In this document: positions 1 to 64,000 of the stretch, piece by piece
How positions within the stretch are numbered: position 1 is the first letter of the stretch
Layout: each line of letters opens with the position of its first letter
DNA from: Candidatus Thorarchaeota archaeon
GTDB lineage: Archaea > Asgardarchaeota > Thorarchaeia > Thorarchaeales > Thorarchaeaceae
Direction of reading: 5' to 3'
Assembly (NCBI GenBank): GCA_011364905.1
Contig: RDNZ01000009.1
Span: 1-64,000 of the forward strand
Length of the DNA stretch: 64,000 bases
The notes under the pieces: generated by a model
Database searches by the model: none
Told to the model about the DNA's origin: nothing
The model's input: only the letters and a program-made list of their open reading frames with translations
Program-made: the position numbers and the translations under genes

Positions 1-1
1 T

Positions 2-1255
2 GCAATTGCTGGTGGTACAGCCCAAATAGGTGTTGATGCTCTCACGGCTCTGCACATTAAGGCTGAAACGAACCAAGCTGATTTCAATACATACCTTGCA
101 AACCTGAACAATCATGGTGACTATGATATGGTCTTCTTCGCTACCACCTTCTATGGCAAGGGTCTAACATGGCTCAGGACTAGCTTCTATTCTAGCAATG
201 CAGATCAGCCCTTCTTGAACCGTGCAAACTTCAGAAACGAGACCGTAGATGGTCTTATTGATGAGATCGATTCTGCAACTACATTTCAAGCTACATATGA
301 TGCAGCTGCCGAATTACAGCTGGTATTGCAGTACCAAGTGCCAATATTGATCACCTATGAGAACTACTACCTCCAAGGCTACAGAACTGACAAGTTCAAG
401 GGTTGGGTCGTTGACAGAGGCAGGTACCTCAATAGTAAGTGGAACCTGCAACAAATGATAAAGCTAGATGACTCCTATGGCGGCACAATATCACTCAGAA
501 TAGGCCAGGAGCCAGACAGCTTCAATCTATTCACTTCAAGTTCAGCGTACTCGGCTAACATTTTCGATTGCCTGTACTCACCATTGTATGACTTTGGTCC
601 TGACTTGAATCCATACCCAGTCTTAGCGGAGAGTTATGTTCGGGAGACCCATGCGGATAATACCGCTGTGCCTGCAGGACATGAGAGGTTCACCATTAAC
701 ATTATCCAGAACGCGACCTGGAGTGATGATGTTCCGCTCACTGCTGATGATGTTGCATTCACCTTCAACTATCTCTTGGAAACTGCTCCATTAGGTAATC
801 CTAGCAGTTCACAACTAACTGCATCGCAACTTCTATCTGCATACGCTCCGTCGCCGTATCAAGTCGTTATCGAGTTTGGTAGAGAGAGTTACTGGAACTT
901 TGACTTGGTCATGTACAACTCCATCATACCGAAGCACATCTTCGAGCCCGGTGCTGGTATCGGTTACGAAGGATGGTCCTCTTGGAACCCAGGCTATAAC
1001 CCTGACGATCCGTTTGTCACTTGCGGTCCATTCAAATTCACTGATATGCAAGCTGGTGACTTCTACGAAGTTTCGGTTGATCCCAACTGGGCCTACCTAC
1101 CCTCAGACCGATTTACCACAACAACCCCAACATCTCCACCTACTTCCACAGCTACAAACGTTCCGCCTGATTACACACTGGCCATCGTAGCTGGTGCTGT
1201 CGGTGCTGCAGTTGTAATTCTTGTCGGCGGATTCGTCTTGCTGAGACAAAAGTAG
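2..1255 (+). CDS. ABC transporter peptide/nickel substrate-binding protein (family 5) with C-terminal Thr/Pro linker and membrane anchor; 5'-truncated
   Basis: Frame open from base 2 into the 128 ORF. SBP_bac_5 motifs (PDSFN, P.LAES, ATWSDDVPLTADDVAFT, GPFKF), Thr/Pro linker, C-terminal TM plus RQK. Confidence 0.85.
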   Translation, partial: AIAGGTAQIGVDALTALHIKAETNQADFNTYLANLNNHGDYDMVFFATTFYGKGLTWLRTSFYSSNADQPFLNRANFRNETVDGLIDEIDSATTFQATYDAAAELQLVLQYQVPILITYENYYLQGYRTDKFKGWVVDRGRYLNSKWNLQQMIKLDDSYGGTISLRIGQEPDSFNLFTSSSAYSANIFDCLYSPLYDFGPDLNPYPVLAESYVRETHADNTAVPAGHERFTINIIQNATWSDDVPLTADDVAFTFNYLLETAPLGNPSSSQLTASQLLSAYAPSPYQVVIEFGRESYWNFDLVMYNSIIPKHIFEPGAGIGYEGWSSWNPGYNPDDPFVTCGPFKFTDMQAGDFYEVSVDPNWAYLPSDRFTTTTPTSPPTSTATNVPPDYTLAIVAGAVGAAVVILVGGFVLLRQK

Positions 1256-1264
1256 ATTATATTC

Positions 1265-1298
1265 TAGGGGACTCTATGTCCCCTATTTCCTTATTTTT
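1265..1298 (+). terminator. Stem-loop plus T-rich terminator
   Basis: taggggac-tctat-gtccccta followed by ttccttattttt, directly after the stop. Confidence 0.6.
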
Positions 1299-1404
1299 GA
1301 TTCCAATCTTTAAGATGACGAAACTTTCTGTGAGCGGTTTATGTATTGCGTGAAAGATAGCTCCTTTAATGTAGAATTATTGCAGATTACCAAGGGATTC
1401 CTGA

Positions 1405-2277
1405 ATGAAACTCGACAGGCAAAGACTTGAACTGATTCTTATTTCGACTATTCCACTTCTTATTGGTGCAGGACTTGCAGAGTTGATTATCACTTCAGGC
1501 GGACTTGTTTATATCATCTCTTCAAATCCACAAGTATTCTCATTGGCGAATATAGCAATTCAGGCCATTGTATCCACAGGATTGGGTACGCTCGTTGTCG
1601 CCACTCTATTCTTTATGATTAAAAGGCAGGGCCAGAGAGCAAGAAGAACGATTGTTGCGTTCGTTGTATCTCCAGTATTGACCGTGTCATTCTTTATTCT
1701 TGGCCAATCCCTGTTGCTGATTATCATAAAAGGTGCAACACAGTCAGCCTGGCTTAGCGTTCTATCTATTATTACTCTAGGAGTTCTTCTCATGTCATTT
1801 GCATTCATAATGATGGACTCCGTGCCTTCATATCTCAAGAACTTCTTTGTTGCTTTCTATGGAAGTGTTTTTGGGACTTTTCTGGGGCTTATCTTCCTTA
1901 CTGCAAGTATGTTTGTCCTCGTTCTTTCAGTTGCGATAGAGGACTATTTTCTCACAAGATTCTCTCCTGTGGCTGAATCTGCATATCTAATAGATACTCC
2001 CGGAGCAGATCCCTTTGATTTTACTAGAATTCAGTCGAAGACAACAGCTATTGGAGCTGGTGACTACATTACGTTCTCTCTCATATCTGCACATTCCTTG
2101 CTGTTTTTCCCATTCTATGTCTGGATAATGTCTGTTCTATTGGTAATAGTAGGGATCACCATCAACATGGTAATAGTGGCCCGCGAAGATGAGATTTTGC
2201 CAGGAATACCTCTTCCAGCAATACTGGGATTATTTCCTTGGGTCGTACATTTAGTGTCCCTGTCCTTCCTTGCCTGA
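1405..2277 (+). CDS. Presenilin/signal-peptide-peptidase-like (A22, GxGD) intramembrane aspartyl protease
   Basis: About 9 TM segments; first Asp in AIEDYF, GAGD motif, PAL-like LPGIPLP near the C-terminus. Confidence 0.7.
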   Translation: MKLDRQRLELILISTIPLLIGAGLAELIITSGGLVYIISSNPQVFSLANIAIQAIVSTGLGTLVVATLFFMIKRQGQRARRTIVAFVVSPVLTVSFFILGQSLLLIIIKGATQSAWLSVLSIITLGVLLMSFAFIMMDSVPSYLKNFFVAFYGSVFGTFLGLIFLTASMFVLVLSVAIEDYFLTRFSPVAESAYLIDTPGADPFDFTRIQSKTTAIGAGDYITFSLISAHSLLFFPFYVWIMSVLLVIVGITINMVIVAREDEILPGIPLPAILGLFPWVVHLVSLSFLA

Positions 2278-2341
2278 TAGGATTGATGCGTGAAGCAAAA
2301 GGAACATATTGCTGTGTTCACGCGTTCGATTGTGAGCAGAG

Positions 2342-2890
2342 ATGATTTCAAGCGAGCGTGCTCAGAATGTCATCATTTCAATTGTCATCATAGTTGCGGT
2401 GGTAAGTTCAGTCTTACTGATCAACAATGAACAGTACTATAGTGGTAGCTATATATTGGCCGATAATATGCAAGTGAGTATTGTGCAAATAGTCGTAAGT
2501 GATATTGATTCAACAAATGATTCAATCTACCCCCGTCTATCATTCACTTTCAACTTTCGTACGGATTCCCCCAGTAAGGGGAATGTTAGACTATGGACTA
2601 TTGATGCATCTGTTACCCTTAATGATGACCACCTCTCTCTCACAACTTTTGATAGATCTCTCACCAATGATCCCGACCAATTCCTTCATCCTGACTACAA
2701 TACGAACTTCACGCTAGCGAAGACCATTAACTCACACACTGATAGAGCAACGATTCTTCAAGCAGATAATGTTTCTACTTGGAACTGGTATCTAAGATTC
2801 AGATACAGCATCATCGCGTTTAATGAAGGACCGTCAATGCGAACTCTGTATTTCAACTGGACCGGTCCAACAACAGTGATTCGAATTTAG
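2342..2890 (+). CDS. Hypothetical exported/membrane-anchored beta-rich protein
   Basis: N-terminal hydrophobic helix, several N-x-S/T sequons. Confidence 0.6.
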   Translation: MISSERAQNVIISIVIIVAVVSSVLLINNEQYYSGSYILADNMQVSIVQIVVSDIDSTNDSIYPRLSFTFNFRTDSPSKGNVRLWTIDASVTLNDDHLSLTTFDRSLTNDPDQFLHPDYNTNFTLAKTINSHTDRATILQADNVSTWNWYLRFRYSIIAFNEGPSMRTLYFNWTGPTTVIRI

Positions 2891-2970
2891 TATCCCTGTT
2901 CACAAACGCGATTTGAGTCTAATTATGTGCCCAGCTGAAGAAATCACAATGGATAGAGTCATTCAATCTC

Positions 2971-4023
2971 TTATCCTAACTCACCTTTGAGTCTGCTGAT
3001 TCGTTCAACAGATAGAGGGTCCACTCCGCGAATATGAGCTAGTTCCACTGAGACTAGATCGAGGTAATAGGTAAGGGCCAACATCTCTTCTATTTTACTC
3101 GAACTTTCAATGCTCAAACGAACTGGGGAAAATCCCTCCTCTTCATAGAGAGATGTGGTGATATCGATTCTCTTTTTTATTCTCGCGTCTTCATATGAGC
3201 TTCGTAGGAAGATTGGCTTTATATTTGATCTATTCTTATCAACAAAACTCTCAATCTCATTATGATTAGCCTCGGGTATCTGGGAGAAGAAAGCCATCCC
3301 TTTTGCATTTTCATTGATTTGGCATTTTGCTCTATATGCAACTGGCACTAAGTCTCTGGAGCCGATGAAGACTGGGATTTTTCCCGCAAGATCCTGTGCT
3401 ACTGTTCTCGGCGCTAATCGTGAGTTCTCCCATTGAGCTAATCTCTTTGATAGAGTTTCGCTAATCTCAGCCAAGTCAGTTGGTTCTGTTCCCAAAAGAC
3501 ACTCTACAAGATTCAAAACCGCCGAGAACAGAAGCGGAAATGCAGCTCTGGGTTGATATCCCCCAGGAATCTTGATTTTATTCAGGCTCTCGCTTTTTTG
3601 AGAAAGTTTACCTCCTGAGCCAACAGTGAATAGTCGACAGTTTCGTTTTATTGCTTCGTTACAAGCAGTAAGAGTTTCTTCTGTGTTTCCACTATAACTG
3701 ACCGCGATTGCGCACCAATTAGAGTCAACATACTTGGGAAGTATATACTCCCGATTTGCTATTATTGGAATTGGTGAAGAGTCAAGAAAGAGCGCCTGAA
3801 CATAGAGGCCTGCGATGGCACTTCCTCCCATTCCTAAAGTCACAACTCCTCCTAGTCCATTGTTTCCGAGTCGAATACAAGTTTCCTTGGTGTCTTGATC
3901 CATTTTCAATTTGGTGAGAAGGTCGGGAAACTGCATAACCATTTCATACATATCCGATGCAACGCTTGTCATTTTCACACGCTCGAGAAAAACAGAGTAA
4001 GAACCGCCTTTAAGCAAATCCAT
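2971..4023 (-). CDS. Bifunctional phosphoglucose/phosphomannose isomerase
   Basis: SIS motifs GMGGSA, SYSGNTEET, QPRAA, QINENAK, PEANHNEIE; real start may be a later Met. Confidence 0.9.
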   Translation of the reverse strand: MDLLKGGSYSVFLERVKMTSVASDMYEMVMQFPDLLTKLKMDQDTKETCIRLGNNGLGGVVTLGMGGSAIAGLYVQALFLDSSPIPIIANREYILPKYVDSNWCAIAVSYSGNTEETLTACNEAIKRNCRLFTVGSGGKLSQKSESLNKIKIPGGYQPRAAFPLLFSAVLNLVECLLGTEPTDLAEISETLSKRLAQWENSRLAPRTVAQDLAGKIPVFIGSRDLVPVAYRAKCQINENAKGMAFFSQIPEANHNEIESFVDKNRSNIKPIFLRSSYEDARIKKRIDITTSLYEEEGFSPVRLSIESSSKIEEMLALTYYLDLVSVELAHIRGVDPLSVERISRLKGELG

Positions 4024-4088
4024 CTAACCAAAGAGTAATTTATCTGATTATAAGTCTGAAAAACCACACACTACATTGAGGTCTTGAC

Positions 4089-4595
4089 ATGGGTATTATG
4101 AAAACGGCAGCTGTAAAGGGGATTATTCCACCTGGCAACAAGATTAGTGAACTTCGTAACAACTTGTTTCGACTAATAGCAGAGCTGCCTTTCACTATGG
4201 ACAAAAGATTCGGAACTAAAGGGCTTGAAGCAGTCGCTGAGATTTTTAGACGATTGGGCGAGGATGATGCGTCAACATTGAAGGAGCGACTTGGATTGGG
4301 TGACACTCTAAAGGACGCAGTTGATGCGTGGATTATCATTGGTCACATCATGGGGTCGAAGATGAACATCACATGGGAAAGCGAAAACAGAGCTGTTGCA
4401 GACCATCCTTTTTGTCCCCAATATGAGGAGTTCAAAAAACATGGCAAGCTCTATTGCGATTCTGCTTGTTGGCCGTATGTTGGAGCGGTAGCTGAGAAGG
4501 TCGCACCAGGAGCAAAAATGGAAATCGTTCGCCCTGCCAATATGAATCAAACGTGTATGAAGGCTTTGGTCTTTACACCATCACAAGATGTGTGA
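4089..4595 (+). CDS. V4R/H-NOX-superfamily-like (ATC-hydrolase-like) Cys-containing protein
   Basis: Helical N-terminus, then CP...C..AC...C pattern. Confidence 0.5.
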   Translation: MGIMKTAAVKGIIPPGNKISELRNNLFRLIAELPFTMDKRFGTKGLEAVAEIFRRLGEDDASTLKERLGLGDTLKDAVDAWIIIGHIMGSKMNITWESENRAVADHPFCPQYEEFKKHGKLYCDSACWPYVGAVAEKVAPGAKMEIVRPANMNQTCMKALVFTPSQDV

Positions 4596-4600
4596 ACCAA

Positions 4601-5245
4601 ATGGATTCTGAACCGATTGAATTTGCCTCCGATGGCTTTACGCTTCATGGTAGACTCTCAACTCGAGAATCTCAGCGGAACGCCAGTGTGATCATATTAC
4701 ACCCTCATCCTCTTTACGGGGGAAACATGAACAATCATGTCGTTAAAGAACTAGGTCGCATCTTTCGGAGAGAAGGATTCACGACCTTCAGATTCGACTT
4801 TCGAGGTGCCTCCGCTTCTCCCCTTGGTTACTCTGGTATTGCAGGCGCAGTTTCAGATGCGTTGAATGCAATTGCGACTCTAAAGTCTTTGACTGGGCAC
4901 AAAAAGGTTGGAATTGCAGGATACTCATTTGGAGCAGCTGTTGCATTTCGGGTCGCCCTGTTGACTTCACCTCTATTTCTTGTTTCGCTTAGTGCGTCGA
5001 AGGCACTTATTATGGAGGATAGTTTCGATATTGAAAGTCTCGGAAATATAGAATGCCCAACACTCATGTTTCATGGCAAAGACGATGATGTGATTTCTTT
5101 TGAGGACCTCCTTGATATCGCAGAAGAAATCCGGCTCGATTTAAGATCTACGAAGTTCTTGGAGGGGGAAGGACATTTTTACCAGAAATCTCTGCCCTGT
5201 GTTCGTTCAGCCATCCACGAGCTAATCGAAACTCTTTATGCATGA
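4601..5245 (+). CDS. Alpha/beta hydrolase
   Basis: HPHPLYGGNMNN, RFDFRG, GYSFG nucleophile, HGKDD, GEGHF; ATG at 4601 preferred over 4553. Confidence 0.9.
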   Translation: MDSEPIEFASDGFTLHGRLSTRESQRNASVIILHPHPLYGGNMNNHVVKELGRIFRREGFTTFRFDFRGASASPLGYSGIAGAVSDALNAIATLKSLTGHKKVGIAGYSFGAAVAFRVALLTSPLFLVSLSASKALIMEDSFDIESLGNIECPTLMFHGKDDDVISFEDLLDIAEEIRLDLRSTKFLEGEGHFYQKSLPCVRSAIHELIETLYA

Positions 5246-5308
5246 TGTCTATGCTGGTTCAAGGGTATCCTTAAGTAGCACGTACATTAGCTCGCGGTAG
5301 GTGTCTGG

Positions 5309-5986
5309 TTGATGTTGAAAGCTCTGGTGTTCGACATGGATGGGACAATTACCCATCTGACATTGCCTCTTGAGGCGATGAGGAACGACACCAAAGAGTA
5401 TTACATATCAAGAGGTGCTCCTTCCAATCTCTTTGAACCCGCTGACGGGATATCTAGCTCCACTGACAAAGCCCGTGAATACTTCTTGCACAACGGATTT
5501 TCGAAAAAAGAATGGAACAGTATGGAAACTGAGATAGACACCATTCTTACGAAACATGAGGGGTTTGCCGCGGCCACAGCCTCACTTATCGAAGGATCTT
5601 TGGCGATTGTGAGAAAACTCCGTAATGCTGGATTCAAAATTGCGATCCTAACGAATAATGGTCGTCCTGCTCTTGATAAGATAATGCAGAATATACCTCT
5701 ACGAGAGAACTTTGATCTCATTCAAACGCGACACGAGTCCCCTCGGCCAAAGCCTTTTCCGGATGGATTGCTGAAGATCGCAGAGGAGTTGGGTGTGGAG
5801 TTGAATGAGGTTGTCTACGTTGGAGACGCATTAATCGATGGTGCAGCCGCTAGTAGAGCTGGGATTGAGTTTTGGGGCGTTTCAACTGGAGAAACACCTG
5901 CAGAAGCACTTTTTGCCGCTGGCGCATCAAAGGTGTTCGCCTCACTCGAAGGTGTTCTGAGAGAGGCATTATCATTAAACCAGTAG
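5309..5986 (+). CDS. HAD family hydrolase (phosphoglycolate phosphatase-like)
   Basis: FDMDGT, LTNN, KPFPD, YVGD...D motifs. Confidence 0.9.
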   Translation: MMLKALVFDMDGTITHLTLPLEAMRNDTKEYYISRGAPSNLFEPADGISSSTDKAREYFLHNGFSKKEWNSMETEIDTILTKHEGFAAATASLIEGSLAIVRKLRNAGFKIAILTNNGRPALDKIMQNIPLRENFDLIQTRHESPRPKPFPDGLLKIAEELGVELNEVVYVGDALIDGAAASRAGIEFWGVSTGETPAEALFAAGASKVFASLEGVLREALSLNQ

Positions 5987-6272
5987 AAGAGTGTCATCAG
6001 TGCGTGGCCATTTGTTAAGTAGTGGGAACACCTTCTAGCACAATGAAAATTGGGTTTCTAGTAGGCTTCTTCGCATTATAGAACCTGAATGGATTGTTAC
6101 ACGATAGGTGGTCGAAATGGCTACTAGGCGCGTTCTATTGCATCTCTAAGGTGTGCAGTTTTGGATGAATGCTCCACTGAAGGTTATATACAGATTCACG
6201 TTAGTATCCTATGTGACAATCAGTACCAGAATATCCCAAGCATCGGAAGGCACGCTCGAGGTTACCGACTCA

Positions 6273-6662
6273 ATGACGATCGACGAGGGTACATACCTGG
6301 TTCTCCGCTCGGCTTCAGGCGCATTCTCCTGCCGCTATCCACCAGTTCCTAAGAGATGGAACTCCATTGACCGTCCTCACGTTGCCTTGCTTCTTCCTGA
6401 TGACGGGAATATTTTCCCTGTCTTTTTGTCAAACCCTGAGCATGATGAATCCGAGATTGACCAGGCATTGGAAGTTTCAGACCTGAATCGAATTCCATCA
6501 AAATCAATTATTGAGATTCGCCACAGCAACGCACTCTATGCCTATTATCGCAGGGACAATGGATCGTGGACAAAAGTGGCCGAGGCCAATGATCCTTTCG
6601 TGGTAGAGGTGTTCTCTCACGGTTATGCTCCTATTGTCATGAACATGATCCCTCAGATATAG
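6273..6662 (+). CDS. Hypothetical protein
   Basis: ORF with GAGG upstream of ATG 6273 and TATA-like ttatata near 6184; no family recognised. Confidence 0.5.
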   Translation: MTIDEGTYLVLRSASGAFSCRYPPVPKRWNSIDRPHVALLLPDDGNIFPVFLSNPEHDESEIDQALEVSDLNRIPSKSIIEIRHSNALYAYYRRDNGSWTKVAEANDPFVVEVFSHGYAPIVMNMIPQI

Positions 6663-6750
6663 TTCACTTCATGTCAAACTCATTTTAAAACCAGATTTCA
6701 TAAGGGATCGTAGTGTAGTTTGTACTGTGAGCCTTTGGGGAGGCTGATTC

Positions 6751-7122
6751 TTGTCTAGTTCAGATCGTCTTCGCAAAATCTTGGCAGCAGCGTTGTTTAT
6801 TCAGGCATGGCTGATGTGGCTCATGTTAATTGATAAAATCTTCAGACTGGGATTTTCAGGAAGCGTGGGCTTTGTTGAGATGATACTATACGTATACCCA
6901 CTTGTACTCGTATCTGGTACGATGGCTCCATCTAGAATGCCGCGTCTACCACTCAAGAAGGCTCTTGTTTATTGGGCGGTAATCTCAATGATAATGGCAG
7001 GTCTTTGTATGTACGAAGGTGCAGCACTTGGTTTTGGATTTCCCCGTGTACTCTGGTCATACGTCTACTTATTGCCAGCTTGTCTTTGTCTGTATTATGC
7101 GGCTCGACTCAAGAAATGGTAG
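6751..7122 (+). CDS. Hypothetical 4-TM membrane protein
   Basis: GGAGG SD before TTG; four hydrophobic segments. Confidence 0.6.
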   Translation: MSSSDRLRKILAAALFIQAWLMWLMLIDKIFRLGFSGSVGFVEMILYVYPLVLVSGTMAPSRMPRLPLKKALVYWAVISMIMAGLCMYEGAALGFGFPRVLWSYVYLLPACLCLYYAARLKKW

Positions 7123-7240
7123 GAATTTTGAAGGTGAAGAGGGGCGCCGTAAAATTGAGGTTCGCATGGTTGCTTGAGGAGGAGAGGATAATGTTTAGAT
7201 TTCAGGAGGGAGTTAGCGCCCCTCTTCACTTCAATTTCCA
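7122..7240 (-). ncRNA. Candidate structured small RNA, copy A
   Basis: 14-bp perfect IR gtgaagaggggcgc (7134-7147 / 7216-7229) enclosing CTCCTCC motifs on the - strand; shares motifs with copies B and C. Confidence 0.35.
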
Positions 7241-7351
7241 TTTTTCTACAAATGTATATAATAATTGTGGTAATAAACACAATACACTATCAAAATAATT
7301 GCGAATCTCGCAATTTTCTTGAAGAAATATGAGCTTTTGTTTGAAAATGTC

Positions 7352-7681
7352 CTATTTGAGATCAAGCAGTTCTACCTCAAATATGAGGGTTGAATTCGCG
7401 GGAATGAGTCCGTCACCTACGTCCTCATCTCCATAGGCGAGCTCCGGTGGTATGGTTAGCTTTCTCTTTCCCCCAACCTTCATGCCGGCCACGCCCTCAT
7501 CCCATCCTTGAATGACCTGACCGACTCCAATCTCGAACTCAAGAGGCTCTCCTCTATCCAGTGAGCTGTCGAATTTCGTTCCGTCTGTCAACCATCCAGT
7601 GTAGTGCACAACAACGGTCTGTCCCTGCTTGGGTGAGTTGCCTGTTCCAACAACAATGTCTTCAATCTGCAATGATGTCAT
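7352..7681 (-). CDS. FKBP-type peptidyl-prolyl cis-trans isomerase
   Basis: [46 protein letters not shown]. Confidence 0.97.
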
Positions 7682-7891
7682 AGACTACTTCGACCATCAA
7701 CTGCTTATTATTTGTTGCCGGCATCTTGACAAGCTAAAGCTTCTCTAACACTAATTTCGATTAGGCTTCTCTAGAATGCATACTAGATTACATCCCCCAG
7801 GAGGAATCGAACTTCAAAAGTCATCATTTTGTAGTAAGAATATTCGCAATCTGACATTTGCTTAAATACATTCTAATCAATACTATGAGCT

Positions 7892-7975
7892 AGGGCCAGG
7901 GGGCCTTTCTCTCTCAGAAGCAGTTTCTCTCCTCCTTCCATGTTCTCTACGGCCCCCTTCTCTCCCCTTTCATTA
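7892..7975 (+). ncRNA. Candidate structured small RNA, copy B
   Basis: agggggcc (7898-7905) pairs with ggccccct (7951-7958); loop ctctcctcct; cttaaata about 25-30 nt upstream; pyrimidine tail. Confidence 0.3.
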
Positions 7976-8019
7976 TCTTCTTTGAATTCTCTATCATGAG
8001 GTCGAACAGTATGCTTTCA

Positions 8020-8754
8020 TTAGATCCCTGTTTTTGGAAGGCTATGTCTAGAGCTTCGAAACCTTGTGAAGACATAGACTACTAGTAAGCCAATAAACAT
8101 GATGCCTCCTCCAGCCGCTAGAATTGCATAATTAAGCAAAAAAGGAGGAGCAACTCTCTCAACAACCTCACTATATGAATGATGTATAGGGAACGTCATT
8201 GTAGATATGAAGATTGATGATAACAGGATTCCATCCATCTTTGAAAAAACCGATTTTCGAATTTCAGCGGTGAATGTACCATTCAAAGTAGTCCGAAAAC
8301 CCCATGCTGTATCGTTGCCAATCATTGCGATTGACGAATAGTTATTGGAACTGTCTGATAGGAAAACTGTTTCCAGCAAGTCCCAATTTCCAATTGGAAC
8401 AGCAAAGCCAAGATATGGTATATAGGCCGGAGTGTTATTGTAAAAGAAGGCTTCTTCCCTGGCATATGGCAAATCTGTCAACGGGTCTGGAATTGTATAG
8501 TTGTCTTTTGTGGTGATGTAGAAACCGAAGCTTATCGTCGAAGTTGTATTATCGCTGGTAATCGTAGTGATTGTTTCTCTGAAGTAGACTTTCTCTCCGG
8601 CATTAAAGCCCCACGCGAGCCCCTGATCCTGCGAATCAACCAATATTGGAATTGAAAGAACAAGCATTATTCCTAAAGCAATGACTTTCGTTTTGCCAAA
8701 AGCAGTTTCGCTGTGTTTTTCCCCAAATGTGGTGTCCTGCATGATGCTAATCAA
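8020..8754 (-). CDS. Hypothetical cell-surface protein (signal peptide, C-terminal TM)
   Basis: N-terminal hydrophobic segment, many sequons, C-terminal TM plus basic tail. Confidence 0.65.
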   Translation of the reverse strand: MISIMQDTTFGEKHSETAFGKTKVIALGIMLVLSIPILVDSQDQGLAWGFNAGEKVYFRETITTITSDNTTSTISFGFYITTKDNYTIPDPLTDLPYAREEAFFYNNTPAYIPYLGFAVPIGNWDLLETVFLSDSSNNYSSIAMIGNDTAWGFRTTLNGTFTAEIRKSVFSKMDGILLSSIFISTMTFPIHHSYSEVVERVAPPFLLNYAILAAGGGIMFIGLLVVYVFTRFRSSRHSLPKTGI

Positions 8755-8892
8755 CTTCTATACAGCAAACCAATTCCCTGACACTCTTGAACAGACTAGG
8801 CATCAACTTTCAAACTTATGAATCTAGTCATAATCAGATTCGGCTATACGAGATGAGCATAAATCTCAGCATCGCTAGAGGATTTTTCGGAT

Positions 8893-9822
8893 TTGACCGT
8901 GATGGAGAAACCTACAATCTCTTGGAAAATTGTGCTAGCTATTCAAATACTCGTTCTTGTGACAATAGCGGTGACTGTCATCTTCACCAACCTAGGTGTT
9001 TTTCCCTTCGACACAAATCTTGGTGTCTATCGACTCCTGCCCGGGGGTATATTATTGGACTTCATATGGCTCTATGTGTTTTCGTTCATTATTGGAGCTT
9101 TTGTCTATTTCGCCACGCCAGCTGTCTCCAGCTTTCTATGGAAACTCCATAGATTTCTTACTAGGGGGAATTACAATTACTATGTCCAAGATTTCAAAGA
9201 TCAAGGGATTGCTTCTCCTCAATCCAGAAGGATGATTCTTCCAGCATTTGTCGCTCTTGGAATCTCTTACTCAATCTCCAACATCAGAAGTCTTGCAAAT
9301 CTGATCTTTGTGTCTGAGAGTTTCGGTTCACTTGCACCAGAAGCCCAGACCATTGTTATTAGTATGTCTTTACTTTTCATTCTTCTATTACTATCATGTT
9401 TCATCACAGTGCTTTTTGCACCAATGTGGCTGATGCAGGACAATGGATTGGTGAGTGAATTCAAAACAAAACCGAGAGTGACCGCAGATATTGGGGGCGT
9501 CGGGAATTACTACTTGAAGATGATGAAAGGATTCGCTGGAGTTTCCACTCTAGTAGCCTATCTCTTTACAATATACCAGACAATTGAATGGTATCAGTTC
9601 GTTCTGTCTTCCCCGCCTCCGGGTGGATTCACAATGTTGATATTCCTGATTCCTGTGATGGCCATCATTACATCACCCATTCTGGCATTGGGTCCAATCT
9701 CAGTTGTATATGTTCTTTATGAGAGGTCATTGGTGAAGAATATGGCTTCCTTCAAGGACCGGATTGGGAGGGCCGGTCTGGAAACCGTCAAAATTGATTC
9801 GATTAGTCATCAGGAAACGTAA
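8893..9822 (+). CDS. Hypothetical polytopic membrane protein
   Basis: About 6 TM segments. Confidence 0.65.
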   Translation: MTVMEKPTISWKIVLAIQILVLVTIAVTVIFTNLGVFPFDTNLGVYRLLPGGILLDFIWLYVFSFIIGAFVYFATPAVSSFLWKLHRFLTRGNYNYYVQDFKDQGIASPQSRRMILPAFVALGISYSISNIRSLANLIFVSESFGSLAPEAQTIVISMSLLFILLLLSCFITVLFAPMWLMQDNGLVSEFKTKPRVTADIGGVGNYYLKMMKGFAGVSTLVAYLFTIYQTIEWYQFVLSSPPPGGFTMLIFLIPVMAIITSPILALGPISVVYVLYERSLVKNMASFKDRIGRAGLETVKIDSISHQET

Positions 9823-11383
9823 AGGTACACACGTTTTCTTCTGTACTTTCATTTCTTTCGCACTTGACGCTTGCTCCATATCGATTCATCAGGAGCTTAA
9901 TTGTAAACAAATCTAGGTCAAGAGCTACCTGTCCATGAAGCTCTTTGCTTTCTATGTATTTGCGTAGTTCCATAGGTATGGGTTTACCTCTACAAACTAT
10001 CTTGAAACTTCTTGGCTGGCCAGTCTGCCCAATGCTGATTTTAATAGACGGCTGTTCATCTATTCTGTTCTTCACATGAAATGCTATGGCGCTATGAAAT
10101 GCCAAGGGAAGAAGGTTGTCGCCTTTGACAGTCAATGGGTCTCGATGAATGAACTCTGCCACAAAAGCATTCTTTCCAAGCAGGTCCTTAGCCGTATTTA
10201 TTGCCTCATCAAAAGACTCCGGAAGGTTAACTGGCCACAAAACCTGTTCTTGATTCTCCTTAATCCGTGAAAGCTGCATGACCTGTTGATTCAACATTGC
10301 TGCTTCTCTACTGAGGTCACTAGCAGCAGCTCGAGAGTTAGTGTCATCTTCGCTATTCCGAGCTGCCATCTCCAGAATATCGAGGTACGTCACCATTCCC
10401 TGCAGGAGATTTCCCATCTTGTGAGTCCACATGTTGAGATAGAATTTGCTCTCCTGGTTTGAAAGACTGAGTTCGCGGGTTCGCTGTTCTATCATGCTCT
10501 CAAGAAACCTATGAGGCTCTAGGATTGAAGTAATAAACTGTACAGCACCAATTAGAAGAAAGCCGGAAATGATCGATCCCATCCAGAGAAGTTCAGCGAC
10601 CTGAAGAGCGTTCCAAAGGACTATGATAAAGCCCGTCCCCATAGTCCAAATAGCGAGTGCAAGCAGAAGTGTCAAGTCGAATACATTCCTTGTCTTCCAC
10701 CATTTGTACATGAATCGAAGGAGCGCGATAATCTGTGCAGCCAAGTAGCCTAGAGAAATAATAGCTCCGACTAGAGTTAGGTCTCCGACACCGCCTTCTC
10801 CTACCACCATTAAGAATACTGGACTGGGACTCAGGAGGAACCATGTGCATATGAGGGGCATTATGATTGCTCCCCATACAACAAGAACATACTTGACTGA
10901 TCTTCTAGGTTTTGCCTCTCCTGCAAATGATCCAATGAGAATACTCGGAACCACCGCCAAAACAAGAGCCATTCCAAATGTCCTGTTTCTGTCCCTATCA
11001 GAAAAGCCGGGAGCCCATAACTGAGATGATGGGTGTGTAATTAGAAACAAGAAAGACCAAATCACAATGTCGACTCCCAATAGAATGAGCATGAGATGTC
11101 TTACCTCGCGGCTCTGAACAAACGCGACAAACGAGTATGTAGAAACAGCCATAGCCGACACAGCTAAGCCAATGGAGAGGATTGTCATCCAAAATGAGAA
11201 GGTTGTTTCGCCGATAATCACCCATGCTGAACCACCAAATGCAGCGTAGCAGAATACAGCAGTAAGAGCGATGAACATGAATACCACTGTGAACTTTACC
11301 CACTTCTGGCCTTCATCATTCATCATCCTAACACAATCTCGCACGTTCAGCTCACAGTTGGTTCCAAAATCTATGATATTCAA
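9803..11383 (-). CDS. Membrane sensor with degenerate histidine-kinase (HisKA/HATPase-like) module
   Basis: About 8 TMs, S-helix-like IEQRTRELS, H-box-like WTHKMGNLLQ, degenerate N/G1/G2 boxes. Confidence 0.65.
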   Translation of the reverse strand: MNIIDFGTNCELNVRDCVRMMNDEGQKWVKFTVVFMFIALTAVFCYAAFGGSAWVIIGETTFSFWMTILSIGLAVSAMAVSTYSFVAFVQSREVRHLMLILLGVDIVIWSFLFLITHPSSQLWAPGFSDRDRNRTFGMALVLAVVPSILIGSFAGEAKPRRSVKYVLVVWGAIIMPLICTWFLLSPSPVFLMVVGEGGVGDLTLVGAIISLGYLAAQIIALLRFMYKWWKTRNVFDLTLLLALAIWTMGTGFIIVLWNALQVAELLWMGSIISGFLLIGAVQFITSILEPHRFLESMIEQRTRELSLSNQESKFYLNMWTHKMGNLLQGMVTYLDILEMAARNSEDDTNSRAAASDLSREAAMLNQQVMQLSRIKENQEQVLWPVNLPESFDEAINTAKDLLGKNAFVAEFIHRDPLTVKGDNLLPLAFHSAIAFHVKNRIDEQPSIKISIGQTGQPRSFKIVCRGKPIPMELRKYIESKELHGQVALDLDLFTIKLLMNRYGASVKCERNESTEENVCTFTFPDD

Positions 11384-11460
11384 ATGCGATAAATTTTCCT
11401 CTTACTAACAATACTGAATATCAGTAATACTTATATGCTATTAATTCATAATACTTATTG

Positions 11461-11590
11461 GACAGGGGGTCCGAATCGCGACCATCATGAATACTGTCAC
11501 TCCCTCCCTCTCTCAAAACGTCCGACCCGACTGGCGAACAACTCGCTTGTTTTTACGGGCCCCCTCCTCCTCACCTTCTTCTCTTTTATT
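11461..11590 (+). ncRNA. Candidate structured small RNA, copy C
   Basis: agggggtccg (11464-73) pairs with cgggccccct (11556-65); loop ctccctccctc; cttatatg about 28 nt upstream; T-rich tail; lies between divergent genes. Confidence 0.35.
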
Positions 11591-11721
11591 GTTTTGAAGA
11601 CCGTTCGTGTCATTCATAATTCTTCTTCAGTTTCACGTTGATTCACAACATTAATGCCTTCAATGGATTTTCATACAACTCTCACTCAGCCAGAAGGTTT
11701 TAATGGAGTTCGCAGGGAGCC

Positions 11722-12213
11722 ATGGCAAGGCGAGCGACATTGTCCGTAGCAAAGAGAGCTGTTGACAGCACATTACGACGAATCCTGAACTATACGGCGG
11801 AGATTATTATGTCCATCATTCTGCTGGTGATTATATGCATCCCCTTAGTATTCGTTATTCCAATGTGGTTCGAAACCATTGTTCTTGGTGCTCCAAGAGC
11901 TGATCTTGCTTTGGACCCTGTGCATTGGTTTGGTTTCGATGGCGCCAGTTGGCTCACATTTGCCCTCTTTCTGGTGAGCTTAGGAATCGGTTATTTCTAT
12001 ATACTCAAACTAAAACCTGGAGTAGTTTCAGAAGAAACGGAGGAAGAAATCGAACCCGACGAGGATGAGGAAGTGGAAGAAGAACTTGCTGAAGAGATTG
12101 TCGAAGCTCTTGAGGAAGGGCATGAGGAATCTGTTGAAGAACTCACTGATGACCTATTAGACGAAGAAACCTCCGATGACGAAACCGAAGAGGATGACGA
12201 GGCAGACGAGTGA
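11722..12213 (+). CDS. Hypothetical 2-TM protein with long acidic tail
   Basis: Two TMs, then a D/E-rich C-terminus. Confidence 0.7.
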   Translation: MARRATLSVAKRAVDSTLRRILNYTAEIIMSIILLVIICIPLVFVIPMWFETIVLGAPRADLALDPVHWFGFDGASWLTFALFLVSLGIGYFYILKLKPGVVSEETEEEIEPDEDEEVEEELAEEIVEALEEGHEESVEELTDDLLDEETSDDETEEDDEADE

Positions 12214-12237
12214 TAGTGTTGCCTTGCCAGAGTTAAC

Positions 12238-13047
12238 TCATGCTAGTTTTGTCTTTTTAGCCAGTTTGTCAACAAGGGCGGAGAAAGCAACAGATGCTTT
12301 CGATTCTGGATCATTAATGACAAATGGAGTTCCCTCGTCACTTAGCGTAATTATTCGTGGATCAAGCGGCAGAGTTCCGAGGTGATCTACACCGTATTCA
12401 TCAGCTGCTTTTTTGGCATTTCCCTCTCCAAAAATCTTGTACGCCTCGCCGCAGTTCGGACATACAAACTCCGACATATTCTCAACTATTCCGAGAACAG
12501 GTACACTCATTTTTTCTACGAGTTGGATTGCTCGTCTTGCATCTAATACGGCAACATCTTGGGGAGTTGAAACAATCACTACTCCATCGATTTCTGGGAT
12601 TGATTGTAAAATGCTCAAGATTTCATCCCCAGTTCCGGGAGGCAGGTCTACAACCAACATATCAAGCTCACCCCAACGAACATTCGCTAGGAACTGCGTG
12701 ATTGCACGTGCGACCAAGGGGCCTCGCCAAGCAACTGCGTCATCCCCTTTTCTAAGAAGAAAACCCATACTCATAACCTTGATATCTTGAGGTCCATTAA
12801 TGGGCAGGATGAATGCACCATCTACATCTGGGTGTTGACCCTCTAGCCCCAACATGAGAGGTACATTGGGCCCGTATATGTCCACATCTAGAATCCCTGA
12901 AGAAAAACCCCTCATTGCAAAGGACACAGCTAGATTTGTGGCAACGGTTGTCTTTCCAACACCTCCTTTGCCAGATAGAACCACAATCTTGTGTTTAATG
13001 CCTTTCATATTCGCAGCAATCTCATTAGATATTGGAGGTTTTGACAT
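12238..13047 (-). CDS. apbC: Mrp/NBP35 (ApbC) Fe-S cluster carrier ATPase
   Basis: SGKGGVGKTT, DVDIYGPN, WRGP, DLPPGTGD, ENMS.F.CP.C. Confidence 0.95.
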   Translation of the reverse strand: MSKPPISNEIAANMKGIKHKIVVLSGKGGVGKTTVATNLAVSFAMRGFSSGILDVDIYGPNVPLMLGLEGQHPDVDGAFILPINGPQDIKVMSMGFLLRKGDDAVAWRGPLVARAITQFLANVRWGELDMLVVDLPPGTGDEILSILQSIPEIDGVVIVSTPQDVAVLDARRAIQLVEKMSVPVLGIVENMSEFVCPNCGEAYKIFGEGNAKKAADEYGVDHLGTLPLDPRIITLSDEGTPFVINDPESKASVAFSALVDKLAKKTKLA

Positions 13048-13106
13048 TGTTATCTGTGGCGTTGCATAGTAATATTTCTAATAAACAGTAGCATATGTGA
13101 GAATTG

Positions 13107-13919
13107 TTAGCTTTCATCAAATTTAGCTAAGATTGCTCTAGCAAGTAATTCATTGGATGCCGCAACGAAATTCATCATTTTGTCAGGCTCAAGTGAACTT
13201 TGGAAACGGTTACCATCTTTGTCAAGTACAAATCCTCCAGCTTCGAAAACCATGTGTGTCCCGCTTAGGTGTATGATTGGTAACATATTTCTTAGATCGA
13301 CCATTGCATCAAGAAACCCTGCAGCGGTCCAACAAAGGTCTAACAGATTGCTTGCACTTCTTCTCGTATCATGAACCGCCGCTATAGTTCCTAAAGATTT
13401 TCGAATGAAGTCCGGGTCCCAGGTCTTCTTCGTGTCATATGATATTATGGCGTCTTTGAGATCTATCGGGGACGAAGGATTCACCTCTCTCCCATTTCTT
13501 GTTACGCCTTTTCCGGAAACTGCAACGTATGTTTCATCAGTAAACACAGACTCAATGACACTGATCTCAGCATCATCAGTAGTCATCTTTTCCTTGTAAG
13601 GAACAATGGAAATTCCAATTGCAACAAGAGGTATACCTCGTTCAAGATTCGCTGATCCATCAATGGGATCGACTAGAGCTAAGTACTCAGGTGATTTGGC
13701 ATTCTTGATGAACCCCTTCTCTTCTGTCAGAATTTCGAACCTTGTATCCGAACTCGAAAGCACACTGATTATTGTATCCTCAGCCTTGGCATCCAAAAGC
13801 AGCGTTTCGTCTCCAAAGGGATTCAAATCACCTGTATGCTCCTTCGCAACATCAAGGTTTTCAAGAATGATTGCTTTTGCACTGATGATTGCATCCTGCA
13901 GTAGCTTGAGCAGTGTCAT
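13107..13919 (-). CDS. Inositol monophosphatase / fructose-1,6-bisphosphatase family protein
   Basis: GDET..LD..AE, LTEE, VDPIDGS.N motifs. Confidence 0.85.
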   Translation of the reverse strand: MTLLKLLQDAIISAKAIILENLDVAKEHTGDLNPFGDETLLLDAKAEDTIISVLSSSDTRFEILTEEKGFIKNAKSPEYLALVDPIDGSANLERGIPLVAIGISIVPYKEKMTTDDAEISVIESVFTDETYVAVSGKGVTRNGREVNPSSPIDLKDAIISYDTKKTWDPDFIRKSLGTIAAVHDTRRSASNLLDLCWTAAGFLDAMVDLRNMLPIIHLSGTHMVFEAGGFVLDKDGNRFQSSLEPDKMMNFVAASNELLARAILAKFDES

Positions 13920-14036
13920 ATTAGCATCAATATGGTGGTATTTGATATCTCTATATCACTTGTTGGGTAGTGATTACAATACCTTAAATGCGTCAAGACA
14001 TGAAATAGAACCGTAAGGCCAAACTAGGTGGAATCA

Positions 14037-14702
14037 ATGGGCTTTCTGAGTGGAAAGAAAAAAGTCGATGCAGAACGCGGAATTCTTGAAATGAAAGGCA
14101 CTATGAATGCCTTGACACTAAGGATTCGCAGCCTTGAAACTAGAATGGTTGAGGAGCAAAAGTCTGCAAAGGAGGCAATGTCCAAAGGGAGTCGTTCTGT
14201 GGCACGGTCCCACCTTGGTATTGTTGTAGACCTTGAGAATCGAAAGTCTCGATATCAGCAACAGTTCCTTACTCTAGAAACCGCGCTCCTTAATCTAGAA
14301 GAAGCCAAAACTCAGTCTGAAGTTTTACGTGCCTTCACTATCGCGAACGATGCACTAACTGAAGCACGTTCAATGCTGCGGCCAGAAGAGATTCAGACTC
14401 AACTGGACAAGCTGTCTGAATCATTCGAGCATATTTCCATCGCAGGCGAACTGCTATCCGAAGACTTGTCTGGATCCGACTCCACAGTCGAGGATGAAGA
14501 ACGGATTGACCGTCAGCTTCAGGCTATGGAGGCCGAGGTCCTGCTCGAAAAAGAAGGGGTTTTGCCTCCATTAGAGCGCGAGGGAACACTTCCTGCGAAG
14601 ACTGGCAAAAGTGAGAGTTCAGATGAAAAACGAATTGATGAGCTACTTGCGGACCTTGAGAAAGAAGCCCAAGAGGAGAGAGCTCGAGAGAAAGAGAGCT
14701 AA
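14037..14702 (+). CDS. Snf7-family (ESCRT-III, Vps20/32/60-like) protein
   Basis: MGF..GKKK N-terminus, long helical hairpin (A..AM.KG.R..AR..L; LE....NLE.A....EVL.A), acidic C-terminal half; SD aggtg before ATG 14037. Confidence 0.8.
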   Translation: MGFLSGKKKVDAERGILEMKGTMNALTLRIRSLETRMVEEQKSAKEAMSKGSRSVARSHLGIVVDLENRKSRYQQQFLTLETALLNLEEAKTQSEVLRAFTIANDALTEARSMLRPEEIQTQLDKLSESFEHISIAGELLSEDLSGSDSTVEDEERIDRQLQAMEAEVLLEKEGVLPPLEREGTLPAKTGKSESSDEKRIDELLADLEKEAQEERAREKES

Positions 14703-14735
14703 CACGTGATTCGTTTGATTGGTTTTCAGGTGTAG

Positions 14736-15389
14736 TTGAGATTGAGCATAGAACTAGTTGTTTTCGATGTAGATGGAACCCTAACAAAACACAGTAGTGT
14801 CTGGTGGCGACTTCATGAGCATTTTGGCACAACAGACGAGGGACGGAAATATTACAACCAGTATTTCGGCGGAGAAATCACATATGAAGAATGGGCTGAT
14901 CTTGATGCTGCCTTGTGGAAAGGAGAATCCCTTGAGGAAGTCCTGAAGGTGGTGCAATCCACTCAGCTTGCATCCGGAGCTCAAGAAACAATTCGTACTC
15001 TAAAAGGATGTAAACTGAAAACTGCTATTCTGTCTGGTGGCTTAGACATAATGGCTAATGACATTGGTCAAAGAGTTGGCATCGACTATGTGCTGACTAA
15101 CAAGCTTCATCACCGAGATGGGCTTTTAACCGGAGAAGTGGATAACCTCGTGGCATGGGGCGAAAAATACAAAGTGATTCCGAACATCAATGCTCATTTT
15201 GGGATTCCTCCAAAAAACACAGCCTTTGTTGGTGATGGTAGGAATGACATGAGTGTCTTCAAAGTTGTTGGTCTTTCGATTGCTTACAATCCTGAGGATG
15301 CCGAAGTTGCCAACTCTGCTGACGTTGTGATCCGGAAAGATGACCTAAGGGCTATCCTGCCTTATATCATACCGGATTTCCGACAATGA
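14736..15389 (+). CDS. serB: Phosphoserine phosphatase (HAD-IB)
   Basis: FDVDGTL, LSGG, GDGRND motifs. Confidence 0.8.
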   Translation: MRLSIELVVFDVDGTLTKHSSVWWRLHEHFGTTDEGRKYYNQYFGGEITYEEWADLDAALWKGESLEEVLKVVQSTQLASGAQETIRTLKGCKLKTAILSGGLDIMANDIGQRVGIDYVLTNKLHHRDGLLTGEVDNLVAWGEKYKVIPNINAHFGIPPKNTAFVGDGRNDMSVFKVVGLSIAYNPEDAEVANSADVVIRKDDLRAILPYIIPDFRQ

Positions 15390-15446
15390 GAAGCACAAAA
15401 ACATAGGCTTGAAGCAAGATAGTCATGGCGGTTTTCTGCGCACTAT

Positions 15447-16613
15447 TCATTTGAGGTTGGTATACCTTGCTCCGCTTCCAGTATTAAGGAAGACCACATC
15501 TTCATTGAAATCAATTCTACCAGCTTCAATCAAATTACGTAACCCACAGATGCCTACCGCAGCCTCTGGGCATATGTCTAAACCTTCTAGTTTGGCAACC
15601 ATCCTTCTGGTTGGCTCAATTTCCTGGTCTGCCACAGCGACTGCGCTTCCCCCTGAATTCCTAATTGCTTGAAGGATTAATCTGCCAGCAAACGGATTGG
15701 GTACTCTTAATCCCAATGCCTCAGTTTCTCCATTCACCCACTCCTCGATATCATCATCACCTCTTTCAATGGCTCTCACTATTGGTGCGCAACCTCCGCT
15801 CTGTGCGGCATACATTCGTGGACGCTCGGAACCAATGAGTCCAATGGTTTCAAGTTCATCGAAAGCTTTCCAAATCCCGATGATTGCAGTTCCTCCTCCC
15901 GTTGGGCAGATTATTGCGTCAGGAACCGACCACCCCATCTGTTCACAGATCTCAAATCCCAGTGTCTTTTTTCCCTCAACTCGATAGGGTTCCTTCGTGG
16001 TTGAAAGATCCGTCCAATTTTCATTTTGATCTCTCATTACTTTGCCCGCATCTGAAATTGTGCCTTTCACACGAGTTGTGATCGCACCAAACAGCTCACA
16101 TAGTTGAAAGAATGATTCAGGCGTATCTTCCGGCATGAAGATGTGAGCTTTCAAGGCTGCAGCAGCTGCATATGCACATGTGGATACCGCCGCATTCCCA
16201 GCTGAGGGGAGGGCAAACTCTTCTGCTCCTAACTCCATATGTCGAGAAACAGTCGCACAGAGACCTCTGTCCTTGAAACTTGAGGTTGGATTTTGAGACT
16301 CGTCTTTGATTCGGAGTATTTGAAGACCAATGTGTTTCCCTAACCGTCTAGAGAGTAATAGTGGTGTCCATCCCTCACCAAGGCTTACTATGCACGAAGG
16401 TGACTTCACGGGGAGAAGTTGTGAGTACCTCCACATCGAATTCACATCTGAGGGAAACTCGTTGTTTGCCAGAGCTTCTCTGACGCCTATCAGGTCATAA
16501 ACGGCAAACAAGGGCGAACCGCAAACACAATATGTTGCCATTGAGTCAGCTGAGTGCTTTCTCCTACACTGCGGACATTCGAGATGTGAGATGTGTGACA
16601 TCAAAATAATCAC
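15447..16613 (-). CDS. thrC: Threonine synthase (PLP-dependent, N-terminal Zn ribbon)
   Basis: SLGEGWTPL, NPTSSFKDRG, SAGNA, EGKKT, PTGGG, NTGSG. Confidence 0.88.
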   Translation of the reverse strand: MIILMSHISHLECPQCRRKHSADSMATYCVCGSPLFAVYDLIGVREALANNEFPSDVNSMWRYSQLLPVKSPSCIVSLGEGWTPLLLSRRLGKHIGLQILRIKDESQNPTSSFKDRGLCATVSRHMELGAEEFALPSAGNAAVSTCAYAAAAALKAHIFMPEDTPESFFQLCELFGAITTRVKGTISDAGKVMRDQNENWTDLSTTKEPYRVEGKKTLGFEICEQMGWSVPDAIICPTGGGTAIIGIWKAFDELETIGLIGSERPRMYAAQSGGCAPIVRAIERGDDDIEEWVNGETEALGLRVPNPFAGRLILQAIRNSGGSAVAVADQEIEPTRRMVAKLEGLDICPEAAVGICGLRNLIEAGRIDFNEDVVFLNTGSGARYTNLK

Positions 16614-16689
16614 GACATTTACATGAACACTTAGCCTTATTTGTAACTGTCACTTTGGTTTTTCGGAAATACCGAAGATTGGGATACTT

Positions 16690-17880
16690 ATGGGCGAGCT
16701 AAAACGAAAGACCTTACCGTTCACATCACTAGTAGGTTTGGAACGACTTAAGCTGGCTCTAATCCTAAACGGCATAAACCCACAGATTGGTGGAGTGCTC
16801 ATCTCAGGGCCAAAAGGAACTGGCAAGACCACTGTGGTTCGAGCACTGGCTGATTTGCTTCCTGAGGTGGAGGCCGTTGTGGGATGTAGATTTGGATGCA
16901 ATCCCAATAATCATGATTTTCTGTGTGCTGATTGTAGATCCACAATTGAATCGGGAAAGAAACTCAAGTCTGAGTCTAGAAAGATGCGTGTCATCAATCT
17001 CCCGCTCTCTACTACAGAAGATCGTTTGATTGGGGCTCTAGACATAGAACGCGTCTTACAAGAAGGAATTCAAGCACTTCGACCAGGAATACTTGCAGAA
17101 GCCAATCAAAATGTTCTCTATGTTGATGAGGTGAATCTATTACCTGACCATTTAGTTGACGATCTCTTAGATGCGGCAGCAACAAAGATCAATGTGATTG
17201 AACGTGAGGGAATATCGGTTTCTCATCCCTCCGATTTTGTTCTAATTGGAACAATGAATCCTGAGGAAGGAGAACTAAGACCGCAGCTCCTAGATCGATT
17301 TCCTCTTCATGTTGCAGTTAGTGGTCATCACTCGATTGATGATAGAATGCAACTCGTAAGGCGAAACCTCGCCTTTGAAGAAGACCCTGACAAATTCAGA
17401 GCTACCTGGGAGGAAAAACAGGTCGAGCTTCGTAATCAGATAATTCAAGCGAAAGAACTGCTGAGGGATGTGGTCCTTCCTGACTCTCATCTCAGAGCTA
17501 TTGCAATGGCTTGCGACGCTCTTGAAGTCGATGGTGTTCGACCTGACATCATCATCAGCAAGGCTGCAATCACTAATGCCGCTTTGGAAGGAAGAACAGA
17601 GGTTTCGCTAGAAGATATGAAAGTCGCCTCGCAACTTGTACTCAGTCATAGAACACGTCGAGGCGGACTATTGGAACCGCCTCTTCCAGATGATGTGGAC
17701 AAAGCCATTACAAAAGCAGCTGAGGTTGCTCAGAGAACAGAACGCCGGAAATCCCCCACAGAGGTTCCGGAGGAAGACGATAAGTCCGGACCAAGATTGA
17801 GCGGCGGAGGTTTTGGTAGAGGAAATAGGTTTGCCACATCTGGCAGACAGGACGGCAAAAAAAAACTCCGAAAGGAGTAA
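16690..17880 (+). CDS. ChlI/BchI-type chelatase AAA+ ATPase (5' part of a probable frameshifted chlD-like gene)
   Basis: [41 protein letters not shown]. Confidence 0.92.
17857..17878 (+). promoter_or_regulatory. Putative -1 frameshift/slippage site (A9 run plus GAAA tetraloop hairpin)
   Basis: GGC AAA AAA AAA CTC CGA AAG GAG TAA; the -1 frame is open from 17829 to 19355; actcc-gaaa-ggagt hairpin. Confidence 0.65.
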
Positions 17881-17924
17881 GAAATCCTAGGGGTGACCCA
17901 ATCAAAGGAACCATCTGCGCTATT

Positions 17925-19355
17925 ATGATGGTAGTAGTATTCATCTGGTTTGCTTGGGTTTTCGTTAGTCCCATAAATTGGCTATTTGGGACCTACTATC
18001 TTCAATTTCCAACAGCTCCAGCATTAATAATTGACACAATAGTTATTGCTCCTGCAATTTGGTTCTTAGTACGAAAGTGGCTTGAAGTTATGACGCGCAG
18101 AACCAGTGGTCCAGCGGCTGGTATCGACACAGTTGAACCGGGTGGGGGACCACCAGAGGCAGGTGATGAATGGGGTCTGGCCACAAGACCATACTCTCCT
18201 CAGACTCCTGATATGATTTCAGGTCCAAAATCGGAAATCAGGGATGCTCCATTTGGACTTGATGATGGCTTTTTTGTAAAGCTACCTGATATTGACGCAG
18301 GTGAGGAGCTTTTCGACCGCGAGAAACTGAAGACACGAGCCATGATTCGTGCCAGAGTTTCATCTGGCGGGTGGGTCAAAAAGAGAGTGAGCTCAAGAGC
18401 TGTAGGGTCTCTGAAATCCTCAGACACATTGAAACATGGCCGGCCTGTTCGTTCTAGAATTCCTAGTCGCGAAATCAGCAACATACATGTTCCGTCAACG
18501 GTGATGGCTGCAATCGCACGAACCGGCAAAACCTCCGGAGGACCGATCAAGATCATAAAGGAGGATCTCCGCGAGAGCGTGTTCACGGGAAGAACTCCTT
18601 TGACGATTATCCTTGTGATAGATGTTAGTCTCTCAATGAAGGGGAGTATGGAACAAGTGAGAGCTTTTCTTGAACGAGTAGAAAGCGAAACACGGGGATC
18701 CAAAGATCGGACGGGTATTATTGCTTTCAAAGACAGTGGAGCTGTAGAGATACAAGCTCCTACTACGAATTGGAATAAGATATATCGTGCATTAGGCCGA
18801 CTGAGGATTTCGGGGCTCACACCTCTTGCTGAGGCTTTGAAGAAATCCCTGGAAACCATTCGCAGAGAGCGGATGCGAAATAGTGAAGTGGAACCTCTTG
18901 TCATTCTCATTTCTGACTTCTCCCCGAACATTCCTCTTGCCCAATCAGCAGGTCCAGGACATGAACAGTATACTCCTGTACAGGACCTAGTCCGTGCAGC
19001 TCGGTTGGTCAGGAAAGCGAAGGTTAGATTAGCAGCAGTTAATGTTGATCCTGAACAATCAAAGTGGCCTAGATTTCTGAAACGTCCTTATCATGAAGCC
19101 TTAGAACTTGCGGCCATGTTAAGGACGAGAAAGGAAGGACTGAATGACCCAATTGAAACGATTCTAATGGTGGATGAGTTTCGAAAGACATTTGGCGCAT
19201 ATCTCATAGCCCGAGCAGCTGGTGGGCATGCCTACCTCTCTCGTGAGCTTCTAAAAGAAACATCAATACTTGGCACACTACTTTCTTCAAGTCTTTCTAG
19301 AAGTCGTTTGCGTGAAGATGAATTGCGTCAGGTTGAAGCATATCTCCCACAATAG
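17925..19355 (+). CDS. ChlD-like VWA-domain protein preceded by two TM helices (-1 frame continuation of the AAA+ gene)
   Basis: MIDAS DVSLSM, D..GII.F, GLTPLAEAL, LISD; frame open upstream to 17829 across the A9 run. Confidence 0.85.
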   Translation: MMVVVFIWFAWVFVSPINWLFGTYYLQFPTAPALIIDTIVIAPAIWFLVRKWLEVMTRRTSGPAAGIDTVEPGGGPPEAGDEWGLATRPYSPQTPDMISGPKSEIRDAPFGLDDGFFVKLPDIDAGEELFDREKLKTRAMIRARVSSGGWVKKRVSSRAVGSLKSSDTLKHGRPVRSRIPSREISNIHVPSTVMAAIARTGKTSGGPIKIIKEDLRESVFTGRTPLTIILVIDVSLSMKGSMEQVRAFLERVESETRGSKDRTGIIAFKDSGAVEIQAPTTNWNKIYRALGRLRISGLTPLAEALKKSLETIRRERMRNSEVEPLVILISDFSPNIPLAQSAGPGHEQYTPVQDLVRAARLVRKAKVRLAAVNVDPEQSKWPRFLKRPYHEALELAAMLRTRKEGLNDPIETILMVDEFRKTFGAYLIARAAGGHAYLSRELLKETSILGTLLSSSLSRSRLREDELRQVEAYLPQ

Positions 19356-19543
19356 TAACATAAGCCAGTGCCTCTCTCGATTATGTTATTAGCATGCATT
19401 CTGTTTCAAAAATGCGCACATGGTCAATTCAATGACTGGTGTCATAGTGAGCGAGGAGAGCCCAGTACTGGGTTGCTATGAATCTGCTTTTCATGCATCA
19501 GTCACAGGTTATGTGCGCACCTTTCATTGAGGTGGAGTTTTCA

Positions 19544-20551
19544 ATGTTACCTGGAAAAATACCTCCGGACGTCCTTCAAACTCTGGTGTTTACGAAACTG
19601 GGAATTTCTGACCCGGATGTCTTGCTAGGACCTAGACTTGGCGAAGACGCTTCAGTGATTAATATAGGTGACAAGGCTATACTTGCCGCGACAGATCCTA
19701 TAACTGGTTCAGTAGCAGATGTTGGTTGGCTCGCCGTCCATGTCAATGCAAATGACATCGCGGCTTTTGGTGTTCGTCCACGGTGGTTCTTAGCCTCCAT
19801 TATGCTCCCTGAAAACTCAACTACTCAACAGCTTGAACGGATCATGAAACAGATTGATGATGCGGCTCAGAAATTGGCAATAGCCGTCGCCGGAGGTCAC
19901 TCAGAGATTACAATAGGTATTGACAGACCAATAGTAGTTGGTTTCATGCTGGGTGTTACAGATCTAGGGAATTATGTCACATCATCTGGGGCAAAACCCG
20001 GAAACTCGATAATCGTGACTAAGTCGATAGCGCAAGAGGGTTCTGCAATTCTAGCTACTGAAGGAAGAAACTTCCTCACACCAAAGATTGGAGCAAATCT
20101 AGTTGCTAGAGCAAAAGCATTGAGAGAAAACATTAGTGTAGTATCAGAGGGACTAGCGGCATACGAAACTGGCTATGTGACTGCAATGCACGACCCAACT
20201 GAGGGTGGTCTCTCTGGAGGTCTGCATGAAATTTGTGATGCAAGTAGGGTTGGTTTTGAGATTTATCAAGATGCTATACCGATAGATGAATCGTCTAGAA
20301 CCATTTGTGAAGTTCTGGACATCAATGCGATGGAGTTGATCAGTAGCGGCAGTATGGTCATCTGCTGCAACAACAAACACGCTACTGAAGTTGTGAACAC
20401 GATTCAGTCACGCGGGATATCTGCCAATATTATTGGCAAAATCGTGAAAGATTCCAACCGCAGACTGTTGATAACCGACTCAGATGGTATCACACTTCAG
20501 CGGCCTAAAACAGACTCATTGTGGGCCGCATTCAAGAAACTCAATCCTTGA
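19544..20551 (+). CDS. AIR synthase/HypE-like (PurM superfamily) protein
   Basis: GEDAS, TDPIT, VHVNANDIA, GGHSE, AMHDPTEGG; SD gaggtgg before ATG 19544. Confidence 0.88.
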   Translation: MLPGKIPPDVLQTLVFTKLGISDPDVLLGPRLGEDASVINIGDKAILAATDPITGSVADVGWLAVHVNANDIAAFGVRPRWFLASIMLPENSTTQQLERIMKQIDDAAQKLAIAVAGGHSEITIGIDRPIVVGFMLGVTDLGNYVTSSGAKPGNSIIVTKSIAQEGSAILATEGRNFLTPKIGANLVARAKALRENISVVSEGLAAYETGYVTAMHDPTEGGLSGGLHEICDASRVGFEIYQDAIPIDESSRTICEVLDINAMELISSGSMVICCNNKHATEVVNTIQSRGISANIIGKIVKDSNRRLLITDSDGITLQRPKTDSLWAAFKKLNP

Positions 20552-21320
20552 TGAAATCCTCAAGTATCCTGATTTCATCATCCCCAATCCAGTCCAAAGT
20601 GACTGGGGAGAGCGAAACGTTGTTGTTAACAAGTACCTCATATGCGTCTGATTTTGGTTGAGGTGTACGCTCTATTCCAAGATACCAGTAGTAGGGACGA
20701 CCATTTGGATCGGTTCGTTTCTCAACCTCATTATGCATACGAACTTTTGCTGGTCTTGTAACAACAAGCTTTGATTGCTCTGTTATTTTCTCTGGGAAGT
20801 TAAGATTCAATATGTCGATTTTTTGAGGTAGACCTCTTTCCAGAATTTTCATAGCAAGGTCTACTGTGATTTTACATGCCTTTTCGCAATCTCCATTTGA
20901 TCCAGTGGCTTCAAACCAATCGCTTGGCGAAGCCTCTCGAGAAACAGCAATTGCTGGTAGCCCCCGTATGGCTGCTTCGAACGCCGCGCCAACAGTGCCA
21001 CTGGTCAAAATGCTTTGATATCCTACATTTGCTCCCGAGTTGATCCCTGATATCAGGAGATCAATATCATCGTAGAACGCCTGCGCGAGAATTACTGAGT
21101 CCGCTGGTGCTCCATCATGTGATACAAATTTGTATCCGTTCTTTTCGTGCTTTTCAGTTATTCTAATAGGTCTCTTCAACGTTAGTGATTTCCCAGTAGC
21201 GCTGCGCTGTGCATCTGGTACCACAACTATCAGTTCAACAGTTTTCGAAAAAGCTTCGGCGAGCTTCAACAAGCCCTCGCTGCGAGGGCCATCATCATTT
21301 GTTAAACAGACCTTGTACAT
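20541..21320 (-). CDS. surE: 5'/3'-nucleotidase SurE
   Basis: LTNDDG, SGINSGAN, SGTVGAA, LNLNFP, DPNGRPYYW. Confidence 0.95.
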   Translation of the reverse strand: MYKVCLTNDDGPRSEGLLKLAEAFSKTVELIVVVPDAQRSATGKSLTLKRPIRITEKHEKNGYKFVSHDGAPADSVILAQAFYDDIDLLISGINSGANVGYQSILTSGTVGAAFEAAIRGLPAIAVSREASPSDWFEATGSNGDCEKACKITVDLAMKILERGLPQKIDILNLNFPEKITEQSKLVVTRPAKVRMHNEVEKRTDPNGRPYYWYLGIERTPQPKSDAYEVLVNNNVSLSPVTLDWIGDDEIRILEDFIKD

Positions 21321-21389
21321 AGAGCATTTCTCCTAAGAATGCAGAAGCCAGTCACGATACTATTGACTGATAAGATTGATGTTTGGCCG

Positions 21390-21428
21390 CAAAGAAAAAA
21401 GGTTGTGGAAGCACATGTGTGCTCCCAC
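21390..21428 (-). terminator. Hairpin plus T-tract downstream of the histone gene
   Basis: gtggaagcac-atgt-gtgctcccac stem; on the - strand followed by ccttttttcttt. Confidence 0.5.
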
Positions 21429-21449
21429 TCCCGGCATCTTGAGAATTGT

Positions 21450-21620
21450 TTACAGGTCGTAGGACTTTAGCGTCTTACGCTTGTTCTCTGTTGTCCTCTT
21501 GGCAGCTTTATCCAGAAGCATCTCGACCTTCTTGTCTAGTGCATCATAGAAATCTCCGCTAACTTGGAGATTTTTCATCTTTGCATAGTCTTGAACTGCC
21601 TTTTTAACAATTAGTGTCAT
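21450..21620 (-). CDS. Small histone-fold protein (alpha3-truncated, face-to-face/DUF1931-like), 56 aa; not in ORF track
   Basis: MTLIVKKAVQDYAKMKNLQVSGDFYDALDKKVEMLLDKAAKRTTENKRKTLKSYDL; LIVK, V..DFYDALD..V..LL..A..R...N.RKT...DL signature; GGAGG SD. Confidence 0.88.
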   Translation of the reverse strand: MTLIVKKAVQDYAKMKNLQVSGDFYDALDKKVEMLLDKAAKRTTENKRKTLKSYDL

Positions 21621-21871
21621 TTTCTTTGCTCCTCCAAAAGGGTACTTTAAAGGTCATTCTCGACCCTTATAAGGCTTCTCTTAGAAATGCTTTTTAAAGC
21701 GCCATTTGGCCTATTTCGAGCCATTTGCGCATTTGATGAACGAAATGAGAGATTTCTAAGGATTTTCTAGGAAAGACAGCAGAATCCATATCCTGGCCAA
21801 GAAATCCAACAAACACCTAAAAGACTAGTTCGCGTTTTTGATTTAAAGCAAGAAACAGAAGTGAATGTGAT

Positions 21872-22666
21872 ATGAGATATGCATATGGTGTTTTCATAGG
21901 TGCGCTTCTTCCTTTTGTGATATTTCTAGGTGCTGCAGTGATTAGGATATTGGCTTTGTCTTGGAATGTATACTTCGCATGGTTTCTTGCATCCATACTG
22001 GTAGGAGTTGTACCTCCTGCTTTGGTTCTTATTGCTCAACGGGAGAGTATTCGGGAGTTCCTGATCTATGAAGCCGGCGGCTTTGGCTTGTTCTCACCGC
22101 TATGGATTGTCATCTTTGCGGATTTCACTGGCACGACTTGGTCAGTTTTATTCACTGAAGGAATTATTGAAGGTTTGCCAGCTCCTGGAATTGGTTCTTC
22201 TATCATGAGAGTTGATATCAGCGGCAGTAGTCTCCTCTTCATCTTGGCGGTCTGCTTGGTTGTTGGAATCGTCTTCTTACGACCCAGCTTTATTGCGAAA
22301 TATGGTGTTAAAGGAGAAATTTCTGAGTTACGCGAATTGAAAAAATCTGCTGAGCCAAGCAAAGAACCACCCGAACCCTCAGAAACTCATGAACTGCTTG
22401 ATGAAGACCCAATCGAGAAAGAGATGCCTAATGTTGTCCCCCCCGAGGCAAATGTCGACACAATGGCTGACCTGAGAGGCTTGCTCACAGAACTCGGCAC
22501 GCCCGAGCCAACAATCAACCTAATTTTCAATGCTGGAATTGCCACGACCCCCGATCTTGTCGCAACAAGTCCAGAGCAACTGGCATCGCTCACAGGTATT
22601 GATAAGAGGACAGCTCAAGACCTTCATATGGCTGTTCAGAAGAAAGTCTGGTTTGGTGACATTTAG
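21872..22666 (+). CDS. Membrane protein with C-terminal helix-hairpin-helix-like domain
   Basis: 4 TMs, Pro/Glu linker, AGI.T..DL....PEQLA.LTGI....A HhH_5-like motif. Confidence 0.65.
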   Translation: MRYAYGVFIGALLPFVIFLGAAVIRILALSWNVYFAWFLASILVGVVPPALVLIAQRESIREFLIYEAGGFGLFSPLWIVIFADFTGTTWSVLFTEGIIEGLPAPGIGSSIMRVDISGSSLLFILAVCLVVGIVFLRPSFIAKYGVKGEISELRELKKSAEPSKEPPEPSETHELLDEDPIEKEMPNVVPPEANVDTMADLRGLLTELGTPEPTINLIFNAGIATTPDLVATSPEQLASLTGIDKRTAQDLHMAVQKKVWFGDI

Positions 22667-22675
22667 ATCAAAAGT

Positions 22676-23416
22676 CTACTTGAGAGAAATAATAGCATCA
22701 AGTCCCACGGTCACTAGATTATCAATTGGTGGCTTTCCGACAATCTTTGCCTCATTCTCTACATTCTCTCCAATGGCTACACAAATGGTCCCAACCTTGA
22801 CGCCACGTAGGTGTCCAATAACGAATAAAGCTGCAGCCTCCATCTCAGTTGCCAAAACCCCTGAGTTCCTCATCATTTCCCACTTTCTTCTCATACCCTC
22901 TCGGTCTGCGACATAATCTGAATGTTCACTGTAGAATGCATCCTTACTATGCCCGATTCCAACATGGAACGCAGCCCCGCTATCCTTCGCGGCTTGTATC
23001 AATGCGAGAACGAATTCAGGACTTGCTACTGCAGGGAATTCAATTGGAACATACTGTCGCGAAGTTCCATCATCTCTGACGGAACCAGTGAAGATGACAA
23101 GGTCTCCAGCTTTGACAGACCGACTGATTGCTCCTGATGTACCAACTCGTAGAAAAGTCGTGCATCCAACTTTTATCAGCTCCTCTAGTGCGATTGCCGC
23201 GGATGGACATCCAATTCCAGTTGAACAAACAGCAACTGGAACGCCTTTCCATTTCCCTCGAAAGCTCCAGTATTCTCGTTTCTTCGCGACTTCTTCCGGG
23301 TCTTCAAAGAACCTCATCGCGATATCATGAGCGCGGTCAGGATCACCGGGTAGTAGAACAAGTTTCGGAATTTCTCCAGGAGCTATGCCAATATGGTACT
23401 CTTTTTCATCTGTCAT
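22676..23416 (-). CDS. udp: Nucleoside (uridine) phosphorylase
   Basis: LPGDPDR, STGIGCPS, RVGTSG, DAFY, EMEAA. Confidence 0.9.
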   Translation of the reverse strand: MTDEKEYHIGIAPGEIPKLVLLPGDPDRAHDIAMRFFEDPEEVAKKREYWSFRGKWKGVPVAVCSTGIGCPSAAIALEELIKVGCTTFLRVGTSGAISRSVKAGDLVIFTGSVRDDGTSRQYVPIEFPAVASPEFVLALIQAAKDSGAAFHVGIGHSKDAFYSEHSDYVADREGMRRKWEMMRNSGVLATEMEAAALFVIGHLRGVKVGTICVAIGENVENEAKIVGKPPIDNLVTVGLDAIISLK

Positions 23417-23527
23417 GCTACGACCTTCTGGCGAAATCGCTCATCGAAACAAAAGGCTTTCGAAATGATGCGCTACAAAATAGAGATAGGCTTAAGAACT
23501 AAACATAAGCCGACTTGTGTGGTTACA

Positions 23528-23752
23528 ATGAGCGAGGAAATCACTCTGCTTCAAAAGAAAATCTTAGAACTCATTCTATCTGACAACCGTAGGCCAGGCG
23601 CGATAGCATCTATTTTGAGAAAGCGCAATGTAGCCTGTAATCAGAATGATGTGATGCAGGCTCTGCTTGATCTTGAAAAGAGGGATCTTGTCGAACAACC
23701 CAGTGCTAAAGCTTGGACTGCCAAGGAAAAGGCACAGGATTACTTGGATTAG
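23528..23752 (+). CDS. Small winged-helix-like hypothetical protein
   Basis: LQKKILEL...IA..L......V..AL.DLEKR.LV..W pattern; ATG 23528 avoids overlap with udp. Confidence 0.55.
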   Translation: MSEEITLLQKKILELILSDNRRPGAIASILRKRNVACNQNDVMQALLDLEKRDLVEQPSAKAWTAKEKAQDYLD

Positions 23753-23760
23753 AAAATCGA

Positions 23761-24747
23761 CTATAGGTACTTAACTAAGGTCTTTACAATATTGTAGGTC
23801 AAGTGAGGATTCTTGTCGCCGAATATTTCGGTATGAATTGTGTTTGTAGTGACAATCATACCTCTGGCATTCTCCAGGAGTTCTTCAAGTAGTTCTTCCC
23901 CCCTTTCCATTAATGGAAGCACATGTGCAACCGCCATTCCCACGTCTGCCGCTCCTTGATTCCTGAGTCTGTCCGCTGCCTTCACAAGAGTGCTCCCACT
24001 CTTCGTCAGGTCATCCACGACAATCACTTCTTTCCCTTCAACATCAATATTGCCATGAAGATCTACCTTGAATGAGTTCTTTCTATGCTTCCCGAACCCG
24101 GCGATCTTGTATCTCTCCTGAGCTCCTTCGTCAGGAGTCACAAGCACAACATCTTTGAAACCAAACTGCTTCTCGGCGAACCTGACCAAGTCTGGGATTA
24201 CATCAATGGTTTCATAGTGCTGTTTCTCTCTTAATTCTGCAACCCAATCTAGGCTATCTGGAGCATGTGGATTGACAACCCAAATTTTGTTGCACGATTT
24301 AGCGATTGCTTCAATCGCCCATCTCCCTGAGACAGCTTCCCCAGTTCTAAATGCCTTATCCTGAAGGGCGAAGGGTTGGAACGTAAGAACAACCTCAACA
24401 CGAGAGGGTGGAGAGATGGGTTTACACTCATAGCATTTATGTTCAACCTCTTGAACCACCACTGGTCTGGATAGGAGGTCCAAAAGAAGTAGAAGCTCAA
24501 CAACTCTGTCTGATGTGGTGTATGGTTCGTTTTCAGCAGGTCCGGAACCAGTACAACTTTGAATGATGACAACGCGTCTATTTGACAGTTCAGAAATGTC
24601 TTCGAGTTTCGCATAGATGTCAGCATTCGGAAAAAGCCTCCTTCTATCATAGTTCAATGCTGATGTGAAAACACGACATCCTTCTTCTTGGAAGCTCTCT
24701 TTTAGATGCTCTGCACCACTCGCCAGAATCACATCGTAGCTTTTCAT
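23761..24747 (-). CDS. Divergent ribose-phosphate pyrophosphokinase-like / phosphoribosyltransferase
   Basis: FPNADIY, QDK.FR.GE, PDEGA, PRPP loop VIVVDDLTKSGSTL. Confidence 0.75.
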   Translation of the reverse strand: MKSYDVILASGAEHLKESFQEEGCRVFTSALNYDRRRLFPNADIYAKLEDISELSNRRVVIIQSCTGSGPAENEPYTTSDRVVELLLLLDLLSRPVVVQEVEHKCYECKPISPPSRVEVVLTFQPFALQDKAFRTGEAVSGRWAIEAIAKSCNKIWVVNPHAPDSLDWVAELREKQHYETIDVIPDLVRFAEKQFGFKDVVLVTPDEGAQERYKIAGFGKHRKNSFKVDLHGNIDVEGKEVIVVDDLTKSGSTLVKAADRLRNQGAADVGMAVAHVLPLMERGEELLEELLENARGMIVTTNTIHTEIFGDKNPHLTYNIVKTLVKYL

Positions 24748-24871
24748 TGATAACTACCATGTGTGGGCGGAAATCTCGCCTTTATGAGATTTGTCCTAGC
24801 AATCGAGAACCAGTATTGCGACGGTAACCTAAAATGGGCGTAGTGACAATGAAACTTGCCGCCACAGGTAA

Positions 24872-25597
24872 GTGCTACGGGTGAGTCTGACAGCTAGAGA
24901 CCTATTGCAGAAGCTTGCTAATGATGCTGGCTTATCATATCATACCATCGCACGTAAGGTCAATCGAATGATGGGAAAAGGGATGGGCTTCCTAGAATCA
25001 GCTCGTGCTATTGCCAAAGAACATGGTCTTAGCGAATCCAAATATCGAATAGATGCTGAGAAGATTGTGAAAGAATCCGAAAAAATACTACGTGAGGACT
25101 ATACGCAGACACTGATGATATCGGCGGTTTTGGGTCAGATGGTTGAAGCGCGCGGAAAAGAACGGTTTCCAGCCCCTGCATTCTTTGCTTTCATCGAAGT
25201 GTTATCGCGAATCACCGATGCGCCAAGAGATACCAAATCCGAAACCTCTACTGAGATTGAAGATAGGACAACTAGGATCATCGAACTAATGACGACATTA
25301 GTATCTGTTCTTTGTGAATGGTCAGAAAAAGGCGTAGTCGGTGTGGCTGATGATTGTCCCGAATCCCTTCGCGAAATGGCCAGAGCTGTCTTCAGGAAGA
25401 CGAAGCTCCTGCAAGGTGGGCTTTGGACTTGTATTTCATGTGGCGAAATCGTGAATGTTAAGGAAACTAAAGCACTAATGTGTGCGAATTGCGACAGTAG
25501 CATTTCACGAAGCAATATTCATGAGCGCTATGATCATCTAACCGGGCGAAACCGGACCGGATACGGTAGGACCTCTTCTGAAAAAAGCGAAGATTAA
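24872..25597 (+). CDS. Hypothetical helical protein with C-terminal Zn ribbon
   Basis: CISCG...CANC. Confidence 0.65.
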   Translation: MLRVSLTARDLLQKLANDAGLSYHTIARKVNRMMGKGMGFLESARAIAKEHGLSESKYRIDAEKIVKESEKILREDYTQTLMISAVLGQMVEARGKERFPAPAFFAFIEVLSRITDAPRDTKSETSTEIEDRTTRIIELMTTLVSVLCEWSEKGVVGVADDCPESLREMARAVFRKTKLLQGGLWTCISCGEIVNVKETKALMCANCDSSISRSNIHERYDHLTGRNRTGYGRTSSEKSED

Positions 25598-26319
25598 CTA
25601 GAGAGTTGGAACTCCAAACCATTCTTGAGATGCATAATCGCCTCATCGACGTCTGCTTGTGTCACTGTGACTTCATCAACTTGAAGAATGACTTCGCTAT
25701 CTCGTGTTTCTTCGATAAAGATTACAACTGGATCCAGTCCTGCGGCACTTCCAACGCTAATTAGTGGGGCAGTAACTCCGTCATAGAAATCAGACCTACC
25801 ACGAGGAATGTCCATCCTTTTGAGAAGACGTTCACCTTTTTTCGAGAGGACCTGTCCGCATGTTGCCCCGTCATGAGTCATTGTTGAGATTACGAATCTT
25901 GTTGGCACGTTTCCACGAATGTAGAACAACAAATCTGTCATCCAATCGAATTCTGTAATCATCACGTCTCCAAACACTATCATCAGATCCTCAGCGATCA
26001 TTCCATGAATTGGTACGACTGGAGGTTTCAGATCAATAGGGTACCTGTTCCATGAAGAGAATGCTGGAGAGTTGAAGAGCAGTACAGTCTCAAACTCATT
26101 TTGTTCGTAGAGCCTTCTGCAAAGAGCTTGTCCTATTGGATTGAGCCCCAACACGACCGAATAAGTCTCTGCGATTTTTCTTTTCTTATACACTTCAAGA
26201 ATTGGTGATACCCATTCCTGTTCATATGTTGGCATCGTTTCTAGCCCTGTCTTCTCAGAACCAAGTTGTCTAATGACTGTTTGTCTTATATTTTCAATTC
26301 GAAATGATACAAAATGCAC
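25594..26319 (-). CDS. Hypothetical protein, possibly a degenerate PAC2 proteasome-assembly-chaperone-like fold
   Basis: VVLG...IG..L..RL and DGVTAPLI..G motifs loosely match PAC2; start probably at internal MPTYEQ. Confidence 0.45.
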   Translation of the reverse strand: MHFVSFRIENIRQTVIRQLGSEKTGLETMPTYEQEWVSPILEVYKKRKIAETYSVVLGLNPIGQALCRRLYEQNEFETVLLFNSPAFSSWNRYPIDLKPPVVPIHGMIAEDLMIVFGDVMITEFDWMTDLLFYIRGNVPTRFVISTMTHDGATCGQVLSKKGERLLKRMDIPRGRSDFYDGVTAPLISVGSAAGLDPVVIFIEETRDSEVILQVDEVTVTQADVDEAIMHLKNGLEFQLSS

Positions 26320-26415
26320 TTTCGAGGAGTTTTAATGATTTATTGCGATTCCGATTGATTTATGTGGAAGGCTTAACGGGGCTCCTCGCGTATAACTAGT
26401 GGTGAGTGAATACCA

Positions 26416-27768
26416 TTGGACAAATACATAGAAAGTGTCTACAACCGTGTCGTTGAGAAAGATCCTCATCAGAAGATCTTTCATCAGGCATTAATAGAAG
26501 TACTGGAGTCATTAGAGCCAGCCATAAAGAAGTACCCCCAATACAAGGAGTATGCAATTCTTGAAAGAATCACCGAGCCTGAGAGGGTAATCAAGTTCCG
26601 TGTTCCTTGGGTGGATAAAGATGGGAAGATTCAGGTCAATCGAGGTTTCCGGATTCAGTTCAATTCCGCTCTTGGTCCATACAAAGGCGGACTGAGATTC
26701 CATCCAACAGTGACGGAGGATATTCTGAAGTTCCTCGGCTTTGAGCAAATCTTCAAGAATAGCCTTACGACATTGCCCATGGGTGGCGGAAAGGGAGGCT
26801 CTGATTTTGATCCAAAAGGTAAAACCGATGCTGAAGTTGAAAGTTTTTGCGAGAGCTTGATGTTTGAGCTCTATCGGCACATTGGTCAATTCACAGATGT
26901 GCCTGCAGGTGATATTGGCGTAGGTGGTCGCGAGATTGGTTACTTATATGGAGCGTACCGAAAGATTTCAAACTATCATGGAACCGGAGTCCTAACCGGT
27001 AAAGGCGCTGGTTGGGGCGGTTCACTAATCCGTCCTGAGGCAACAGGATATGGTTGCGTCTACTTCGTAAACGAAATGCTGAAGACACGCAACGAAGACA
27101 TTAAGGGAAAGGTAGTTGTGGTTTCCGGCTCTGGTAATGTCGCTCAATACGCAGTTGAAAAATGCATCGACCTTGGAGCCAAGGTCATTGCCATGAGTGA
27201 CTCAACTGGTTGGATTCATGATCCTGCTGGCATAGATAGGGAGAAGCTAGCATGGATTCTGGAGCTCAAAAACGAGCGAAGAGGTCGCATCAGGGAATAT
27301 GCAGACCAATTCAAAGTTGACTACACAGTAACTGCCAAAGGCACACCATGGAGTCTGAAGTGTGACATTGCTCTTCCATGTGCAACCCAGAACGAGGTTG
27401 ATGCAAAGGAAGCAAAAATGTTGGTGGACAATGGAGTTATGGCTGTTGGAGAAGGCGCCAATATGCCCACAGTTCCAGAGGGTATTGAGATTTTTCTGGA
27501 GAATAATATTCTCTTTGCACCTGGTAAGGCCGCTAATGCTGGTGGTGTATCTGTATCCGGACTTGAGATGGCGCAAAACAGTCAAAGATACTTCTGGACA
27601 CGCGAAGAAGTGGACGCGAAGCTCCATCAAATCATGCAAGCCATTCATGCCAATGCGTACAAGACATCTGAGTTGTTCGGCAAAAAAGGCAATTACATGG
27701 TTGGCGCAAACATAGCAGGTTTCTTGAAAGTTGCGGATGCAATGATTGCTCAGGGACATCGCGTTTAG
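26416..27768 (+). CDS. gdhA: NADP-specific glutamate dehydrogenase
   Basis: GPYKGGLRFHP, MGGGKGGSDFDP, DVPAGDIGVG, RPEATGYG, GSGNVA, EGANMP. Confidence 0.97.
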   Translation: MDKYIESVYNRVVEKDPHQKIFHQALIEVLESLEPAIKKYPQYKEYAILERITEPERVIKFRVPWVDKDGKIQVNRGFRIQFNSALGPYKGGLRFHPTVTEDILKFLGFEQIFKNSLTTLPMGGGKGGSDFDPKGKTDAEVESFCESLMFELYRHIGQFTDVPAGDIGVGGREIGYLYGAYRKISNYHGTGVLTGKGAGWGGSLIRPEATGYGCVYFVNEMLKTRNEDIKGKVVVVSGSGNVAQYAVEKCIDLGAKVIAMSDSTGWIHDPAGIDREKLAWILELKNERRGRIREYADQFKVDYTVTAKGTPWSLKCDIALPCATQNEVDAKEAKMLVDNGVMAVGEGANMPTVPEGIEIFLENNILFAPGKAANAGGVSVSGLEMAQNSQRYFWTREEVDAKLHQIMQAIHANAYKTSELFGKKGNYMVGANIAGFLKVADAMIAQGHRV

Positions 27769-27778
27769 TTAGATTTTT

Positions 27779-27817
27779 GCAGGACCCTCCATGGGTTCTG
27801 CTCTCTTCTCTTTTTTT
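27779..27817 (+). terminator. Hairpin plus T-tract terminator after gdhA
   Basis: gcaggaccc-tccat-gggttctgc then ctcttctcttttttt. Confidence 0.6.
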
Positions 27818-27831
27818 CAAAACTGACAGGA

Positions 27832-28464
27832 TTATTTCTTGATGATCTCTAGGAGCTCAGCAAGTCGCCGTTTGACATCGGATTCAACAGTACTTAGTTC
27901 TGCCAATTGTTTGATATGTTGAATCCGGCTTTTTCTATAATCTTCTTCAGAGATATGACCACTGCGCCGTTGAATCTCTAATCTATCAGATTCAGCATTT
28001 ATCTCATTTCTTCTTTCTGTAACCAAATCGAAGCCCTGTTTGAGAGACATCCACTCTATCATTGCGTGGGATTTTTCCTCTTCAACTCTCTCTCTTCTAC
28101 GACGTTCCTCTTCCGCCTGTTTTAATTGCCTATTAGCTGTACGGATCTCCTTTTGAATCTCAAATAGTCTACTTTCAACCTCTCGTTTCACTTGGACCAT
28201 CTGTGTAGACTCAGACCATTTTTCCCTGTAACGCACAATATGCTCTTGCTCTGTTATCTGTCCATTCTCTAATTGCCTGTCCAAATGACTGAGTTCCGCT
28301 TGGATTTCTTGGAGTTGGCTCTTTATCTCATCGTAGGACTTTCGAAGAGAAACCCACTCAACGCTGTATTGCGAAAGCACTTCTTTGGGGTCCATATAAT
28401 AGACGTCTTCCGGCGGGGCTCCTTCATAGTGACTCATTTGTTGTGGCTCCTGCAATACTCTCAC
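27832..28464 (-). CDS. Coiled-coil protein with two G.I.E..(Y/H) hairpin motifs (CdvA/SHOCT-like)
   Basis: Heptad-rich; LENGQITEQEH and RRSGHISEEDY. Confidence 0.6.
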   Translation of the reverse strand: MRVLQEPQQMSHYEGAPPEDVYYMDPKEVLSQYSVEWVSLRKSYDEIKSQLQEIQAELSHLDRQLENGQITEQEHIVRYREKWSESTQMVQVKREVESRLFEIQKEIRTANRQLKQAEEERRRRERVEEEKSHAMIEWMSLKQGFDLVTERRNEINAESDRLEIQRRSGHISEEDYRKSRIQHIKQLAELSTVESDVKRRLAELLEIIKK

Positions 28465-28572
28465 GAGTAAAAATCTGACTTAAGGGATTTTCTAAGATGC
28501 CATTTTCAACATATCTGAAGAAATCTGTAAGACCCATCCGCTTAAGAGGGGGAATTATCTATTTCAAAATCG

Positions 28573-29652
28573 TTGTGCTTGAGGATGAACATCGACATCG
28601 ATCTAGTTCCCAAGGCTCAGAGAAAGGAAAAGCCAACTGACGTTCTGCAAGTAGCATTTGGTACAGTCTTCTCTGACCACATGTTTTCAATGCGCTACAA
28701 TGGCTCAGAATGGACTGATGCAAGAATCCATCCGTATGGTCCTCTCTCATTGAGTCCTGCCGCCTTGTGTTTGCATTACGGTCAGGGTATCTTCGAGGGC
28801 ATGAAGGCTTACCGAAGAGGTGAAAGGATTCTTCTTTTTAGACCAGAGATGAACTTCAAGCGCCTAAATGTTTCAGCAACGCGAATGGTCATGCCCACTA
28901 TAGACCCTGACTTTGGTTTGCATTCATTGATGGAATTGATAAAAACCGATTCTGAATGGGTTCCGGAGGTTCCTGGAAGTTCCCTATACATTCGTCCGAC
29001 AATGATTGCAACTGAACCCAAGCTTGGTGTACGGCCATCATCTGAATATCTCTATTACATCATTCTTAGCCCGGTGGGGCCATATTTCAAGGAGGGTTTC
29101 AGTCCGGTTAAGATATATGTCAGCGACAAGTACGTCCGAGCAGTGAAGGGAGGAACAGGTGCAGCCAAAGCAATAGGGAACTATGCAGCTAGCCTACTAG
29201 CAGGAACTAATGCAGTCAAGGTAGGCTATTCGCAGGTACTCTGGCTCGATGCTCTTGAAAGAAAGTGGATTGAGGAAGTCGGGACGATGAACCTGTTTGT
29301 CCGATTCGACGATGAGGTTGTGACGCCACCACTTGCTGGGTCTATTCTCCCCGGAGTAACCCGCGACTCTGTTCTCACCCTTGTCAAGGATTACGGCCTA
29401 AAGCCAAATGAACGGATGATCTCTATTGACGAAGTCATTGAAGGGCTTAGTTCAGGAAAAGTGAAAGAAATATTCGGTTGTGGTACAGCTGCAATCATTG
29501 CTCCGGTAGGGTCTCTCTGGTACAAGGATAAACCATATGCTGTATCTAACGGTCAGACCGGAGAGTTGACTCAAAGGCTATTCGAAGACCTAATAGCCAT
29601 TCAATCTGGCGAACTGGAAGATACTCATGGTTGGGTAGTACCAGTGGAATAA
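28573..29652 (+). CDS. ilvE: Branched-chain amino acid aminotransferase
   Basis: LHYGQGIFEGMKAY, LYIRP, AK..GNYA, EEVGTMN, ILPGVTRDS, GTAA. Confidence 0.95.
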   Translation: MCLRMNIDIDLVPKAQRKEKPTDVLQVAFGTVFSDHMFSMRYNGSEWTDARIHPYGPLSLSPAALCLHYGQGIFEGMKAYRRGERILLFRPEMNFKRLNVSATRMVMPTIDPDFGLHSLMELIKTDSEWVPEVPGSSLYIRPTMIATEPKLGVRPSSEYLYYIILSPVGPYFKEGFSPVKIYVSDKYVRAVKGGTGAAKAIGNYAASLLAGTNAVKVGYSQVLWLDALERKWIEEVGTMNLFVRFDDEVVTPPLAGSILPGVTRDSVLTLVKDYGLKPNERMISIDEVIEGLSSGKVKEIFGCGTAAIIAPVGSLWYKDKPYAVSNGQTGELTQRLFEDLIAIQSGELEDTHGWVVPVE

Positions 29653-29665
29653 ACACACTGACAGT

Positions 29666-30082
29666 CTAATCGTATCCGAGCTCTTCTCGTTCAGCATCTG
29701 AAACATCAGGTTCCTCAGAGTCCAGAGTATCCCAAGCAGGAGGCGGATCTTCAGATACATCCGCAGAGGGTGGTTCCGGTATGTCTGGTTCATCGAATGT
29801 AGACTCCGTAGGAAATTCAATCTCCTCCTCCTCCTCCTCTTCTTCTTCTTCTTCCTCCTCCTCCTCTTCGTCTATATCCTGCAACCTGAATTCTGCTACT
29901 AGTTTTCCTTCCTCAATCTTTTCGAGAAGCATTCTGAATATCCTTTCAACAACTTTACTGCGTCCTTTTGCTTCGAATTCGATATTGCCGATTCCGAATT
30001 CAACCTCACAATAGTCTGTTTTCTTCCCTTTCTTCTGTTCTTTGCCGGACTCTACTTTTTCTTCCTCTGACACAGCATTCAC
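29666..30082 (-). CDS. Hypothetical protein with poly-Glu acidic tail
   Basis: Small beta-beta-alpha domain followed by a long poly-E run (TCC/TCT triplets 29823-29867). Confidence 0.65.
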   Translation of the reverse strand: MNAVSEEEKVESGKEQKKGKKTDYCEVEFGIGNIEFEAKGRSKVVERIFRMLLEKIEEGKLVAEFRLQDIDEEEEEEEEEEEEEEEEIEFPTESTFDEPDIPEPPSADVSEDPPPAWDTLDSEEPDVSDAEREELGYD

Positions 30083-30173
30083 CCTATCGGCTTGTAGGAC
30101 TTGAGACCTAATAAAACGTATAGTTGGTCCGAAGCATTTTAGTGCAGAATTGTATGAATGACACGGTGTCGAG

Positions 30174-30683
30174 GTGTTAATCCTGCCATCGCAGCTAGTT
30201 GTTGACTATACAAAATGTACTGGGTGCCGGATTTGTGAGCTTGCTTGCACAGCAAAGAAGGAAGGTCGGTTCCAACCAAGTCTTGCTAGGCTCAAGATTG
30301 TTCGATATGACGATCTTGGGATTGACCTACCAAATGTTTGTGGACCCTGCGAAACCGCACCATGTGTTGATATCTGCCCTGTTTATGCTATTCGACGAGA
30401 CCCAATCTCTAAGATGACATTCCTCGACAATGACAGGTGCATACTTTGCAAGTCTTGTGTTGGAGCATGTGTAAACGGTGTCATTCTCTTAGACACCAAA
30501 AGGATGAGGATTATCAAGTGTGATCATTGTGGAGGAGACCCTGAGTGTGCTAAGGCATGCCCGACTGGAGCGATATCATATTCACATGTTTCCGTTGCCC
30601 CATCCTTAGATAGACATGATAAAATCTCGAGTTACCTTCGAGAGATAGAACGAACAGCTCAAGAGTCCGGCGGAGCTGAGTAA
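30174..30683 (+). CDS. 4Fe-4S dicluster ferredoxin-like subunit of AOR
   Basis: CTGCRICELAC, CGPC..APCV.ICP, CILCKSCVGAC, KCDHC.GDP.C.K.CP. Confidence 0.92.
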   Translation: MLILPSQLVVDYTKCTGCRICELACTAKKEGRFQPSLARLKIVRYDDLGIDLPNVCGPCETAPCVDICPVYAIRRDPISKMTFLDNDRCILCKSCVGACVNGVILLDTKRMRIIKCDHCGGDPECAKACPTGAISYSHVSVAPSLDRHDKISSYLREIERTAQESGGAE

Positions 30684-30684
30684 A

Positions 30685-32577
30685 TTGAGTCTAGGTGGCT
30701 ATAACGGTAAGATCCTGCGTGTCAACCTGAGTGACGGCAGCTTCGAAGTGGACCCTCTTCCCAAATCTTGGGTCAAGGACTATATCGGCGGTGATGGATT
30801 CGGAGTCAAACTCCTTTTTGAGGAGGTGCCGGGTGGTACTGATCCTTTAAGTGCTGATAACAAGCTAATAATTGGTACTGGGCCGATTACAGGCACAATG
30901 TGGCCAATGAGCGGACGAACCGTTTTCATTTCAAAAGCACCTCTCACAGGAATTTGGGGTGAAAGCCACGTTGGAGGTTTTCTAGGTCCCGAACTGAAGT
31001 ACGCAGGATACGACATGCTTGTTGTGGAAGGAAAAGCCGAACATCCGGTCTACATTCGCATTGAAGATACTCATCTTGAATTATGCGAGGCTTCACATTT
31101 ATGGGGGTCGACAACCGACCAGACTACTATTAACATCAAAAAAGCTCATCATGACCCGGATATTCAGGTGGCAGCCATAGGTCCTGCTGGTGAGCGCCTT
31201 GTACGGTTCGCCTCGGTAATAGTAAATCATGCACGGGCTGCTGGACGTACTGGAATGGGCTCTGTACTAGGCTCAAAGAATGTGAAAGCAATCGCGATTC
31301 GTGGTCATGGAGGAGTTGATGTGTATGATCATGAGGGTTTCTTTGAGCTCGCAAAAAAGGCTCATCGTCGAGTGCGCGAGAATCCACAAGCAAGAGAGAT
31401 GGGTAAATGGGGGACTTGGATTCTTACTGCGGTCAAACAGGAAATTGGAGAGTTACCCACATACAACCATCGGACAGGAGTTTTTCCCGGATTTGAGAAG
31501 TTGACCGGAGATTACATTCGACCAAGATTCACTATATCTGATAGGGCTTGTTTCGGATGTAGTCTTGGTTGCAAGAAAGTAAACTATGTTAAAACTGGTC
31601 CATTCGCTGGGACACTTGAAGAGGGTCCTGAATATGAGGGCTTGATGGCTTTTGGTAGTTCATTGGGAATCGACGACTATGCTACCACCCTAAAGGCAAA
31701 TCAGATTTGCAACCGATATGGAATGGACATCATTTCAGCAGGTGCGACTATCGGTTTTGCCATTGAGGCTTTCGAGAATGGCGTGATCACCGAGAAGGAC
31801 ACAGGTGGCCTCAAGCTTGAGTGGGGCAACAGAGAACAGGCAATTCACCTTCTTGAGATGATCGCAGCCCGTCAAGAGTTTGGAAACCTTCTCGCTGAGG
31901 GAAGCAAGCGTGCCGCAGAGTCGATTGGGAAAGGTGCTGGCAAGTACGCAATGCATGTGAAAGGGTTAGAGGTATCTGGTCAGGATGGTCGCACACATCG
32001 AAGCATCGGTCTTGGACATGCAACTGCCGCGCGAGGCGCTGACCATCTTCGAAGCCTAGTAGTGGTGGATCAATTAGGCTATGAGGATGTTGCTGCAAAA
32101 CGTTGGGGCGCTGATAAACTTCCTGAGATTATAGACCCTTACACTGAGAAATACAAGGCCACTGCGGTTGTTGAAAGCGAAAATGCCTACTGTATAAGGG
32201 ACACTCTGATTGTCTGCTGGTATTCCGTTTCATGGCCTCCTATATTTTGGATGGAGGATTTCGCTGAGATGTTGCCCTTCGCAACAGGTGTGAAGCATTT
32301 TGGAAGTGTTAAGAATCTGACAGAGATTGCTGAACGTGTGGTCACGATGAAACGCCTTTTCAACAAACGTGAGGGAATAACACGAAGGGATGACAATCTT
32401 CCAGACAGGTTCACAAAGGAACCAATGCCTGAAGGACCAGGAAAAGGCCAGACTGTAGACCTCGATCCAATGCTTGATGACTATTACAGACTTCGCGGTT
32501 GGGACCTGAAAACAGGTTTGCCTACAGAAGAAACCATCAAAAGACTCTCATTGGAGTGGACAAAAGCCCACTCCTAA
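30685..32577 (+). CDS. aor: Tungsten-containing aldehyde:ferredoxin oxidoreductase family protein
   Basis: SKAPLTG, AGRTGMGSVLGSKNVKAI, C.GC.LGC, EYE, D.IS, RGADH, YY.LRGWD. Confidence 0.93.
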   Translation: MSLGGYNGKILRVNLSDGSFEVDPLPKSWVKDYIGGDGFGVKLLFEEVPGGTDPLSADNKLIIGTGPITGTMWPMSGRTVFISKAPLTGIWGESHVGGFLGPELKYAGYDMLVVEGKAEHPVYIRIEDTHLELCEASHLWGSTTDQTTINIKKAHHDPDIQVAAIGPAGERLVRFASVIVNHARAAGRTGMGSVLGSKNVKAIAIRGHGGVDVYDHEGFFELAKKAHRRVRENPQAREMGKWGTWILTAVKQEIGELPTYNHRTGVFPGFEKLTGDYIRPRFTISDRACFGCSLGCKKVNYVKTGPFAGTLEEGPEYEGLMAFGSSLGIDDYATTLKANQICNRYGMDIISAGATIGFAIEAFENGVITEKDTGGLKLEWGNREQAIHLLEMIAARQEFGNLLAEGSKRAAESIGKGAGKYAMHVKGLEVSGQDGRTHRSIGLGHATAARGADHLRSLVVVDQLGYEDVAAKRWGADKLPEIIDPYTEKYKATAVVESENAYCIRDTLIVCWYSVSWPPIFWMEDFAEMLPFATGVKHFGSVKNLTEIAERVVTMKRLFNKREGITRRDDNLPDRFTKEPMPEGPGKGQTVDLDPMLDDYYRLRGWDLKTGLPTEETIKRLSLEWTKAHS

Positions 32578-32583
32578 CGAGGT

Positions 32584-33543
32584 TTACATTCTTACATAAT
32601 CTACTCTGTGGGTCGCACCACAGGCGGGACATGCGTACTGATCAGGACCTACCCAATCGATTTGCTCCCACGACATGGGTGCAGAGCAATGTGTACATCT
32701 GTCCTTGATGACTGGCTTAACAAACACTGTGCTACCGCCCGCATCACCAGCTGCTGTTTGCATATCATGAGTTGTTTCTTGCGCTACTGGAGTGCTTGTG
32801 ACTGTTGCGGAGTCACTGACTTGATACTGTGACAGCGGATGATGAGGTGTGATGTAGCTAAAGGGTCGAACCAACCAATCAAGGTGCTCTTTTGATATCG
32901 AGCTCCATGCACGGCTCTGCCATACCGTTAAGAGATGGTCTTGCCGTGGAACCCTGCCTCTAATTTTGAACTTCCCTGATGTCGCTTTGAGCTTAAGCTC
33001 ACGTCCCCTAGCTTCAAATGTTTCAACCATGTATAGCGGAAAGATGAACATCTTTCTTGCTCCAGAATCATACTGATACAATCTGTAGTTTGTGAGTACG
33101 AAGTTATCAGGAATATAGGTGAAAACTTCTTCGCCTTTGAGCCATGCAAAGGTCTGATAGAAATGTCTGGAAAATGGCCTATGAAAGCCAATCGAAACCC
33201 ATCTATTGTAAGGATGCTCTGGATGAACAAATGGAACACCACTGACTTCACAGATCTTTCTTTGGCCGCCAACTCGAAGATTGTCGAACTCGCGAAGCCC
33301 GAGTGCTGCGCGAAGTTCTTCCCTTCTAGGCATCGCTCCCACTAGGTTAATGATTCCGTTCGTAACCTTGCACATAGCAGAATTAGGAGTCAACTTGTAC
33401 TCCTTGATAATGTGCAATGGGATGCTTGCGCTGCTTCGTGATCCTCTATCGAATTGTATCCATCTGTAATTGGTCAGGATGTATTCCTGGTGTTGACTTA
33501 GGACACGTTCGTTCTCTATTGGAATGTATACCAGTGATGACAC
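32584..33543 (-). CDS. Tandem PH-like (bPH/GRAM/GLUE-like) domains plus C-terminal double CxxC Zn finger
   Basis: Internal repeat E.V....(Y/F).LTNYR..Q.D.G......PL..; CTHC...CPAC. Confidence 0.6.
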   Translation of the reverse strand: MSSLVYIPIENERVLSQHQEYILTNYRWIQFDRGSRSSASIPLHIIKEYKLTPNSAMCKVTNGIINLVGAMPRREELRAALGLREFDNLRVGGQRKICEVSGVPFVHPEHPYNRWVSIGFHRPFSRHFYQTFAWLKGEEVFTYIPDNFVLTNYRLYQYDSGARKMFIFPLYMVETFEARGRELKLKATSGKFKIRGRVPRQDHLLTVWQSRAWSSISKEHLDWLVRPFSYITPHHPLSQYQVSDSATVTSTPVAQETTHDMQTAAGDAGGSTVFVKPVIKDRCTHCSAPMSWEQIDWVGPDQYACPACGATHRVDYVRM

Positions 33544-33633
33544 TTCGATTTACACCAGCTATAGAATAATCTGAATGTGAAGGAAACTGTGTTTTGCCAA
33601 TTAAACCTTAGCCGTAGGGCCTTGAAGTAGGTC

Positions 33634-33936
33634 TTACTGCATGGACCGTGGCATCGTTTGCCTCGGTATCGATATATATAGAATATCATCGTATCCAAGG
33701 ACTCCATAACCACTTGGATTCTCCAATCTCACGTGGTCATCATAGACGTCTTGAACTCTCACGTTCGGTATTTTTGCAAGTGTGTCTCGTTGCTGATAAC
33801 GCAGATACACTGTAAATGCTTGGCCAGTCGTTTTCAAATCTTGAAAAATGCTCCTCCAGTCTGTCACTCTTGATTTCCTCCTGTATGTGGATGAAGGTGG
33901 CTGAGCTTTTAATACTTGCTGCTTCGGAAACCTCAA
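33634..33936 (-). CDS. Small hypothetical protein (possible Sm/Hfq-like beta barrel)
   Basis: Helix followed by about five short beta strands ending DDILYISI. Confidence 0.5.
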   Translation of the reverse strand: MRFPKQQVLKAQPPSSTYRRKSRVTDWRSIFQDLKTTGQAFTVYLRYQQRDTLAKIPNVRVQDVYDDHVRLENPSGYGVLGYDDILYISIPRQTMPRSMQ

Positions 33937-34395
33937 TCACAGCAGACCATCCTTTGTCAGGTGTGGTCGAAGTCCCAATCTACTAAATGCTCGACAGAGA
34001 ATCTCATCCAGAGGCTCATCAATGTTGCTCTTGAATATATGGGCTGAACACCCTTTTCTGCAATCAGATGACCCAAATCTTTGAGGTCCAGGGTCGAAGG
34101 TTTCAGATGATGAAATCCTATGAGCGAGATCACATTCCATGTGTTTTGGACTCTCAGCCCAGATTGCATATGACAGCTTGACATTTGCTGAAAGAAGATA
34201 ATCAATGTGCCAGTAAATTGCTTTTTCCTTCCTGAAATGCCTGAGTAGTCTGTTCTCAAGACTAGTGGATCCACCCCCCATAGCTGATCCTACGTAAAGC
34301 CATGTACCTGGTTGAAATGTGAGATGTCCCAGTGATTTAATGTTGACTTCAGTTGGGGCTTTAATCATTATGACCAGAACATATACTCCCTTCAA
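33937..34395 (-). CDS. GIY-YIG (Uri superfamily, DUF123-like) nuclease
   Basis: GVY.L, YVGSA, R..RH, WHIDYL, FGSSDC..GC..H. Confidence 0.88.
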   Translation of the reverse strand: MKGVYVLVIMIKAPTEVNIKSLGHLTFQPGTWLYVGSAMGGGSTSLENRLLRHFRKEKAIYWHIDYLLSANVKLSYAIWAESPKHMECDLAHRISSSETFDPGPQRFGSSDCRKGCSAHIFKSNIDEPLDEILCRAFSRLGLRPHLTKDGLL

Positions 34396-34478
34396 GAGTA
34401 AACCTCGATGTTCTTTCTAGGTCCGGAGCTTGATTTAGTGTTTGCTGTCGGTGGCACTCATAGACGATATTGTCATAA

Positions 34479-35456
34479 GTGTTGGAAGAACATTCTCAAT
34501 CAACCATGGCGTCATCTGAGATTATTCCTGGAATCCACGTAGTAAGGGGCAAGTTTGCAGGCGAGTTTGGATTCATAGCCAGTTACCTAGTAGTAGACTC
34601 AGGAGAGGTTCTTGTTCTTGACCCAGGGACTGCTGGTGATCCTGGAGACCGACTTGAAAAGGCAATTCGGAACTTGGGACTTGATCCTAAGAACGACGTG
34701 GTGGGAATTCTCTGCACCCACGGTCATCCTGATCATGCAGCTGGTGCTGGCCGTCTGAAAAGAGCAACTGGTGCTCCTATACTGATTCATCAAGACGATG
34801 CAGAGCTTCTTCAAACTCCAGCTAAGTTTCTTAATGAACGACTTATGATGGACAAGGCCGAACGGTTTTCAATGAAGTTCGACAAAGGACCGCTCAGAGT
34901 CAATTATCGAGGAGTAGAAGCTGATGAGCTTATTACTCATGGCCAGAATGTCCCGGTAGGCGAAACAAATCTAAAGGTAATTCATACAGGTGGCCATTCA
35001 GCTGGTCACTGTGCCTTCTATGACGCAACAAGCAAGTCTTTGTTCTCAGGAGATGAAGTGAACAACTTTCCCAATGATTCTCGCAAGTTCTATGTTGATA
35101 ATACAGGGAGCATTGTTTCGAAGCTAGCCGCCCTGGACGTTTTATCAAAACTTGGAGCTGATTATCTCTTCCCATCTCATGATACACCGCACCTTTTCGC
35201 AGATGTCCGTCTTCAGTTTGAGGCTGCGAGAGATGGAGTTGTGCATCTTCAAGACACATTACTAACTCTTCTGAGCGCAAGGGGTGAAGCTGATGTTGAA
35301 CAACTGGTTTTTGACATGAAGCAGGCACGAAGTGTTCCCATCCCAGAGAGTTATGATGCTCTAGTCACGACAACCACATATGTGACACTTATGGGACTAA
35401 AGGAAGCTGGATTGATACGTGAGCTTGGAAATGGCATCTGGACCAAAGTTGGATAG
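34479..35456 (+). CDS. MBL-fold metallo-hydrolase
   Basis: THGHPDHAAG, GHSAGH, FSGD, PSHD. Confidence 0.9.
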   Translation: MLEEHSQSTMASSEIIPGIHVVRGKFAGEFGFIASYLVVDSGEVLVLDPGTAGDPGDRLEKAIRNLGLDPKNDVVGILCTHGHPDHAAGAGRLKRATGAPILIHQDDAELLQTPAKFLNERLMMDKAERFSMKFDKGPLRVNYRGVEADELITHGQNVPVGETNLKVIHTGGHSAGHCAFYDATSKSLFSGDEVNNFPNDSRKFYVDNTGSIVSKLAALDVLSKLGADYLFPSHDTPHLFADVRLQFEAARDGVVHLQDTLLTLLSARGEADVEQLVFDMKQARSVPIPESYDALVTTTTYVTLMGLKEAGLIRELGNGIWTKVG

Positions 35457-35538
35457 CTGCGCGAGCTAGATTCAAATGATTGCGTTATTGTTGTGAAACG
35501 ATTCTCATCTCTCATGTTATGAAAGGGAGAGGTCTACT

Positions 35539-38217
35539 ATGTCTGATAGAAGAGATGCGCAAGCACCAAGCACGGTTGAAGCCATTCGAATGGCATCTGC
35601 ATCCGTATTAGGGACATCAACAGGGCTTGGTTATCCGGTTGGAAGCGCAATTGGCGCTGGTACAATGCTTGAACAGCATTCTGAGTCTGTTTCCATGAAC
35701 ATCGTACCATTGATCTTCAATATCCGTGATACTCTAATGTCATCAGAAGGATTGGAACTTCTCTCAATAGAATATGACCTTGATAGAACTCCGGGTCCGG
35801 AAGTACTTCCTGAACAACTGGTCATAGCTGGAGGTGTCGAAGGCGGAGTCGGTTCTCATGTCTGTGTCCTAAGCTGGGAGAAAGGAGTTGTTGATCCTTT
35901 CAAGATCAATGATTACATGAAGGTCCTGTCCAAAAAGATTGCAGACATAGAAAGTGCTGTGATTAACAATCAGCTGAACTATGAATTTGAAGGTCTCCCA
36001 GTCATGAGTAATTTTGCACACCGCCTAAACAGTGTCTTGTTTGTCGACATGCTTGACCGTCGATTTCAGGGGTCTTGGGATTCCTTGCAGGTAAAGCCGG
36101 ATCATGTCGATATTGACCTAATTGCCAAAATGGCTGTCACTGATGATTTTACACTCCAGCCTCCGGGGCTCAGAGTTGTTGGACGAAAGACCCTTGAGTT
36201 CAAGCTTCCAAACGAGCCAGATGAACGACTTGTCGCTCACTTTAAACGACGTATTTTGACACCGAGTGCCATAGAAACTTTGACCAAGGTTGTTCCCGAA
36301 ACCGGTCAAGCTCTTCTGCAGGAACTCAACTATTACGCCTATGCTACGGAGGAGTCAGAAATTGTAGATGGCGTTGTAAGTGCACTAGGCTCTTTTCTCG
36401 GTCAGACTATGGTGTCACTAGCTGATATCGACTCTCTCAAACCTCGCATTAACGAGTTTGTAAAGATACTTGAAGAAACCGTTAACGAACTTGAGCATAT
36501 AGTTGAGAACCACCTTGGTTCAGGGAAATCACTCACGATTGATAACCACAGGAGTGAACTGATTTCTGCTGTTTCATCACACAGTGAACTGTCCTCTGGC
36601 ATAAAGAACACTCTTGCCATGGGGATAGTTGAACGATTAATGAATTCAGTTTCTCGAGAGTTCAGTGGACACGGGGAAATCCGTGCTTGGGAACTGAAAG
36701 GAACCCTGAGGTATGCTATTGCCTATGCCAAAAGAGTCTCTCAATATTTCTCGAGGGAGCTAAACCAATACCTTGTTACGAATGCCGCAAAGAAGGCATT
36801 CTTCACTGCTCTTCAAGATTTTAAAAATGAAACAGTCGGGGGGGACATTAGTTCCACTGACATGACATTATTCGATCTCTTCTATGCTGAAGTCCAAGCT
36901 CAGCTTAACGCAGCCTTCGCCAAGGAAGCATTTGAGGGATCTGAGTATCGCGACTTCAAACAATTAATGGATGTCGTGACTCGACAACTGATAGAATCGT
37001 TCAAGACAATCGACATATGGGAGCTTATTGGGTTTGAGAAAGTAGCTGAAATTGCTGGATCTGAGATTCGACAGAAATATTCGATTCCAGAGAGCGAAGA
37101 ACTAACAGAGCATGGTAAAGCTCTGATAGTCCTTCTTGACAACTTCCAGGAACTGGTAGCTGATGTCATTCCTGATGTTGCTGACACTCTTCTTTCAAAA
37201 CCATTAATCCGTCGAATTATCGACAAGATGTTATCAGAACAGACTAGTCTAATACCTGAACTTGAAGCCGCAGTTGAAGGTGCAGGAGAGCGCCCTGATG
37301 AATGGAAAAAAGAAGCAATGGCTTGGGTTGCGAGCTTCAAAAGTGGCCTGAACGAATCGATGACAAGTTCTCAAGCTCTTCTTGCTTTATTGAATTCAAT
37401 TCATGAGATTGTTGGAGAAACAGTGACCCCGAGTGCTATGGTGGATCGCGCCAAGTTTGAAGCTGACCAGCGAGAGCAGATGTTCCTCGCAAAGGTACAG
37501 GAGTGGGAGGAGGTATGTCGGGTTCTTGAGGGTGAAAACGAAGCCATTAGGGCCCACAATGCAAAACGCGAGGAACTACTCACCGAGAAGACTCAGCAGT
37601 ATGAAGCAAAAATGCGTGAATATGAAACTGCACTCAGGGACTATATGGAAAAACTGGAGAAGTACAAAGCTGAGCAAGCTGAGCTGGCTGCCCAAGCCGC
37701 ACAAGCTGCTGAAGTTGCAGAATCACCAATTCCGTCCACTCCGCCACCAGTTGTTACATCATCTCCTCCTCCAGTAGAACCTTCAAAACCTTCGCCCATA
37801 GATGCAGAGTTGGCTGAGATTCGGGCGCAATACCCCGTGAAAGAAGAAAAACCACTGCCTCCTAAACCAGAACCTGATCCCTCACTCAAGTTCTTTGTTG
37901 AATTGCGAGACCTGTTGCAGGGTAGACTCGATCAATTGAGGGAACGAGAGAAAGACATGGAAACGACATTTGCACGAAGGGTTCTAAGACTTCAAGCTGA
38001 AGGAATTGGTGCAGCTTCAATGATTGGACTCGATATAGGTGATGAGTTCGTGGAATACCTCATGGGTTCAAAAGTTCGGAGTCTTGGAAAGTTACTTCCT
38101 CGGGTTGCACGCATGTATCTCAGAGACCCACAAGAAGAGGGATTACTGTACCTTGTAACATTTGAACACCATGCAGGCGAGTTGACTGTATCAGTAGGGA
38201 ACACATACTTGAGGTGA
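35539..38217 (+). CDS. Large hypothetical protein (helical core, coiled coil, Pro-rich insert)
   Basis: 892-aa uninterrupted ORF; SD gaggt; no family recognised. Confidence 0.8.
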   Translation: MSDRRDAQAPSTVEAIRMASASVLGTSTGLGYPVGSAIGAGTMLEQHSESVSMNIVPLIFNIRDTLMSSEGLELLSIEYDLDRTPGPEVLPEQLVIAGGVEGGVGSHVCVLSWEKGVVDPFKINDYMKVLSKKIADIESAVINNQLNYEFEGLPVMSNFAHRLNSVLFVDMLDRRFQGSWDSLQVKPDHVDIDLIAKMAVTDDFTLQPPGLRVVGRKTLEFKLPNEPDERLVAHFKRRILTPSAIETLTKVVPETGQALLQELNYYAYATEESEIVDGVVSALGSFLGQTMVSLADIDSLKPRINEFVKILEETVNELEHIVENHLGSGKSLTIDNHRSELISAVSSHSELSSGIKNTLAMGIVERLMNSVSREFSGHGEIRAWELKGTLRYAIAYAKRVSQYFSRELNQYLVTNAAKKAFFTALQDFKNETVGGDISSTDMTLFDLFYAEVQAQLNAAFAKEAFEGSEYRDFKQLMDVVTRQLIESFKTIDIWELIGFEKVAEIAGSEIRQKYSIPESEELTEHGKALIVLLDNFQELVADVIPDVADTLLSKPLIRRIIDKMLSEQTSLIPELEAAVEGAGERPDEWKKEAMAWVASFKSGLNESMTSSQALLALLNSIHEIVGETVTPSAMVDRAKFEADQREQMFLAKVQEWEEVCRVLEGENEAIRAHNAKREELLTEKTQQYEAKMREYETALRDYMEKLEKYKAEQAELAAQAAQAAEVAESPIPSTPPPVVTSSPPPVEPSKPSPIDAELAEIRAQYPVKEEKPLPPKPEPDPSLKFFVELRDLLQGRLDQLREREKDMETTFARRVLRLQAEGIGAASMIGLDIGDEFVEYLMGSKVRSLGKLLPRVARMYLRDPQEEGLLYLVTFEHHAGELTVSVGNTYLR

Positions 38218-40671
38218 TTGACAATGGCTAGCTCCTGGGTACTAAAGACAAGACAAATGAGTGAAGCTGGAAAAGAAATTCTGCTTCGAGAGGCTTTAGC
38301 TTCGCACATGCGCAGCACTAGAGACCGTCAGTTATTTCAGGAACTTCTCAAGGAAAACAGGCCCCTTAAAGATATGTTCTCATTCTTTGCAGCCTTCTAT
38401 TTACACAGTTATCAGGGTGTTCGTCTCCTAACGCCTTCTATGGAGCCTGGCGCGGGTAGTGAGATGAAAGATGAGCTTGGCGAAGAAGAACGGCATCAGC
38501 TTGAGCTTGAGGTTCGACAGCTTTTTTCTGAGAAACAACATCAAGAGGTTGAAGTGGCGAAACTTGCTAGTGATTTAACAATTCGTTTCATCGATGAACT
38601 AGGAGGGTCCGACAAGTCGCCACAACATAAAGAGAAAATTATTGATATGATACGGCAGACTCTGAGCCAGATTCCTACGACATACACACCAAATCATGAC
38701 ATTGACTTGATGCTTGAAGTCACTGGTTGGGGCGAGAACTGGCGCAATGAGTTATACGTTAAGGCCTCTGGACTGAAAGAGAGTGCGCTCTCTCTAAGGG
38801 AGGAGCTACTTAGAGAGCACCCCTACGAAGTCCCAGAAACATCCGTACTTCGTATGGGCCTTGAAACCATACTTGGACGTGTGGAGTATGTTCAAGGACG
38901 ACTTGCCGAAGCTCTCATTCCAGCAAATAGCTGGGATGCAATCGTTTCTGCAGTTTCGGAAAGATTTTGCAGACCAATGGGCTCTCTCAAAGGACTCAGA
39001 TATGCTCATGAGATACGTCTTGCTATGCTAGAAGCACTCATAGCTGAGTTTGATACCCCCACAACTTTAGAGGGCTTTGAGTCCCTGTTGGGCCGCGTAG
39101 TGACCACAAAAGCGGCGAAAATTCTAGTGGAAGATCCTGACCACATACTCGATACACTCTCTAGCTTTCTCAACGTGAGTGCAGATGAGATCAAAGCTCA
39201 ACTTCGACGTAAAGGCATCAGTGATCTATCAGTTATTGGGCCAGGCTTAGAGGCGTTGACCGAAGACTCTGTTTCCGACTCATCCAAGCCAGAAATCAGT
39301 AAAGAAGAGTTTGAGATGCTGGAGCGTTCTCTAAAGACTCTCGAAAAGATCGAAAGAACTCTTGATGGTCCAGTAAAAGGGATGCTTCGCTCAAAGGGTC
39401 TTCGAGCAACAGAACTTGAAAAAATAGACATCAATATGTTCACAAAGGATCGTGCAAAACTTGTTGGCATTGAAGTCGAAGTTCTAGAGGCCATAAAGGC
39501 AAAGTTGCGGGTTCCACCGCCAGAGGAAATAGCACGACTTCTAAAGACTAGAGAGCAAGTTCAAAGTGGCGCATTGAGTTCACTGGGCATCTCGTCAGCG
39601 AGAGATTTCAGCCAACAAAGAGCTGAGGAGGAAACTGCTGTAAGTTTACGCCTTGACCTCATCTGGCACTTCACTATAGGCATACTCACGAATCTAACTC
39701 GCGTTGTTGAGTCCTACATTCGGTCAAAACAAGACTTGTTACGTATCAAAGCACTGCTGAAAAGTATCTATGAAGACACAGAGATGGTTCTACAATTTCT
39801 CCGGGAGGAAATACTAATCGACTTGGCATCCATGCGAATCTACGAACTCAAAGTCCTTTACCCCGAATTAGATGCTAAGACAATATGTACTTGGATGCAT
39901 GCCAGGCTCTCTAGTAAAGGTATGAATACTGCAGGAGACGACCTCGAAACCTCAACAAGCCCAGTCTTTGAAGGCATCGTTGACAAATCGTTAGACATGT
40001 CAAATTTGGAGTATGATAATTATGCGATTGCTTTTGACATTATGCAACGTTTCTTGAAACAAGAACGGCTAGAGAAGCTGGCAAAGGAAGAATATGCGCT
40101 TGAAGCTAAAGAAAAAGAGAAGCGTAGGATTGAGGAAAAGAAGGAAGGTATCGATGTTTTGATGTACCTTCATAATAAGGCTCGGACTGTCTTTCGAGCA
40201 ATCAGTCGGGTTGGCACTAAGGGTCTCGAATGGACCCATAATGACACAACCAAGTGTACCAATCTTCTTTCTTACTATATCAAGACCAATAGAGGAAGAA
40301 AAATCTGTTCTGCATGCGGATCCCTACCGAAGGATGGAAAATGCGCTCAACACGGATCGAACTTCATCAAGGATGCATCAGATATGGACAATCTGTCTAT
40401 CTTTATCATGCAGAGTCTTTTTGAAATCAAAGAAGGATTGATCGGAGAAGGTAGAGGGGTTGAGCCAATGTCATGGGACAAAGCGAAATCCACTGTTGAG
40501 CGAGAGATTGGAGTTCTGAAAAGAAGAGGAAAACTGACATCCAAGACTAACCTAAAGGAACTGATGCCCGGAGAGATCAATTACATTGTTGGTCCTGCAA
40601 TGTCCGCTATTGTTGCTAAGTACTTCAACGAGTCATTGGGTTACGCCGCACGTCGGGCTGAAATAGCGTAG
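38218..40671 (+). CDS. Large hypothetical helical protein with C-terminal CxxC..CxxH Zn site
   Basis: 817-aa ORF abutting the previous stop (gaggtga SD); CSACG...CAQH. Confidence 0.8.
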   Translation: MTMASSWVLKTRQMSEAGKEILLREALASHMRSTRDRQLFQELLKENRPLKDMFSFFAAFYLHSYQGVRLLTPSMEPGAGSEMKDELGEEERHQLELEVRQLFSEKQHQEVEVAKLASDLTIRFIDELGGSDKSPQHKEKIIDMIRQTLSQIPTTYTPNHDIDLMLEVTGWGENWRNELYVKASGLKESALSLREELLREHPYEVPETSVLRMGLETILGRVEYVQGRLAEALIPANSWDAIVSAVSERFCRPMGSLKGLRYAHEIRLAMLEALIAEFDTPTTLEGFESLLGRVVTTKAAKILVEDPDHILDTLSSFLNVSADEIKAQLRRKGISDLSVIGPGLEALTEDSVSDSSKPEISKEEFEMLERSLKTLEKIERTLDGPVKGMLRSKGLRATELEKIDINMFTKDRAKLVGIEVEVLEAIKAKLRVPPPEEIARLLKTREQVQSGALSSLGISSARDFSQQRAEEETAVSLRLDLIWHFTIGILTNLTRVVESYIRSKQDLLRIKALLKSIYEDTEMVLQFLREEILIDLASMRIYELKVLYPELDAKTICTWMHARLSSKGMNTAGDDLETSTSPVFEGIVDKSLDMSNLEYDNYAIAFDIMQRFLKQERLEKLAKEEYALEAKEKEKRRIEEKKEGIDVLMYLHNKARTVFRAISRVGTKGLEWTHNDTTKCTNLLSYYIKTNRGRKICSACGSLPKDGKCAQHGSNFIKDASDMDNLSIFIMQSLFEIKEGLIGEGRGVEPMSWDKAKSTVEREIGVLKRRGKLTSKTNLKELMPGEINYIVGPAMSAIVAKYFNESLGYAARRAEIA

Positions 40672-40679
40672 TTGATTGA

Positions 40680-41000
40680 TTACACACTCTTAGTCGTTTC
40701 AGTTATCCAGTCCAGATAGTCCTTAGCCCCCTTTTCGACTCTTAAAACGACATACTCCGGAACCTCATAGGGGTGGATTCTCTTTATGACTTCCTCCAGA
40801 CTTGAAGCTAGGTCTGCCTTTGTTTTCATTACTAGTAACGCTTCATTATCAGTCACAATCTCACCCTTCCAGTGATAGATGCTTTTGACTGATGGAATGA
40901 TATTAACACAAGCACAGACTTTGGCTTCAACTAATACTCGAGCTAGGTTTTGTGCCACTTCGATAGGACAAGTTGTAATGGCAACGATGAAATCCGACAT
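40680..41000 (-). CDS. cutA: Divalent-cation tolerance protein CutA
   Basis: ACVNI, SIYHWKG, HPYEVPE, YLDW. Confidence 0.95.
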   Translation of the reverse strand: MSDFIVAITTCPIEVAQNLARVLVEAKVCACVNIIPSVKSIYHWKGEIVTDNEALLVMKTKADLASSLEEVIKRIHPYEVPEYVVLRVEKGAKDYLDWITETTKSV

Positions 41001-41117
41001 AAGAATTCACATACCCGCTTTGCATATAGTGACTTCTATTTCTAAATGCAGACCAATGGAATTAGCAAATCGAAGGCCATTTATACCCACTATCAATCCC
41101 GAGCCCTTGGTGATTCT

Positions 41118-42515
41118 TTGAAGAAGTTCAAACCAGAAGGAGTAATGCCTGCCCTAGTAACACCATTCACGCGAGATGGCGACATCAATGAGGAGGGCTT
41201 TAAACAAGTCATTGACTACACCATTGAGAAAGGCGCGACTGGTGTGGTAGCTCTAGGTACGACTGGTGAGTTCTCATACTTGAGGACAGAAGAACGGAAG
41301 AAGATACTAAGACTCACTGAGAAGTATGTAGATGGAAGAGTACCTATCATTGCAGGAACAGGTCAAAACAGCACTCGTGCGACCTTGGCACTCACACAGT
41401 TCGCCGCAGATTTGGGGTGTGATGCGGCACTCGTAATCTCGCCGTACTATCTACGACCAACGGACAAAGGGTACTATGAGCACTATGAGGAAATTGCTAC
41501 CAAGGGAAATATCCCAGTTATCCTATACAATATACCACAATGCACCCTTGGAGTTCTTAATTCGAATGTCGTCGAGGACCTAGCGTTTTTGGATAATATT
41601 GTTGGCATCAAAGACAGTAGCGGAAGTGTGCCCTACATTCTTGAACTGATTCAAAAGCTCAAGGGGAAAATGGAGGTCATTATTGGAGCCGATGAGTGCT
41701 TCCTCTCTGCGATAGTGGCTGGCTCAAAAGCTGCGATCATGGCTTCAGCGAATGTGATTCCACATATTTGGCTTGAAATCATGAGATTGGCGCAAAGCGG
41801 GAAAGTCGAGGAAGCCGCTGAGCTCCAGCGTACTACTCAAACTTTTGCCCGAATGGTTTTGAAGTATGGGGCTGCTCCGCCGGTTAAAGCAGCATTGAAA
41901 ATGATAGGTTTGGACGCAGGTCGTGCCAGAATGCCCCTTAATAGCGGCGGGACTCTTACACCTGAGATGAAAGAAGAGATACGAATTGAGTTAGAGAAGA
42001 TGGGTGTCATTCCGAAATTGGAACATCCTCCGGTTCAGACAAATATCGATGTGATTGAGTTCCTTGCTAGTCAGGGGTTAATGCTAGAGCAGACTCCGGA
42101 CATTTCTGTCAGTAGCGCTGCAAACGAGAAGGTGTCCGTTGGTGTTGCCGTTGGCTCTAAGAAGGGGCCAGTTGGTCGGACATTTGTAAGACTGCTCACA
42201 GTACCGAAGGTTGGCCATGAAGCTCTGACCGTCATTCTTGAGCCAAACCTGGCTGTTAAGCCTAGTAGTCTTATGCTTCCAGTACAGAAAATACAGTCCA
42301 TGCGCCAAGCATCTTTGTTCTATGGGCCGGTTCAGTCTGGTGCTGCCAAAGCAATTTCATCGTTCTTGGAAGCGAATAAGATACCAGAAAAATCGGTTGT
42401 TGATGATTTGATCATTCTAACTCTAGATATTGACTTGAATTCGAGCGACCGCCGCGAGATTACAGCTGCGGCTCAACAAGCTGTTGAAGAAGCGCTACAT
42501 GGAATTTGGGGGTGA
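41118..42515 (+). CDS. DapA-family class I aldolase fused to a degenerate Fae-like domain (paralog 1)
   Basis: PALVTPF, GTTGEF, PYY, YNIP, GIKDSSG; C-terminal ILEPNLAVKP...RQA..FYGPVQ; SD ggtga before TTG 41118. Confidence 0.85.
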   Translation: MKKFKPEGVMPALVTPFTRDGDINEEGFKQVIDYTIEKGATGVVALGTTGEFSYLRTEERKKILRLTEKYVDGRVPIIAGTGQNSTRATLALTQFAADLGCDAALVISPYYLRPTDKGYYEHYEEIATKGNIPVILYNIPQCTLGVLNSNVVEDLAFLDNIVGIKDSSGSVPYILELIQKLKGKMEVIIGADECFLSAIVAGSKAAIMASANVIPHIWLEIMRLAQSGKVEEAAELQRTTQTFARMVLKYGAAPPVKAALKMIGLDAGRARMPLNSGGTLTPEMKEEIRIELEKMGVIPKLEHPPVQTNIDVIEFLASQGLMLEQTPDISVSSAANEKVSVGVAVGSKKGPVGRTFVRLLTVPKVGHEALTVILEPNLAVKPSSLMLPVQKIQSMRQASLFYGPVQSGAAKAISSFLEANKIPEKSVVDDLIILTLDIDLNSSDRREITAAAQQAVEEALHGIWG

Positions 42516-42520
42516 ATCAA

Positions 42521-43996
42521 GTGACTAGCGAATTTCGATTCAAAGGCGTCTATCCCGCTCTTGTGACACCATTTGATAAGAATGGGGTTAATGAAAAGCA
42601 ATATCGCAATCTCATAGATTTCACGATTAAAAATGGCGCTACTGGGATAGTCCCTTGCGGAACTACAGGTGAGTTCACGAGCATGCGATTCGAGGAAAAA
42701 GAAGAGGCTATCCGTATCGCGTGTAAAGCCGCAAAGGGTAGAGTTCCAGTGCTTGCGGGAACAGGTCATGCGTATACCAACGATGCTATCAAACTAACTC
42801 GCAGAGCCGCTGAGTTTGGAGCCGCTGCGGCTCTCGTGGTCACTCCTTATTTCATGAAGCCATCCGAGAAGGAGATCTACGAACATTTCGAAAAAATCGC
42901 AAATAATAGTGATATTCCAATTATCGTTTACAACATCCCTCAGGTGACTGGTGTTCCTTTACATTGGACTTTGATTGATGGTCTCAGAGAAATTGATGGA
43001 ATTGTGGGCCTAAAAGATTCAAGTGGTGATCTAGTCAATTTAACAACGATTCTTGTACGTAAGCCTGATAATTTCCAAGTCATGGTCGGTCACGACGAGG
43101 TGGCCTTGCCAGCTTTGGCATCAGGCTGCAATGGTGCTATCCTTGCAAGCGCCAATGTTTTTCCTGACCGGTATATCAGGATGCAGAGTGCGCTTGCTAC
43201 AGGCGATCTAAAAGAAGCTCGTATCATTCAGCGAAGCATTCAGAAAATTGTACGCATCTTTGTGAATAATGGTGGTGGTCTAGCCGTTAAGGCTGCACTA
43301 AACATGATGGGTGTACCAGTAGGCAATGCAAGACATCCACTTCTCATCGGAGATAGCCTCGGATATGAAATGCATGATGAGATTCGGACTTGTCTTGAAG
43401 ACCTCCAAATGATTCCACGTGGATTTGTCACTTTCAAGATGGGCAACCGATATATTGAGAGTGAGACCTATCCCAAAGCAGTAGGCATGGTCCCGGATGT
43501 CGTTGAAGACTTGACTCTTTTGCATGGAGAAGCCCTCTTTGGCGGAGGCAATGATGTGGCACATGTGGATTTGATCATGGGCTTGCGTTCTGGTCCTATG
43601 AGTGATGCATTGAAGACTGCTGGAAAAGTGACTGAAGGCTTTCACCAATCGAACATAATCAAAGAACTTGAGCTGACCACTATATTTGCACCCACTGTAA
43701 CAATCACATCAGAAAGACACCGAAAGATGGTCTATGAAGTAGCTCAACGTGCAGTCGAAGACGCTGTAAGACGGACAATCACTGACAATATTATCCCCGA
43801 GGAACTTGTTCGAGACCTTGTAATTGCAGCGAATGTTTTTGTTCATCCAAGTGCTGTAAACAAAACTCGCGTTCATATTAACAACTTCATCGCAGTCCGA
43901 CATGCCCTTCGAAGAGCCATTGAGGGACGTCAGAGTGTGGAGGAAATAATTGCTAGAAAGGACTCGGCGAGACATCCATTTGCCTATAATCCCTAG
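42521..43996 (+). CDS. DapA-family class I aldolase fused to a formaldehyde-activating enzyme (Fae)-like domain (paralog 2)
   Basis: GTTGEF, YNIP, GLKDSSG; C-terminal GEALFG.GNDVAHVDL..G, VFVHP.A, N..A...A..RA, SARHPF. Confidence 0.88.
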   Translation: MTSEFRFKGVYPALVTPFDKNGVNEKQYRNLIDFTIKNGATGIVPCGTTGEFTSMRFEEKEEAIRIACKAAKGRVPVLAGTGHAYTNDAIKLTRRAAEFGAAAALVVTPYFMKPSEKEIYEHFEKIANNSDIPIIVYNIPQVTGVPLHWTLIDGLREIDGIVGLKDSSGDLVNLTTILVRKPDNFQVMVGHDEVALPALASGCNGAILASANVFPDRYIRMQSALATGDLKEARIIQRSIQKIVRIFVNNGGGLAVKAALNMMGVPVGNARHPLLIGDSLGYEMHDEIRTCLEDLQMIPRGFVTFKMGNRYIESETYPKAVGMVPDVVEDLTLLHGEALFGGGNDVAHVDLIMGLRSGPMSDALKTAGKVTEGFHQSNIIKELELTTIFAPTVTITSERHRKMVYEVAQRAVEDAVRRTITDNIIPEELVRDLVIAANVFVHPSAVNKTRVHINNFIAVRHALRRAIEGRQSVEEIIARKDSARHPFAYNP

Positions 43997-44766
43997 TCAT
44001 TCCCTGTCCTCGTGTATTTGCTTCCGCATGCTCTAATCAGGATGCCTATTGTCAGAATCGGTACGGAAAATGTGATTGTAACCATTTGACTAAGAAATGA
44101 TGAAACAAGATAGATTGTAGGAAGGGTGTTTCCTATCATGAGAACAGTGAAGACCAAACTGGCCAAAACTGGAATGAGAAAAATCTTGAGTCCTATGCGA
44201 TTCTTTTCGTATTGCCTTAGTGAGATGACCTGTAGGACTCCCAGTACGAATACAATGAAACTAGGTATAAGCAAGGGAGTAGATGCAATAGTACGAATAC
44301 CCGCCCCAGACCACCCTGTAAAGATGTAGTTGAACAATGGTGAAATCATCCCTGTTAAGCTGAATCCAACATAACCATTATAGAAACTCCCTCCTGGATA
44401 TCCAAAGGTAAACACGCTTGGTAGGAAAAGCCCCGCATAGAGATGATAATTCCTGACTACCTTTTGCGACCTGGACAGATTTCTGAAATCAAGGTACATG
44501 AGGATGAGATAAACTAGGGATCCAGACACAAGTAGTAATATGGCCAAATTTCGCCACCAATAGTATCCAGGGTAGACTCTTGCTCCCCAATAATCTGCAA
44601 TGGTTCCAGGACGAATCTCTATTCCCCAAAAATACGGGGTTGCATAGTTTGTAGAAACGCCTAGTGTGAACAATCCAAGCCCGAGTAGAATATAGAAGAT
44701 CTTGTAGATTGAATTTAATATTTGGCCTCCTATCTTACTTCGTTGGCTCTCCAAATTTCTTACCAC
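43993..44766 (-). CDS. Hypothetical polytopic membrane protein
   Basis: About 6 TM segments, aromatic-rich. Confidence 0.6.
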   Translation of the reverse strand: MVRNLESQRSKIGGQILNSIYKIFYILLGLGLFTLGVSTNYATPYFWGIEIRPGTIADYWGARVYPGYYWWRNLAILLLVSGSLVYLILMYLDFRNLSRSQKVVRNYHLYAGLFLPSVFTFGYPGGSFYNGYVGFSLTGMISPLFNYIFTGWSGAGIRTIASTPLLIPSFIVFVLGVLQVISLRQYEKNRIGLKIFLIPVLASLVFTVLMIGNTLPTIYLVSSFLSQMVTITFSVPILTIGILIRACGSKYTRTGND

Positions 44767-45072
44767 ACGTTCTGTGTGGAAGGATTTGTCTTAAGTCTAA
44801 TCTTAATTGAAGTCATTCTGACGGCCTGAAAATCTTATTGGCCATTTGTTAAGGCGAATAATTCGTGCGTGTACTCTCAAAACTTGTTGTTTATGCTTAT
44901 AGAAAATAGAAAATTGTAGTATTCAAGGAGATGTCATCAAATGCACTTTCAAGCCTTAAGAACGCATCCATTCGTCATGTTCGCCTATATATAGTACAAA
45001 CGCTATCATAGTCATAAGTCTTGCATCCCTCTTAGACTGTCGCACCACCACGCATCCGTCGGAGTTACAAAA

Positions 45073-45240
45073 ATGGCTGAAACCTATGTCATTCCTATGG
45101 GCGACATTCCTTCGCGCAAGTTGAGGAAGACTGTGAAGGTCTTCATCAAGGAGGAAGATGTTTGCCTATATGATGATGGTGGACAGGAATTTGGAGTCAG
45201 TCTTGAGAAGAATCGACTCATACTAAAACCCGATCAGTGA
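45073..45240 (+). CDS. Small 55-aa protein, possibly AbrB/SpoVT-like swapped hairpin; not in ORF track
   Basis: MAETYVIPMGDIPSRKLRKTVKVFIKEEDVCLYDDGGQEFGVSLEKNRLILKPDQ; GGAG SD; ctatatata near 44985. Confidence 0.6.
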   Translation: MAETYVIPMGDIPSRKLRKTVKVFIKEEDVCLYDDGGQEFGVSLEKNRLILKPDQ

Positions 45241-45563
45241 ATGGCTACAGCAGGATCATAGATGTCCTACTCTCTCTACGAATTGCACTTGGGGTTTCAG
45301 CCAAACTCCGATAGCTATTTTTGATAACCTAAACGATGTGGCAATTCTCAGCTTGCTCTTGGCTCGTCATCGCCGAAGCTCAGCCAGGGGTAACTGCCTC
45401 ACGGAAATGCCACATAAAGAAAGTAGTCGCTTTCTCCTAAAAGTTGTATGCATTAATGACACTGGATTAAACACTGAATCTCACGGCATAGCGTGTACCT
45501 CAGTTGGTCCTGTATCATCGCGTATAGCAGTCACATTATATGAGTACGAGTTCGTTTTGACAT

Positions 45564-46514
45564 ATGGTCAATTTTGAGCGACATAACCGAGAATCAATTG
45601 ATGTTGATGAGCTGGCAACATTCACATTTGAGGCGTATGAAGCCCTTCCCATACCATACAAATATGGTGACACCAAGGAGAGGATTGCTGAATGGTTTAG
45701 AAACCCGAATGATTGTCCAGACTTCCTTTCGATCGCTAGAGAAAACGGAAAGATACGGGGTTGGTCAGGAGTCTATCATTGGACTGATTCAATGGCCTAC
45801 TTTCTGGCATGGCACCCACTTGTCTATCCTCCTGACATTGAGATTGGGTCACACTTGGTTCAAAACTGCATAGAGTATACTAACTCATCTGGAAGAGAAA
45901 GAATGGAGGTCTTCTTGATGGAACTGACAGATGAACACCGTGACTATGCAGCAACTTGTGGGGAAATGTACACTGCTGCTGGTATGAAACGAGGATATGA
46001 ATGGACCTTCATGGATGCCGATTTGAAGAATCTCGATTTCAGACTTCGAGAGATTCCAGAGAGTATGCACATCAAATCACTTGTCGAGGTCACTAACGAC
46101 GAGCTCTGGTCAGATTACGATAGAGCCTTTTCCGCAGGTGGAGACAGAAGATATCTGACACAGTCTGTAGTACAACGCCGTGAACAGTTTGACTCATTCT
46201 TCTCCAGAAATGTGGCGTATGAAAGGGACGCTTCAATTGTACTCTTTGATGGTGAGAAGATTGTCAGCTTTGTTAAGATAGACATTCACAATGACTATCT
46301 ATTCGTTCACGGTATCGGAGTCGTTCCTGAGTATAGTAGACAGGGATTTGCTAAGTATGTTCTTGGTACAAGTATGATACGAGCGGCTGAGAATGGGCAC
46401 TCGCTGATGAAACTCGAGGTTGATATTGGAAATCAAGGTGCTATCAGTCTTTACGAGCGACTTGGTTTCAAGCACATGAAGGGTTCTATCAGTTATATCT
46501 GGGAGAAAGCATAA
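45564..46514 (+). CDS. Tandem GNAT-family N-acetyltransferase
   Basis: GV.PEY..QGFAK, LEVD..N..AI.LYERLGF. Confidence 0.88.
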   Translation: MVNFERHNRESIDVDELATFTFEAYEALPIPYKYGDTKERIAEWFRNPNDCPDFLSIARENGKIRGWSGVYHWTDSMAYFLAWHPLVYPPDIEIGSHLVQNCIEYTNSSGRERMEVFLMELTDEHRDYAATCGEMYTAAGMKRGYEWTFMDADLKNLDFRLREIPESMHIKSLVEVTNDELWSDYDRAFSAGGDRRYLTQSVVQRREQFDSFFSRNVAYERDASIVLFDGEKIVSFVKIDIHNDYLFVHGIGVVPEYSRQGFAKYVLGTSMIRAAENGHSLMKLEVDIGNQGAISLYERLGFKHMKGSISYIWEKA

Positions 46515-46614
46515 CCATGCAGTTGGAGATCCTGCTAGAACGCATCCCTTGTTTTTCAAACTGACATTGTGTCTAATCAGTAACGTTCATAGAGGAGAAT
46601 GCGTTTGAGAGCCG

Positions 46615-47757
46615 TTGGAGTTAGTCCAAATGAATCAATCTCGAGTTCTTTCTCTTTTGAAAGAATTGGTTTCTACAAACTCAGAGAACCCTCCCGGACA
46701 CGAGGCCGATGTTGCGAAAATTCTCCGTGATCATATGGACGCCCATGGAATATCGTGTGCATCTATTGGTCCTTCTGAGCGTCCAAATCTCATCTTCTCA
46801 AGTCATGATCAACAAAAAGGAGACCTGATCATACACGGTCACATGGACACAGTGCCAGCTGGTCCTCCTGAAAACTGGACTCACGATCCCTTCTCCTCCA
46901 AAATTGTTGACGGAAGACTATACGGACGAGGGGCCTGTGACATGAAAGGCTCTTTAGCGGCGCTTGCAGAAACATTGATTCTTTACTCTCAGGAGCAGCA
47001 CAACAAACCTCTCTTGTTCTTGGCTACATCAGATGAAGAGAGTGGCTGCTCAGGAGCTGAAAGAGTAGCTGCGAGCAGTCATCTTAATGGTGTCCGGTTT
47101 GGAGTTTGCGCCGAACCCACTGGTCTGCAGGTTCTCATTGGTGAAAAGGGAATGTTCTGGTCAAAAGTTGTGGCAAAAGGCAAAGCAGCGCACGGCTCAA
47201 GACCTACAGAAGGCATCAATGCGATACAGGTATGTATGGATGCGATTCGAGTGCTCACGAATAAGCAGTATGCATTTGATCACCAAGAAGTCCTTGGAGT
47301 CCCTACCTTCAATATTGGTGTCATTCAAGGAGGAATAAAGATCAATGTAGTGCCTGACAGTTGCGAGGCATTGCTGGATATGCGTACAGTCATTGGCCAA
47401 GATCCAGAATCACTCCTGAAAGAGATGAATGATCGGCTTGTTCTAGAGGGGCTTTCTGATAGGGTCAAAGTTGAATATGTTCATGGCAAGCCCGCTGTTC
47501 TAACACCTATGGACTCCGAGATAGTCAGCGTAGCTAAATCGACTGTCGAACGCATAACAAGTGAATCTACCACATTAGGTGCAGCAACCTATGGGACGGA
47601 TTGCTCAGTATTACAACCAAAAGTTGGTATACAAAACGTGATCTGCGGTCCCGGTTCCATAGAGCAGGCCCACCAGCCTGACGAATTTATCTCACTTGAT
47701 GAACTCTACCAATCAATTGACATCTACCTAGAAATAGCTCGGTATTTCGACAAGTAA
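46615..47757 (+). CDS. M20 family deacylase (ArgE/DapE-like)
   Basis: HGHMDTVP, GRGACDMKG, DEE, AEPT, AHQPDE. Confidence 0.92.
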   Translation: MELVQMNQSRVLSLLKELVSTNSENPPGHEADVAKILRDHMDAHGISCASIGPSERPNLIFSSHDQQKGDLIIHGHMDTVPAGPPENWTHDPFSSKIVDGRLYGRGACDMKGSLAALAETLILYSQEQHNKPLLFLATSDEESGCSGAERVAASSHLNGVRFGVCAEPTGLQVLIGEKGMFWSKVVAKGKAAHGSRPTEGINAIQVCMDAIRVLTNKQYAFDHQEVLGVPTFNIGVIQGGIKINVVPDSCEALLDMRTVIGQDPESLLKEMNDRLVLEGLSDRVKVEYVHGKPAVLTPMDSEIVSVAKSTVERITSESTTLGAATYGTDCSVLQPKVGIQNVICGPGSIEQAHQPDEFISLDELYQSIDIYLEIARYFDK

Positions 47758-47853
47758 GAACACAGTAGTCTCATCAGGAATAACCTTAAAGTTATCATTG
47801 TATGTGGAACAACACACTGATGTAGTCTACAAACATCAGAGGGGCAACAAGGA

Positions 47854-48378
47854 ATGCAGCTACAACAGATTATCGATTTACTGCTTGAGATCATTATTAG
47901 CCCGCTTTTTCTGTTCCTAGTCATTATGATCATTGTTGTGTTGGCAGCGCGACGCATTTCGAGGTCTAAATCCTCTTCGTCAATTCCGGTTGTGAAACAA
48001 ATTCGGAGAATGACCGCTCAACTGGATAAAGGGAAAGACCTCACAGATCCCTCAGTATCCACTCGTGATGACATCATCACCAAGAAGTTCAATTTACAGA
48101 TGAAAGCACTAGGTCTTGAGCCCGCAACTGATAGTGGCTATATTCCAGTTTCACATACGCCTCTCGCTCGATTCCTCCAAGAACGAGGAGTTCAAGAAGA
48201 CACGGTGAGTGCAATTCTTGCAGGTCTGTTGGAGGAAAACAGTGAAGATGATGTGCGCGAGATCATATCGGCTGCAGCAGAAAGTCCTGGTGTTGACCTT
48301 ACGGGAACGGAACTAGAGAAAGCGCAAGACCTCGCTGTAAACGAATGGACAAACGCGCGTCGAATGAGGGAAACCTAG
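47854..48378 (+). CDS. Hypothetical membrane-anchored protein
   Basis: N-terminal TM, helical soluble domain. Confidence 0.65.
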   Translation: MQLQQIIDLLLEIIISPLFLFLVIMIIVVLAARRISRSKSSSSIPVVKQIRRMTAQLDKGKDLTDPSVSTRDDIITKKFNLQMKALGLEPATDSGYIPVSHTPLARFLQERGVQEDTVSAILAGLLEENSEDDVREIISAAAESPGVDLTGTELEKAQDLAVNEWTNARRMRET

Positions 48379-48390
48379 GGGATCCATTGA

Positions 48391-49113
48391 ATGACTGAAC
48401 TTCTCCACATGAAGGATAACTATCTACAACAGTTTGATTGCAGGGTCGATGCAGTTGGCAACGACTATGTTGTTTTGAATAGAACCGCTTTCTATCCAGA
48501 GGGCGGAGGACAAACGTCTGATAAGGGAACATTGACTGACGGGTCAAGGACCGTGAAAGTCATAGAAGTAAAGAAGGTGCAGGGCCAGATACAACACAGG
48601 ATTGACGGCACGCCTTTCGAGAAAGGCGTTGAACTACATGGCGAACTTGATTGGGCAAGGCGATACGAGAACATGCGATTCCATACTTGTCAGCATGTGC
48701 TTTCCAGGTATTTGCAGATTAACTACAATGTCGAAACAAAAGGCAATAACATCAAACCAGGTGAGAGCCGAGCTGATTATACTCCCTTAGAATCATTTGA
48801 TGATGAAATGAAACGCACTGTTGAAGCAGGCGTGAATGAAATTCTGGATCAAAACCTCAGTGTGGAAATCAGATTCATGCCTAGAGAGGAAGCAATCTCT
48901 TTCCTTACAGAACGAAATTACCAAACTCGATACCTTGAGATGGTTCCCAAATCCGTTAAGGAGTTTAGAGTTTTGATAATCGGTGATTATGACGTTGCAT
49001 CTTGTGCAGGGACGCATGTCAAAAACACAAGTGAGATTGGTCATATTCAGATTGGCAAGTCCAAGAATGTTGGAGCCGGTGTGCGACGAATCTACTTCAG
49101 GCTGATTCACTAG
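48391..49113 (+). CDS. alaXM: Alanyl-tRNA editing protein AlaX (M-type)
   Basis: TAFYPEGGGQ..D.G, H...H (FHTCQH), CAGTH. Confidence 0.9.
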   Translation: MTELLHMKDNYLQQFDCRVDAVGNDYVVLNRTAFYPEGGGQTSDKGTLTDGSRTVKVIEVKKVQGQIQHRIDGTPFEKGVELHGELDWARRYENMRFHTCQHVLSRYLQINYNVETKGNNIKPGESRADYTPLESFDDEMKRTVEAGVNEILDQNLSVEIRFMPREEAISFLTERNYQTRYLEMVPKSVKEFRVLIIGDYDVASCAGTHVKNTSEIGHIQIGKSKNVGAGVRRIYFRLIH

Positions 49114-49180
49114 TACCATTATGCATCACTGCTAACAGTTTTATGCGCCATAGTGTTGACTAGTTACAGTGTGAGTCACA

Positions 49181-50476
49181 ATGAAGGCACTCGTGCTAAC
49201 TGCTGGGGAAGGTCAACGCCTACGACCTCTCACCACTAATCGCTCAAAGTCAATGCTGATGATTGCAGGACGACCAGTCCTTCAATATATCATAGATAGC
49301 CTCATCGAAAACGACATTCGGGATATTGTCATTGTTGTTGGTCATGGACGCGAAGAGCTCATCGATCACTTTCAAATGGGTGGAGATTTCGGTGTCAGGA
49401 TTCGTTACATGATACAGCACCAACAGAAGGGCGTGGAACACGCTATTTTGACCGCTCGGGAAGAACTCGAAGGAGAAGAGGAATTCCTGCTTGTCAATGG
49501 TGATGTACTCGTAGAACCCGAGATGGTCAGTCGCACGCTCAGTACTCACAAGACCCTGGGCGGGGCTGTCACTATGCTCGTAACATTAGTGTCGAATCCA
49601 GAGCAGTTTGGTACGGTGAAACTTGGGCCAAATGGGATTGTAGAGAAGCTGGTGGAGAAAGGTGGTCCAGACCGGTATGTCAGCAATTATGCTGTTGCGG
49701 GAGTTTCAGTCTTCAATACTGAAGTGTTGCCTCTATTAGAGAAACACGGTGCGATGGAACTTGCTTTTGAAGAGTACATCAAGAGTGGAAATCAAGTTTC
49801 AGCAACTGTCTGGGAAAAAGAATGGGCGGAGTTCACCTGGCCTTGGGATATACTCGATGCTAACAAGATTGTGATGGATCGTTTACTCAAAGGCAAGGGC
49901 AGCTACATCGCAGAATCAGCAGATGTTCACCCAAGTGTTGTAATAGAAGGATCTGTCTACATTGACGAAGGTAGTATCATTCGGCCTAACACTACTCTCA
50001 GAGGCCCTATCTATATCGGGAAAAACGTGTATGTTGGCAACAACTCGTTGATTCGAGACTATAGCAGTCTTTGTGATGGTGTGCGAATTGGGTATGCTGT
50101 TGAAATGAGAAACAGCATGGTCTTTGAACGAGTCAATATTGGACGAATGACATACCTCGCAGACTCGATTATTGGGGCTGACACTTGTATCGAAGCGGGT
50201 GCGCAACTATGGAATTGGCGACCAGGTTTGGAACCGCTGTATCTCAAACAAGAGAACGAAAAAGTACAGGTTCCGCTGCGCAAATTTGGAGTCATTGTGG
50301 GTGACAATGTTGTTATTGGCGTAAATGCGTCAATATACCCTGCTACTAGGATTGGAGAGGACAGCATGATATCTGCAGGTTGTGTTGTTGAAGAAGATAT
50401 ACCGCCACAGAGCAATGTGACACTGAAACAGAAACTAGTAGTATCAAAAAGAAAGGACCTCAAAAGTTGCGACTAG
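49181..50476 (+). CDS. Bifunctional sugar-1-phosphate nucleotidylyltransferase/acetyltransferase (archaeal GlmU-like)
   Basis: L.AGEGQRLRPLT, NGD, EK, C-terminal hexapeptide repeats. Confidence 0.9.
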   Translation: MKALVLTAGEGQRLRPLTTNRSKSMLMIAGRPVLQYIIDSLIENDIRDIVIVVGHGREELIDHFQMGGDFGVRIRYMIQHQQKGVEHAILTAREELEGEEEFLLVNGDVLVEPEMVSRTLSTHKTLGGAVTMLVTLVSNPEQFGTVKLGPNGIVEKLVEKGGPDRYVSNYAVAGVSVFNTEVLPLLEKHGAMELAFEEYIKSGNQVSATVWEKEWAEFTWPWDILDANKIVMDRLLKGKGSYIAESADVHPSVVIEGSVYIDEGSIIRPNTTLRGPIYIGKNVYVGNNSLIRDYSSLCDGVRIGYAVEMRNSMVFERVNIGRMTYLADSIIGADTCIEAGAQLWNWRPGLEPLYLKQENEKVQVPLRKFGVIVGDNVVIGVNASIYPATRIGEDSMISAGCVVEEDIPPQSNVTLKQKLVVSKRKDLKSCD

Positions 50477-50487
50477 CATGTTTGTTC

Positions 50488-51144
50488 TTACTCACTAAGA
50501 AATTCTCCCACTAGGACCTCATCGGCATATACATAGATAGTTGAGTTGCGTTCTATTATTTTAATATCGGGTTCCTTGATTGCACTTGGTAACATGAACC
50601 GATGGCCTTCAACAATTATTGTTGATCTTTTTGGTTCCTCATGAATTAGAGTGTCATGGGTTGTTTTCCGGACGTCCTTTTCTCTTGATGGAATTATTCC
50701 TACCTCTGAAAGGAGAGAATCTAATTGCTGAACCTCAAGCTCAGTCATCTGAGATCTAATGGATTTGTAACCGAGGTATCTGTCCTTGCCACGTCTTATT
50801 ACATGATCCTCGTATTTTCCTGCGAACAATCTCTCAATTGCGAGATAAGGCCCTAAGCCTCTTCTAATAGAATCATTGTCAGTCGTGAGTTCACTCGTTC
50901 CCCCTCTTGACTGCGCAGGATGGCTAAGTTCATGCGAGATAAGCCCTAGGATACCCGACTCATGCCAAGCTTTCACATCATTATTGACTCTTATCGAAAT
51001 CCTTTCCTTTGTTTCATCCCAATAGATTTGAGCAAAGCTTGATGTCCTACCCCATGTAACTTGCAAATTAGAATTGATAAGCTCAGGATATGCGTGAAAC
51101 ACCAGAGTATTGGCCAATGCATGAATGTCTGGAACCCTCGGCAC
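50488..51144 (-). CDS. Hypothetical minimal zincin-like protein (HExxH)
   Basis: GLISHELSH, E..TD....RRG pattern. Confidence 0.6.
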   Translation of the reverse strand: MPRVPDIHALANTLVFHAYPELINSNLQVTWGRTSSFAQIYWDETKERISIRVNNDVKAWHESGILGLISHELSHPAQSRGGTSELTTDNDSIRRGLGPYLAIERLFAGKYEDHVIRRGKDRYLGYKSIRSQMTELEVQQLDSLLSEVGIIPSREKDVRKTTHDTLIHEEPKRSTIIVEGHRFMLPSAIKEPDIKIIERNSTIYVYADEVLVGEFLSE

Positions 51145-51259
51145 CGCTCTAAACTCTCTATTGATTTCTCTTGAAAAAGCAACAAATGAGCATCTTTAAA
51201 AGTCAAACTCCAGCTTTCGGCCGTGAACCTAGCAACAAGTACCTAGGAGAGTAATTACT

Positions 51260-52171
51260 ATCAGCCGTAAGAGATGGGGTAAATCAGCCGTAAAGACCGA
51301 GAGAATAATACGGGATGCGATTCCAAAACCTGAGACCGAAACAGGAATTGACGAATATCTCGCGAAAGCAAAATCCATCACCTGCTATGATCTTGCTAAT
51401 CGGTTCAATATTCGAATGAGCGTGGCCCGAAAGATTCTCAGAGAGAAGGAAGGTGAAGGCGTTGTTGTCCCATACATACGTGAAGGCGGATTTGTTGTTT
51501 ATACCACGCCTGAAGAAGTCGAGAAGAGAGAAGAAGGCGCTCCCATAGTAGTAGCTGATGCTCTGGAAGAAGTTGCATCAAGTGTTCCAGAAACACCAGT
51601 GATTACCGATGAGATGGAAATCGCACTGGCTGCCGCATCCGGTCCTGAGGCTGTAAAACCCAGCAGACTTGCTCGCAAACGAAGAGAGGCTGGAGAAAAG
51701 AAAGAGCGGAAGGACACACGACCTGAGGTTGTTGTTGAGCCCCTGGAACCGGCTGAACGTCAACCTGAACCAGAATCAGAACGGGAAGAAAAACCTGCGA
51801 AGAAAACAGCTCCTAAGAAGCCTGCTCCCAAGAAGACAACAAAGAAGACAGCTTCTAAAACAGCTGCGAAGAAGGATGACAAAAAGAAGCCTGCTCCCAA
51901 GAAGACAACAAAGAAGGCTGATGAGAAGGAAAAGGCTCCCAAGAAGACAGCTTCTAAAACAGCTGCGAAGAAGGACGATAAAAAGAAGCCTGCTCCCAAG
52001 AAGACAACAAAGAAGGCTGATGAGAAGGAAAAGGCTCCCAAGAAAAAAGCTTCTAAAACTGCTGCGAAGAAAGATGACAAAAAGAAGCCTGCTCCTAAGA
52101 AGGCAACGAAAAAAGCTGATAAAGATAAGGCGTCATCCAAGAAGAAAAGCGACTCAAAGAAGAAGTCTTGA
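51260..52171 (+). CDS. rps25e: Ribosomal protein eS25 with long acidic plus Lys/Ala/Pro-rich C-terminal extension; probable non-AUG start
   Basis: In-frame upstream of ATG 51416: SRKRWGKSAVK...KSITCYDLANRFNIRMSVARKILRE...G.V......VVYT (eS25 winged helix). No ATG/GTG/TTG between stop 51230 and 51416. Confidence 0.8.
   Translation: MSRKRWGKSAVKTERIIRDAIPKPETETGIDEYLAKAKSITCYDLANRFNIRMSVARKILREKEGEGVVVPYIREGGFVVYTTPEEVEKREEGAPIVVADALEEVASSVPETPVITDEMEIALAAASGPEAVKPSRLARKRREAGEKKERKDTRPEVVVEPLEPAERQPEPESEREEKPAKKTAPKKPAPKKTTKKTASKTAAKKDDKKKPAPKKTTKKADEKEKAPKKTASKTAAKKDDKKKPAPKKTTKKADEKEKAPKKKASKTAAKKDDKKKPAPKKATKKADKDKASSKKKSDSKKKS
51842..52130 (+). repeat. 99-bp coding tandem repeat (about 3 copies; KKTASKTAAKKDDKKKPAPKKTTKKADEKEKAP)
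   Basis: Units start at 51842, 51941 and 52040. Confidence 0.9.
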
Positions 52172-52335
52172 GATTTGGGATTCGTTCATCCAAGTCTAGC
52201 GTGTACAGTTTTGCCCTTCGGGACGTAAACCTACGCAAGAAGTGAAGAAACAGAATAAGGGTTGCCTCGCACTCTTCTATCGTTCTGAAAGCCTCGAGTG
52301 CGAGTCAACTTCAGTAACCTGGATTAAACCTAGCA

Positions 52336-52926
52336 TTACTTCAGAGCAGAAATTTGCTTGTCAACATCCTCAAGCTGAGTATCAAGTTCAGACTCCTTTG
52401 TCTTGTACTCATCTTCAGGAATGTAACCTCGCATGTAGTCAAACCGTAAGTCTGTAAGTTGAGCTTTCAGTTTGTCTTTCTGCTGGAGTAGGAAGTCCAA
52501 CTGATCACTGCCTTCCGCAGGTGCGGCCTCGGCAGCAGGAGCTGGTGCTGGTTCCATAGATGGTGCTGGTTCCGTAGCTGGTTCTGGAGCAGGCGCCGGT
52601 TCAGGAGCTTCTACAACCTCCGGTGTTGGCTCGGGTGCTGGAGCTGTAACCTCCGGCTGCGGCGCAGGTTGAGGTGCAGGAGCCGGAGTCTCAACTTTTG
52701 GGGCATCTGTCTTGACGCTTTCCATTTTCTCCATATTCTGCCTCAGAACTTCAATCTGATTGGCTATCTCAGCAAAGCTGTCATTAATCGTCTGATTGAT
52801 AGACATCTTCATCTTCGCGAAGTTTTCAGCCAGTTGATCCGCAAGCTTTTTTGTTTCAGCAACGTTCTCGGCGAAGCCTTCTATTTCTTTTAGTTTCTCC
52901 ATCATAGCTTGAATATCAAAGGACAT
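52336..52926 (-). CDS. Coiled-coil / Pro-Ala-Glu linker / SHOCT-like protein
   Basis: N-terminal coiled coil, PAPE linker, L.FDY..GYI.EDEY..K. Confidence 0.75.
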   Translation of the reverse strand: MSFDIQAMMEKLKEIEGFAENVAETKKLADQLAENFAKMKMSINQTINDSFAEIANQIEVLRQNMEKMESVKTDAPKVETPAPAPQPAPQPEVTAPAPEPTPEVVEAPEPAPAPEPATEPAPSMEPAPAPAAEAAPAEGSDQLDFLLQQKDKLKAQLTDLRFDYMRGYIPEDEYKTKESELDTQLEDVDKQISALK

Positions 52927-53016
52927 GTATTGTCACCAAAGTCGGCTAATTATATGGAACATCATTACATTTCGTTCTTAACCTTTGCCTTGACGAATAT
53001 GTAGCGGATATTCATA

Positions 53017-53868
53017 TTAAGCGACTTTTGCTTCAGCCTTGCCTTCCAAAATAGCTCTACGAATAATCTGAATGAGTCTATCTCTGTATGAAATATCAAT
53101 CGCAACCAGCTCGTATGTTGGAATTCCGAGGATTTGACCAACCCTCTCTGGTGTCAAAGCTGTTGGAAGGTCTTGTTTATTGGCAATCCCAATTACCTTG
53201 GCATCAGGGACCTCGTCTTTGACAAGTGTCACCAGCTTCTTGCTTCGCAACACATTTTCAAGCGTACTGTCTGTGACTATTATTACAACCTGCGCATTGG
53301 CAATCATTTTTGCCCATAGAATGCTGAATCGGGATTGACCCGCCAGATCCCAAAGGACGATATTTGCATTCTCAACTTCCTCAGGCAGTTTTTTGATAGA
53401 CACACCGATTGTCGGATCGTGGACAAGTGGAAGAGTTTCTCCGCGGAGAAGGTGAAGTGTTGTGGTCTTTCCGACTCCAGCGAATCCCAATATAGCTACC
53501 TTGACCATTGTGACTGCAATCTCGTCGACTTTGTCATCGAATCCATCCAAGGGCTGATTTGCAGAGGCCAGATTTGCATAGTCACGCATGAATGAGTCTA
53601 CCAGTTGTTCCATCTTTTCCTCGATTTGTGTGGAATCGTCTGCTTTGTCAGCAACGAACATAAACGTGAAGGAATCCCTCTGTGCAAAGAAGATACGCGA
53701 GATTGCTACATTCATGAACTCTGTCTTGTTCTCTAAGTCCACAGTTCCTAGGAATTGAGTGAGGTTGATCAGAAATTCAACAAGATCAGCCTTCGACTCG
53801 CTCTTTGCATAATCCTTAGAATAGAGCATATTCCCCTGTTCGCCAAGCACATACACACTTCTGATCAT
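53017..53868 (-). CDS. Ras-superfamily small GTPase with N-terminal longin domain
   Basis: G1 GFAGVGKTT, G2 PTIG, G3 WDLAGQ, G4 NKQD; N-terminal MI.SVYVL...G..LYSK.Y longin pattern. Confidence 0.9.
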   Translation of the reverse strand: MIRSVYVLGEQGNMLYSKDYAKSESKADLVEFLINLTQFLGTVDLENKTEFMNVAISRIFFAQRDSFTFMFVADKADDSTQIEEKMEQLVDSFMRDYANLASANQPLDGFDDKVDEIAVTMVKVAILGFAGVGKTTTLHLLRGETLPLVHDPTIGVSIKKLPEEVENANIVLWDLAGQSRFSILWAKMIANAQVVIIVTDSTLENVLRSKKLVTLVKDEVPDAKVIGIANKQDLPTALTPERVGQILGIPTYELVAIDISYRDRLIQIIRRAILEGKAEAKVA

Positions 53869-54986
53869 GTTGGTTCACCACAACTTTGCATCAAGAGTTC
53901 CAGATGCCTTCGTGCAATTTGAGGTGTTATCTCTTTCTCTGACACCTTTTTCTTTATCATAGGTAAAACATACTCTGGAAGGAATGACTCAATTCTTGGA
54001 TTAGTTAAAAGGGCCCATATGTCCTCATCTTCAAAGTGCACCGCGACTTTTGATGCTTCAAGCGACCAAAGTACTTTCTTCACAATAGATTCAGGCAGTG
54101 CGGTTTTCAAAGCCACTTCTCCTGCAGTGAGCGGCTCAGTACGCAATGCATCGAGAACCATGTAGTTCAAGCTATCAGCGAGAAGTCGTGAGATTTTCTC
54201 CCGATCCTCCAAGATGGGAGAGTTTGGGTCAGTAAATGGTAAAGTTGGATTGTACCCTTTATTTGGTGGCGGGGGCGAGAAAAATGAGGTAACATACTCA
54301 TTGTATTGATTGGCAATGGCTGGGAGAGTGTGACTTGCTTTCTTAATTGACTCCACAGGAGGCGCACGATAACCAAAGATGTCCTTCACAAGAAACACCA
54401 TTTCTGCTGTTTTACCTATCATTTCGACCTTTACGACTCCCGAGTTCATTAGCGGTGCCATTGCTTCTCTGAGGTCCACCTCATCCTGAACTTGGTTCTT
54501 TAACCAAATTGAAAGTTTGGCCGCCTTCTCAACTCCCTCTGCTTGCATACGTTCCAGAAGAAGAGCAGATGATGGTGTCAGGAATATCTCAGCAAGCTTT
54601 TGCTCTTCGCTTGTCTTTTCCAAGATGCTGCCTGCCTTCACAATCTCCTCAAGATTCACGGCATCCGCATCTTCATTCATTAGTGCGAGGATTAGGCGTC
54701 CCGATCCAGCGAGTCCCTCTGTTACAAGGTCAAATTCCTCCTCTGCACCAAGAACAGTGCAGACCATCCACTTTGGATATTGAGGAGAGCTGAAGATAGC
54801 GATTCTCAATCCTTCTATCTCAGCAAGGCTCAGATTCTCTTTGTTCTCTTTCTGCTGCTCATAGAAAATCAGATTCAGGACTTTTTCATTGAGTGTCAAT
54901 GTTGAAGGATATCTCTGCTTCACAAGGAACCCCTGAAAGTCATCAAGATGAACCACAAATGTCGCTTCTGGCATATGCCGTCCCAC
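53865..54986 (-). CDS. Longin/uDENN-like N-terminal domain plus winged-helix domains
   Basis: FVVHLDDFQGFLVKQRYP start; wHTH-like LT..EVA.KT.LP...V.K.L..LE; 4-nt overlap with the GTPase gene. Confidence 0.6.
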   Translation of the reverse strand: MGRHMPEATFVVHLDDFQGFLVKQRYPSTLTLNEKVLNLIFYEQQKENKENLSLAEIEGLRIAIFSSPQYPKWMVCTVLGAEEEFDLVTEGLAGSGRLILALMNEDADAVNLEEIVKAGSILEKTSEEQKLAEIFLTPSSALLLERMQAEGVEKAAKLSIWLKNQVQDEVDLREAMAPLMNSGVVKVEMIGKTAEMVFLVKDIFGYRAPPVESIKKASHTLPAIANQYNEYVTSFFSPPPPNKGYNPTLPFTDPNSPILEDREKISRLLADSLNYMVLDALRTEPLTAGEVALKTALPESIVKKVLWSLEASKVAVHFEDEDIWALLTNPRIESFLPEYVLPMIKKKVSEKEITPQIARRHLELLMQSCGEPT

Positions 54987-55055
54987 CTATGGAGGTTGCA
55001 ATATAGACATAAATGTTTGACCCTCATGTAGTGTTCAAAGTAGTATATAGTGAAA

Positions 55056-55415
55056 TTATCTGCTTTTTCGTTCTTCATCCAGATGTTTGAGACATACTAT
55101 GTCTCCATTTGGATTTAGAATCCAACACTTTTCGCAGACATATTGCTCACACATTATGCAGGTGCCCACACGCTGATGAAAGAATTCAAGTCGATGCAGA
55201 TTAGCTCCCTTGCCATGTTCTTCGCAGAAGCTCTGTCCACATTGAACGCAGGTAAACTGTTTTCTCATCCCGCAAAAATCGCAGGATAGTCCAGAGATAG
55301 CTGATTCATGGATGGACTCTGAGCAATCAGGGTTCTTGCAGATTCCAACACCCTTGTATTTCCCACAAGACTGGCAAATTGGTAGTAACAGGGGGTCATT
55401 TCTTTTTGCTTTCAT
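55056..55415 (-). CDS. Cys/His-rich multi-zinc-finger protein
   Basis: CQSC, CDFC, CVQC...FCEEH, CIMC..VCEKC, CLKH. Confidence 0.7.
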   Translation of the reverse strand: MKAKRNDPLLLPICQSCGKYKGVGICKNPDCSESIHESAISGLSCDFCGMRKQFTCVQCGQSFCEEHGKGANLHRLEFFHQRVGTCIMCEQYVCEKCWILNPNGDIVCLKHLDEERKSR

Positions 55416-55482
55416 AGCGATTGAAATCCTTCAAGGCATATGGGGCGCGTTAAAAACTCCAGTTGATTCTCCATAAGAAAGT

Positions 55483-57855
55483 ATGAAAAGCATTCCTATG
55501 ACTCCAACCATAGGAATCAATATGGACCTTGACGGCTGGAACCTCATTGTACCCTCCACTGCCACTCGGAGACTCCAGTTGGCCGGCGGTCAACAAATGG
55601 AACAAGCCGTACCTGAGGATTATGTCGTGGCTGGAATGGTGCTCCGAGCAATTGAGCAGCGTGAAGGCCGGGAATTGGAGTTCATACTTAAGTGTTACTT
55701 ACCTATAGCAATCGCAGAATCTCCATTTGCAAACAGAAGCTATCTTGTGGAACTTCTTGGCTTGACAAGTGAAACCATGATTTACCATAAACAAATCGAT
55801 ATACAATCTCTTGTCAAAGAGTTGGAGACTGACACTGATACAAAGACTCTGTTGAAATGCGTCAAGGAAGCAAGAGAACTGGTTTCAACTCTAAGAAATA
55901 CAGAAAGAACAGTGCTACTTGGGCTCATGAGCGGCTTAATTGCGCGAGGTATTGCCCAGGTCCTCGAGAGACCCTTACGAAACCAAATTGTGGATTATGA
56001 GGTTATACTCACCGGTCTTCTGAAACAAAAGGAGTTCCAAAAGACAATCGATATCCTTCAAGAAACTGCAACATTACTCAGCACAGTCAATGATGACATG
56101 ACACACACCATTGAACTCATCACATCGAAAGTTGAATCGCTAGTGGAAAGGACAGAAGCAGAATCAACACCAGTCCTTTCAAGATTAGATCTACGAATCC
56201 AATCGTTGCAAAATCAGATAGAAGCCATGGAGTCGGAGTTAACCAAAGTAAAGGCTTCTTCTTCGGACCAGAAACAAGCACGGATTACTGAGATTCAACA
56301 AACACTAAACGCAAGAACCGCAGCACTCAAACGTGACGACGACAGAAGAAACAAGATTCTTGCGAAGATTCAAGGGTCATCGCGAGAATTACTCATTGAC
56401 CGTGACAATCTGAAGGCTGAATTTCAAGCAGCGTCAAAGACAATACATGATCAACTGGCTTCAATTATCGACATGTCTGTCCCAGTCATTCCTCATAGTG
56501 TTGGGGACAAAGGAGCACTTGTCCTTTTGCCATTCTTCATTGCAGGCTTCTCCAAGAAAGGTCAACTTCGAATCGAGATATACCCAGTCTCTCAAATGGT
56601 GACTAATGGAGAGAAGGTGAGCCGGAGACGAGATTTCGTGGATGGATTCACAAGTCCTTCAAGAACCATTGATGCAATAACATCAATGTTGAATGAGCGA
56701 GCCAATAATGATGTTACTTTAAGAAAATTCATCCGAGAGTCTTCAGAGAACTTCAACCTTCTGGCTGTAAAGGAATCAAGAGAACTGATCTTAGAAGGAG
56801 CTACCTCTTTAATGGGCGATGGTCTTGTAAAGCAACCCCTTGTTGACGAACTAAGGTCTTTAATCTCTGGCACACCTGAAGCGAAACCCAAGAAACGAGT
56901 GAGGCGTCAAGTGACTCCACTTGTCAGCGATGGCTCCCTCTCGCGAGTGCGATTTCACATACAAGATGAATCTGGGCATCCAATAGAAGGGGCTGAATTG
57001 GAACTTGGGGGAATATCCGCTAAGTCCGATGATAAGGGCACAATCGTAGTTTCTATCCCGTTAAGCAAACATGAAGGAATTGTTCGAGCCGCTGGATATG
57101 TCGATAAACCTGTTGAATTCTCTCTAACGTCTTCAGGCGATGTAGCAATTCCAATAATGCTCAACTCACTTTCCCATGAAGATCACATCGCTGCCAAACT
57201 TGACGAGCTCGTAGACAAATCTCGGCGTCTTGACATGATTCGTGAGCGGCTCTGGGAGGCTTTTGAAACTCAAGGAAGTACCCTGCTCAGTATTCCTGCA
57301 TATCGCACAGCACTTGCAGAGCTACTCAGTGAGCTTGGTTATGAACCTGAATCTTGGATTGCTGAAGCGAAGATGAAATCAGGAATGGTGAAACGACTGC
57401 TAAAGAGAGATGACCGAACCGATGGCCTGCGTCGCGACATCCTCCGACTAGCTGAGGAGTCCAAGATGTTTGGAGGAATTATGCTATTCTCGGAGCTTCT
57501 CGTCAGATTGGACAATGCAGGATGGGGTACACATGCGGCTGAGATTGAGGACATCATTGAAGATATGTCCAAAGAAGGGTTGGTCCAAGGTATTTCAAAG
57601 ATTGAAGGCGGTGCACTCCTCGTAGAGTTTATTCCAGTTGGACTTACAGACGACCCGCAGGAACTTCTGAGTCTTGCATCCACAAAGGATGGACGTCTAA
57701 GTATTGAGGATGCAGTAGTTGAGCTGGGTTGGACTGAAGAACGAGTAAAGAATGCTCTTGAACTTCTTGTTAAGAATGGCGTAGCAAAAGAGCAACGTAG
57801 TTATTCAAAAAGCACACAGTACTGGTTCCCTGGTTTGAGAGGGGGAAAGAAATAA
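55483..57855 (+). CDS. Large fusion: coiled coil, Ig/carboxypeptidase-regulatory-like domain and C-terminal Vps22/EAP30 (ESCRT-II) domain
   Basis: V.D..G.PIEGA.L....SD..G motif; C-terminal P.YR......LG.EP, GG.M...EL, P..LT.D...LL.LA...G.LS......LGW..ER...ALE.L...G, YWFPGL. Confidence 0.78.
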   Translation: MKSIPMTPTIGINMDLDGWNLIVPSTATRRLQLAGGQQMEQAVPEDYVVAGMVLRAIEQREGRELEFILKCYLPIAIAESPFANRSYLVELLGLTSETMIYHKQIDIQSLVKELETDTDTKTLLKCVKEARELVSTLRNTERTVLLGLMSGLIARGIAQVLERPLRNQIVDYEVILTGLLKQKEFQKTIDILQETATLLSTVNDDMTHTIELITSKVESLVERTEAESTPVLSRLDLRIQSLQNQIEAMESELTKVKASSSDQKQARITEIQQTLNARTAALKRDDDRRNKILAKIQGSSRELLIDRDNLKAEFQAASKTIHDQLASIIDMSVPVIPHSVGDKGALVLLPFFIAGFSKKGQLRIEIYPVSQMVTNGEKVSRRRDFVDGFTSPSRTIDAITSMLNERANNDVTLRKFIRESSENFNLLAVKESRELILEGATSLMGDGLVKQPLVDELRSLISGTPEAKPKKRVRRQVTPLVSDGSLSRVRFHIQDESGHPIEGAELELGGISAKSDDKGTIVVSIPLSKHEGIVRAAGYVDKPVEFSLTSSGDVAIPIMLNSLSHEDHIAAKLDELVDKSRRLDMIRERLWEAFETQGSTLLSIPAYRTALAELLSELGYEPESWIAEAKMKSGMVKRLLKRDDRTDGLRRDILRLAEESKMFGGIMLFSELLVRLDNAGWGTHAAEIEDIIEDMSKEGLVQGISKIEGGALLVEFIPVGLTDDPQELLSLASTKDGRLSIEDAVVELGWTEERVKNALELLVKNGVAKEQRSYSKSTQYWFPGLRGGKK

Positions 57856-57900
57856 GACTCAGCGCTTGTAATGAGTTGATACTCCGATGAGGTTTGAAGA

Positions 57901-58668
57901 ATGAACCGTTTGTCTCACATGGTGTTTGGGTTCTCTCTCTTTGTTGGACTCTATTCTTTGATTTATGGGTACAGTGTATGGTCCTCCGAACCGGGAACAG
58001 TTTCTGAGCTGCTACAATTCTATATTATTGGCGGGATTGTAACAAGTGTGGTATGTGTTCCTATTCTGTATCTGAAGGCTCCTAATAGACACATGAAGGC
58101 ACGGACTACTAGTAACAAAGGTGCGGCTGGTGCGTTATTCTTTGTTACATTTTGCCTTGGTTCATTGGTAGGTACTCTTGTTTATCAGTGGTATAGCGGC
58201 GTGGTGATTATTGGTAACATCTCCATTTTTGTTGGTGCAATTCTGGTAGTTGCTGGTGCGCTAATGCCCGATTGGGACATTCCTTTTCTTGGCATTGGCA
58301 AACATCGGAATATTATCTTTCATTCATTCATTATCCCATCACTAGCTGTCGTCCTAACCATGCTCAATGTGGCTGCTAGAACTGGGTCGATTCTGGGTGA
58401 TGGCGCAGAGGTTGAGTATTATCTCACTGCACTGATTCTCCTCGGATACGCATCCCATCTCTATCTCGACATCTTCCCAAGCGATGCGAATCCACTCGAA
58501 ATTCTATGGATAGCTTCGGATCCCAACCACAAGGCTCCGACAGGACTAAAGCCTCTTGGTCAGCTAAGAATCAGTCCGAAGAAAGCTCGACATTGGTTGG
58601 CAGGAAATGCATCTCTCCTATTAATAATAGCAATCTCTCTATTCGCGGCCTACTTTGTCAATCTATGA
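57901..58668 (+). CDS. Membrane-bound metal-dependent hydrolase (YdjM-like)
   Basis: SH..FG, PDWD, HR..FHS, SHL.LD in a multi-TM protein. Confidence 0.75.
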   Translation: MNRLSHMVFGFSLFVGLYSLIYGYSVWSSEPGTVSELLQFYIIGGIVTSVVCVPILYLKAPNRHMKARTTSNKGAAGALFFVTFCLGSLVGTLVYQWYSGVVIIGNISIFVGAILVVAGALMPDWDIPFLGIGKHRNIIFHSFIIPSLAVVLTMLNVAARTGSILGDGAEVEYYLTALILLGYASHLYLDIFPSDANPLEILWIASDPNHKAPTGLKPLGQLRISPKKARHWLAGNASLLLIIAISLFAAYFVNL

Positions 58669-58705
58669 ATCATCTTTCCCATAAGCAATTGACTAGTGCT
58701 TTCCT

Positions 58706-59023
58706 CTACCAGTCGTCATCCTCGTCATCGAAATCGAAGTCCTCATCATCTTCGTCATCTTCATCCATGTCTCGTTCAGGTGGAAGATCACTGAGGTCCT
58801 CATCCTCCTCATCATCTTCAAACAGGAAGGTGTCTGGGTCGACTTCGGTTTCCTCTTCCTCTCCTTCTTCAAGAGGTTTCTGTGGTTTTGCCTTCTTCTT
58901 CAGAGGGAGCGCTAAACAAATGTTTTCGACGGGATCAAACCATTCGCATTCAGGACAACATTCGCCCTTCGATGTGCATGTTAGGAATGCACCACATCTC
59001 TTGCAGCATTTTAGTTCAGACAC
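58706..59023 (-). CDS. Small Cys-rich protein with acidic tail
   Basis: CKRC..C....CCPEC...C, then D/E-rich. Confidence 0.65.
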   Translation of the reverse strand: MSELKCCKRCGAFLTCTSKGECCPECEWFDPVENICLALPLKKKAKPQKPLEEGEEEETEVDPDTFLFEDDEEDEDLSDLPPERDMDEDDEDDEDFDFDDEDDDW

Positions 59024-59158
59024 GATTCATGCACCTAAGTGCTCTCTCTACCATATGATTCCTCAAATTTCCCAAATAAACTTCTCCGTGTTGCACTAAA
59101 TCGTACATGATGAATAGCAACTTGATATATCCAGTCAAAGTTAAATGACACTTCAAGA

Positions 59159-60919
59159 TTGACCATGCTGGAGTTGTTTCAATTGGATGATTTGGAGCAA
59201 GAAGTCCGTAAGACTGTGCTTGACAACGCAGTGAAGTATGAAGGGAAACCAAATGTGAATTCTGTAATGAGCGCGCTTTTGGGTTCTCGAGCCGATTTGA
59301 GATCTCGTGCAGGAGAGGTCAAGCGTCTTACTCAGAAGTATGTTGATGAAATCTCCAAACTGTCTTTAGAAGAGCAAATCTCCCTACTGAAACAGATCGC
59401 CCCGGAGCTTCTTGAGCAGTCTGTTCAAGTTGAATCAGATGAAGACAAAGAGCCTCCAGAACTTCCCAACGTTGACAAGTGGAAAAAAATCGTCATGCGA
59501 CTAGCACCATTTCCCTCAGGACCACTTCATGTTGGGAATGCACGGATGGTCATTTTGAATGACTACTATGTGAAGAGATACAAAGGTGAGCTCATACTGG
59601 TCTTTGATGACACAATTGGTTCCTCTGAGAAGATTGTTGAAACTGAGGCATTCGATCTGATTCCTGACGGTTTGAAATATCTGGGCGTAGAGTGGCATAA
59701 GACGGTTTACAAATCCGATAGGCTGGATTTATTTTACAAATACGCTGTTGACCTCATCAAGAGGAAAGAGGCATATGTATGCGATTGCGATGCCAAAGTT
59801 TGGCGGAAAGAACACAAAATCAAAGGCATTCCATGTGCGTGTCGGTTTCTGAGCGTAGAGGAAAATCTGGCTCGATGGGAGAAAATGCTTGATGGTACCT
59901 ATCCTGAGAGGGCCGCCGCTGTCCGACTCAAAACAGGGATGGATAATCCCGATCCTGCCATGCGAGATCATGTGATACTTCGGATTTCAGAAACTGAGCA
60001 TCCTCGAGTTGGGACAAAATATCGAGTTTGGCCATTGCTAGAGTATTCTTGGGGTATCGATGATCATGAACTTGGCATCTCTCACATAATTCGCGGGAAA
60101 GATCTTGTTAAGGAAGGCAAGATAGAGCAGCATATCTGGAATATCTATGGCTGGCAGCATCCCGAGCTTCTCTACTATGGACGCCTAAAGTTTCAAGATG
60201 CCACATTGAGCAAGAGTAAATCCAGCAAGGAGGTTCGTGAGGGGATATACACTGGATGGGAGGATCCCAGGACATGGAGCCTTCAGTCCCTTGAAAGAAG
60301 AGGCATTGATCCACGAGCCATAAGAAAGGTAATGCTTGACTTAGGCCTGAGTCTCGTTGATATCTCAATTTCGATGAAATCAGTGTACTCTGAGAACAGG
60401 AAACTGAGGGATGCAGAAGCTCCTCGCGTGTTTTTTGTAGAGGACCCAATATGGGCTAAGGCTGAACAGATTCCATCGAATCTATCTGTTGCGGATGTCC
60501 CAGTTCACCCAGACTTTCCTGAACAGGGAGTTCGCAGAATCGCTATTGGAATCACCAATGGGAGTGCTGTGATTGGATTGTCTCAAGACGACCTTGGCCA
60601 GATGAAGAAAGATACACTATTTCGATTGAAGGACTTTGCCAATTTCACGCTTGAGAAGGCAAAACCACCGACGATAAAGATGCATAGCAAGGATGTGGAA
60701 GAGGTTCGGAAGATCAATGGTCCAATCATCCATTGGATTCCTCGATTAAACAGTGTTCCAGTTGAGCTTACATTGATTGATGGCTCAATTGCCCATGGTT
60801 TTGGAGAGCCCGGAATCAAGGATTTGGCATCTGGAACATTTGTCCAGTTTGAGAGGGTGGGGTTTGCCAGATTGAATGAAGTTGGAGCGACTATTAGAGC
60901 TGCTTTTGCTCACAAGTGA
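59159..60919 (+). CDS. gltX: Glutamate--tRNA ligase (archaeal type)
   Basis: RLAPFPSGPLHVGN, FDDT, IIRGKD, LSKS, WEDPR..L, QFERVGF. Confidence 0.96.
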   Translation: MTMLELFQLDDLEQEVRKTVLDNAVKYEGKPNVNSVMSALLGSRADLRSRAGEVKRLTQKYVDEISKLSLEEQISLLKQIAPELLEQSVQVESDEDKEPPELPNVDKWKKIVMRLAPFPSGPLHVGNARMVILNDYYVKRYKGELILVFDDTIGSSEKIVETEAFDLIPDGLKYLGVEWHKTVYKSDRLDLFYKYAVDLIKRKEAYVCDCDAKVWRKEHKIKGIPCACRFLSVEENLARWEKMLDGTYPERAAAVRLKTGMDNPDPAMRDHVILRISETEHPRVGTKYRVWPLLEYSWGIDDHELGISHIIRGKDLVKEGKIEQHIWNIYGWQHPELLYYGRLKFQDATLSKSKSSKEVREGIYTGWEDPRTWSLQSLERRGIDPRAIRKVMLDLGLSLVDISISMKSVYSENRKLRDAEAPRVFFVEDPIWAKAEQIPSNLSVADVPVHPDFPEQGVRRIAIGITNGSAVIGLSQDDLGQMKKDTLFRLKDFANFTLEKAKPPTIKMHSKDVEEVRKINGPIIHWIPRLNSVPVELTLIDGSIAHGFGEPGIKDLASGTFVQFERVGFARLNEVGATIRAAFAHK

Positions 60920-60972
60920 CATGCCAAAGAGGCCAAATACTGTTTTGCACCTTTTTTTAATAGTGGTTCAAA

Positions 60973-61719
60973 ATGGCGAAGAAAAAAAGCAAGAGGAAAA
61001 GTACGCTTTCACCATCCAAGTTCAAGGTTACAGGCGCTCAAGCGAAACTATCAGTTGATAGTAAGAAAGAGAAACTTTACTACTTTGGAACAAAGGTGGA
61101 ATCCGAAAAAGCTGAGGAAGTAGCAGGGTCTGAAGGAGCTGACATTCTCGGAGTAGCTCGGGGCGATGTAAAGGTCGGCAAGCCATCTATCAAGTATGAC
61201 TTCTATAGTATATACGATGCTGAGCTCAACGTATCTTTTCTACGTATGCAGTCCCAAGAAATCGGCGTCACAGAGGGCGTGAAAGGGGCATTAATCGGAA
61301 GGGATGTATACACTTCAAAGAAGAAAGGAAGCTTCTATTCTATCAAGTTTGATATGGTTGAGCTTTTTGAAATTACAAGAAATGATGGGATGACCCTTGA
61401 TGGAAGGACTGGTGGACCTGCACATACCATCGAGAAACTCCTTAAAAAACCTGGAAAGAAAAAGGCAACTCCCGCATGGATTAAGAAGAACAAGATCTCG
61501 TCAGGAAAATTCAACAGTATTGAGAAAGTTATCAAAGCTGTTTCCAAGATGGCGGGACAGAAACCATCTGGAGCAAAGCGTATCACATCGCACACCTTGG
61601 CTTTCAAAAAACTAGAGGGGTATTATGTGCCTGTTTACTATGTGCGTGTTAGAGCTGGGGATAAATCACAGACACTCAAGATAAATGCTATCGACGGGTC
61701 CGTTTCAATAGCTGTATAG
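60973..61719 (+). CDS. Lys-rich hypothetical protein
   Basis: 248-aa basic ORF; YVPVY...INAIDG C-terminal motif. Confidence 0.7.
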   Translation: MAKKKSKRKSTLSPSKFKVTGAQAKLSVDSKKEKLYYFGTKVESEKAEEVAGSEGADILGVARGDVKVGKPSIKYDFYSIYDAELNVSFLRMQSQEIGVTEGVKGALIGRDVYTSKKKGSFYSIKFDMVELFEITRNDGMTLDGRTGGPAHTIEKLLKKPGKKKATPAWIKKNKISSGKFNSIEKVIKAVSKMAGQKPSGAKRITSHTLAFKKLEGYYVPVYYVRVRAGDKSQTLKINAIDGSVSIAV

Positions 61720-61729
61720 GCAGTTTCTT

Positions 61730-63310
61730 CTAGTCACTGGCTGGAGGTCCCCAACCTCCTCCTCCAGGCGTTTCAATTCGGACAATCGCTCCGTTAGGCG
61801 CTAAGACAGTTGATTTTGCCTCAAGAGCATGAACCTTGCCTTCGTAGACTAATGCGTTTCTGCCTGATTCTCCATTGCCACCACCATTGAGACCCCATGG
61901 CTGTGACCGCCTTCGTTCTGATTGGATGGAGATTGTGCATCCCTCTCCACGAATCTCTATCTCTCTGATTATTCCATCTCCACCTCTCCATTGGCCATCA
62001 CCTCCGGTTCCCTTTCGAATGGAATATGCATGGACCATTAGTGGATATTCTGTTTCAAGCGATTCGATGGGAGTGTTCAGCGTATTCGTCATATGAGTGT
62101 GGATTCCGCTTGCTCCTTCATTTCCTTTTGATGCCCCAGATCCTCCGCCAATTGTTTCGTAGAAGGAGAAGGCTTTGCCTATTCGTGGGTCAATCCCTCC
62201 AATGGTCAAGTTGTTCATTGTGCCTTGACTTGCAGCAGGCACTAAGTTAGGAGCAATCTCTGAGAATGCTCCCAAAGTGACATCCACAATTCTCTGAGAG
62301 GTTTCCACGTTTCCTGCAGATACAGCTGCAGGATACATCGGATTGAGCAACGAGCCCTCTGGGATTTTGACCTCTATGACACTCCAACAACCCTCATTGA
62401 CAGGAATGTCTTTCCCAAAGAGCGCGATAAAGACGTAATAGACGGATGATAGTGTAGAAGCGATTGGGCAATTAACATTTCCATTTACCTGTTCAGATGT
62501 CCCTTGAAAGTCAACTATTGCGCCTGCATTTGAAATAGTTAGACTGACTGATATTGGAATTTCCCAATTTCCAGCTCCATCACTATCAAGGGTGTCAGAA
62601 AAACTGGCTGTTTGCCCCTTGTACTTAGCTAACGCATTTCTCATTCTATTTGCAGAATAGTCTTGAAGCTCCTGAAATGTTCTAATCAAATCTGGCCATT
62701 GGTGTATATTTCCGACTTCTCTCAGTCGTGCTATTCCAACGTGATTCGCAGCAATTTGAGCTGAAAGGTCTCCGATTCTTTCATCCGGTGTGAGTGTGCC
62801 TGAAAGGATGTCTGTGATGGCATGTTTCTGCAAGTTGTCATTCTCTACAATAATGCGCGGCTTAATTATGACACCCTCTTCATGGATCGAGGTTGACAGA
62901 CCTGGCATGGATCCTGGACTTACTCCGCCTATGTCTGCGTGATGAGCACGGTTTGCTGTGAATGCAACTCTTTCCCCCTCCACAAAAACCGGAGCCACCA
63001 GAGTCAAGTCTGGAAGATGTGAACCACCGGAGTATGGATCGTTCAATAAGGCCATTGTTCCTTCCTCAAGATTCCTGTCGAGCGCTCTGATACAAGACTT
63101 GACAGACAATGGCATTGCCCCAAGATGAACAGGGATGTCCTTTGACTGCGCAATGAGGTGACCATCTTTGTCAAATAATGCGCAACTGCAATCACGACGT
63201 TCCTTGATATTGGGACTAAACGCAGTTCTTCGAAGGGCTTGGCTCATCTCGCGTGCACAGGATATGAGTGCATTCTTAATTACCTCAAAGGAGATTGGGT
63301 CCTCAATCAC
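61730..63310 (-). CDS. hyuB: Hydantoinase B / 5-oxoprolinase family protein
   Basis: TAFSPNIKERRDCSCA, PVHLG, NDPY.GGSHLPD, HHADIGG, TPGGGGWG. Confidence 0.95.
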   Translation of the reverse strand: MIEDPISFEVIKNALISCAREMSQALRRTAFSPNIKERRDCSCALFDKDGHLIAQSKDIPVHLGAMPLSVKSCIRALDRNLEEGTMALLNDPYSGGSHLPDLTLVAPVFVEGERVAFTANRAHHADIGGVSPGSMPGLSTSIHEEGVIIKPRIIVENDNLQKHAITDILSGTLTPDERIGDLSAQIAANHVGIARLREVGNIHQWPDLIRTFQELQDYSANRMRNALAKYKGQTASFSDTLDSDGAGNWEIPISVSLTISNAGAIVDFQGTSEQVNGNVNCPIASTLSSVYYVFIALFGKDIPVNEGCWSVIEVKIPEGSLLNPMYPAAVSAGNVETSQRIVDVTLGAFSEIAPNLVPAASQGTMNNLTIGGIDPRIGKAFSFYETIGGGSGASKGNEGASGIHTHMTNTLNTPIESLETEYPLMVHAYSIRKGTGGDGQWRGGDGIIREIEIRGEGCTISIQSERRRSQPWGLNGGGNGESGRNALVYEGKVHALEAKSTVLAPNGAIVRIETPGGGGWGPPASD

Positions 63311-63999
63311 CTTTCATCCCTCCTAAGCCAAAGGACACCATCATTCTCTTGAGTGGCGTTCCAATCCGGAGTGACATATGTGGTTGTGTCAAGCTGTTCG
63401 ATTATTGCTGGTCCCACGATTTCTTGCTTTGCCGCAAGGTCCCAACGTCTATAGACATCAGCCATCATCCATGTTCCATCTGCTAGCAGGACTCTCCTTT
63501 GACCTATGGGTTCAGATGTTACATTCACTCTGTGCTTGATTGGTCTGAATTCACCAGATTCGGACTTGGCGACCACTCGTGCTGTGACCCATTCTATTTC
63601 TCGATTACTCATTATATATCCAAATGATTCATGGTGGGCTCTCTCAAACTCACTCTTTGATCTCTCAACTATGTTCGTTCCTTCTTCGGGAATGTCGATA
63701 TTCAATTCATGGGACTGGCCCACATACCTCATGTCGATTTTCCACTTTAGTCGAATCTCCTTCCTTGAGGCTCCTTGCCTGATTAACCGTTCTGCGGCCT
63801 CATTCTCAAGGGCTGAAAACGTGGACAGAAGGGTCTCTTCATTCCTAGCATCATCAACCAGCAAGACTGTCTTCATGACGTCAACACGAAGGTCAGTGCA
63901 AACAAGTCCAAGAGCAGATGTGATGCCGGGATAGGGTGGTACTAGGACCTCGTTAATACCAAGCGCCTCAGCGATGTCGATGGCTTGAGTGGGGCCTGC
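63307..63999 (-). CDS. hyuA: Hydantoinase A / 5-oxoprolinase family protein; 5'-truncated at the window end
   Basis: Frame open to the window end: AGP....IAEALGI.EVLVP..PG..SALG, DMRYVGQSHEL, GPAIIEQ.DTT. Confidence 0.92.
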   Translation of the reverse strand, partial: AGPTQAIDIAEALGINEVLVPPYPGITSALGLVCTDLRVDVMKTVLLVDDARNEETLLSTFSALENEAAERLIRQGASRKEIRLKWKIDMRYVGQSHELNIDIPEEGTNIVERSKSEFERAHHESFGYIMSNREIEWVTARVVAKSESGEFRPIKHRVNVTSEPIGQRRVLLADGTWMMADVYRRWDLAAKQEIVGPAIIEQLDTTTYVTPDWNATQENDGVLWLRRDER

Positions 64000-64000
64000 A

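Follow-up and report, generated by a model that had tools for sequence, protein, structure and literature searches.

In the Thorarchaeota contig RDNZ01000009.1, a chlD-type gene is very probably recoded at a poly-A run, so that a single locus would yield both a soluble ATPase and a membrane-anchored protein of the order AAA-TM-TM-vWA. This dual output had been proposed in the initial annotation and is now supported by comparative evidence comprising the run, the frame break, a coding signal and in-frame relatives. Standard decoding of 16690-17880 would produce a soluble ChlI-like AAA+ ATPase of 396 aa, while in a fraction of expression events the frame would move back one base at 17857-17865, giving an 888-aa product in which the same ATPase is followed first by a basic, conserved peptide and a pair of membrane helices, then by a disordered linker and a vWA domain with a MIDAS motif. 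The features of the locus are listed below, numbered within the window, that is, the whole stretch of 64,000 nucleotides that was analysed.

16690..17880, plus strand: ORF1, zero frame, ChlI/BchI-type AAA+ ATPase, short product, 396 aa
17829..17880, plus strand: overlap, open in both frames, bounded by TAG 17826-17828 (-1 frame) and TAA 17878-17880 (zero frame)
17857..17865, plus strand: slippery run A9 (A_AAA_AAA in the zero frame), site of the proposed -1 shift
17865..19355, plus strand: -1 frame portion of the predicted long product, 496 aa to the stop
17866..17924, plus strand: conserved 19-residue peptide, -1 frame, upstream of the first ATG
17898..17984, plus strand: helix 1, hydrophobic core 17913-17975, preceded by a Lys/Arg-rich stretch
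17925-19355, plus strand: annotated ORF2, 476 aa, -1 frame relative to ORF1
18015..18098, plus strand: helix 2, hydrophobic core 18018-18071, a conserved Asp inside and RKW...RR after it
18099..18446, plus strand: Pro/Gly/acidic-rich linker between hairpin and vWA, low confidence
18447..19076, plus strand: MIDAS vWA domain (DxSxS at 18621-18635, a Thr in 18810-18827, an Asp in 18903-18920)

The position of the A9, the overlap, the -1 frame of the vWA ORF and the placement of its ATG inside the first helix had all been read correctly at the outset and are confirmed on the sequence. ORF1 ends in the zero-frame codons GGC AAA AAA AAA CTC CGA AAG GAG TAA, its stop lying 12 nt (four codons) past the run, and the -1 frame stays open over 17829-19355. 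Joining ORF1 residues 1-392 to the -1 frame part gives the 888 aa of the long product, close to the first estimate of about 890, and the shifted reading runs through 20 residues, then two hydrophobic segments and later the MIDAS vWA. The TIGR02442 profile is correspondingly split over the two ORFs, with its positions 2-342 in ORF1 and 400-618 in ORF2. The annotated ATG at 17925 sits within helix 1 of the membrane hairpin, and upstream of it, over 17866-17924, the -1 frame contains no ATG, GTG or TTG. The run by itself is not above chance (one A9 in the window, 1.9 expected); its significance lies in its position and conservation.

First, the run and the frame break are kept across the family, rather than giving way to in-frame or run-less orthologues in which the vWA gene has its own start. 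One Thorarchaeota family supplied 63 orthologous junctions, representing 15 of its 17 genera. A run of 8-11 A's occupies the same site in 62 of them; a -1 shift is needed in 57, a +1 shift in two, and four are in frame. The six deviating assemblies have one A more (four), one A fewer (one) or a base lost beside the run (one), and the locus with a broken first run still has an A7 run beside the ORF1 stop. It is conceivable, though unlikely, that these six reflect phase variation at the DNA level, in which the run would change length in replication to give split cells (ATPase only) and fused cells, making slippage during expression unnecessary. A TM-less chlD-like gene in the Asgard family f18, whose A10/A11 runs leave it split in four assemblies and in frame in three, is consistent with such behavior. 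Yet the same -1 state in 57 of 63 independent assemblies is unlike free toggling, the four in-frame relatives (whose run is exactly one A longer than that of their nearest relatives) are scattered tips inside the frameshifted clade and not lineages, and a vWA ORF that would be silent in the -1 state is nonetheless under purifying selection in all species. Phase variation could also coexist with slippage at the level of expression.

Second, the stretch immediately downstream of the run carries a coding signal. Over 17866-17924, codon positions 1/2/3 show a diversity of 0.11/0.07/0.53 among members of the genus and of 0.25/0.16/0.57 in the family as a whole, and the codon-position pattern switches at the run, following the frame of ORF1 before it and that of ORF2 after it. 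Judging from these patterns, the approximately 16 codons separating the run from the first ATG have evolved as -1-frame coding sequence, and the -1 frame appears to be translated from the run onward. In 43 of 59 split loci the ORF2 frame, read from the upstream stop to the KGTIC motif, lacks any start codon (ATG/GTG/TTG), so ORF2 would be entered there by slippage and not from a start of its own. All orthologues carry an ATG in helix 1, at either of two neighboring codons, where additional internal initiation may take place besides slippage. This ATG is also an argument for two separate genes, with ORF2 translated from ATG 17925/17928 as a BatA-like membrane vWA protein, the ChlI-like ATPase made separately, and the run serving only to encode lysines, an arrangement that would agree with the frequent occurrence of AAA+ ATPases and vWA proteins as neighboring separate genes (PMC5898192) and with the separate "vWA domain-containing protein" label that ORF2 bears in public annotations. 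We consider it improbable, somewhat more so than phase variation: it leaves the protein-level constraint ahead of the ATGs and the 43 start-less loci unaccounted for, an ATG start would cost the ORF2 product half of helix 1, and in 62 of 63 lineages the three Lys codons at the run are all AAA with no AAG among them, even though third positions nearby vary freely.

Fused in-frame relatives likewise argue against two genes. Proteins of 735-1060 aa with the order AAA-TM-vWA in one frame are found in several archaeal phyla. Fused in-frame forms also include the 880-aa homologue P0003 and those of 856-892 aa in the sister family f12. The latter have no A run, and the single f12 genome checked yielded no separate ChlI gene, so a short form does not seem obligatory for a protein of this kind. 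In the ESM Atlas, matches are limited to the protein's own Thorarchaeota cluster and to generic vWA clusters.

Homopolymers are error-prone, and with four assemblies in frame the true gene might be taken for a single in-frame ORF broken by assembly or sequencing error. This is very improbable in view of the same out-of-frame state in 57 assemblies from different projects and assemblers, a zero-frame stop 12 nt past the run that is kept in most assemblies, and, in many genera, a -1-frame stop immediately ahead of the run or within its first bases; where this stop, a TAA, overlaps the run start, as it does in many genera, the stretch available for a shift shrinks to only about 21 nt. Decay of a former chelatase subunit into a pseudogene, for which the failure to find CobN/ChlH and ALAD in the family might speak, can be dismissed almost entirely, as both ORFs are intact and retain their Walker A/B and MIDAS motifs, ORF2 identity among orthologues is 55-87% over 15 genera, and variation at third codon positions is several-fold above that at first and second positions.

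How, then, would the frame be shifted? One candidate route is that lysine tRNAs slip back in tandem by one base on A_AAA_AAA; the other is insertion of one extra A into the transcript by RNA polymerase. The sequence evidence does not distinguish the ribosomal from the transcriptional route. Efficient ribosomal -1 frameshifting without a conserved downstream RNA structure is unusual. The 4-bp CTCC-GAAA-GGAG hairpin that was first pointed out after the A9 is indeed present in this sequence; as a conserved stimulator it fails, being found in only eight of 63 orthologues. RNAalifold gave no consensus structure for 63 aligned sequences over the 70 nt after the run, a span whose single folds have a mean z-score of -0.9, and a conserved stimulatory structure downstream was therefore rejected.

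Third, the shifted part opens with a conserved pair of hydrophobic helices, in line with the two added TM helices originally read from the sequence. AlphaFold2 modeling of an in-frame orthologue places helices at residues 407-435 and 446-473, between ATPase and vWA, with pLDDT of 87-94, a helical hairpin modeled with confidence. Helix 1 has a summed Hessa-scale value of -3.3 and is conserved across the family; helix 2 is conserved as well, but its hydrophobicity alone is marginal. Together, hydrophobicity, charge distribution and structure prediction suggest that the pair inserts into the membrane. As the inter-helix loop is uncharged and Lys/Arg flank both ends of the pair, the likely topology is a membrane hairpin with both the ATPase and the vWA domain in the cytoplasm. 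The linker that follows is predicted to be disordered in the long form, model residues 480-532 and 557-580 of the in-frame orthologue having pLDDT <50. The vWA domain matches PF13519 (6.4e-13), PF00092 (3.4e-10) and PF05762 (VWA_CoxE; 2.9e-6), and is closest to that of BchD (vWA of 2x31, 8.6e-5).

Fourth, the ATPase is of the ChlI type. ORF1 has intact Walker A (16807-16830) and Walker B (17113-17130) motifs and an acidic, then Gly/Arg-rich tail ending in GKKKLRKE. It matches TIGR02030 BchI-ChlI at 3.5e-113 in a profile search and ChlI of PDB entry 8osf at 1.9e-93, shares 43-46% identity with ChlI/BchI, and aligns with BchI/ChlI structures at TM 0.86-0.91 (Foldseek). A MoxR-class ATPase (AAA_3 / COG0714 type) was considered and rejected, as both MoxR profiles scored below their cut-offs of 27 (AAA_3, 18.2 bits, 0.0025; bpMoxR, 23.2 bits, 4.2e-5), and the best sequence and structure matches are ChlI/BchI. 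The MoxR/VWA-like membrane remodelling role suggested as possible in the initial annotation stays pure speculation because the enzyme is ChlI-type and not MoxR-type by profile, sequence and structure matches. As its genome holds a single ChlI-like gene, ORF1 is the sole source of a small subunit.

The partners of a chelatase are missing well beyond the window, where the lack of a large subunit had first been noticed. CobN/ChlH (PF02514) was found in none of 86 family genomes, 23 of them at least 90% complete, while control genomes matched, and ALAD (PF00490), a tetrapyrrole marker, in none of 41 genomes (G000 and 40 relatives at least 90% complete), with 11 of 14 controls positive. Given these absences, the long/short pair is not a tetrapyrrole chelatase motor. 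Scored as separate pieces, ORF1 and ORF2 reach 454 and 98 bits against TIGR02442 (cut-off 779) and 251 and 60 bits against TIGR02031 (cut-off 499.5). Across the family the locus is flanked upstream by thrC in divergent orientation and downstream by an AIR-synthase-like gene, the latter HypE/ThiL/SelD-like and under all cut-offs. Neither neighbor stands beside the in-frame homologues in three other Asgard families, and a function drawn from gene context was rejected on this ground. Membership in a defence system was also discarded, PADLOC giving no relevant match.

Finally, slippage in chlD genes is itself known; what is unusual here is the membrane anchor together with the missing chelatase partner. 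Poly-A frameshifting in chlD has been published (Antonov et al. 2013, PMC3711429; Kuznetsov et al. 2022, PMC9227772; reviewed by Atkins et al. 2016, PMC5009743), with chlD runs giving 10-63% frameshifting in E. coli reporters and nine A's giving 40% (PMC3711429). The present gene resembles the fs-chlD or "magnesium chelatase" recoding cluster (Antonov et al. 2013) in its ChlI-like AAA+ ORF overlapping a -1-frame vWA ORF, its A_AAA_AAR/poly-A site at the end of the ATPase module, its purifying selection and its fused in-frame homologues. It differs in the conserved two-helix hairpin that opens the shifted part, in the size of the long product (about 890 aa, against about 640 positions in the TIGR02442 profile) and in its Asgard (Thorarchaeota) lineage, whereas the published archaeal cases are inferred ones from Methanococcales only (PMC8211752). 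The literature searched contains no report linking ChlD with Thorarchaeota or with a TM anchor.

The domain order of AAA+, linker and MIDAS vWA, with a ChlI-like ATPase and a vWA nearest BchD, is shared with ChlI/ChlD (BchI/BchD) and CobS/CobT, from which the Thorarchaeota gene departs in its membrane hairpin within the linker, in the absence of PF02514 and ALAD from the genomes searched, and in scores under the NCBIfam cut-offs for ChlD/CobT-type families. By analogy with these systems, the active ring would be assembled from the short form, and the long form would tether it to the membrane and couple it to a target through the vWA domain.

Two further systems invite comparison. In dnaX, which makes tau and gamma, a -1 frameshift on A_AAA_AAG in E. 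coli and transcriptional slippage on an A run in Thermus likewise yield full-length and truncated AAA+ proteins with a shared ATPase and differing C-terminal interaction modules; there, however, it is the short form that arises from the shift, whereas here the long one would, and the extra module here would change the location of the protein between membrane and cytosol. MoxR-type AAA+/vWA pairs (BatA/BatB, RavA-ViaA, NorQ-NorD, CoxD-CoxE) also combine an AAA+ ring with a MIDAS vWA adaptor and act on membrane or metal-centre proteins, and BatA/B are vWA partners anchored in the membrane. The weak VWA_CoxE match noted above recalls these pairs, from which the Thorarchaeota gene differs in its ChlI-type ATPase and in the joining of ATPase and vWA in one polypeptide through recoding.

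To our knowledge, few recoding events are known in archaeal cellular genes. This one would be kept across a whole Asgard family, the shift deciding between a free and a membrane-tied ATPase. A "chelatase" motor is here under selection with neither a large subunit nor ALAD detected. Quite possibly, though we advance this only tentatively, these proteins are a tetrapyrrole-independent archaeal use of the ChlI/ChlD-type motor as a membrane-tethered AAA+/vWA machine that acts on a membrane protein or metal centre, with A-run slippage in Thorarchaeota setting the ratio of free ATPase to anchored adaptor; if so, the membrane-tethered motor would form a separate functional class and not a stray chelatase subunit. 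Some fs-chlD carriers also lack chlH/cobN and tetrapyrrole pathways ("stage 1" genomes; PMC9227772), and the Thorarchaeota locus thereby offers a handle on the question, raised in that work, of what ChlI/ChlD pairs do without ChlH/CobN. In public annotation, meanwhile, the gene is entered as two, an "AAA family ATPase" and a "vWA domain-containing protein", the start of the latter falling inside a membrane helix.

The two reading frames examined here are as follows:

16690-17880, + strand, ORF1, 396 aa
17925-19355, + strand, ORF2 as annotated, 476 aa, in the -1 frame relative to ORF1

ORF1 encodes a ChlI/BchI-type AAA+ ATPase (TIGR02030, 3.5e-113; solved ChlI 8osf, 1.9e-93) with intact Walker A (GPKGTGKT) and Walker B (VLYVDE) motifs, and in a model of the orthologue L018 the ATPase portion aligns structurally with BchI/ChlI (TM 0.86-0.91); assignment to the MoxR-type ATPases was rejected. 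The -1 frame encodes a vWA domain with a DxSxS MIDAS motif; of the solved structures, the vWA domain of BchD (2x31) matches it best (8.6e-5). Since TIGR02442, the NCBIfam model of 641 positions for a fused AAA-vWA "putative cobaltochelatase", is divided between them (positions 2-342 matched by ORF1 and 400-618 by ORF2), both ORFs are halves of one chlD-type gene. The source genome holds no second ChlI-like gene. ORF1 ends GGC AAA AAA AAA CTC CGA AAG GAG TAA, where the nine A's occupy 17857-17865 and the stop codon 17878-17880. As the -1 frame is closed by a TAG at 17826-17828 and open only from 17829, the sole zone in which decoding could cross between frames is 17829-17880, and the run lies inside it, which confirms from the window sequence the frame break and overlapping A9 described in the initial annotation. 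The 64-kb window has a single A9, where chance would give 1.9; the run alone is no proof, and the weight is carried by its position and conservation.

Orthologous loci were gathered from the genus and from the whole class. The gene is present in 72 of the 85 other genomes of the Thorarchaeota family and in 15 of its 17 genera, with ORF2 identities of 55-87%. The check on orthologues that had been proposed for the run and the frame break came out in favor of both: among 63 readable junctions, 57 need a -1 shift, four are in frame and two need +1, and 8-11 A's stand at the same position in 62. Most orthologues have A9 and one has A8; in some, A10 or A11 precedes a G, giving A_AAA_AAG. In many genera a -1-frame TAA overlaps the start of the run (GGTAAAAAAAAA), so that the shift window there, bounded by the run and the ORF1 stop, is only ~21 nt. 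The exception among the 63, L083 (G066:C37), has the usual run interrupted (AAAAAGAAA) and a second run, A7, immediately before the ORF1 stop; both are found in its sister L080 (G065:C1), and the shift site thus seems to have been displaced by ~15 nt.

Could the -1 frame instead be entered from an ATG of its own? Within the genus, codon periodicity follows ORF1 upstream of the run, and the 15 codons from the ORF1 stop to ATG 17925 have diversities of 0.11/0.07/0.53 at codon positions 1/2/3 of the ORF2 frame. Across the family, the ten codons for (I/V)RNPRGDPIK are likewise constrained (0.25/0.16/0.57), and in 43 of 59 loci with the ORFs in different frames the ORF2 frame has no ATG, GTG or TTG from the upstream stop to this peptide. 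Only a frame change can give access to a peptide that is conserved yet has no start codon. ATG 17925 is itself not conserved (ATA in L010, GTA in L016), yet in every species one of two neighboring codons is ATG; both lie within helix 1, where additional internal initiation may occur. Homopolymer sequencing error, in turn, is excluded as a general cause by the pattern of run and frame over the 63 junctions: the in-frame loci L018, L059, L072 and L096, scattered tips within the frameshifted clade, each have a run one A longer than their nearest frameshifted relatives, and of the +1 loci, L091 (G063:C3) has one A fewer (A8) and L013 (G017:C75) a one-base deletion just 5' of its A9. These two +1 loci may be assembly errors or may be rescued by deletion-type slippage.

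For tandem tRNA slippage seven A's would suffice. The runs are in general kept at nine or more (A8 in L091 and A7 in L083 excepted), the run is retained in the in-frame and "+1" variants, and no conserved RNA structure was found after it in the 63 sequences, which together fit slippage dependent on the homopolymer itself. The CTCC-GAAA-GGAG hairpin suggested as an element after the run is carried by only 8 of the 63 orthologues and was dropped; with that exception, the first reading of an anchored product made by shifting is supported. Slippage would be by ribosome, RNA polymerase or both, which DNA alone does not separate. With other chlD genes, E. coli reporters gave 63, 40 and 10% frameshifting for 11, 9 and 7 A's (PMC3711429), and a 2016 review describes the A_AAA_AAR site in chlD genes as being under purifying selection (PMC5009743).

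The shifted product runs from a basic peptide through a hydrophobic segment, an uncharged loop and a second segment to RKW...RR:

17913-17975, + strand, first segment, strongly hydrophobic (summed Hessa scale -3.3)
18018-18071, + strand, second segment, only marginally hydrophobic, with a conserved Asp

The two hydrophobic helices that the -1 shift had been said to add are borne out by an AlphaFold2 model of L018, an orthologue whose gene is naturally in frame (82 aligned rows, mean pLDDT 80.7), in which two long helices, 407-435 and 446-473 (pLDDT 87-94), are flanked by low-confidence linkers; the pair would insert into the membrane. Both flanks are positively charged, which argues that both ends are cytoplasmic, the sole arrangement letting the ATPase and vWA domain meet.

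More widely, a library of 1.8 billion proteins has, among the nearest representatives, many in-frame proteins of 735-1060 aa with the layout AAA, 2-4 TM, vWA; their sources are Thorarchaeota, Promethearchaeota, Hodarchaeota, Bathyarchaeota and Thermoprotei. In f12, the closest sister family, 19/19 genomes have in-frame forms (856-892 aa); in G035 (L033), the one member inspected, the junction lacks a long A run, and the genome yielded no separate ChlI gene. Another Asgard family, f18 (L099-L106), has TM-less chlD-like genes of ~805 aa with an A10/A11 run at the ATPase/linker boundary; among G155, G163, G166, G168, G170, G171 and G173, four assemblies show the -1 split and the other three read in frame, and the run looks variable in length between species. 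Anchor and slippery run therefore occur separately, and the Thorarchaeota family combines them. In the tree this family forms a clade with support 100, whose sister is the clade of f12, anchored and run-less. A further in-frame homologue of 900 aa, L035:3-1140 (G033:C96), has about four membrane helices and lies downstream of a methyltransferase-like pair, a URO-D-family gene and a B12-binding-domain gene.

At the level of sequence, the gene has every defining feature of the fs-chlD recoding cluster. Functional membership of the class I chelatases fails for want of a large subunit and a pathway, and MoxR systems differ in their type of ATPase. The missing chelatase large subunit, remarked on for the window, extends to the family (CobN/ChlH, PF02514, 0/86 genomes), and ALAD (PF00490) is found in 0/41 genomes (the source genome and 40 relatives at least 90% complete), control genomes giving matches in both searches; the motor is therefore not in the service of a tetrapyrrole chelatase. 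In line with this are the "stage 1" fs-chlD genomes, in which the gene's function is stated by the authors to be unknown (PMC9227772). Our literature search, which drew on an incomplete set of papers (the 2020 chlD paper cited by PMC9227772 being outside it), returned no paper on a TM anchor in a ChlD-like protein or on this gene in Asgard archaea. What we have is a known recoding device in a new membrane-anchored form. By analogy with ChlI/ChlD, the most likely working model is one in which short subunits would form a ring and dock on long ones tethered to the membrane, with the vWA/MIDAS domain of the long subunits holding a putative client.

PADLOC and the ESM Atlas added nothing on function, and gene context points to none: synteny with thrC and an AIR-synthase-like gene holds within the family, and both are absent beside distant anchored homologues. 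The AIR-synthase-related (PurM superfamily) gene (19478-20551, + strand), 122 nt downstream of the chlD-like gene, scores under the HypE, ThiL and SelD cut-offs alike and is directly downstream in all family loci long enough to show it. A Snf7 (ESCRT-III) family gene (14028-14702, + strand; PF03357, 2.9e-16) is also present, as expected in an Asgard archaeon.

Follow-up and report, generated by a model that had tools for sequence, protein, structure and literature searches.

Gene organization of the A/B locus

The window analyzed here is a 64,000-nucleotide stretch of Candidatus Thorarchaeota archaeon DNA (contig RDNZ01000009.1, positions 1 to 64,000). The open reading frame listing of the window contains two co-oriented frames on the forward strand, 41046..42515 (489 aa) and 42506..43996 (496 aa), which agrees with the adjacent paralog pair described in an earlier sequence-only reading of this DNA. 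Gene A (41118..42515, forward strand), delimited by its frame, profile matches, and homologue lengths, encodes a DHDPS-family aldolase with a C-terminally truncated Fae-like domain. Its frame is open from 41046, and the likely start is TTG at 41118 (465 aa) or ATG at 41145 (456 aa), because most homologues are 456-465 aa long. Gene B (42512..43996, forward strand), delimited by its frame and profile matches, encodes a DHDPS-family aldolase with a Fae domain whose central loop is deleted. Gene B is 494 aa long from GTG 42512 and 496 aa long from TTG 42506. A homologue with 96% identity (P0001) has 494 aa, and GTG 42512 is likely the true start.

The two genes overlap at 42506..42515 on the forward strand, where the stop codon of A (TGA, 42513-42515) lies over the candidate starts of B (TTG 42506 and GTG 42512). 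With GTG 42512 as the start of B, the junction reads GTGA, a stop/start overlap that suggests translational coupling of A and B. A TTTATA element at 41080..41085 (forward strand), located 33 nt upstream of TTG 41118, is a candidate archaeal TATA box of the A-B operon. Both proteins currently carry the database label of the lysine enzyme DapA.

Aldolase barrels

The barrel of A (41133..41984, forward strand) matches Pfam DHDPS (PF00701) with an E value of 1e-76 and 259.5 bits, and the barrel of B (42539..43345, forward strand) matches it with 5e-77 and 260.7 bits. Alignment of the key residues showed that A carries GTTGE, PYY, YNIPQCT (with Cys at the DHDPS Arg138 position), and a Schiff-base Lys in IKDSSG. 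B carries GTTGE, PYF (with Phe at the DHDPS Tyr107 position), YNIPQVT (with Val at the Arg138 position), and its Schiff-base Lys in LKDSSG. Both chains thus have the Schiff-base Lys161, Tyr133, and the Thr44 of GTTGE that characterize a DHDPS/NAL-type barrel, and the intact class I barrels with GTTGE, YNIP, and KDSSG that had been read from the letters are present in both paralogs.

Structural comparison gave the same picture. The A barrel aligns with DHDPS, NAL, and HOGA structures at VIA Z scores of 37-39, and its top match, human 4-hydroxy-2-oxoglutarate aldolase (HOGA1, Z 38.9), is tied with DHDPS and NAL entries. The B barrel matches 2EHH in Foldseek with a TM score of 0.94, and the AlphaFold2 (AF2) monomer model of B has a pLDDT of 91 and a pTM of 0.89. 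The Schiff-base Lys is retained in 117/117 A and 103/107 B homologues, and Tyr133 and GTTGE are also conserved, so both barrels appear to be catalytically active. Each chain is apparently an active class I Schiff-base Lys 2-oxoacid aldolase of the DHDPS/NAL/HOGA superfamily that has lost the DapA-specific Arg.

Loss of the DapA signature

Arg138 of DHDPS (E. coli numbering, in the motif YN.P.RT) binds the carboxylate of aspartate semialdehyde. This position is substituted in all 224 homologues of the Thorarchaeota family, being Cys in 117/117 A and Val, Leu, or Phe in 107/107 B proteins, and it is never Arg in the Chloroflexota or Lokiarchaeia fusions either. By comparison, 10 of 15 DapA representatives have Arg there, as do the DHDPS structures in the alignment.

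The database names imply that A and B are genuine 4-hydroxy-tetrahydrodipicolinate synthase isoenzymes with an accessory domain. These names follow from the NCBIfam dapA model TIGR00674, whose cutoff of 206.15 is exceeded by A (229.3 bits) and B (241.6 bits), and a sequence comparison with solved structures likewise places DHDPS enzymes nearest, the identity in structural alignments reaching 36%. The score is outweighed by the Arg138 substitution and by the missing pathway partners. The dapB gene (TIGR00036) was found in 0/86 genomes of the Thorarchaeota family. An Asd-type domain (PF02774) occurs in only 17/85 family genomes and is missing from the other 68, including the genome under study (81% complete), in which the sole other DHDPS-family gene is not DapA-like. 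In addition, the aldolase-Fae fusions all group together in the tree, separately from the DapA representatives (SH-aLRT 99). DapA identity was therefore rejected, and a lysine-pathway role is highly improbable, as the sequence-only reading had held.

Fae domains with complementary losses

The Fae-like half domain of A (42120..42500, forward strand) scores 93.8-96.3 bits with Pfam Fae (PF08714, cutoff 27), the best match of 96.3 bits spanning only positions 9-135 of the 159-position profile. The Fae domain of B (43526..43981, forward strand) scores 102.4-105.6 bits, with the 105.6-bit match spanning positions 2-158. Profile searches with Fae and DHDPS, which had been proposed as a check, showed that each protein matches both families. 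The Fae fold was also confirmed against the solved Fae 1Y5Y, with an alignment that spans residues 8-168 in the case of B (E 2.6e-19) and no more than residues 16-129 in that of A (E 9e-10). In the AF2 model, residues 318-456 of A superpose on residues 5-147 of 1Y5Y with a Z score of 21.8 and an rmsd of 1.4 A over 139 aligned residues.

The two domains have lost different parts of the Fae core. A retains GH, L, PNL..KP, and RQA..YGP.Q, and has lost GEAL, the catalytic His/Asp (AH.D is replaced by VS.G), and the C-terminal HPF arm. The earlier description of A as holding the Fae center (ILEPNLAVKP, RQASLFYGPVQ) but missing the AH.DL His and the HPF end is thus borne out. B retains GEAL, the AH.DL catalytic His, VFVHP, NN, and the C-terminal SARHPF arm, which has low pLDDT in the AF2 monomer model; its PNLP loop is deleted and its RQA/GP motif is replaced. 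The signatures previously reported for B (GEALFG..NDVAHVDL, VFVHP, and SARHPF) are likewise in place, and the PNL segment is absent. In the Fae of Methylobacterium extorquens, the catalytic His is His22.

Complementarity was sampled over 117 A and 107 B homologues of the Thorarchaeota family, and the same loss pattern across this sample shows that it is no oddity of a single genome. One or both paralogs preserve 38 of the 46 core Fae columns (7 in both, 9 in A only, and 22 in B only). A retains 16/46 and B 29/46, and the full set is found in neither chain. The catalytic His occurs in 99% of B and 0% of A homologues. The pattern recurs in the Chloroflexota pairs, where His23, E12, F120, N135, and H165/P166 are again B-only and L53, P59, A81, and G86/P87 are again A-only. 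The statistic itself is modest, with a Fisher p value of 0.06 in Thorarchaeota and of 1 in Chloroflexota, where the A-like domain keeps more core residues. Neither half is decaying, since each contains many residues that are invariant across the family. Both fall below the cutoff of 118 of the NCBIfam Fae equivalog TIGR03126 (A 81.7 and B 112.9 bits). Together, these data support the reading of both C-terminal domains as genuine Fae folds that have lost different, complementary parts.

Distribution of the pair

The A-then-B pair occurs in 16/16 genera of the Thorarchaeota family, and 79 of the 86 searched genomes are positive. Exactly two Fae matches are present in 71/79 positive genomes, the A-type lying upstream of the B-type at a distance of about 1.4 kb. 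In 26 of 30 fetched Thorarchaeota loci, the C-terminus of A directly precedes B, and the other four end at contig borders. The gap between the stop of A and the start of B is -10 to +6 nt in 25/26 of these loci. Canonical Fae was found in 0/86 family genomes, so that their sole Fae domains come from the pair, and sister Asgard families carry canonical Fae-Hps.

In bacteria, the A-then-B pair was found at about 35 loci, nearly all in Chloroflexota MAGs, with single loci labeled otherwise. The 20 sampled bacterial carriers (20/20) have the Fae domains of the pair only and no canonical Fae; each shows two Fae matches, except for one genome with three, in which the B-type match is split. The A-type and B-type halves each form one clade across Archaea and Bacteria (SH-aLRT 98 and 91, respectively), and in the tree both clades fall outside the complete-Fae fusions. 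A survey of DapA-Fae architectures and their pairing, as had been suggested earlier, thus extends the arrangement well beyond the present locus. It also revealed an undivided form that had not been foreseen: complete Lokiarchaeia genomes contain a single fusion with a full Fae domain (Pfam Fae 186-195 bits) in addition to Fae-Hps.

A single-chain A-B fusion was not found, which is a weak negative. The A/B loci have no conserved neighbor, such as a transaminase or C1 enzyme, that points to a pathway. No published description of the paired aldolase-Fae architecture was found in the literature searched, just as the sequence-only reading had known of none.

C1 carrier and homoserine context

Mch, a marker of the H4MPT C1 pathway, is present in the genome under study and in 79/86 family genomes, and the pathway to which the pair had been linked is thus represented in the host. 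Hps is absent from the genome under study. Among the 20 bacterial carriers, Mch is found in 4 (16/20 lack it) and RFAP synthase in 2 (18/20 lack it). The proposed transfer of the C1 unit to a pterin carrier may apply to the host lineage, but H4MPT hand-over cannot be the general mechanism of the family, because most bacterial carriers seem to lack this cofactor, so that their Fae-type site cannot use it. Tetrahydrofolate or a different ligand may take its place in these bacteria, or the site may work without a carrier.

Support for a homoserine route is weak. Homoserine dehydrogenase is present in 4/5 sampled bacterial carriers. ThrB was found in 0/86 family genomes, so a threonine route would still lack its kinase. 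Asgard families without the pair (f8, f11, f13, and f14) have ThrC-like genes but no Asd just as often, and this pattern is therefore not specific to carriers. Of the family genomes, 76/86 have PanB (PF02548), the one under study among them (378 bits).

Proposed enzyme

In our preferred reading, which we hold tentatively, at a little under an even chance, A and B assemble as two kinds of subunit into a single bifunctional hetero-oligomer that combines pyruvate aldol chemistry with a carrier-bound C1 unit. The hetero-oligomer is indirectly supported by strict co-occurrence, the fixed A-then-B order in Archaea and Bacteria, the overlapping or abutting stop and start codons, and the complementary residues. 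Fae is reportedly a pentamer, and DHDPS enzymes are reported as dimers or tetramers. In Fae (1Y5Y/1Y60), the active site reportedly lies between adjacent subunits. In the proposed enzyme, the two Fae halves would meet at the A/B interface and rebuild one Fae-type site, to which B would contribute the catalytic His and the C-terminal arm and A the PNL..KP / GP.Q loop region. If archaeal Fae-Hps is a guide, a C1 aldehyde would pass between the aldolase and this site. Overall, a hydroxymethyl group would be transferred reversibly (methylene-pterin + pyruvate + H2O <-> 4-hydroxy-2-oxobutanoate + pterin) in a reaction that is PanB-like in logic and class I in chemistry, and the carrier in Candidatus Thorarchaeota archaeon would be H4MPT.

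The product is possibly 4-hydroxy-2-oxobutanoate (HOB), and we lean slightly towards the synthetic direction, from the C1 of the Wood-Ljungdahl methyl branch to a C4 keto acid. The catabolic direction of the sequence-only reading, with amino-acid breakdown supplying that branch, is likewise hypothetical. The formation of HOB from pyruvate and formaldehyde is a known aldolase reaction, performed by the promiscuous RhmA in the synthetic homoserine cycle (PMC8879981). A more specific form of the proposal, a natural dedicated pyruvate hydroxymethyltransferase that converts methylene-H4MPT (methylene-H4F in bacteria) and pyruvate to 4-hydroxy-2-oxobutanoate, is rather unlikely as it stands.

The same complex could act on an aldehyde other than formaldehyde, such as glyoxylate or glycolaldehyde, with the split Fae-like module re-purposed for oligomerization, regulation, or binding of some other ligand in place of a pterin/C1 unit; we regard this as an unlikely but real prospect. 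It would suit the bacterial carriers, most of which lack Mch and RFAP synthase and so have no H4MPT to bind, as well as the sub-cutoff TIGR03126 scores of both domains and the absence of a full Fae core from either chain. The tied top match to glyoxylate-forming HOGA1 points the same way, as does a G-x-D-E motif after strand 6, which we take to be NAL-type rather than DapA-like. However, B proteins of Archaea and Bacteria alike have an invariant catalytic His, GEAL, and HPF arm, and A proteins an invariant PNL/GP.Q region, as would be expected if the Fae-type pocket were functional. The high Pfam Fae scores of the complete-Fae fusions also speak against re-purposing, and the pair supplies the only Fae of Thorarchaeota family genomes that run the H4MPT pathway. 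This last observation, with Mch present in the family, Fae-Hps in other Asgard families, and no Hps in the genome under study, might instead mean that the pair is mainly a formaldehyde-activating enzyme, for detoxification or for C1 entry to H4MPT, which replaced a lost Fae or Fae-Hps and in which the barrels are a scaffold or serve an unrelated substrate. We consider this improbable, because coupled chemistry is favored by the strict conservation of the catalytic residues in both barrels and by a fusion and gene order shared by Archaea and Bacteria. Moreover, most bacterial carriers lack the H4MPT pathway, and the fusion is no mere substitute, as Lokiarchaeia have it in addition to Fae-Hps.

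Significance

If the A/B complex couples carrier-bound C1 to pyruvate, it would be an undescribed way of making or breaking a C-C bond that connects the Wood-Ljungdahl/C1 pool with central 2-oxoacid metabolism. The reaction would take place in two lineages that are abundant in sediments, the Asgard archaea and the Anaerolineae-type Chloroflexota. As a dedicated pyruvate hydroxymethyltransferase, the complex would offer a direct C1 + C3 -> C4 route to homoserine-family metabolites to anaerobes that have the Wood-Ljungdahl methyl branch, and nature would then have its own version of the engineered homoserine-cycle step, on a Fae site split between two paralogous subunits. Synthetic methylotrophy, which now borrows promiscuous enzymes, would gain a natural template for the formaldehyde + pyruvate step. 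Considered with the undivided Lokiarchaeia form, the pair would also clearly illustrate, in a natural system, how duplicated subunits can divide an inter-subunit active site between them. The analysis corrects a systematic mis-annotation of hundreds of proteins named DapA, by which metabolic reconstructions of Thorarchaeota would wrongly credit A and B with a lysine-pathway step or plain Fae.

Comparison with known systems

DapA/DHDPS (EC 4.3.3.7, TIGR00674) is the nearest family by sequence and fold and shares the barrel, the Schiff-base Lys, Tyr133, and GTTGE, whereas A and B differ in Arg138, in the missing DapB and mostly missing Asd-type domain, in the extra Fae domain, and in their own clade. 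HOGA1, the top structural match of the A barrel, is likewise a DHDPS-family class I aldolase. A natural enzyme dedicated to pyruvate and formaldehyde, or one coupled to a pterin site, is not described in the papers searched. The HOB aldolase step of the homoserine cycle (E. coli RhmA/YfaU) is the reaction proposed for A and B (PMC8879981), but RhmA is a class II metal aldolase, promiscuous on free formaldehyde, in an engineered pathway. Ketopantoate hydroxymethyltransferase (PanB) transfers a hydroxymethyl group from a methylene-pterin to C3 of a 2-oxoacid, as proposed here, but it is metal-dependent and not homologous to A and B. A and B were rejected as homologues or replacements of PanB, given the separate bona fide PanB in 76/86 family genomes.

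M. extorquens Fae (EC 4.2.1.147, 1Y5Y/1Y60) has the same fold as the C-terminal domains, and B keeps its catalytic His and C-terminal arm. It stands alone as a homo-oligomer whose single type of chain carries every site residue, whereas no single chain of the pair has the full core and many carriers lack H4MPT genes. A parallel in design is the archaeal bifunctional Fae-Hps (5,6,7,8-tetrahydromethanopterin hydro-lyase / 3-hexulose-6-phosphate synthase; NF009833), which occurs in the sister Asgard families. There, a Fae domain is joined to an aldolase-type (beta/alpha)8 enzyme with formaldehyde as product or substrate, which allows transfer of a C1 aldehyde between aldol chemistry and the pterin carrier. 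Identity with Fae-Hps was rejected, since NF009833 matches only the Fae parts of A and B, at 70.4 and 84.7 bits (cutoff 274), and the partner domain is DHDPS-type and N-terminal. The aldolase of A and B is a class I Schiff-base enzyme that precedes the Fae domain, whereas Hps belongs to the OMP-decarboxylase family and follows it. The Fae core is divided between two paralogous chains, and a complete site would thus need both. The expected donor is pyruvate for A and B and ribulose-5-phosphate for Fae-Hps.

Organization of the fusion genes

The A/B pair is a genuine enzyme module, conserved but unstudied, that has been mis-annotated as DapA. Gene A (41118-42515) and gene B (42512-43996) lie on the plus strand in co-oriented open frames spanning 41046..42515 and 42506..43996, respectively. 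Homologue lengths and the DNA suggest that A starts at TTG 41118 or ATG 41145 and B at GTG 42512; the TGA stop of A overlaps this GTG, read as GTGA. A TTTATA box was read in the DNA at 41080-41085, 5' of the A starts. GC content is even over the whole window and therefore gives no sign of recent import.

Both proteins match Pfam DHDPS with E about 1e-76. The Fae domain that follows covers positions 9-135 of the 159-position profile in A (93.8 bits) and positions 2-158 in B (102.4 bits). Both pass the NCBIfam dapA cutoff of 206 bits (229 and 242 bits) and miss the Fae equivalog cutoff of 118 bits (82 and 113 bits), which explains how close homologues came to be named. The AF2 models are confident (pLDDT 91.7 for A and 91 for B), the C-terminal arm of B being their only low-confidence part, and residues 318-456 of the A model superpose on the solved Fae structure 1Y5Y with a Z score of 21.8 and an rmsd of 1.4 Å.

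Complementary Fae domains

The sequence-only reading had described the two Fae domains as degenerate in complementary ways, each keeping motifs lost by the other. This motif observation was borne out and is common to the whole family (117 A and 107 B homologues). The alignment of B to 1Y5Y spans residues 8-168, including AH.DL, FVHP and HPF, while that of A is limited to residues 16-129, with AH.D replaced by VS.G. The A domain lacks everything past about 1Y5Y residue 147, arm included, and PNLP is missing from B through a four-residue deletion. When the 117 A and 107 B homologues were aligned with about 30 canonical Asgard Fae(-Hps) sequences, the canonical-invariant residues found in B only were GEAL, the His/Asp motif, VT, F.HP, N, RA and the C-terminal A.HP arm, and those found in A only were GH, L, PNL, KP, RQA and GP. 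Family-invariant positions are numerous in both halves, which indicates that neither is decaying. A stricter Fae core consists of 46 columns that are identical in canonical Fae and in the complete-Fae fusions; in Thorarchaeota, both paralogues keep 7 of these, A alone keeps 9, B alone keeps 22 and neither keeps the other 8, a partition whose Fisher test (p = 0.06) is modest as a sole statistic.

Conservation of the pair in Thorarchaeota

The family comprises 86 genomes in 16 genera; Fae matches occur in 79 of them, with exactly two in 71 of those 79. Both matches share a strand, with the A-type always upstream and about 1.4 kb from the B-type. The C-terminus of A directly precedes B in 26 of 30 fetched loci, the remaining four being cut by contig ends, and 25 of these 26 have a stop-to-start distance (A to B) of -10 to +6 nt. 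The two genes are tightly coupled and invariably occur together. Compared with the canonical Fae of other Asgard families, which matches at E about 1e-66 to 1e-72 in frames of Fae-Hps size, all Fae matches of this family are weak (E about 1e-30), and their frames measure about 470-530 aa. The family therefore has no canonical Fae, and its only Fae domains are those of the pair. Mch is present in 79 of the 86 genomes. Hps was not found in the window's own genome (3.08 Mb, 81% complete).

The barrels and the DapA annotation

Both barrels retain the Schiff-base Lys, Tyr133 and GTTGE, and by these residues A and B are apparently active class I 2-oxoacid aldolases. Where DHDPS has Arg138 (YN.P.RT), all 117 A homologues have Cys and all 107 B homologues have Val, Leu or Phe. 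DapB is found in 0/86 family genomes, an Asd-type domain in 17/85 and homoserine dehydrogenase (Hom) in 3/86; none of the three was found in the 81% complete own genome. A DapA function was rejected on the absence of Arg138 and of DapB and on the lack of an Asd-type domain in most family genomes. The fusion proteins together form a clade separate from DapA representatives (SH-aLRT 99), and the pair is almost certainly not DapA.

The sole other DHDPS-family gene of the own genome stands alone at C36:108361-109257 (L005:1471-2367) and encodes 298 aa with a Pfam score of 130 bits. Its product has GNTGE and a Lys in VKYAFG and is without the YN.P.RT motif; it is not DapA-like. A role of A/B as a PanB substitute was also considered and rejected, since PanB is present in 76 of 86 family genomes.

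Wider distribution and origin

A search of 1.84 billion representatives returned about 15 fusion-length clusters. A complete Fae in one chain was found in clusters P0118, P0119 and P0242, the last with 112 members named Lokiarchaeota or Promethearchaeota. In ESM Atlas clusters the DHDPS-Fae architecture is seen in both Thorarchaeota and Chloroflexota, where the proteins bear automatic DapA-type names, and literature searches found no published description of it. Each of four complete Lokiarchaeia genomes has one Fae-Hps and exactly one complete-Fae fusion. The Lokiarchaeia fusions score 186-195 bits for Fae, carry Cys at the Arg138 position and unite all canonical Fae motifs in one chain; they are single-copy and coexist with Fae-Hps. 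The single complete-Fae fusion is likely the undivided form of the A/B pair. Single-copy DHDPS-like::Fae proteins of about 497-500 aa are seen at loci L083, L084 and L085 (Lokiarchaeia genomes G205, G185 and G207) and in P0242, P0118 and P0119. No single chain joining A and B in more than 866 aa came up in a Rosetta-stone search, which is a weak negative.

When species-representative genomes were scanned with the B-like P0243, about 42 Chloroflexota loci were obtained from Anaerolineae, Ardenticatenales, Thermoflexia and Chloroflexia, with one label each of Myxococcales and Gammaproteobacteria, on contigs of up to 1.08 Mb. An A-like gene lies directly upstream of the B-like gene in about 35 of these. 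The motifs are partitioned as in Thorarchaeota: B-like proteins carry GE..AH.DL (37/37), FVHP (37/37) and HPF (35/37), and A-like proteins carry RQA..YGP.Q (35/35) and lack the His and HPF. Archaeal and bacterial sequences fall together in a single clade for the A-type Fae halves (SH-aLRT 98) and in another for the B-type halves (SH-aLRT 91), with the complete-Fae fusions outside both; the A-type barrels likewise cluster with each other. One clade per half in both domains of life suggests a single origin of the A/B division and a transfer of the two-gene module between domains. The trees are quick ones with an unresolved backbone and do not fix the order of events.

Barrel positions 138/107 (DHDPS numbering) are Cys/Tyr in A and Val/Phe in B in Thorarchaeota; in the Chloroflexota loci (L086-L127) they are Val/Phe in A-like and Cys/(Tyr or Phe) in B-like proteins. 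Should residue 107 enter the partner site, as it does in DHDPS dimers, the pair would have the same two sites in either lineage, Cys138+Phe107' and Val138+Tyr107'. This exchange raised the idea of domain swapping between the lineages, which barrel-only and Fae-only trees do not support: the A-type barrels cluster with each other, and each type of Fae half makes up a single clade. Clusters P0247 and P0249/P0424, each seen on a contig of 79,585 bp, are probably a divergent A-like/B-like pair. Their barrels lack GTTGE and the Schiff-base Lys (ILDATG, LADSSG), and their aldolase halves look dead by these motifs; the B-like member retains the Fae motifs.

Gene neighbourhoods

No pathway clue was found in the neighbourhoods of the pair in the window and in Chloroflexota or of the Lokiarchaeia fusions. 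In the window, the neighbours are CutA, a membrane protein, GNAT, an M20 deacylase, AlaXM, a GlmU-like gene and two large unknown proteins. Just upstream of the pair (35539-40671) are two large abutting ORFs of 892 and 817 aa, the stop of the first adjoining the start of the second; both are without a Pfam match. The Lokiarchaeia fusions have a peroxiredoxin and a zinc-ribbon protein as neighbours. Recurrent neighbours in the Chloroflexota loci are only AdoHcyase (10 loci), a TrmO-like gene (9), a 491-aa PALP enzyme (6) and an MFS transporter (6); the loci include L091, L099, L100 and about 7 others. Some loci have, just downstream of the bacterial pair, a conserved ORF without a Pfam match (about 431-436 aa). 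Neighbours of the bacterial pair lie at L112:5544-6836 and L114:5536-6843 (minus) and L119:5420-6655 (plus). At the Myxococcales-labelled locus, a Glu/Leu/Phe/Val-type amino-acid dehydrogenase is directly downstream. Elsewhere in the window (16690-19355), adjoining ChlI/BchI-like and ChlD-like genes resemble the AAA+ and VWA subunits of a cobaltochelatase or Mg-chelatase and score under the equivalog cutoffs.

Cofactor and pathway context

In all 20 bacterial carriers sampled the pair is the only source of Fae domains, and only 4/20 have Mch and 2/20 RFAP synthase. H4MPT therefore cannot be the general cofactor, and tetrahydrofolate or another ligand must be considered.

A homoserine route had been another candidate context. 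ThrC is present in 83/85 family genomes and ThrB in 0/86. ThrC without Asd is equally common in the pair-less Asgard families f8 (28/31), f11 (22/22), f13 (11/12) and f14 (16/19), and Hom is present in 4/5 bacterial carriers; thus, this pattern was rejected as specific support for the homoserine idea. The window itself encodes a bona fide threonine synthase ThrC on the minus strand (15447-16610; NF006050, 496 bits vs a cutoff of 303). It is convergent with a SerB/HAD-IB phosphatase-like gene on the plus strand (14736-15386) that scores just under the SerB cutoffs, the two occupying 14736-16613. Pseudomonas ThrH is a phosphoserine:homoserine phosphotransferase, and the SerB-like gene might, by analogy, act in the same way.

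Proposed mechanism and comparison with known enzymes

In the 1Y5Y/1Y60 study, Fae reportedly holds methylene-H4MPT where neighbouring subunits meet; His22 acts as the acid catalyst, and a C-terminal arm becomes ordered. A and B would assemble as a hetero-oligomer with one Fae-type pocket, built from the His and arm of B and the loop of A. Such a heteromeric split site is the probable reading of the pair.

Among structures, HOGA1 matches the A barrel best, on a par with DHDPS and NAL entries. A pyruvate Schiff-base aldolase acting on formaldehyde would yield 4-hydroxy-2-oxobutanoate (HOB), a tentative and rather doubtful product for A/B. In the literature searched, this reaction was found only via RhmA, a promiscuous class II aldolase that makes HOB in an engineered homoserine cycle (PMC8879981). 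Coupling of A/B to formaldehyde or another C1 unit has roughly an even chance of being correct; the barrel and the Fae pocket would then exchange a C1 aldehyde in the manner of Fae-Hps.
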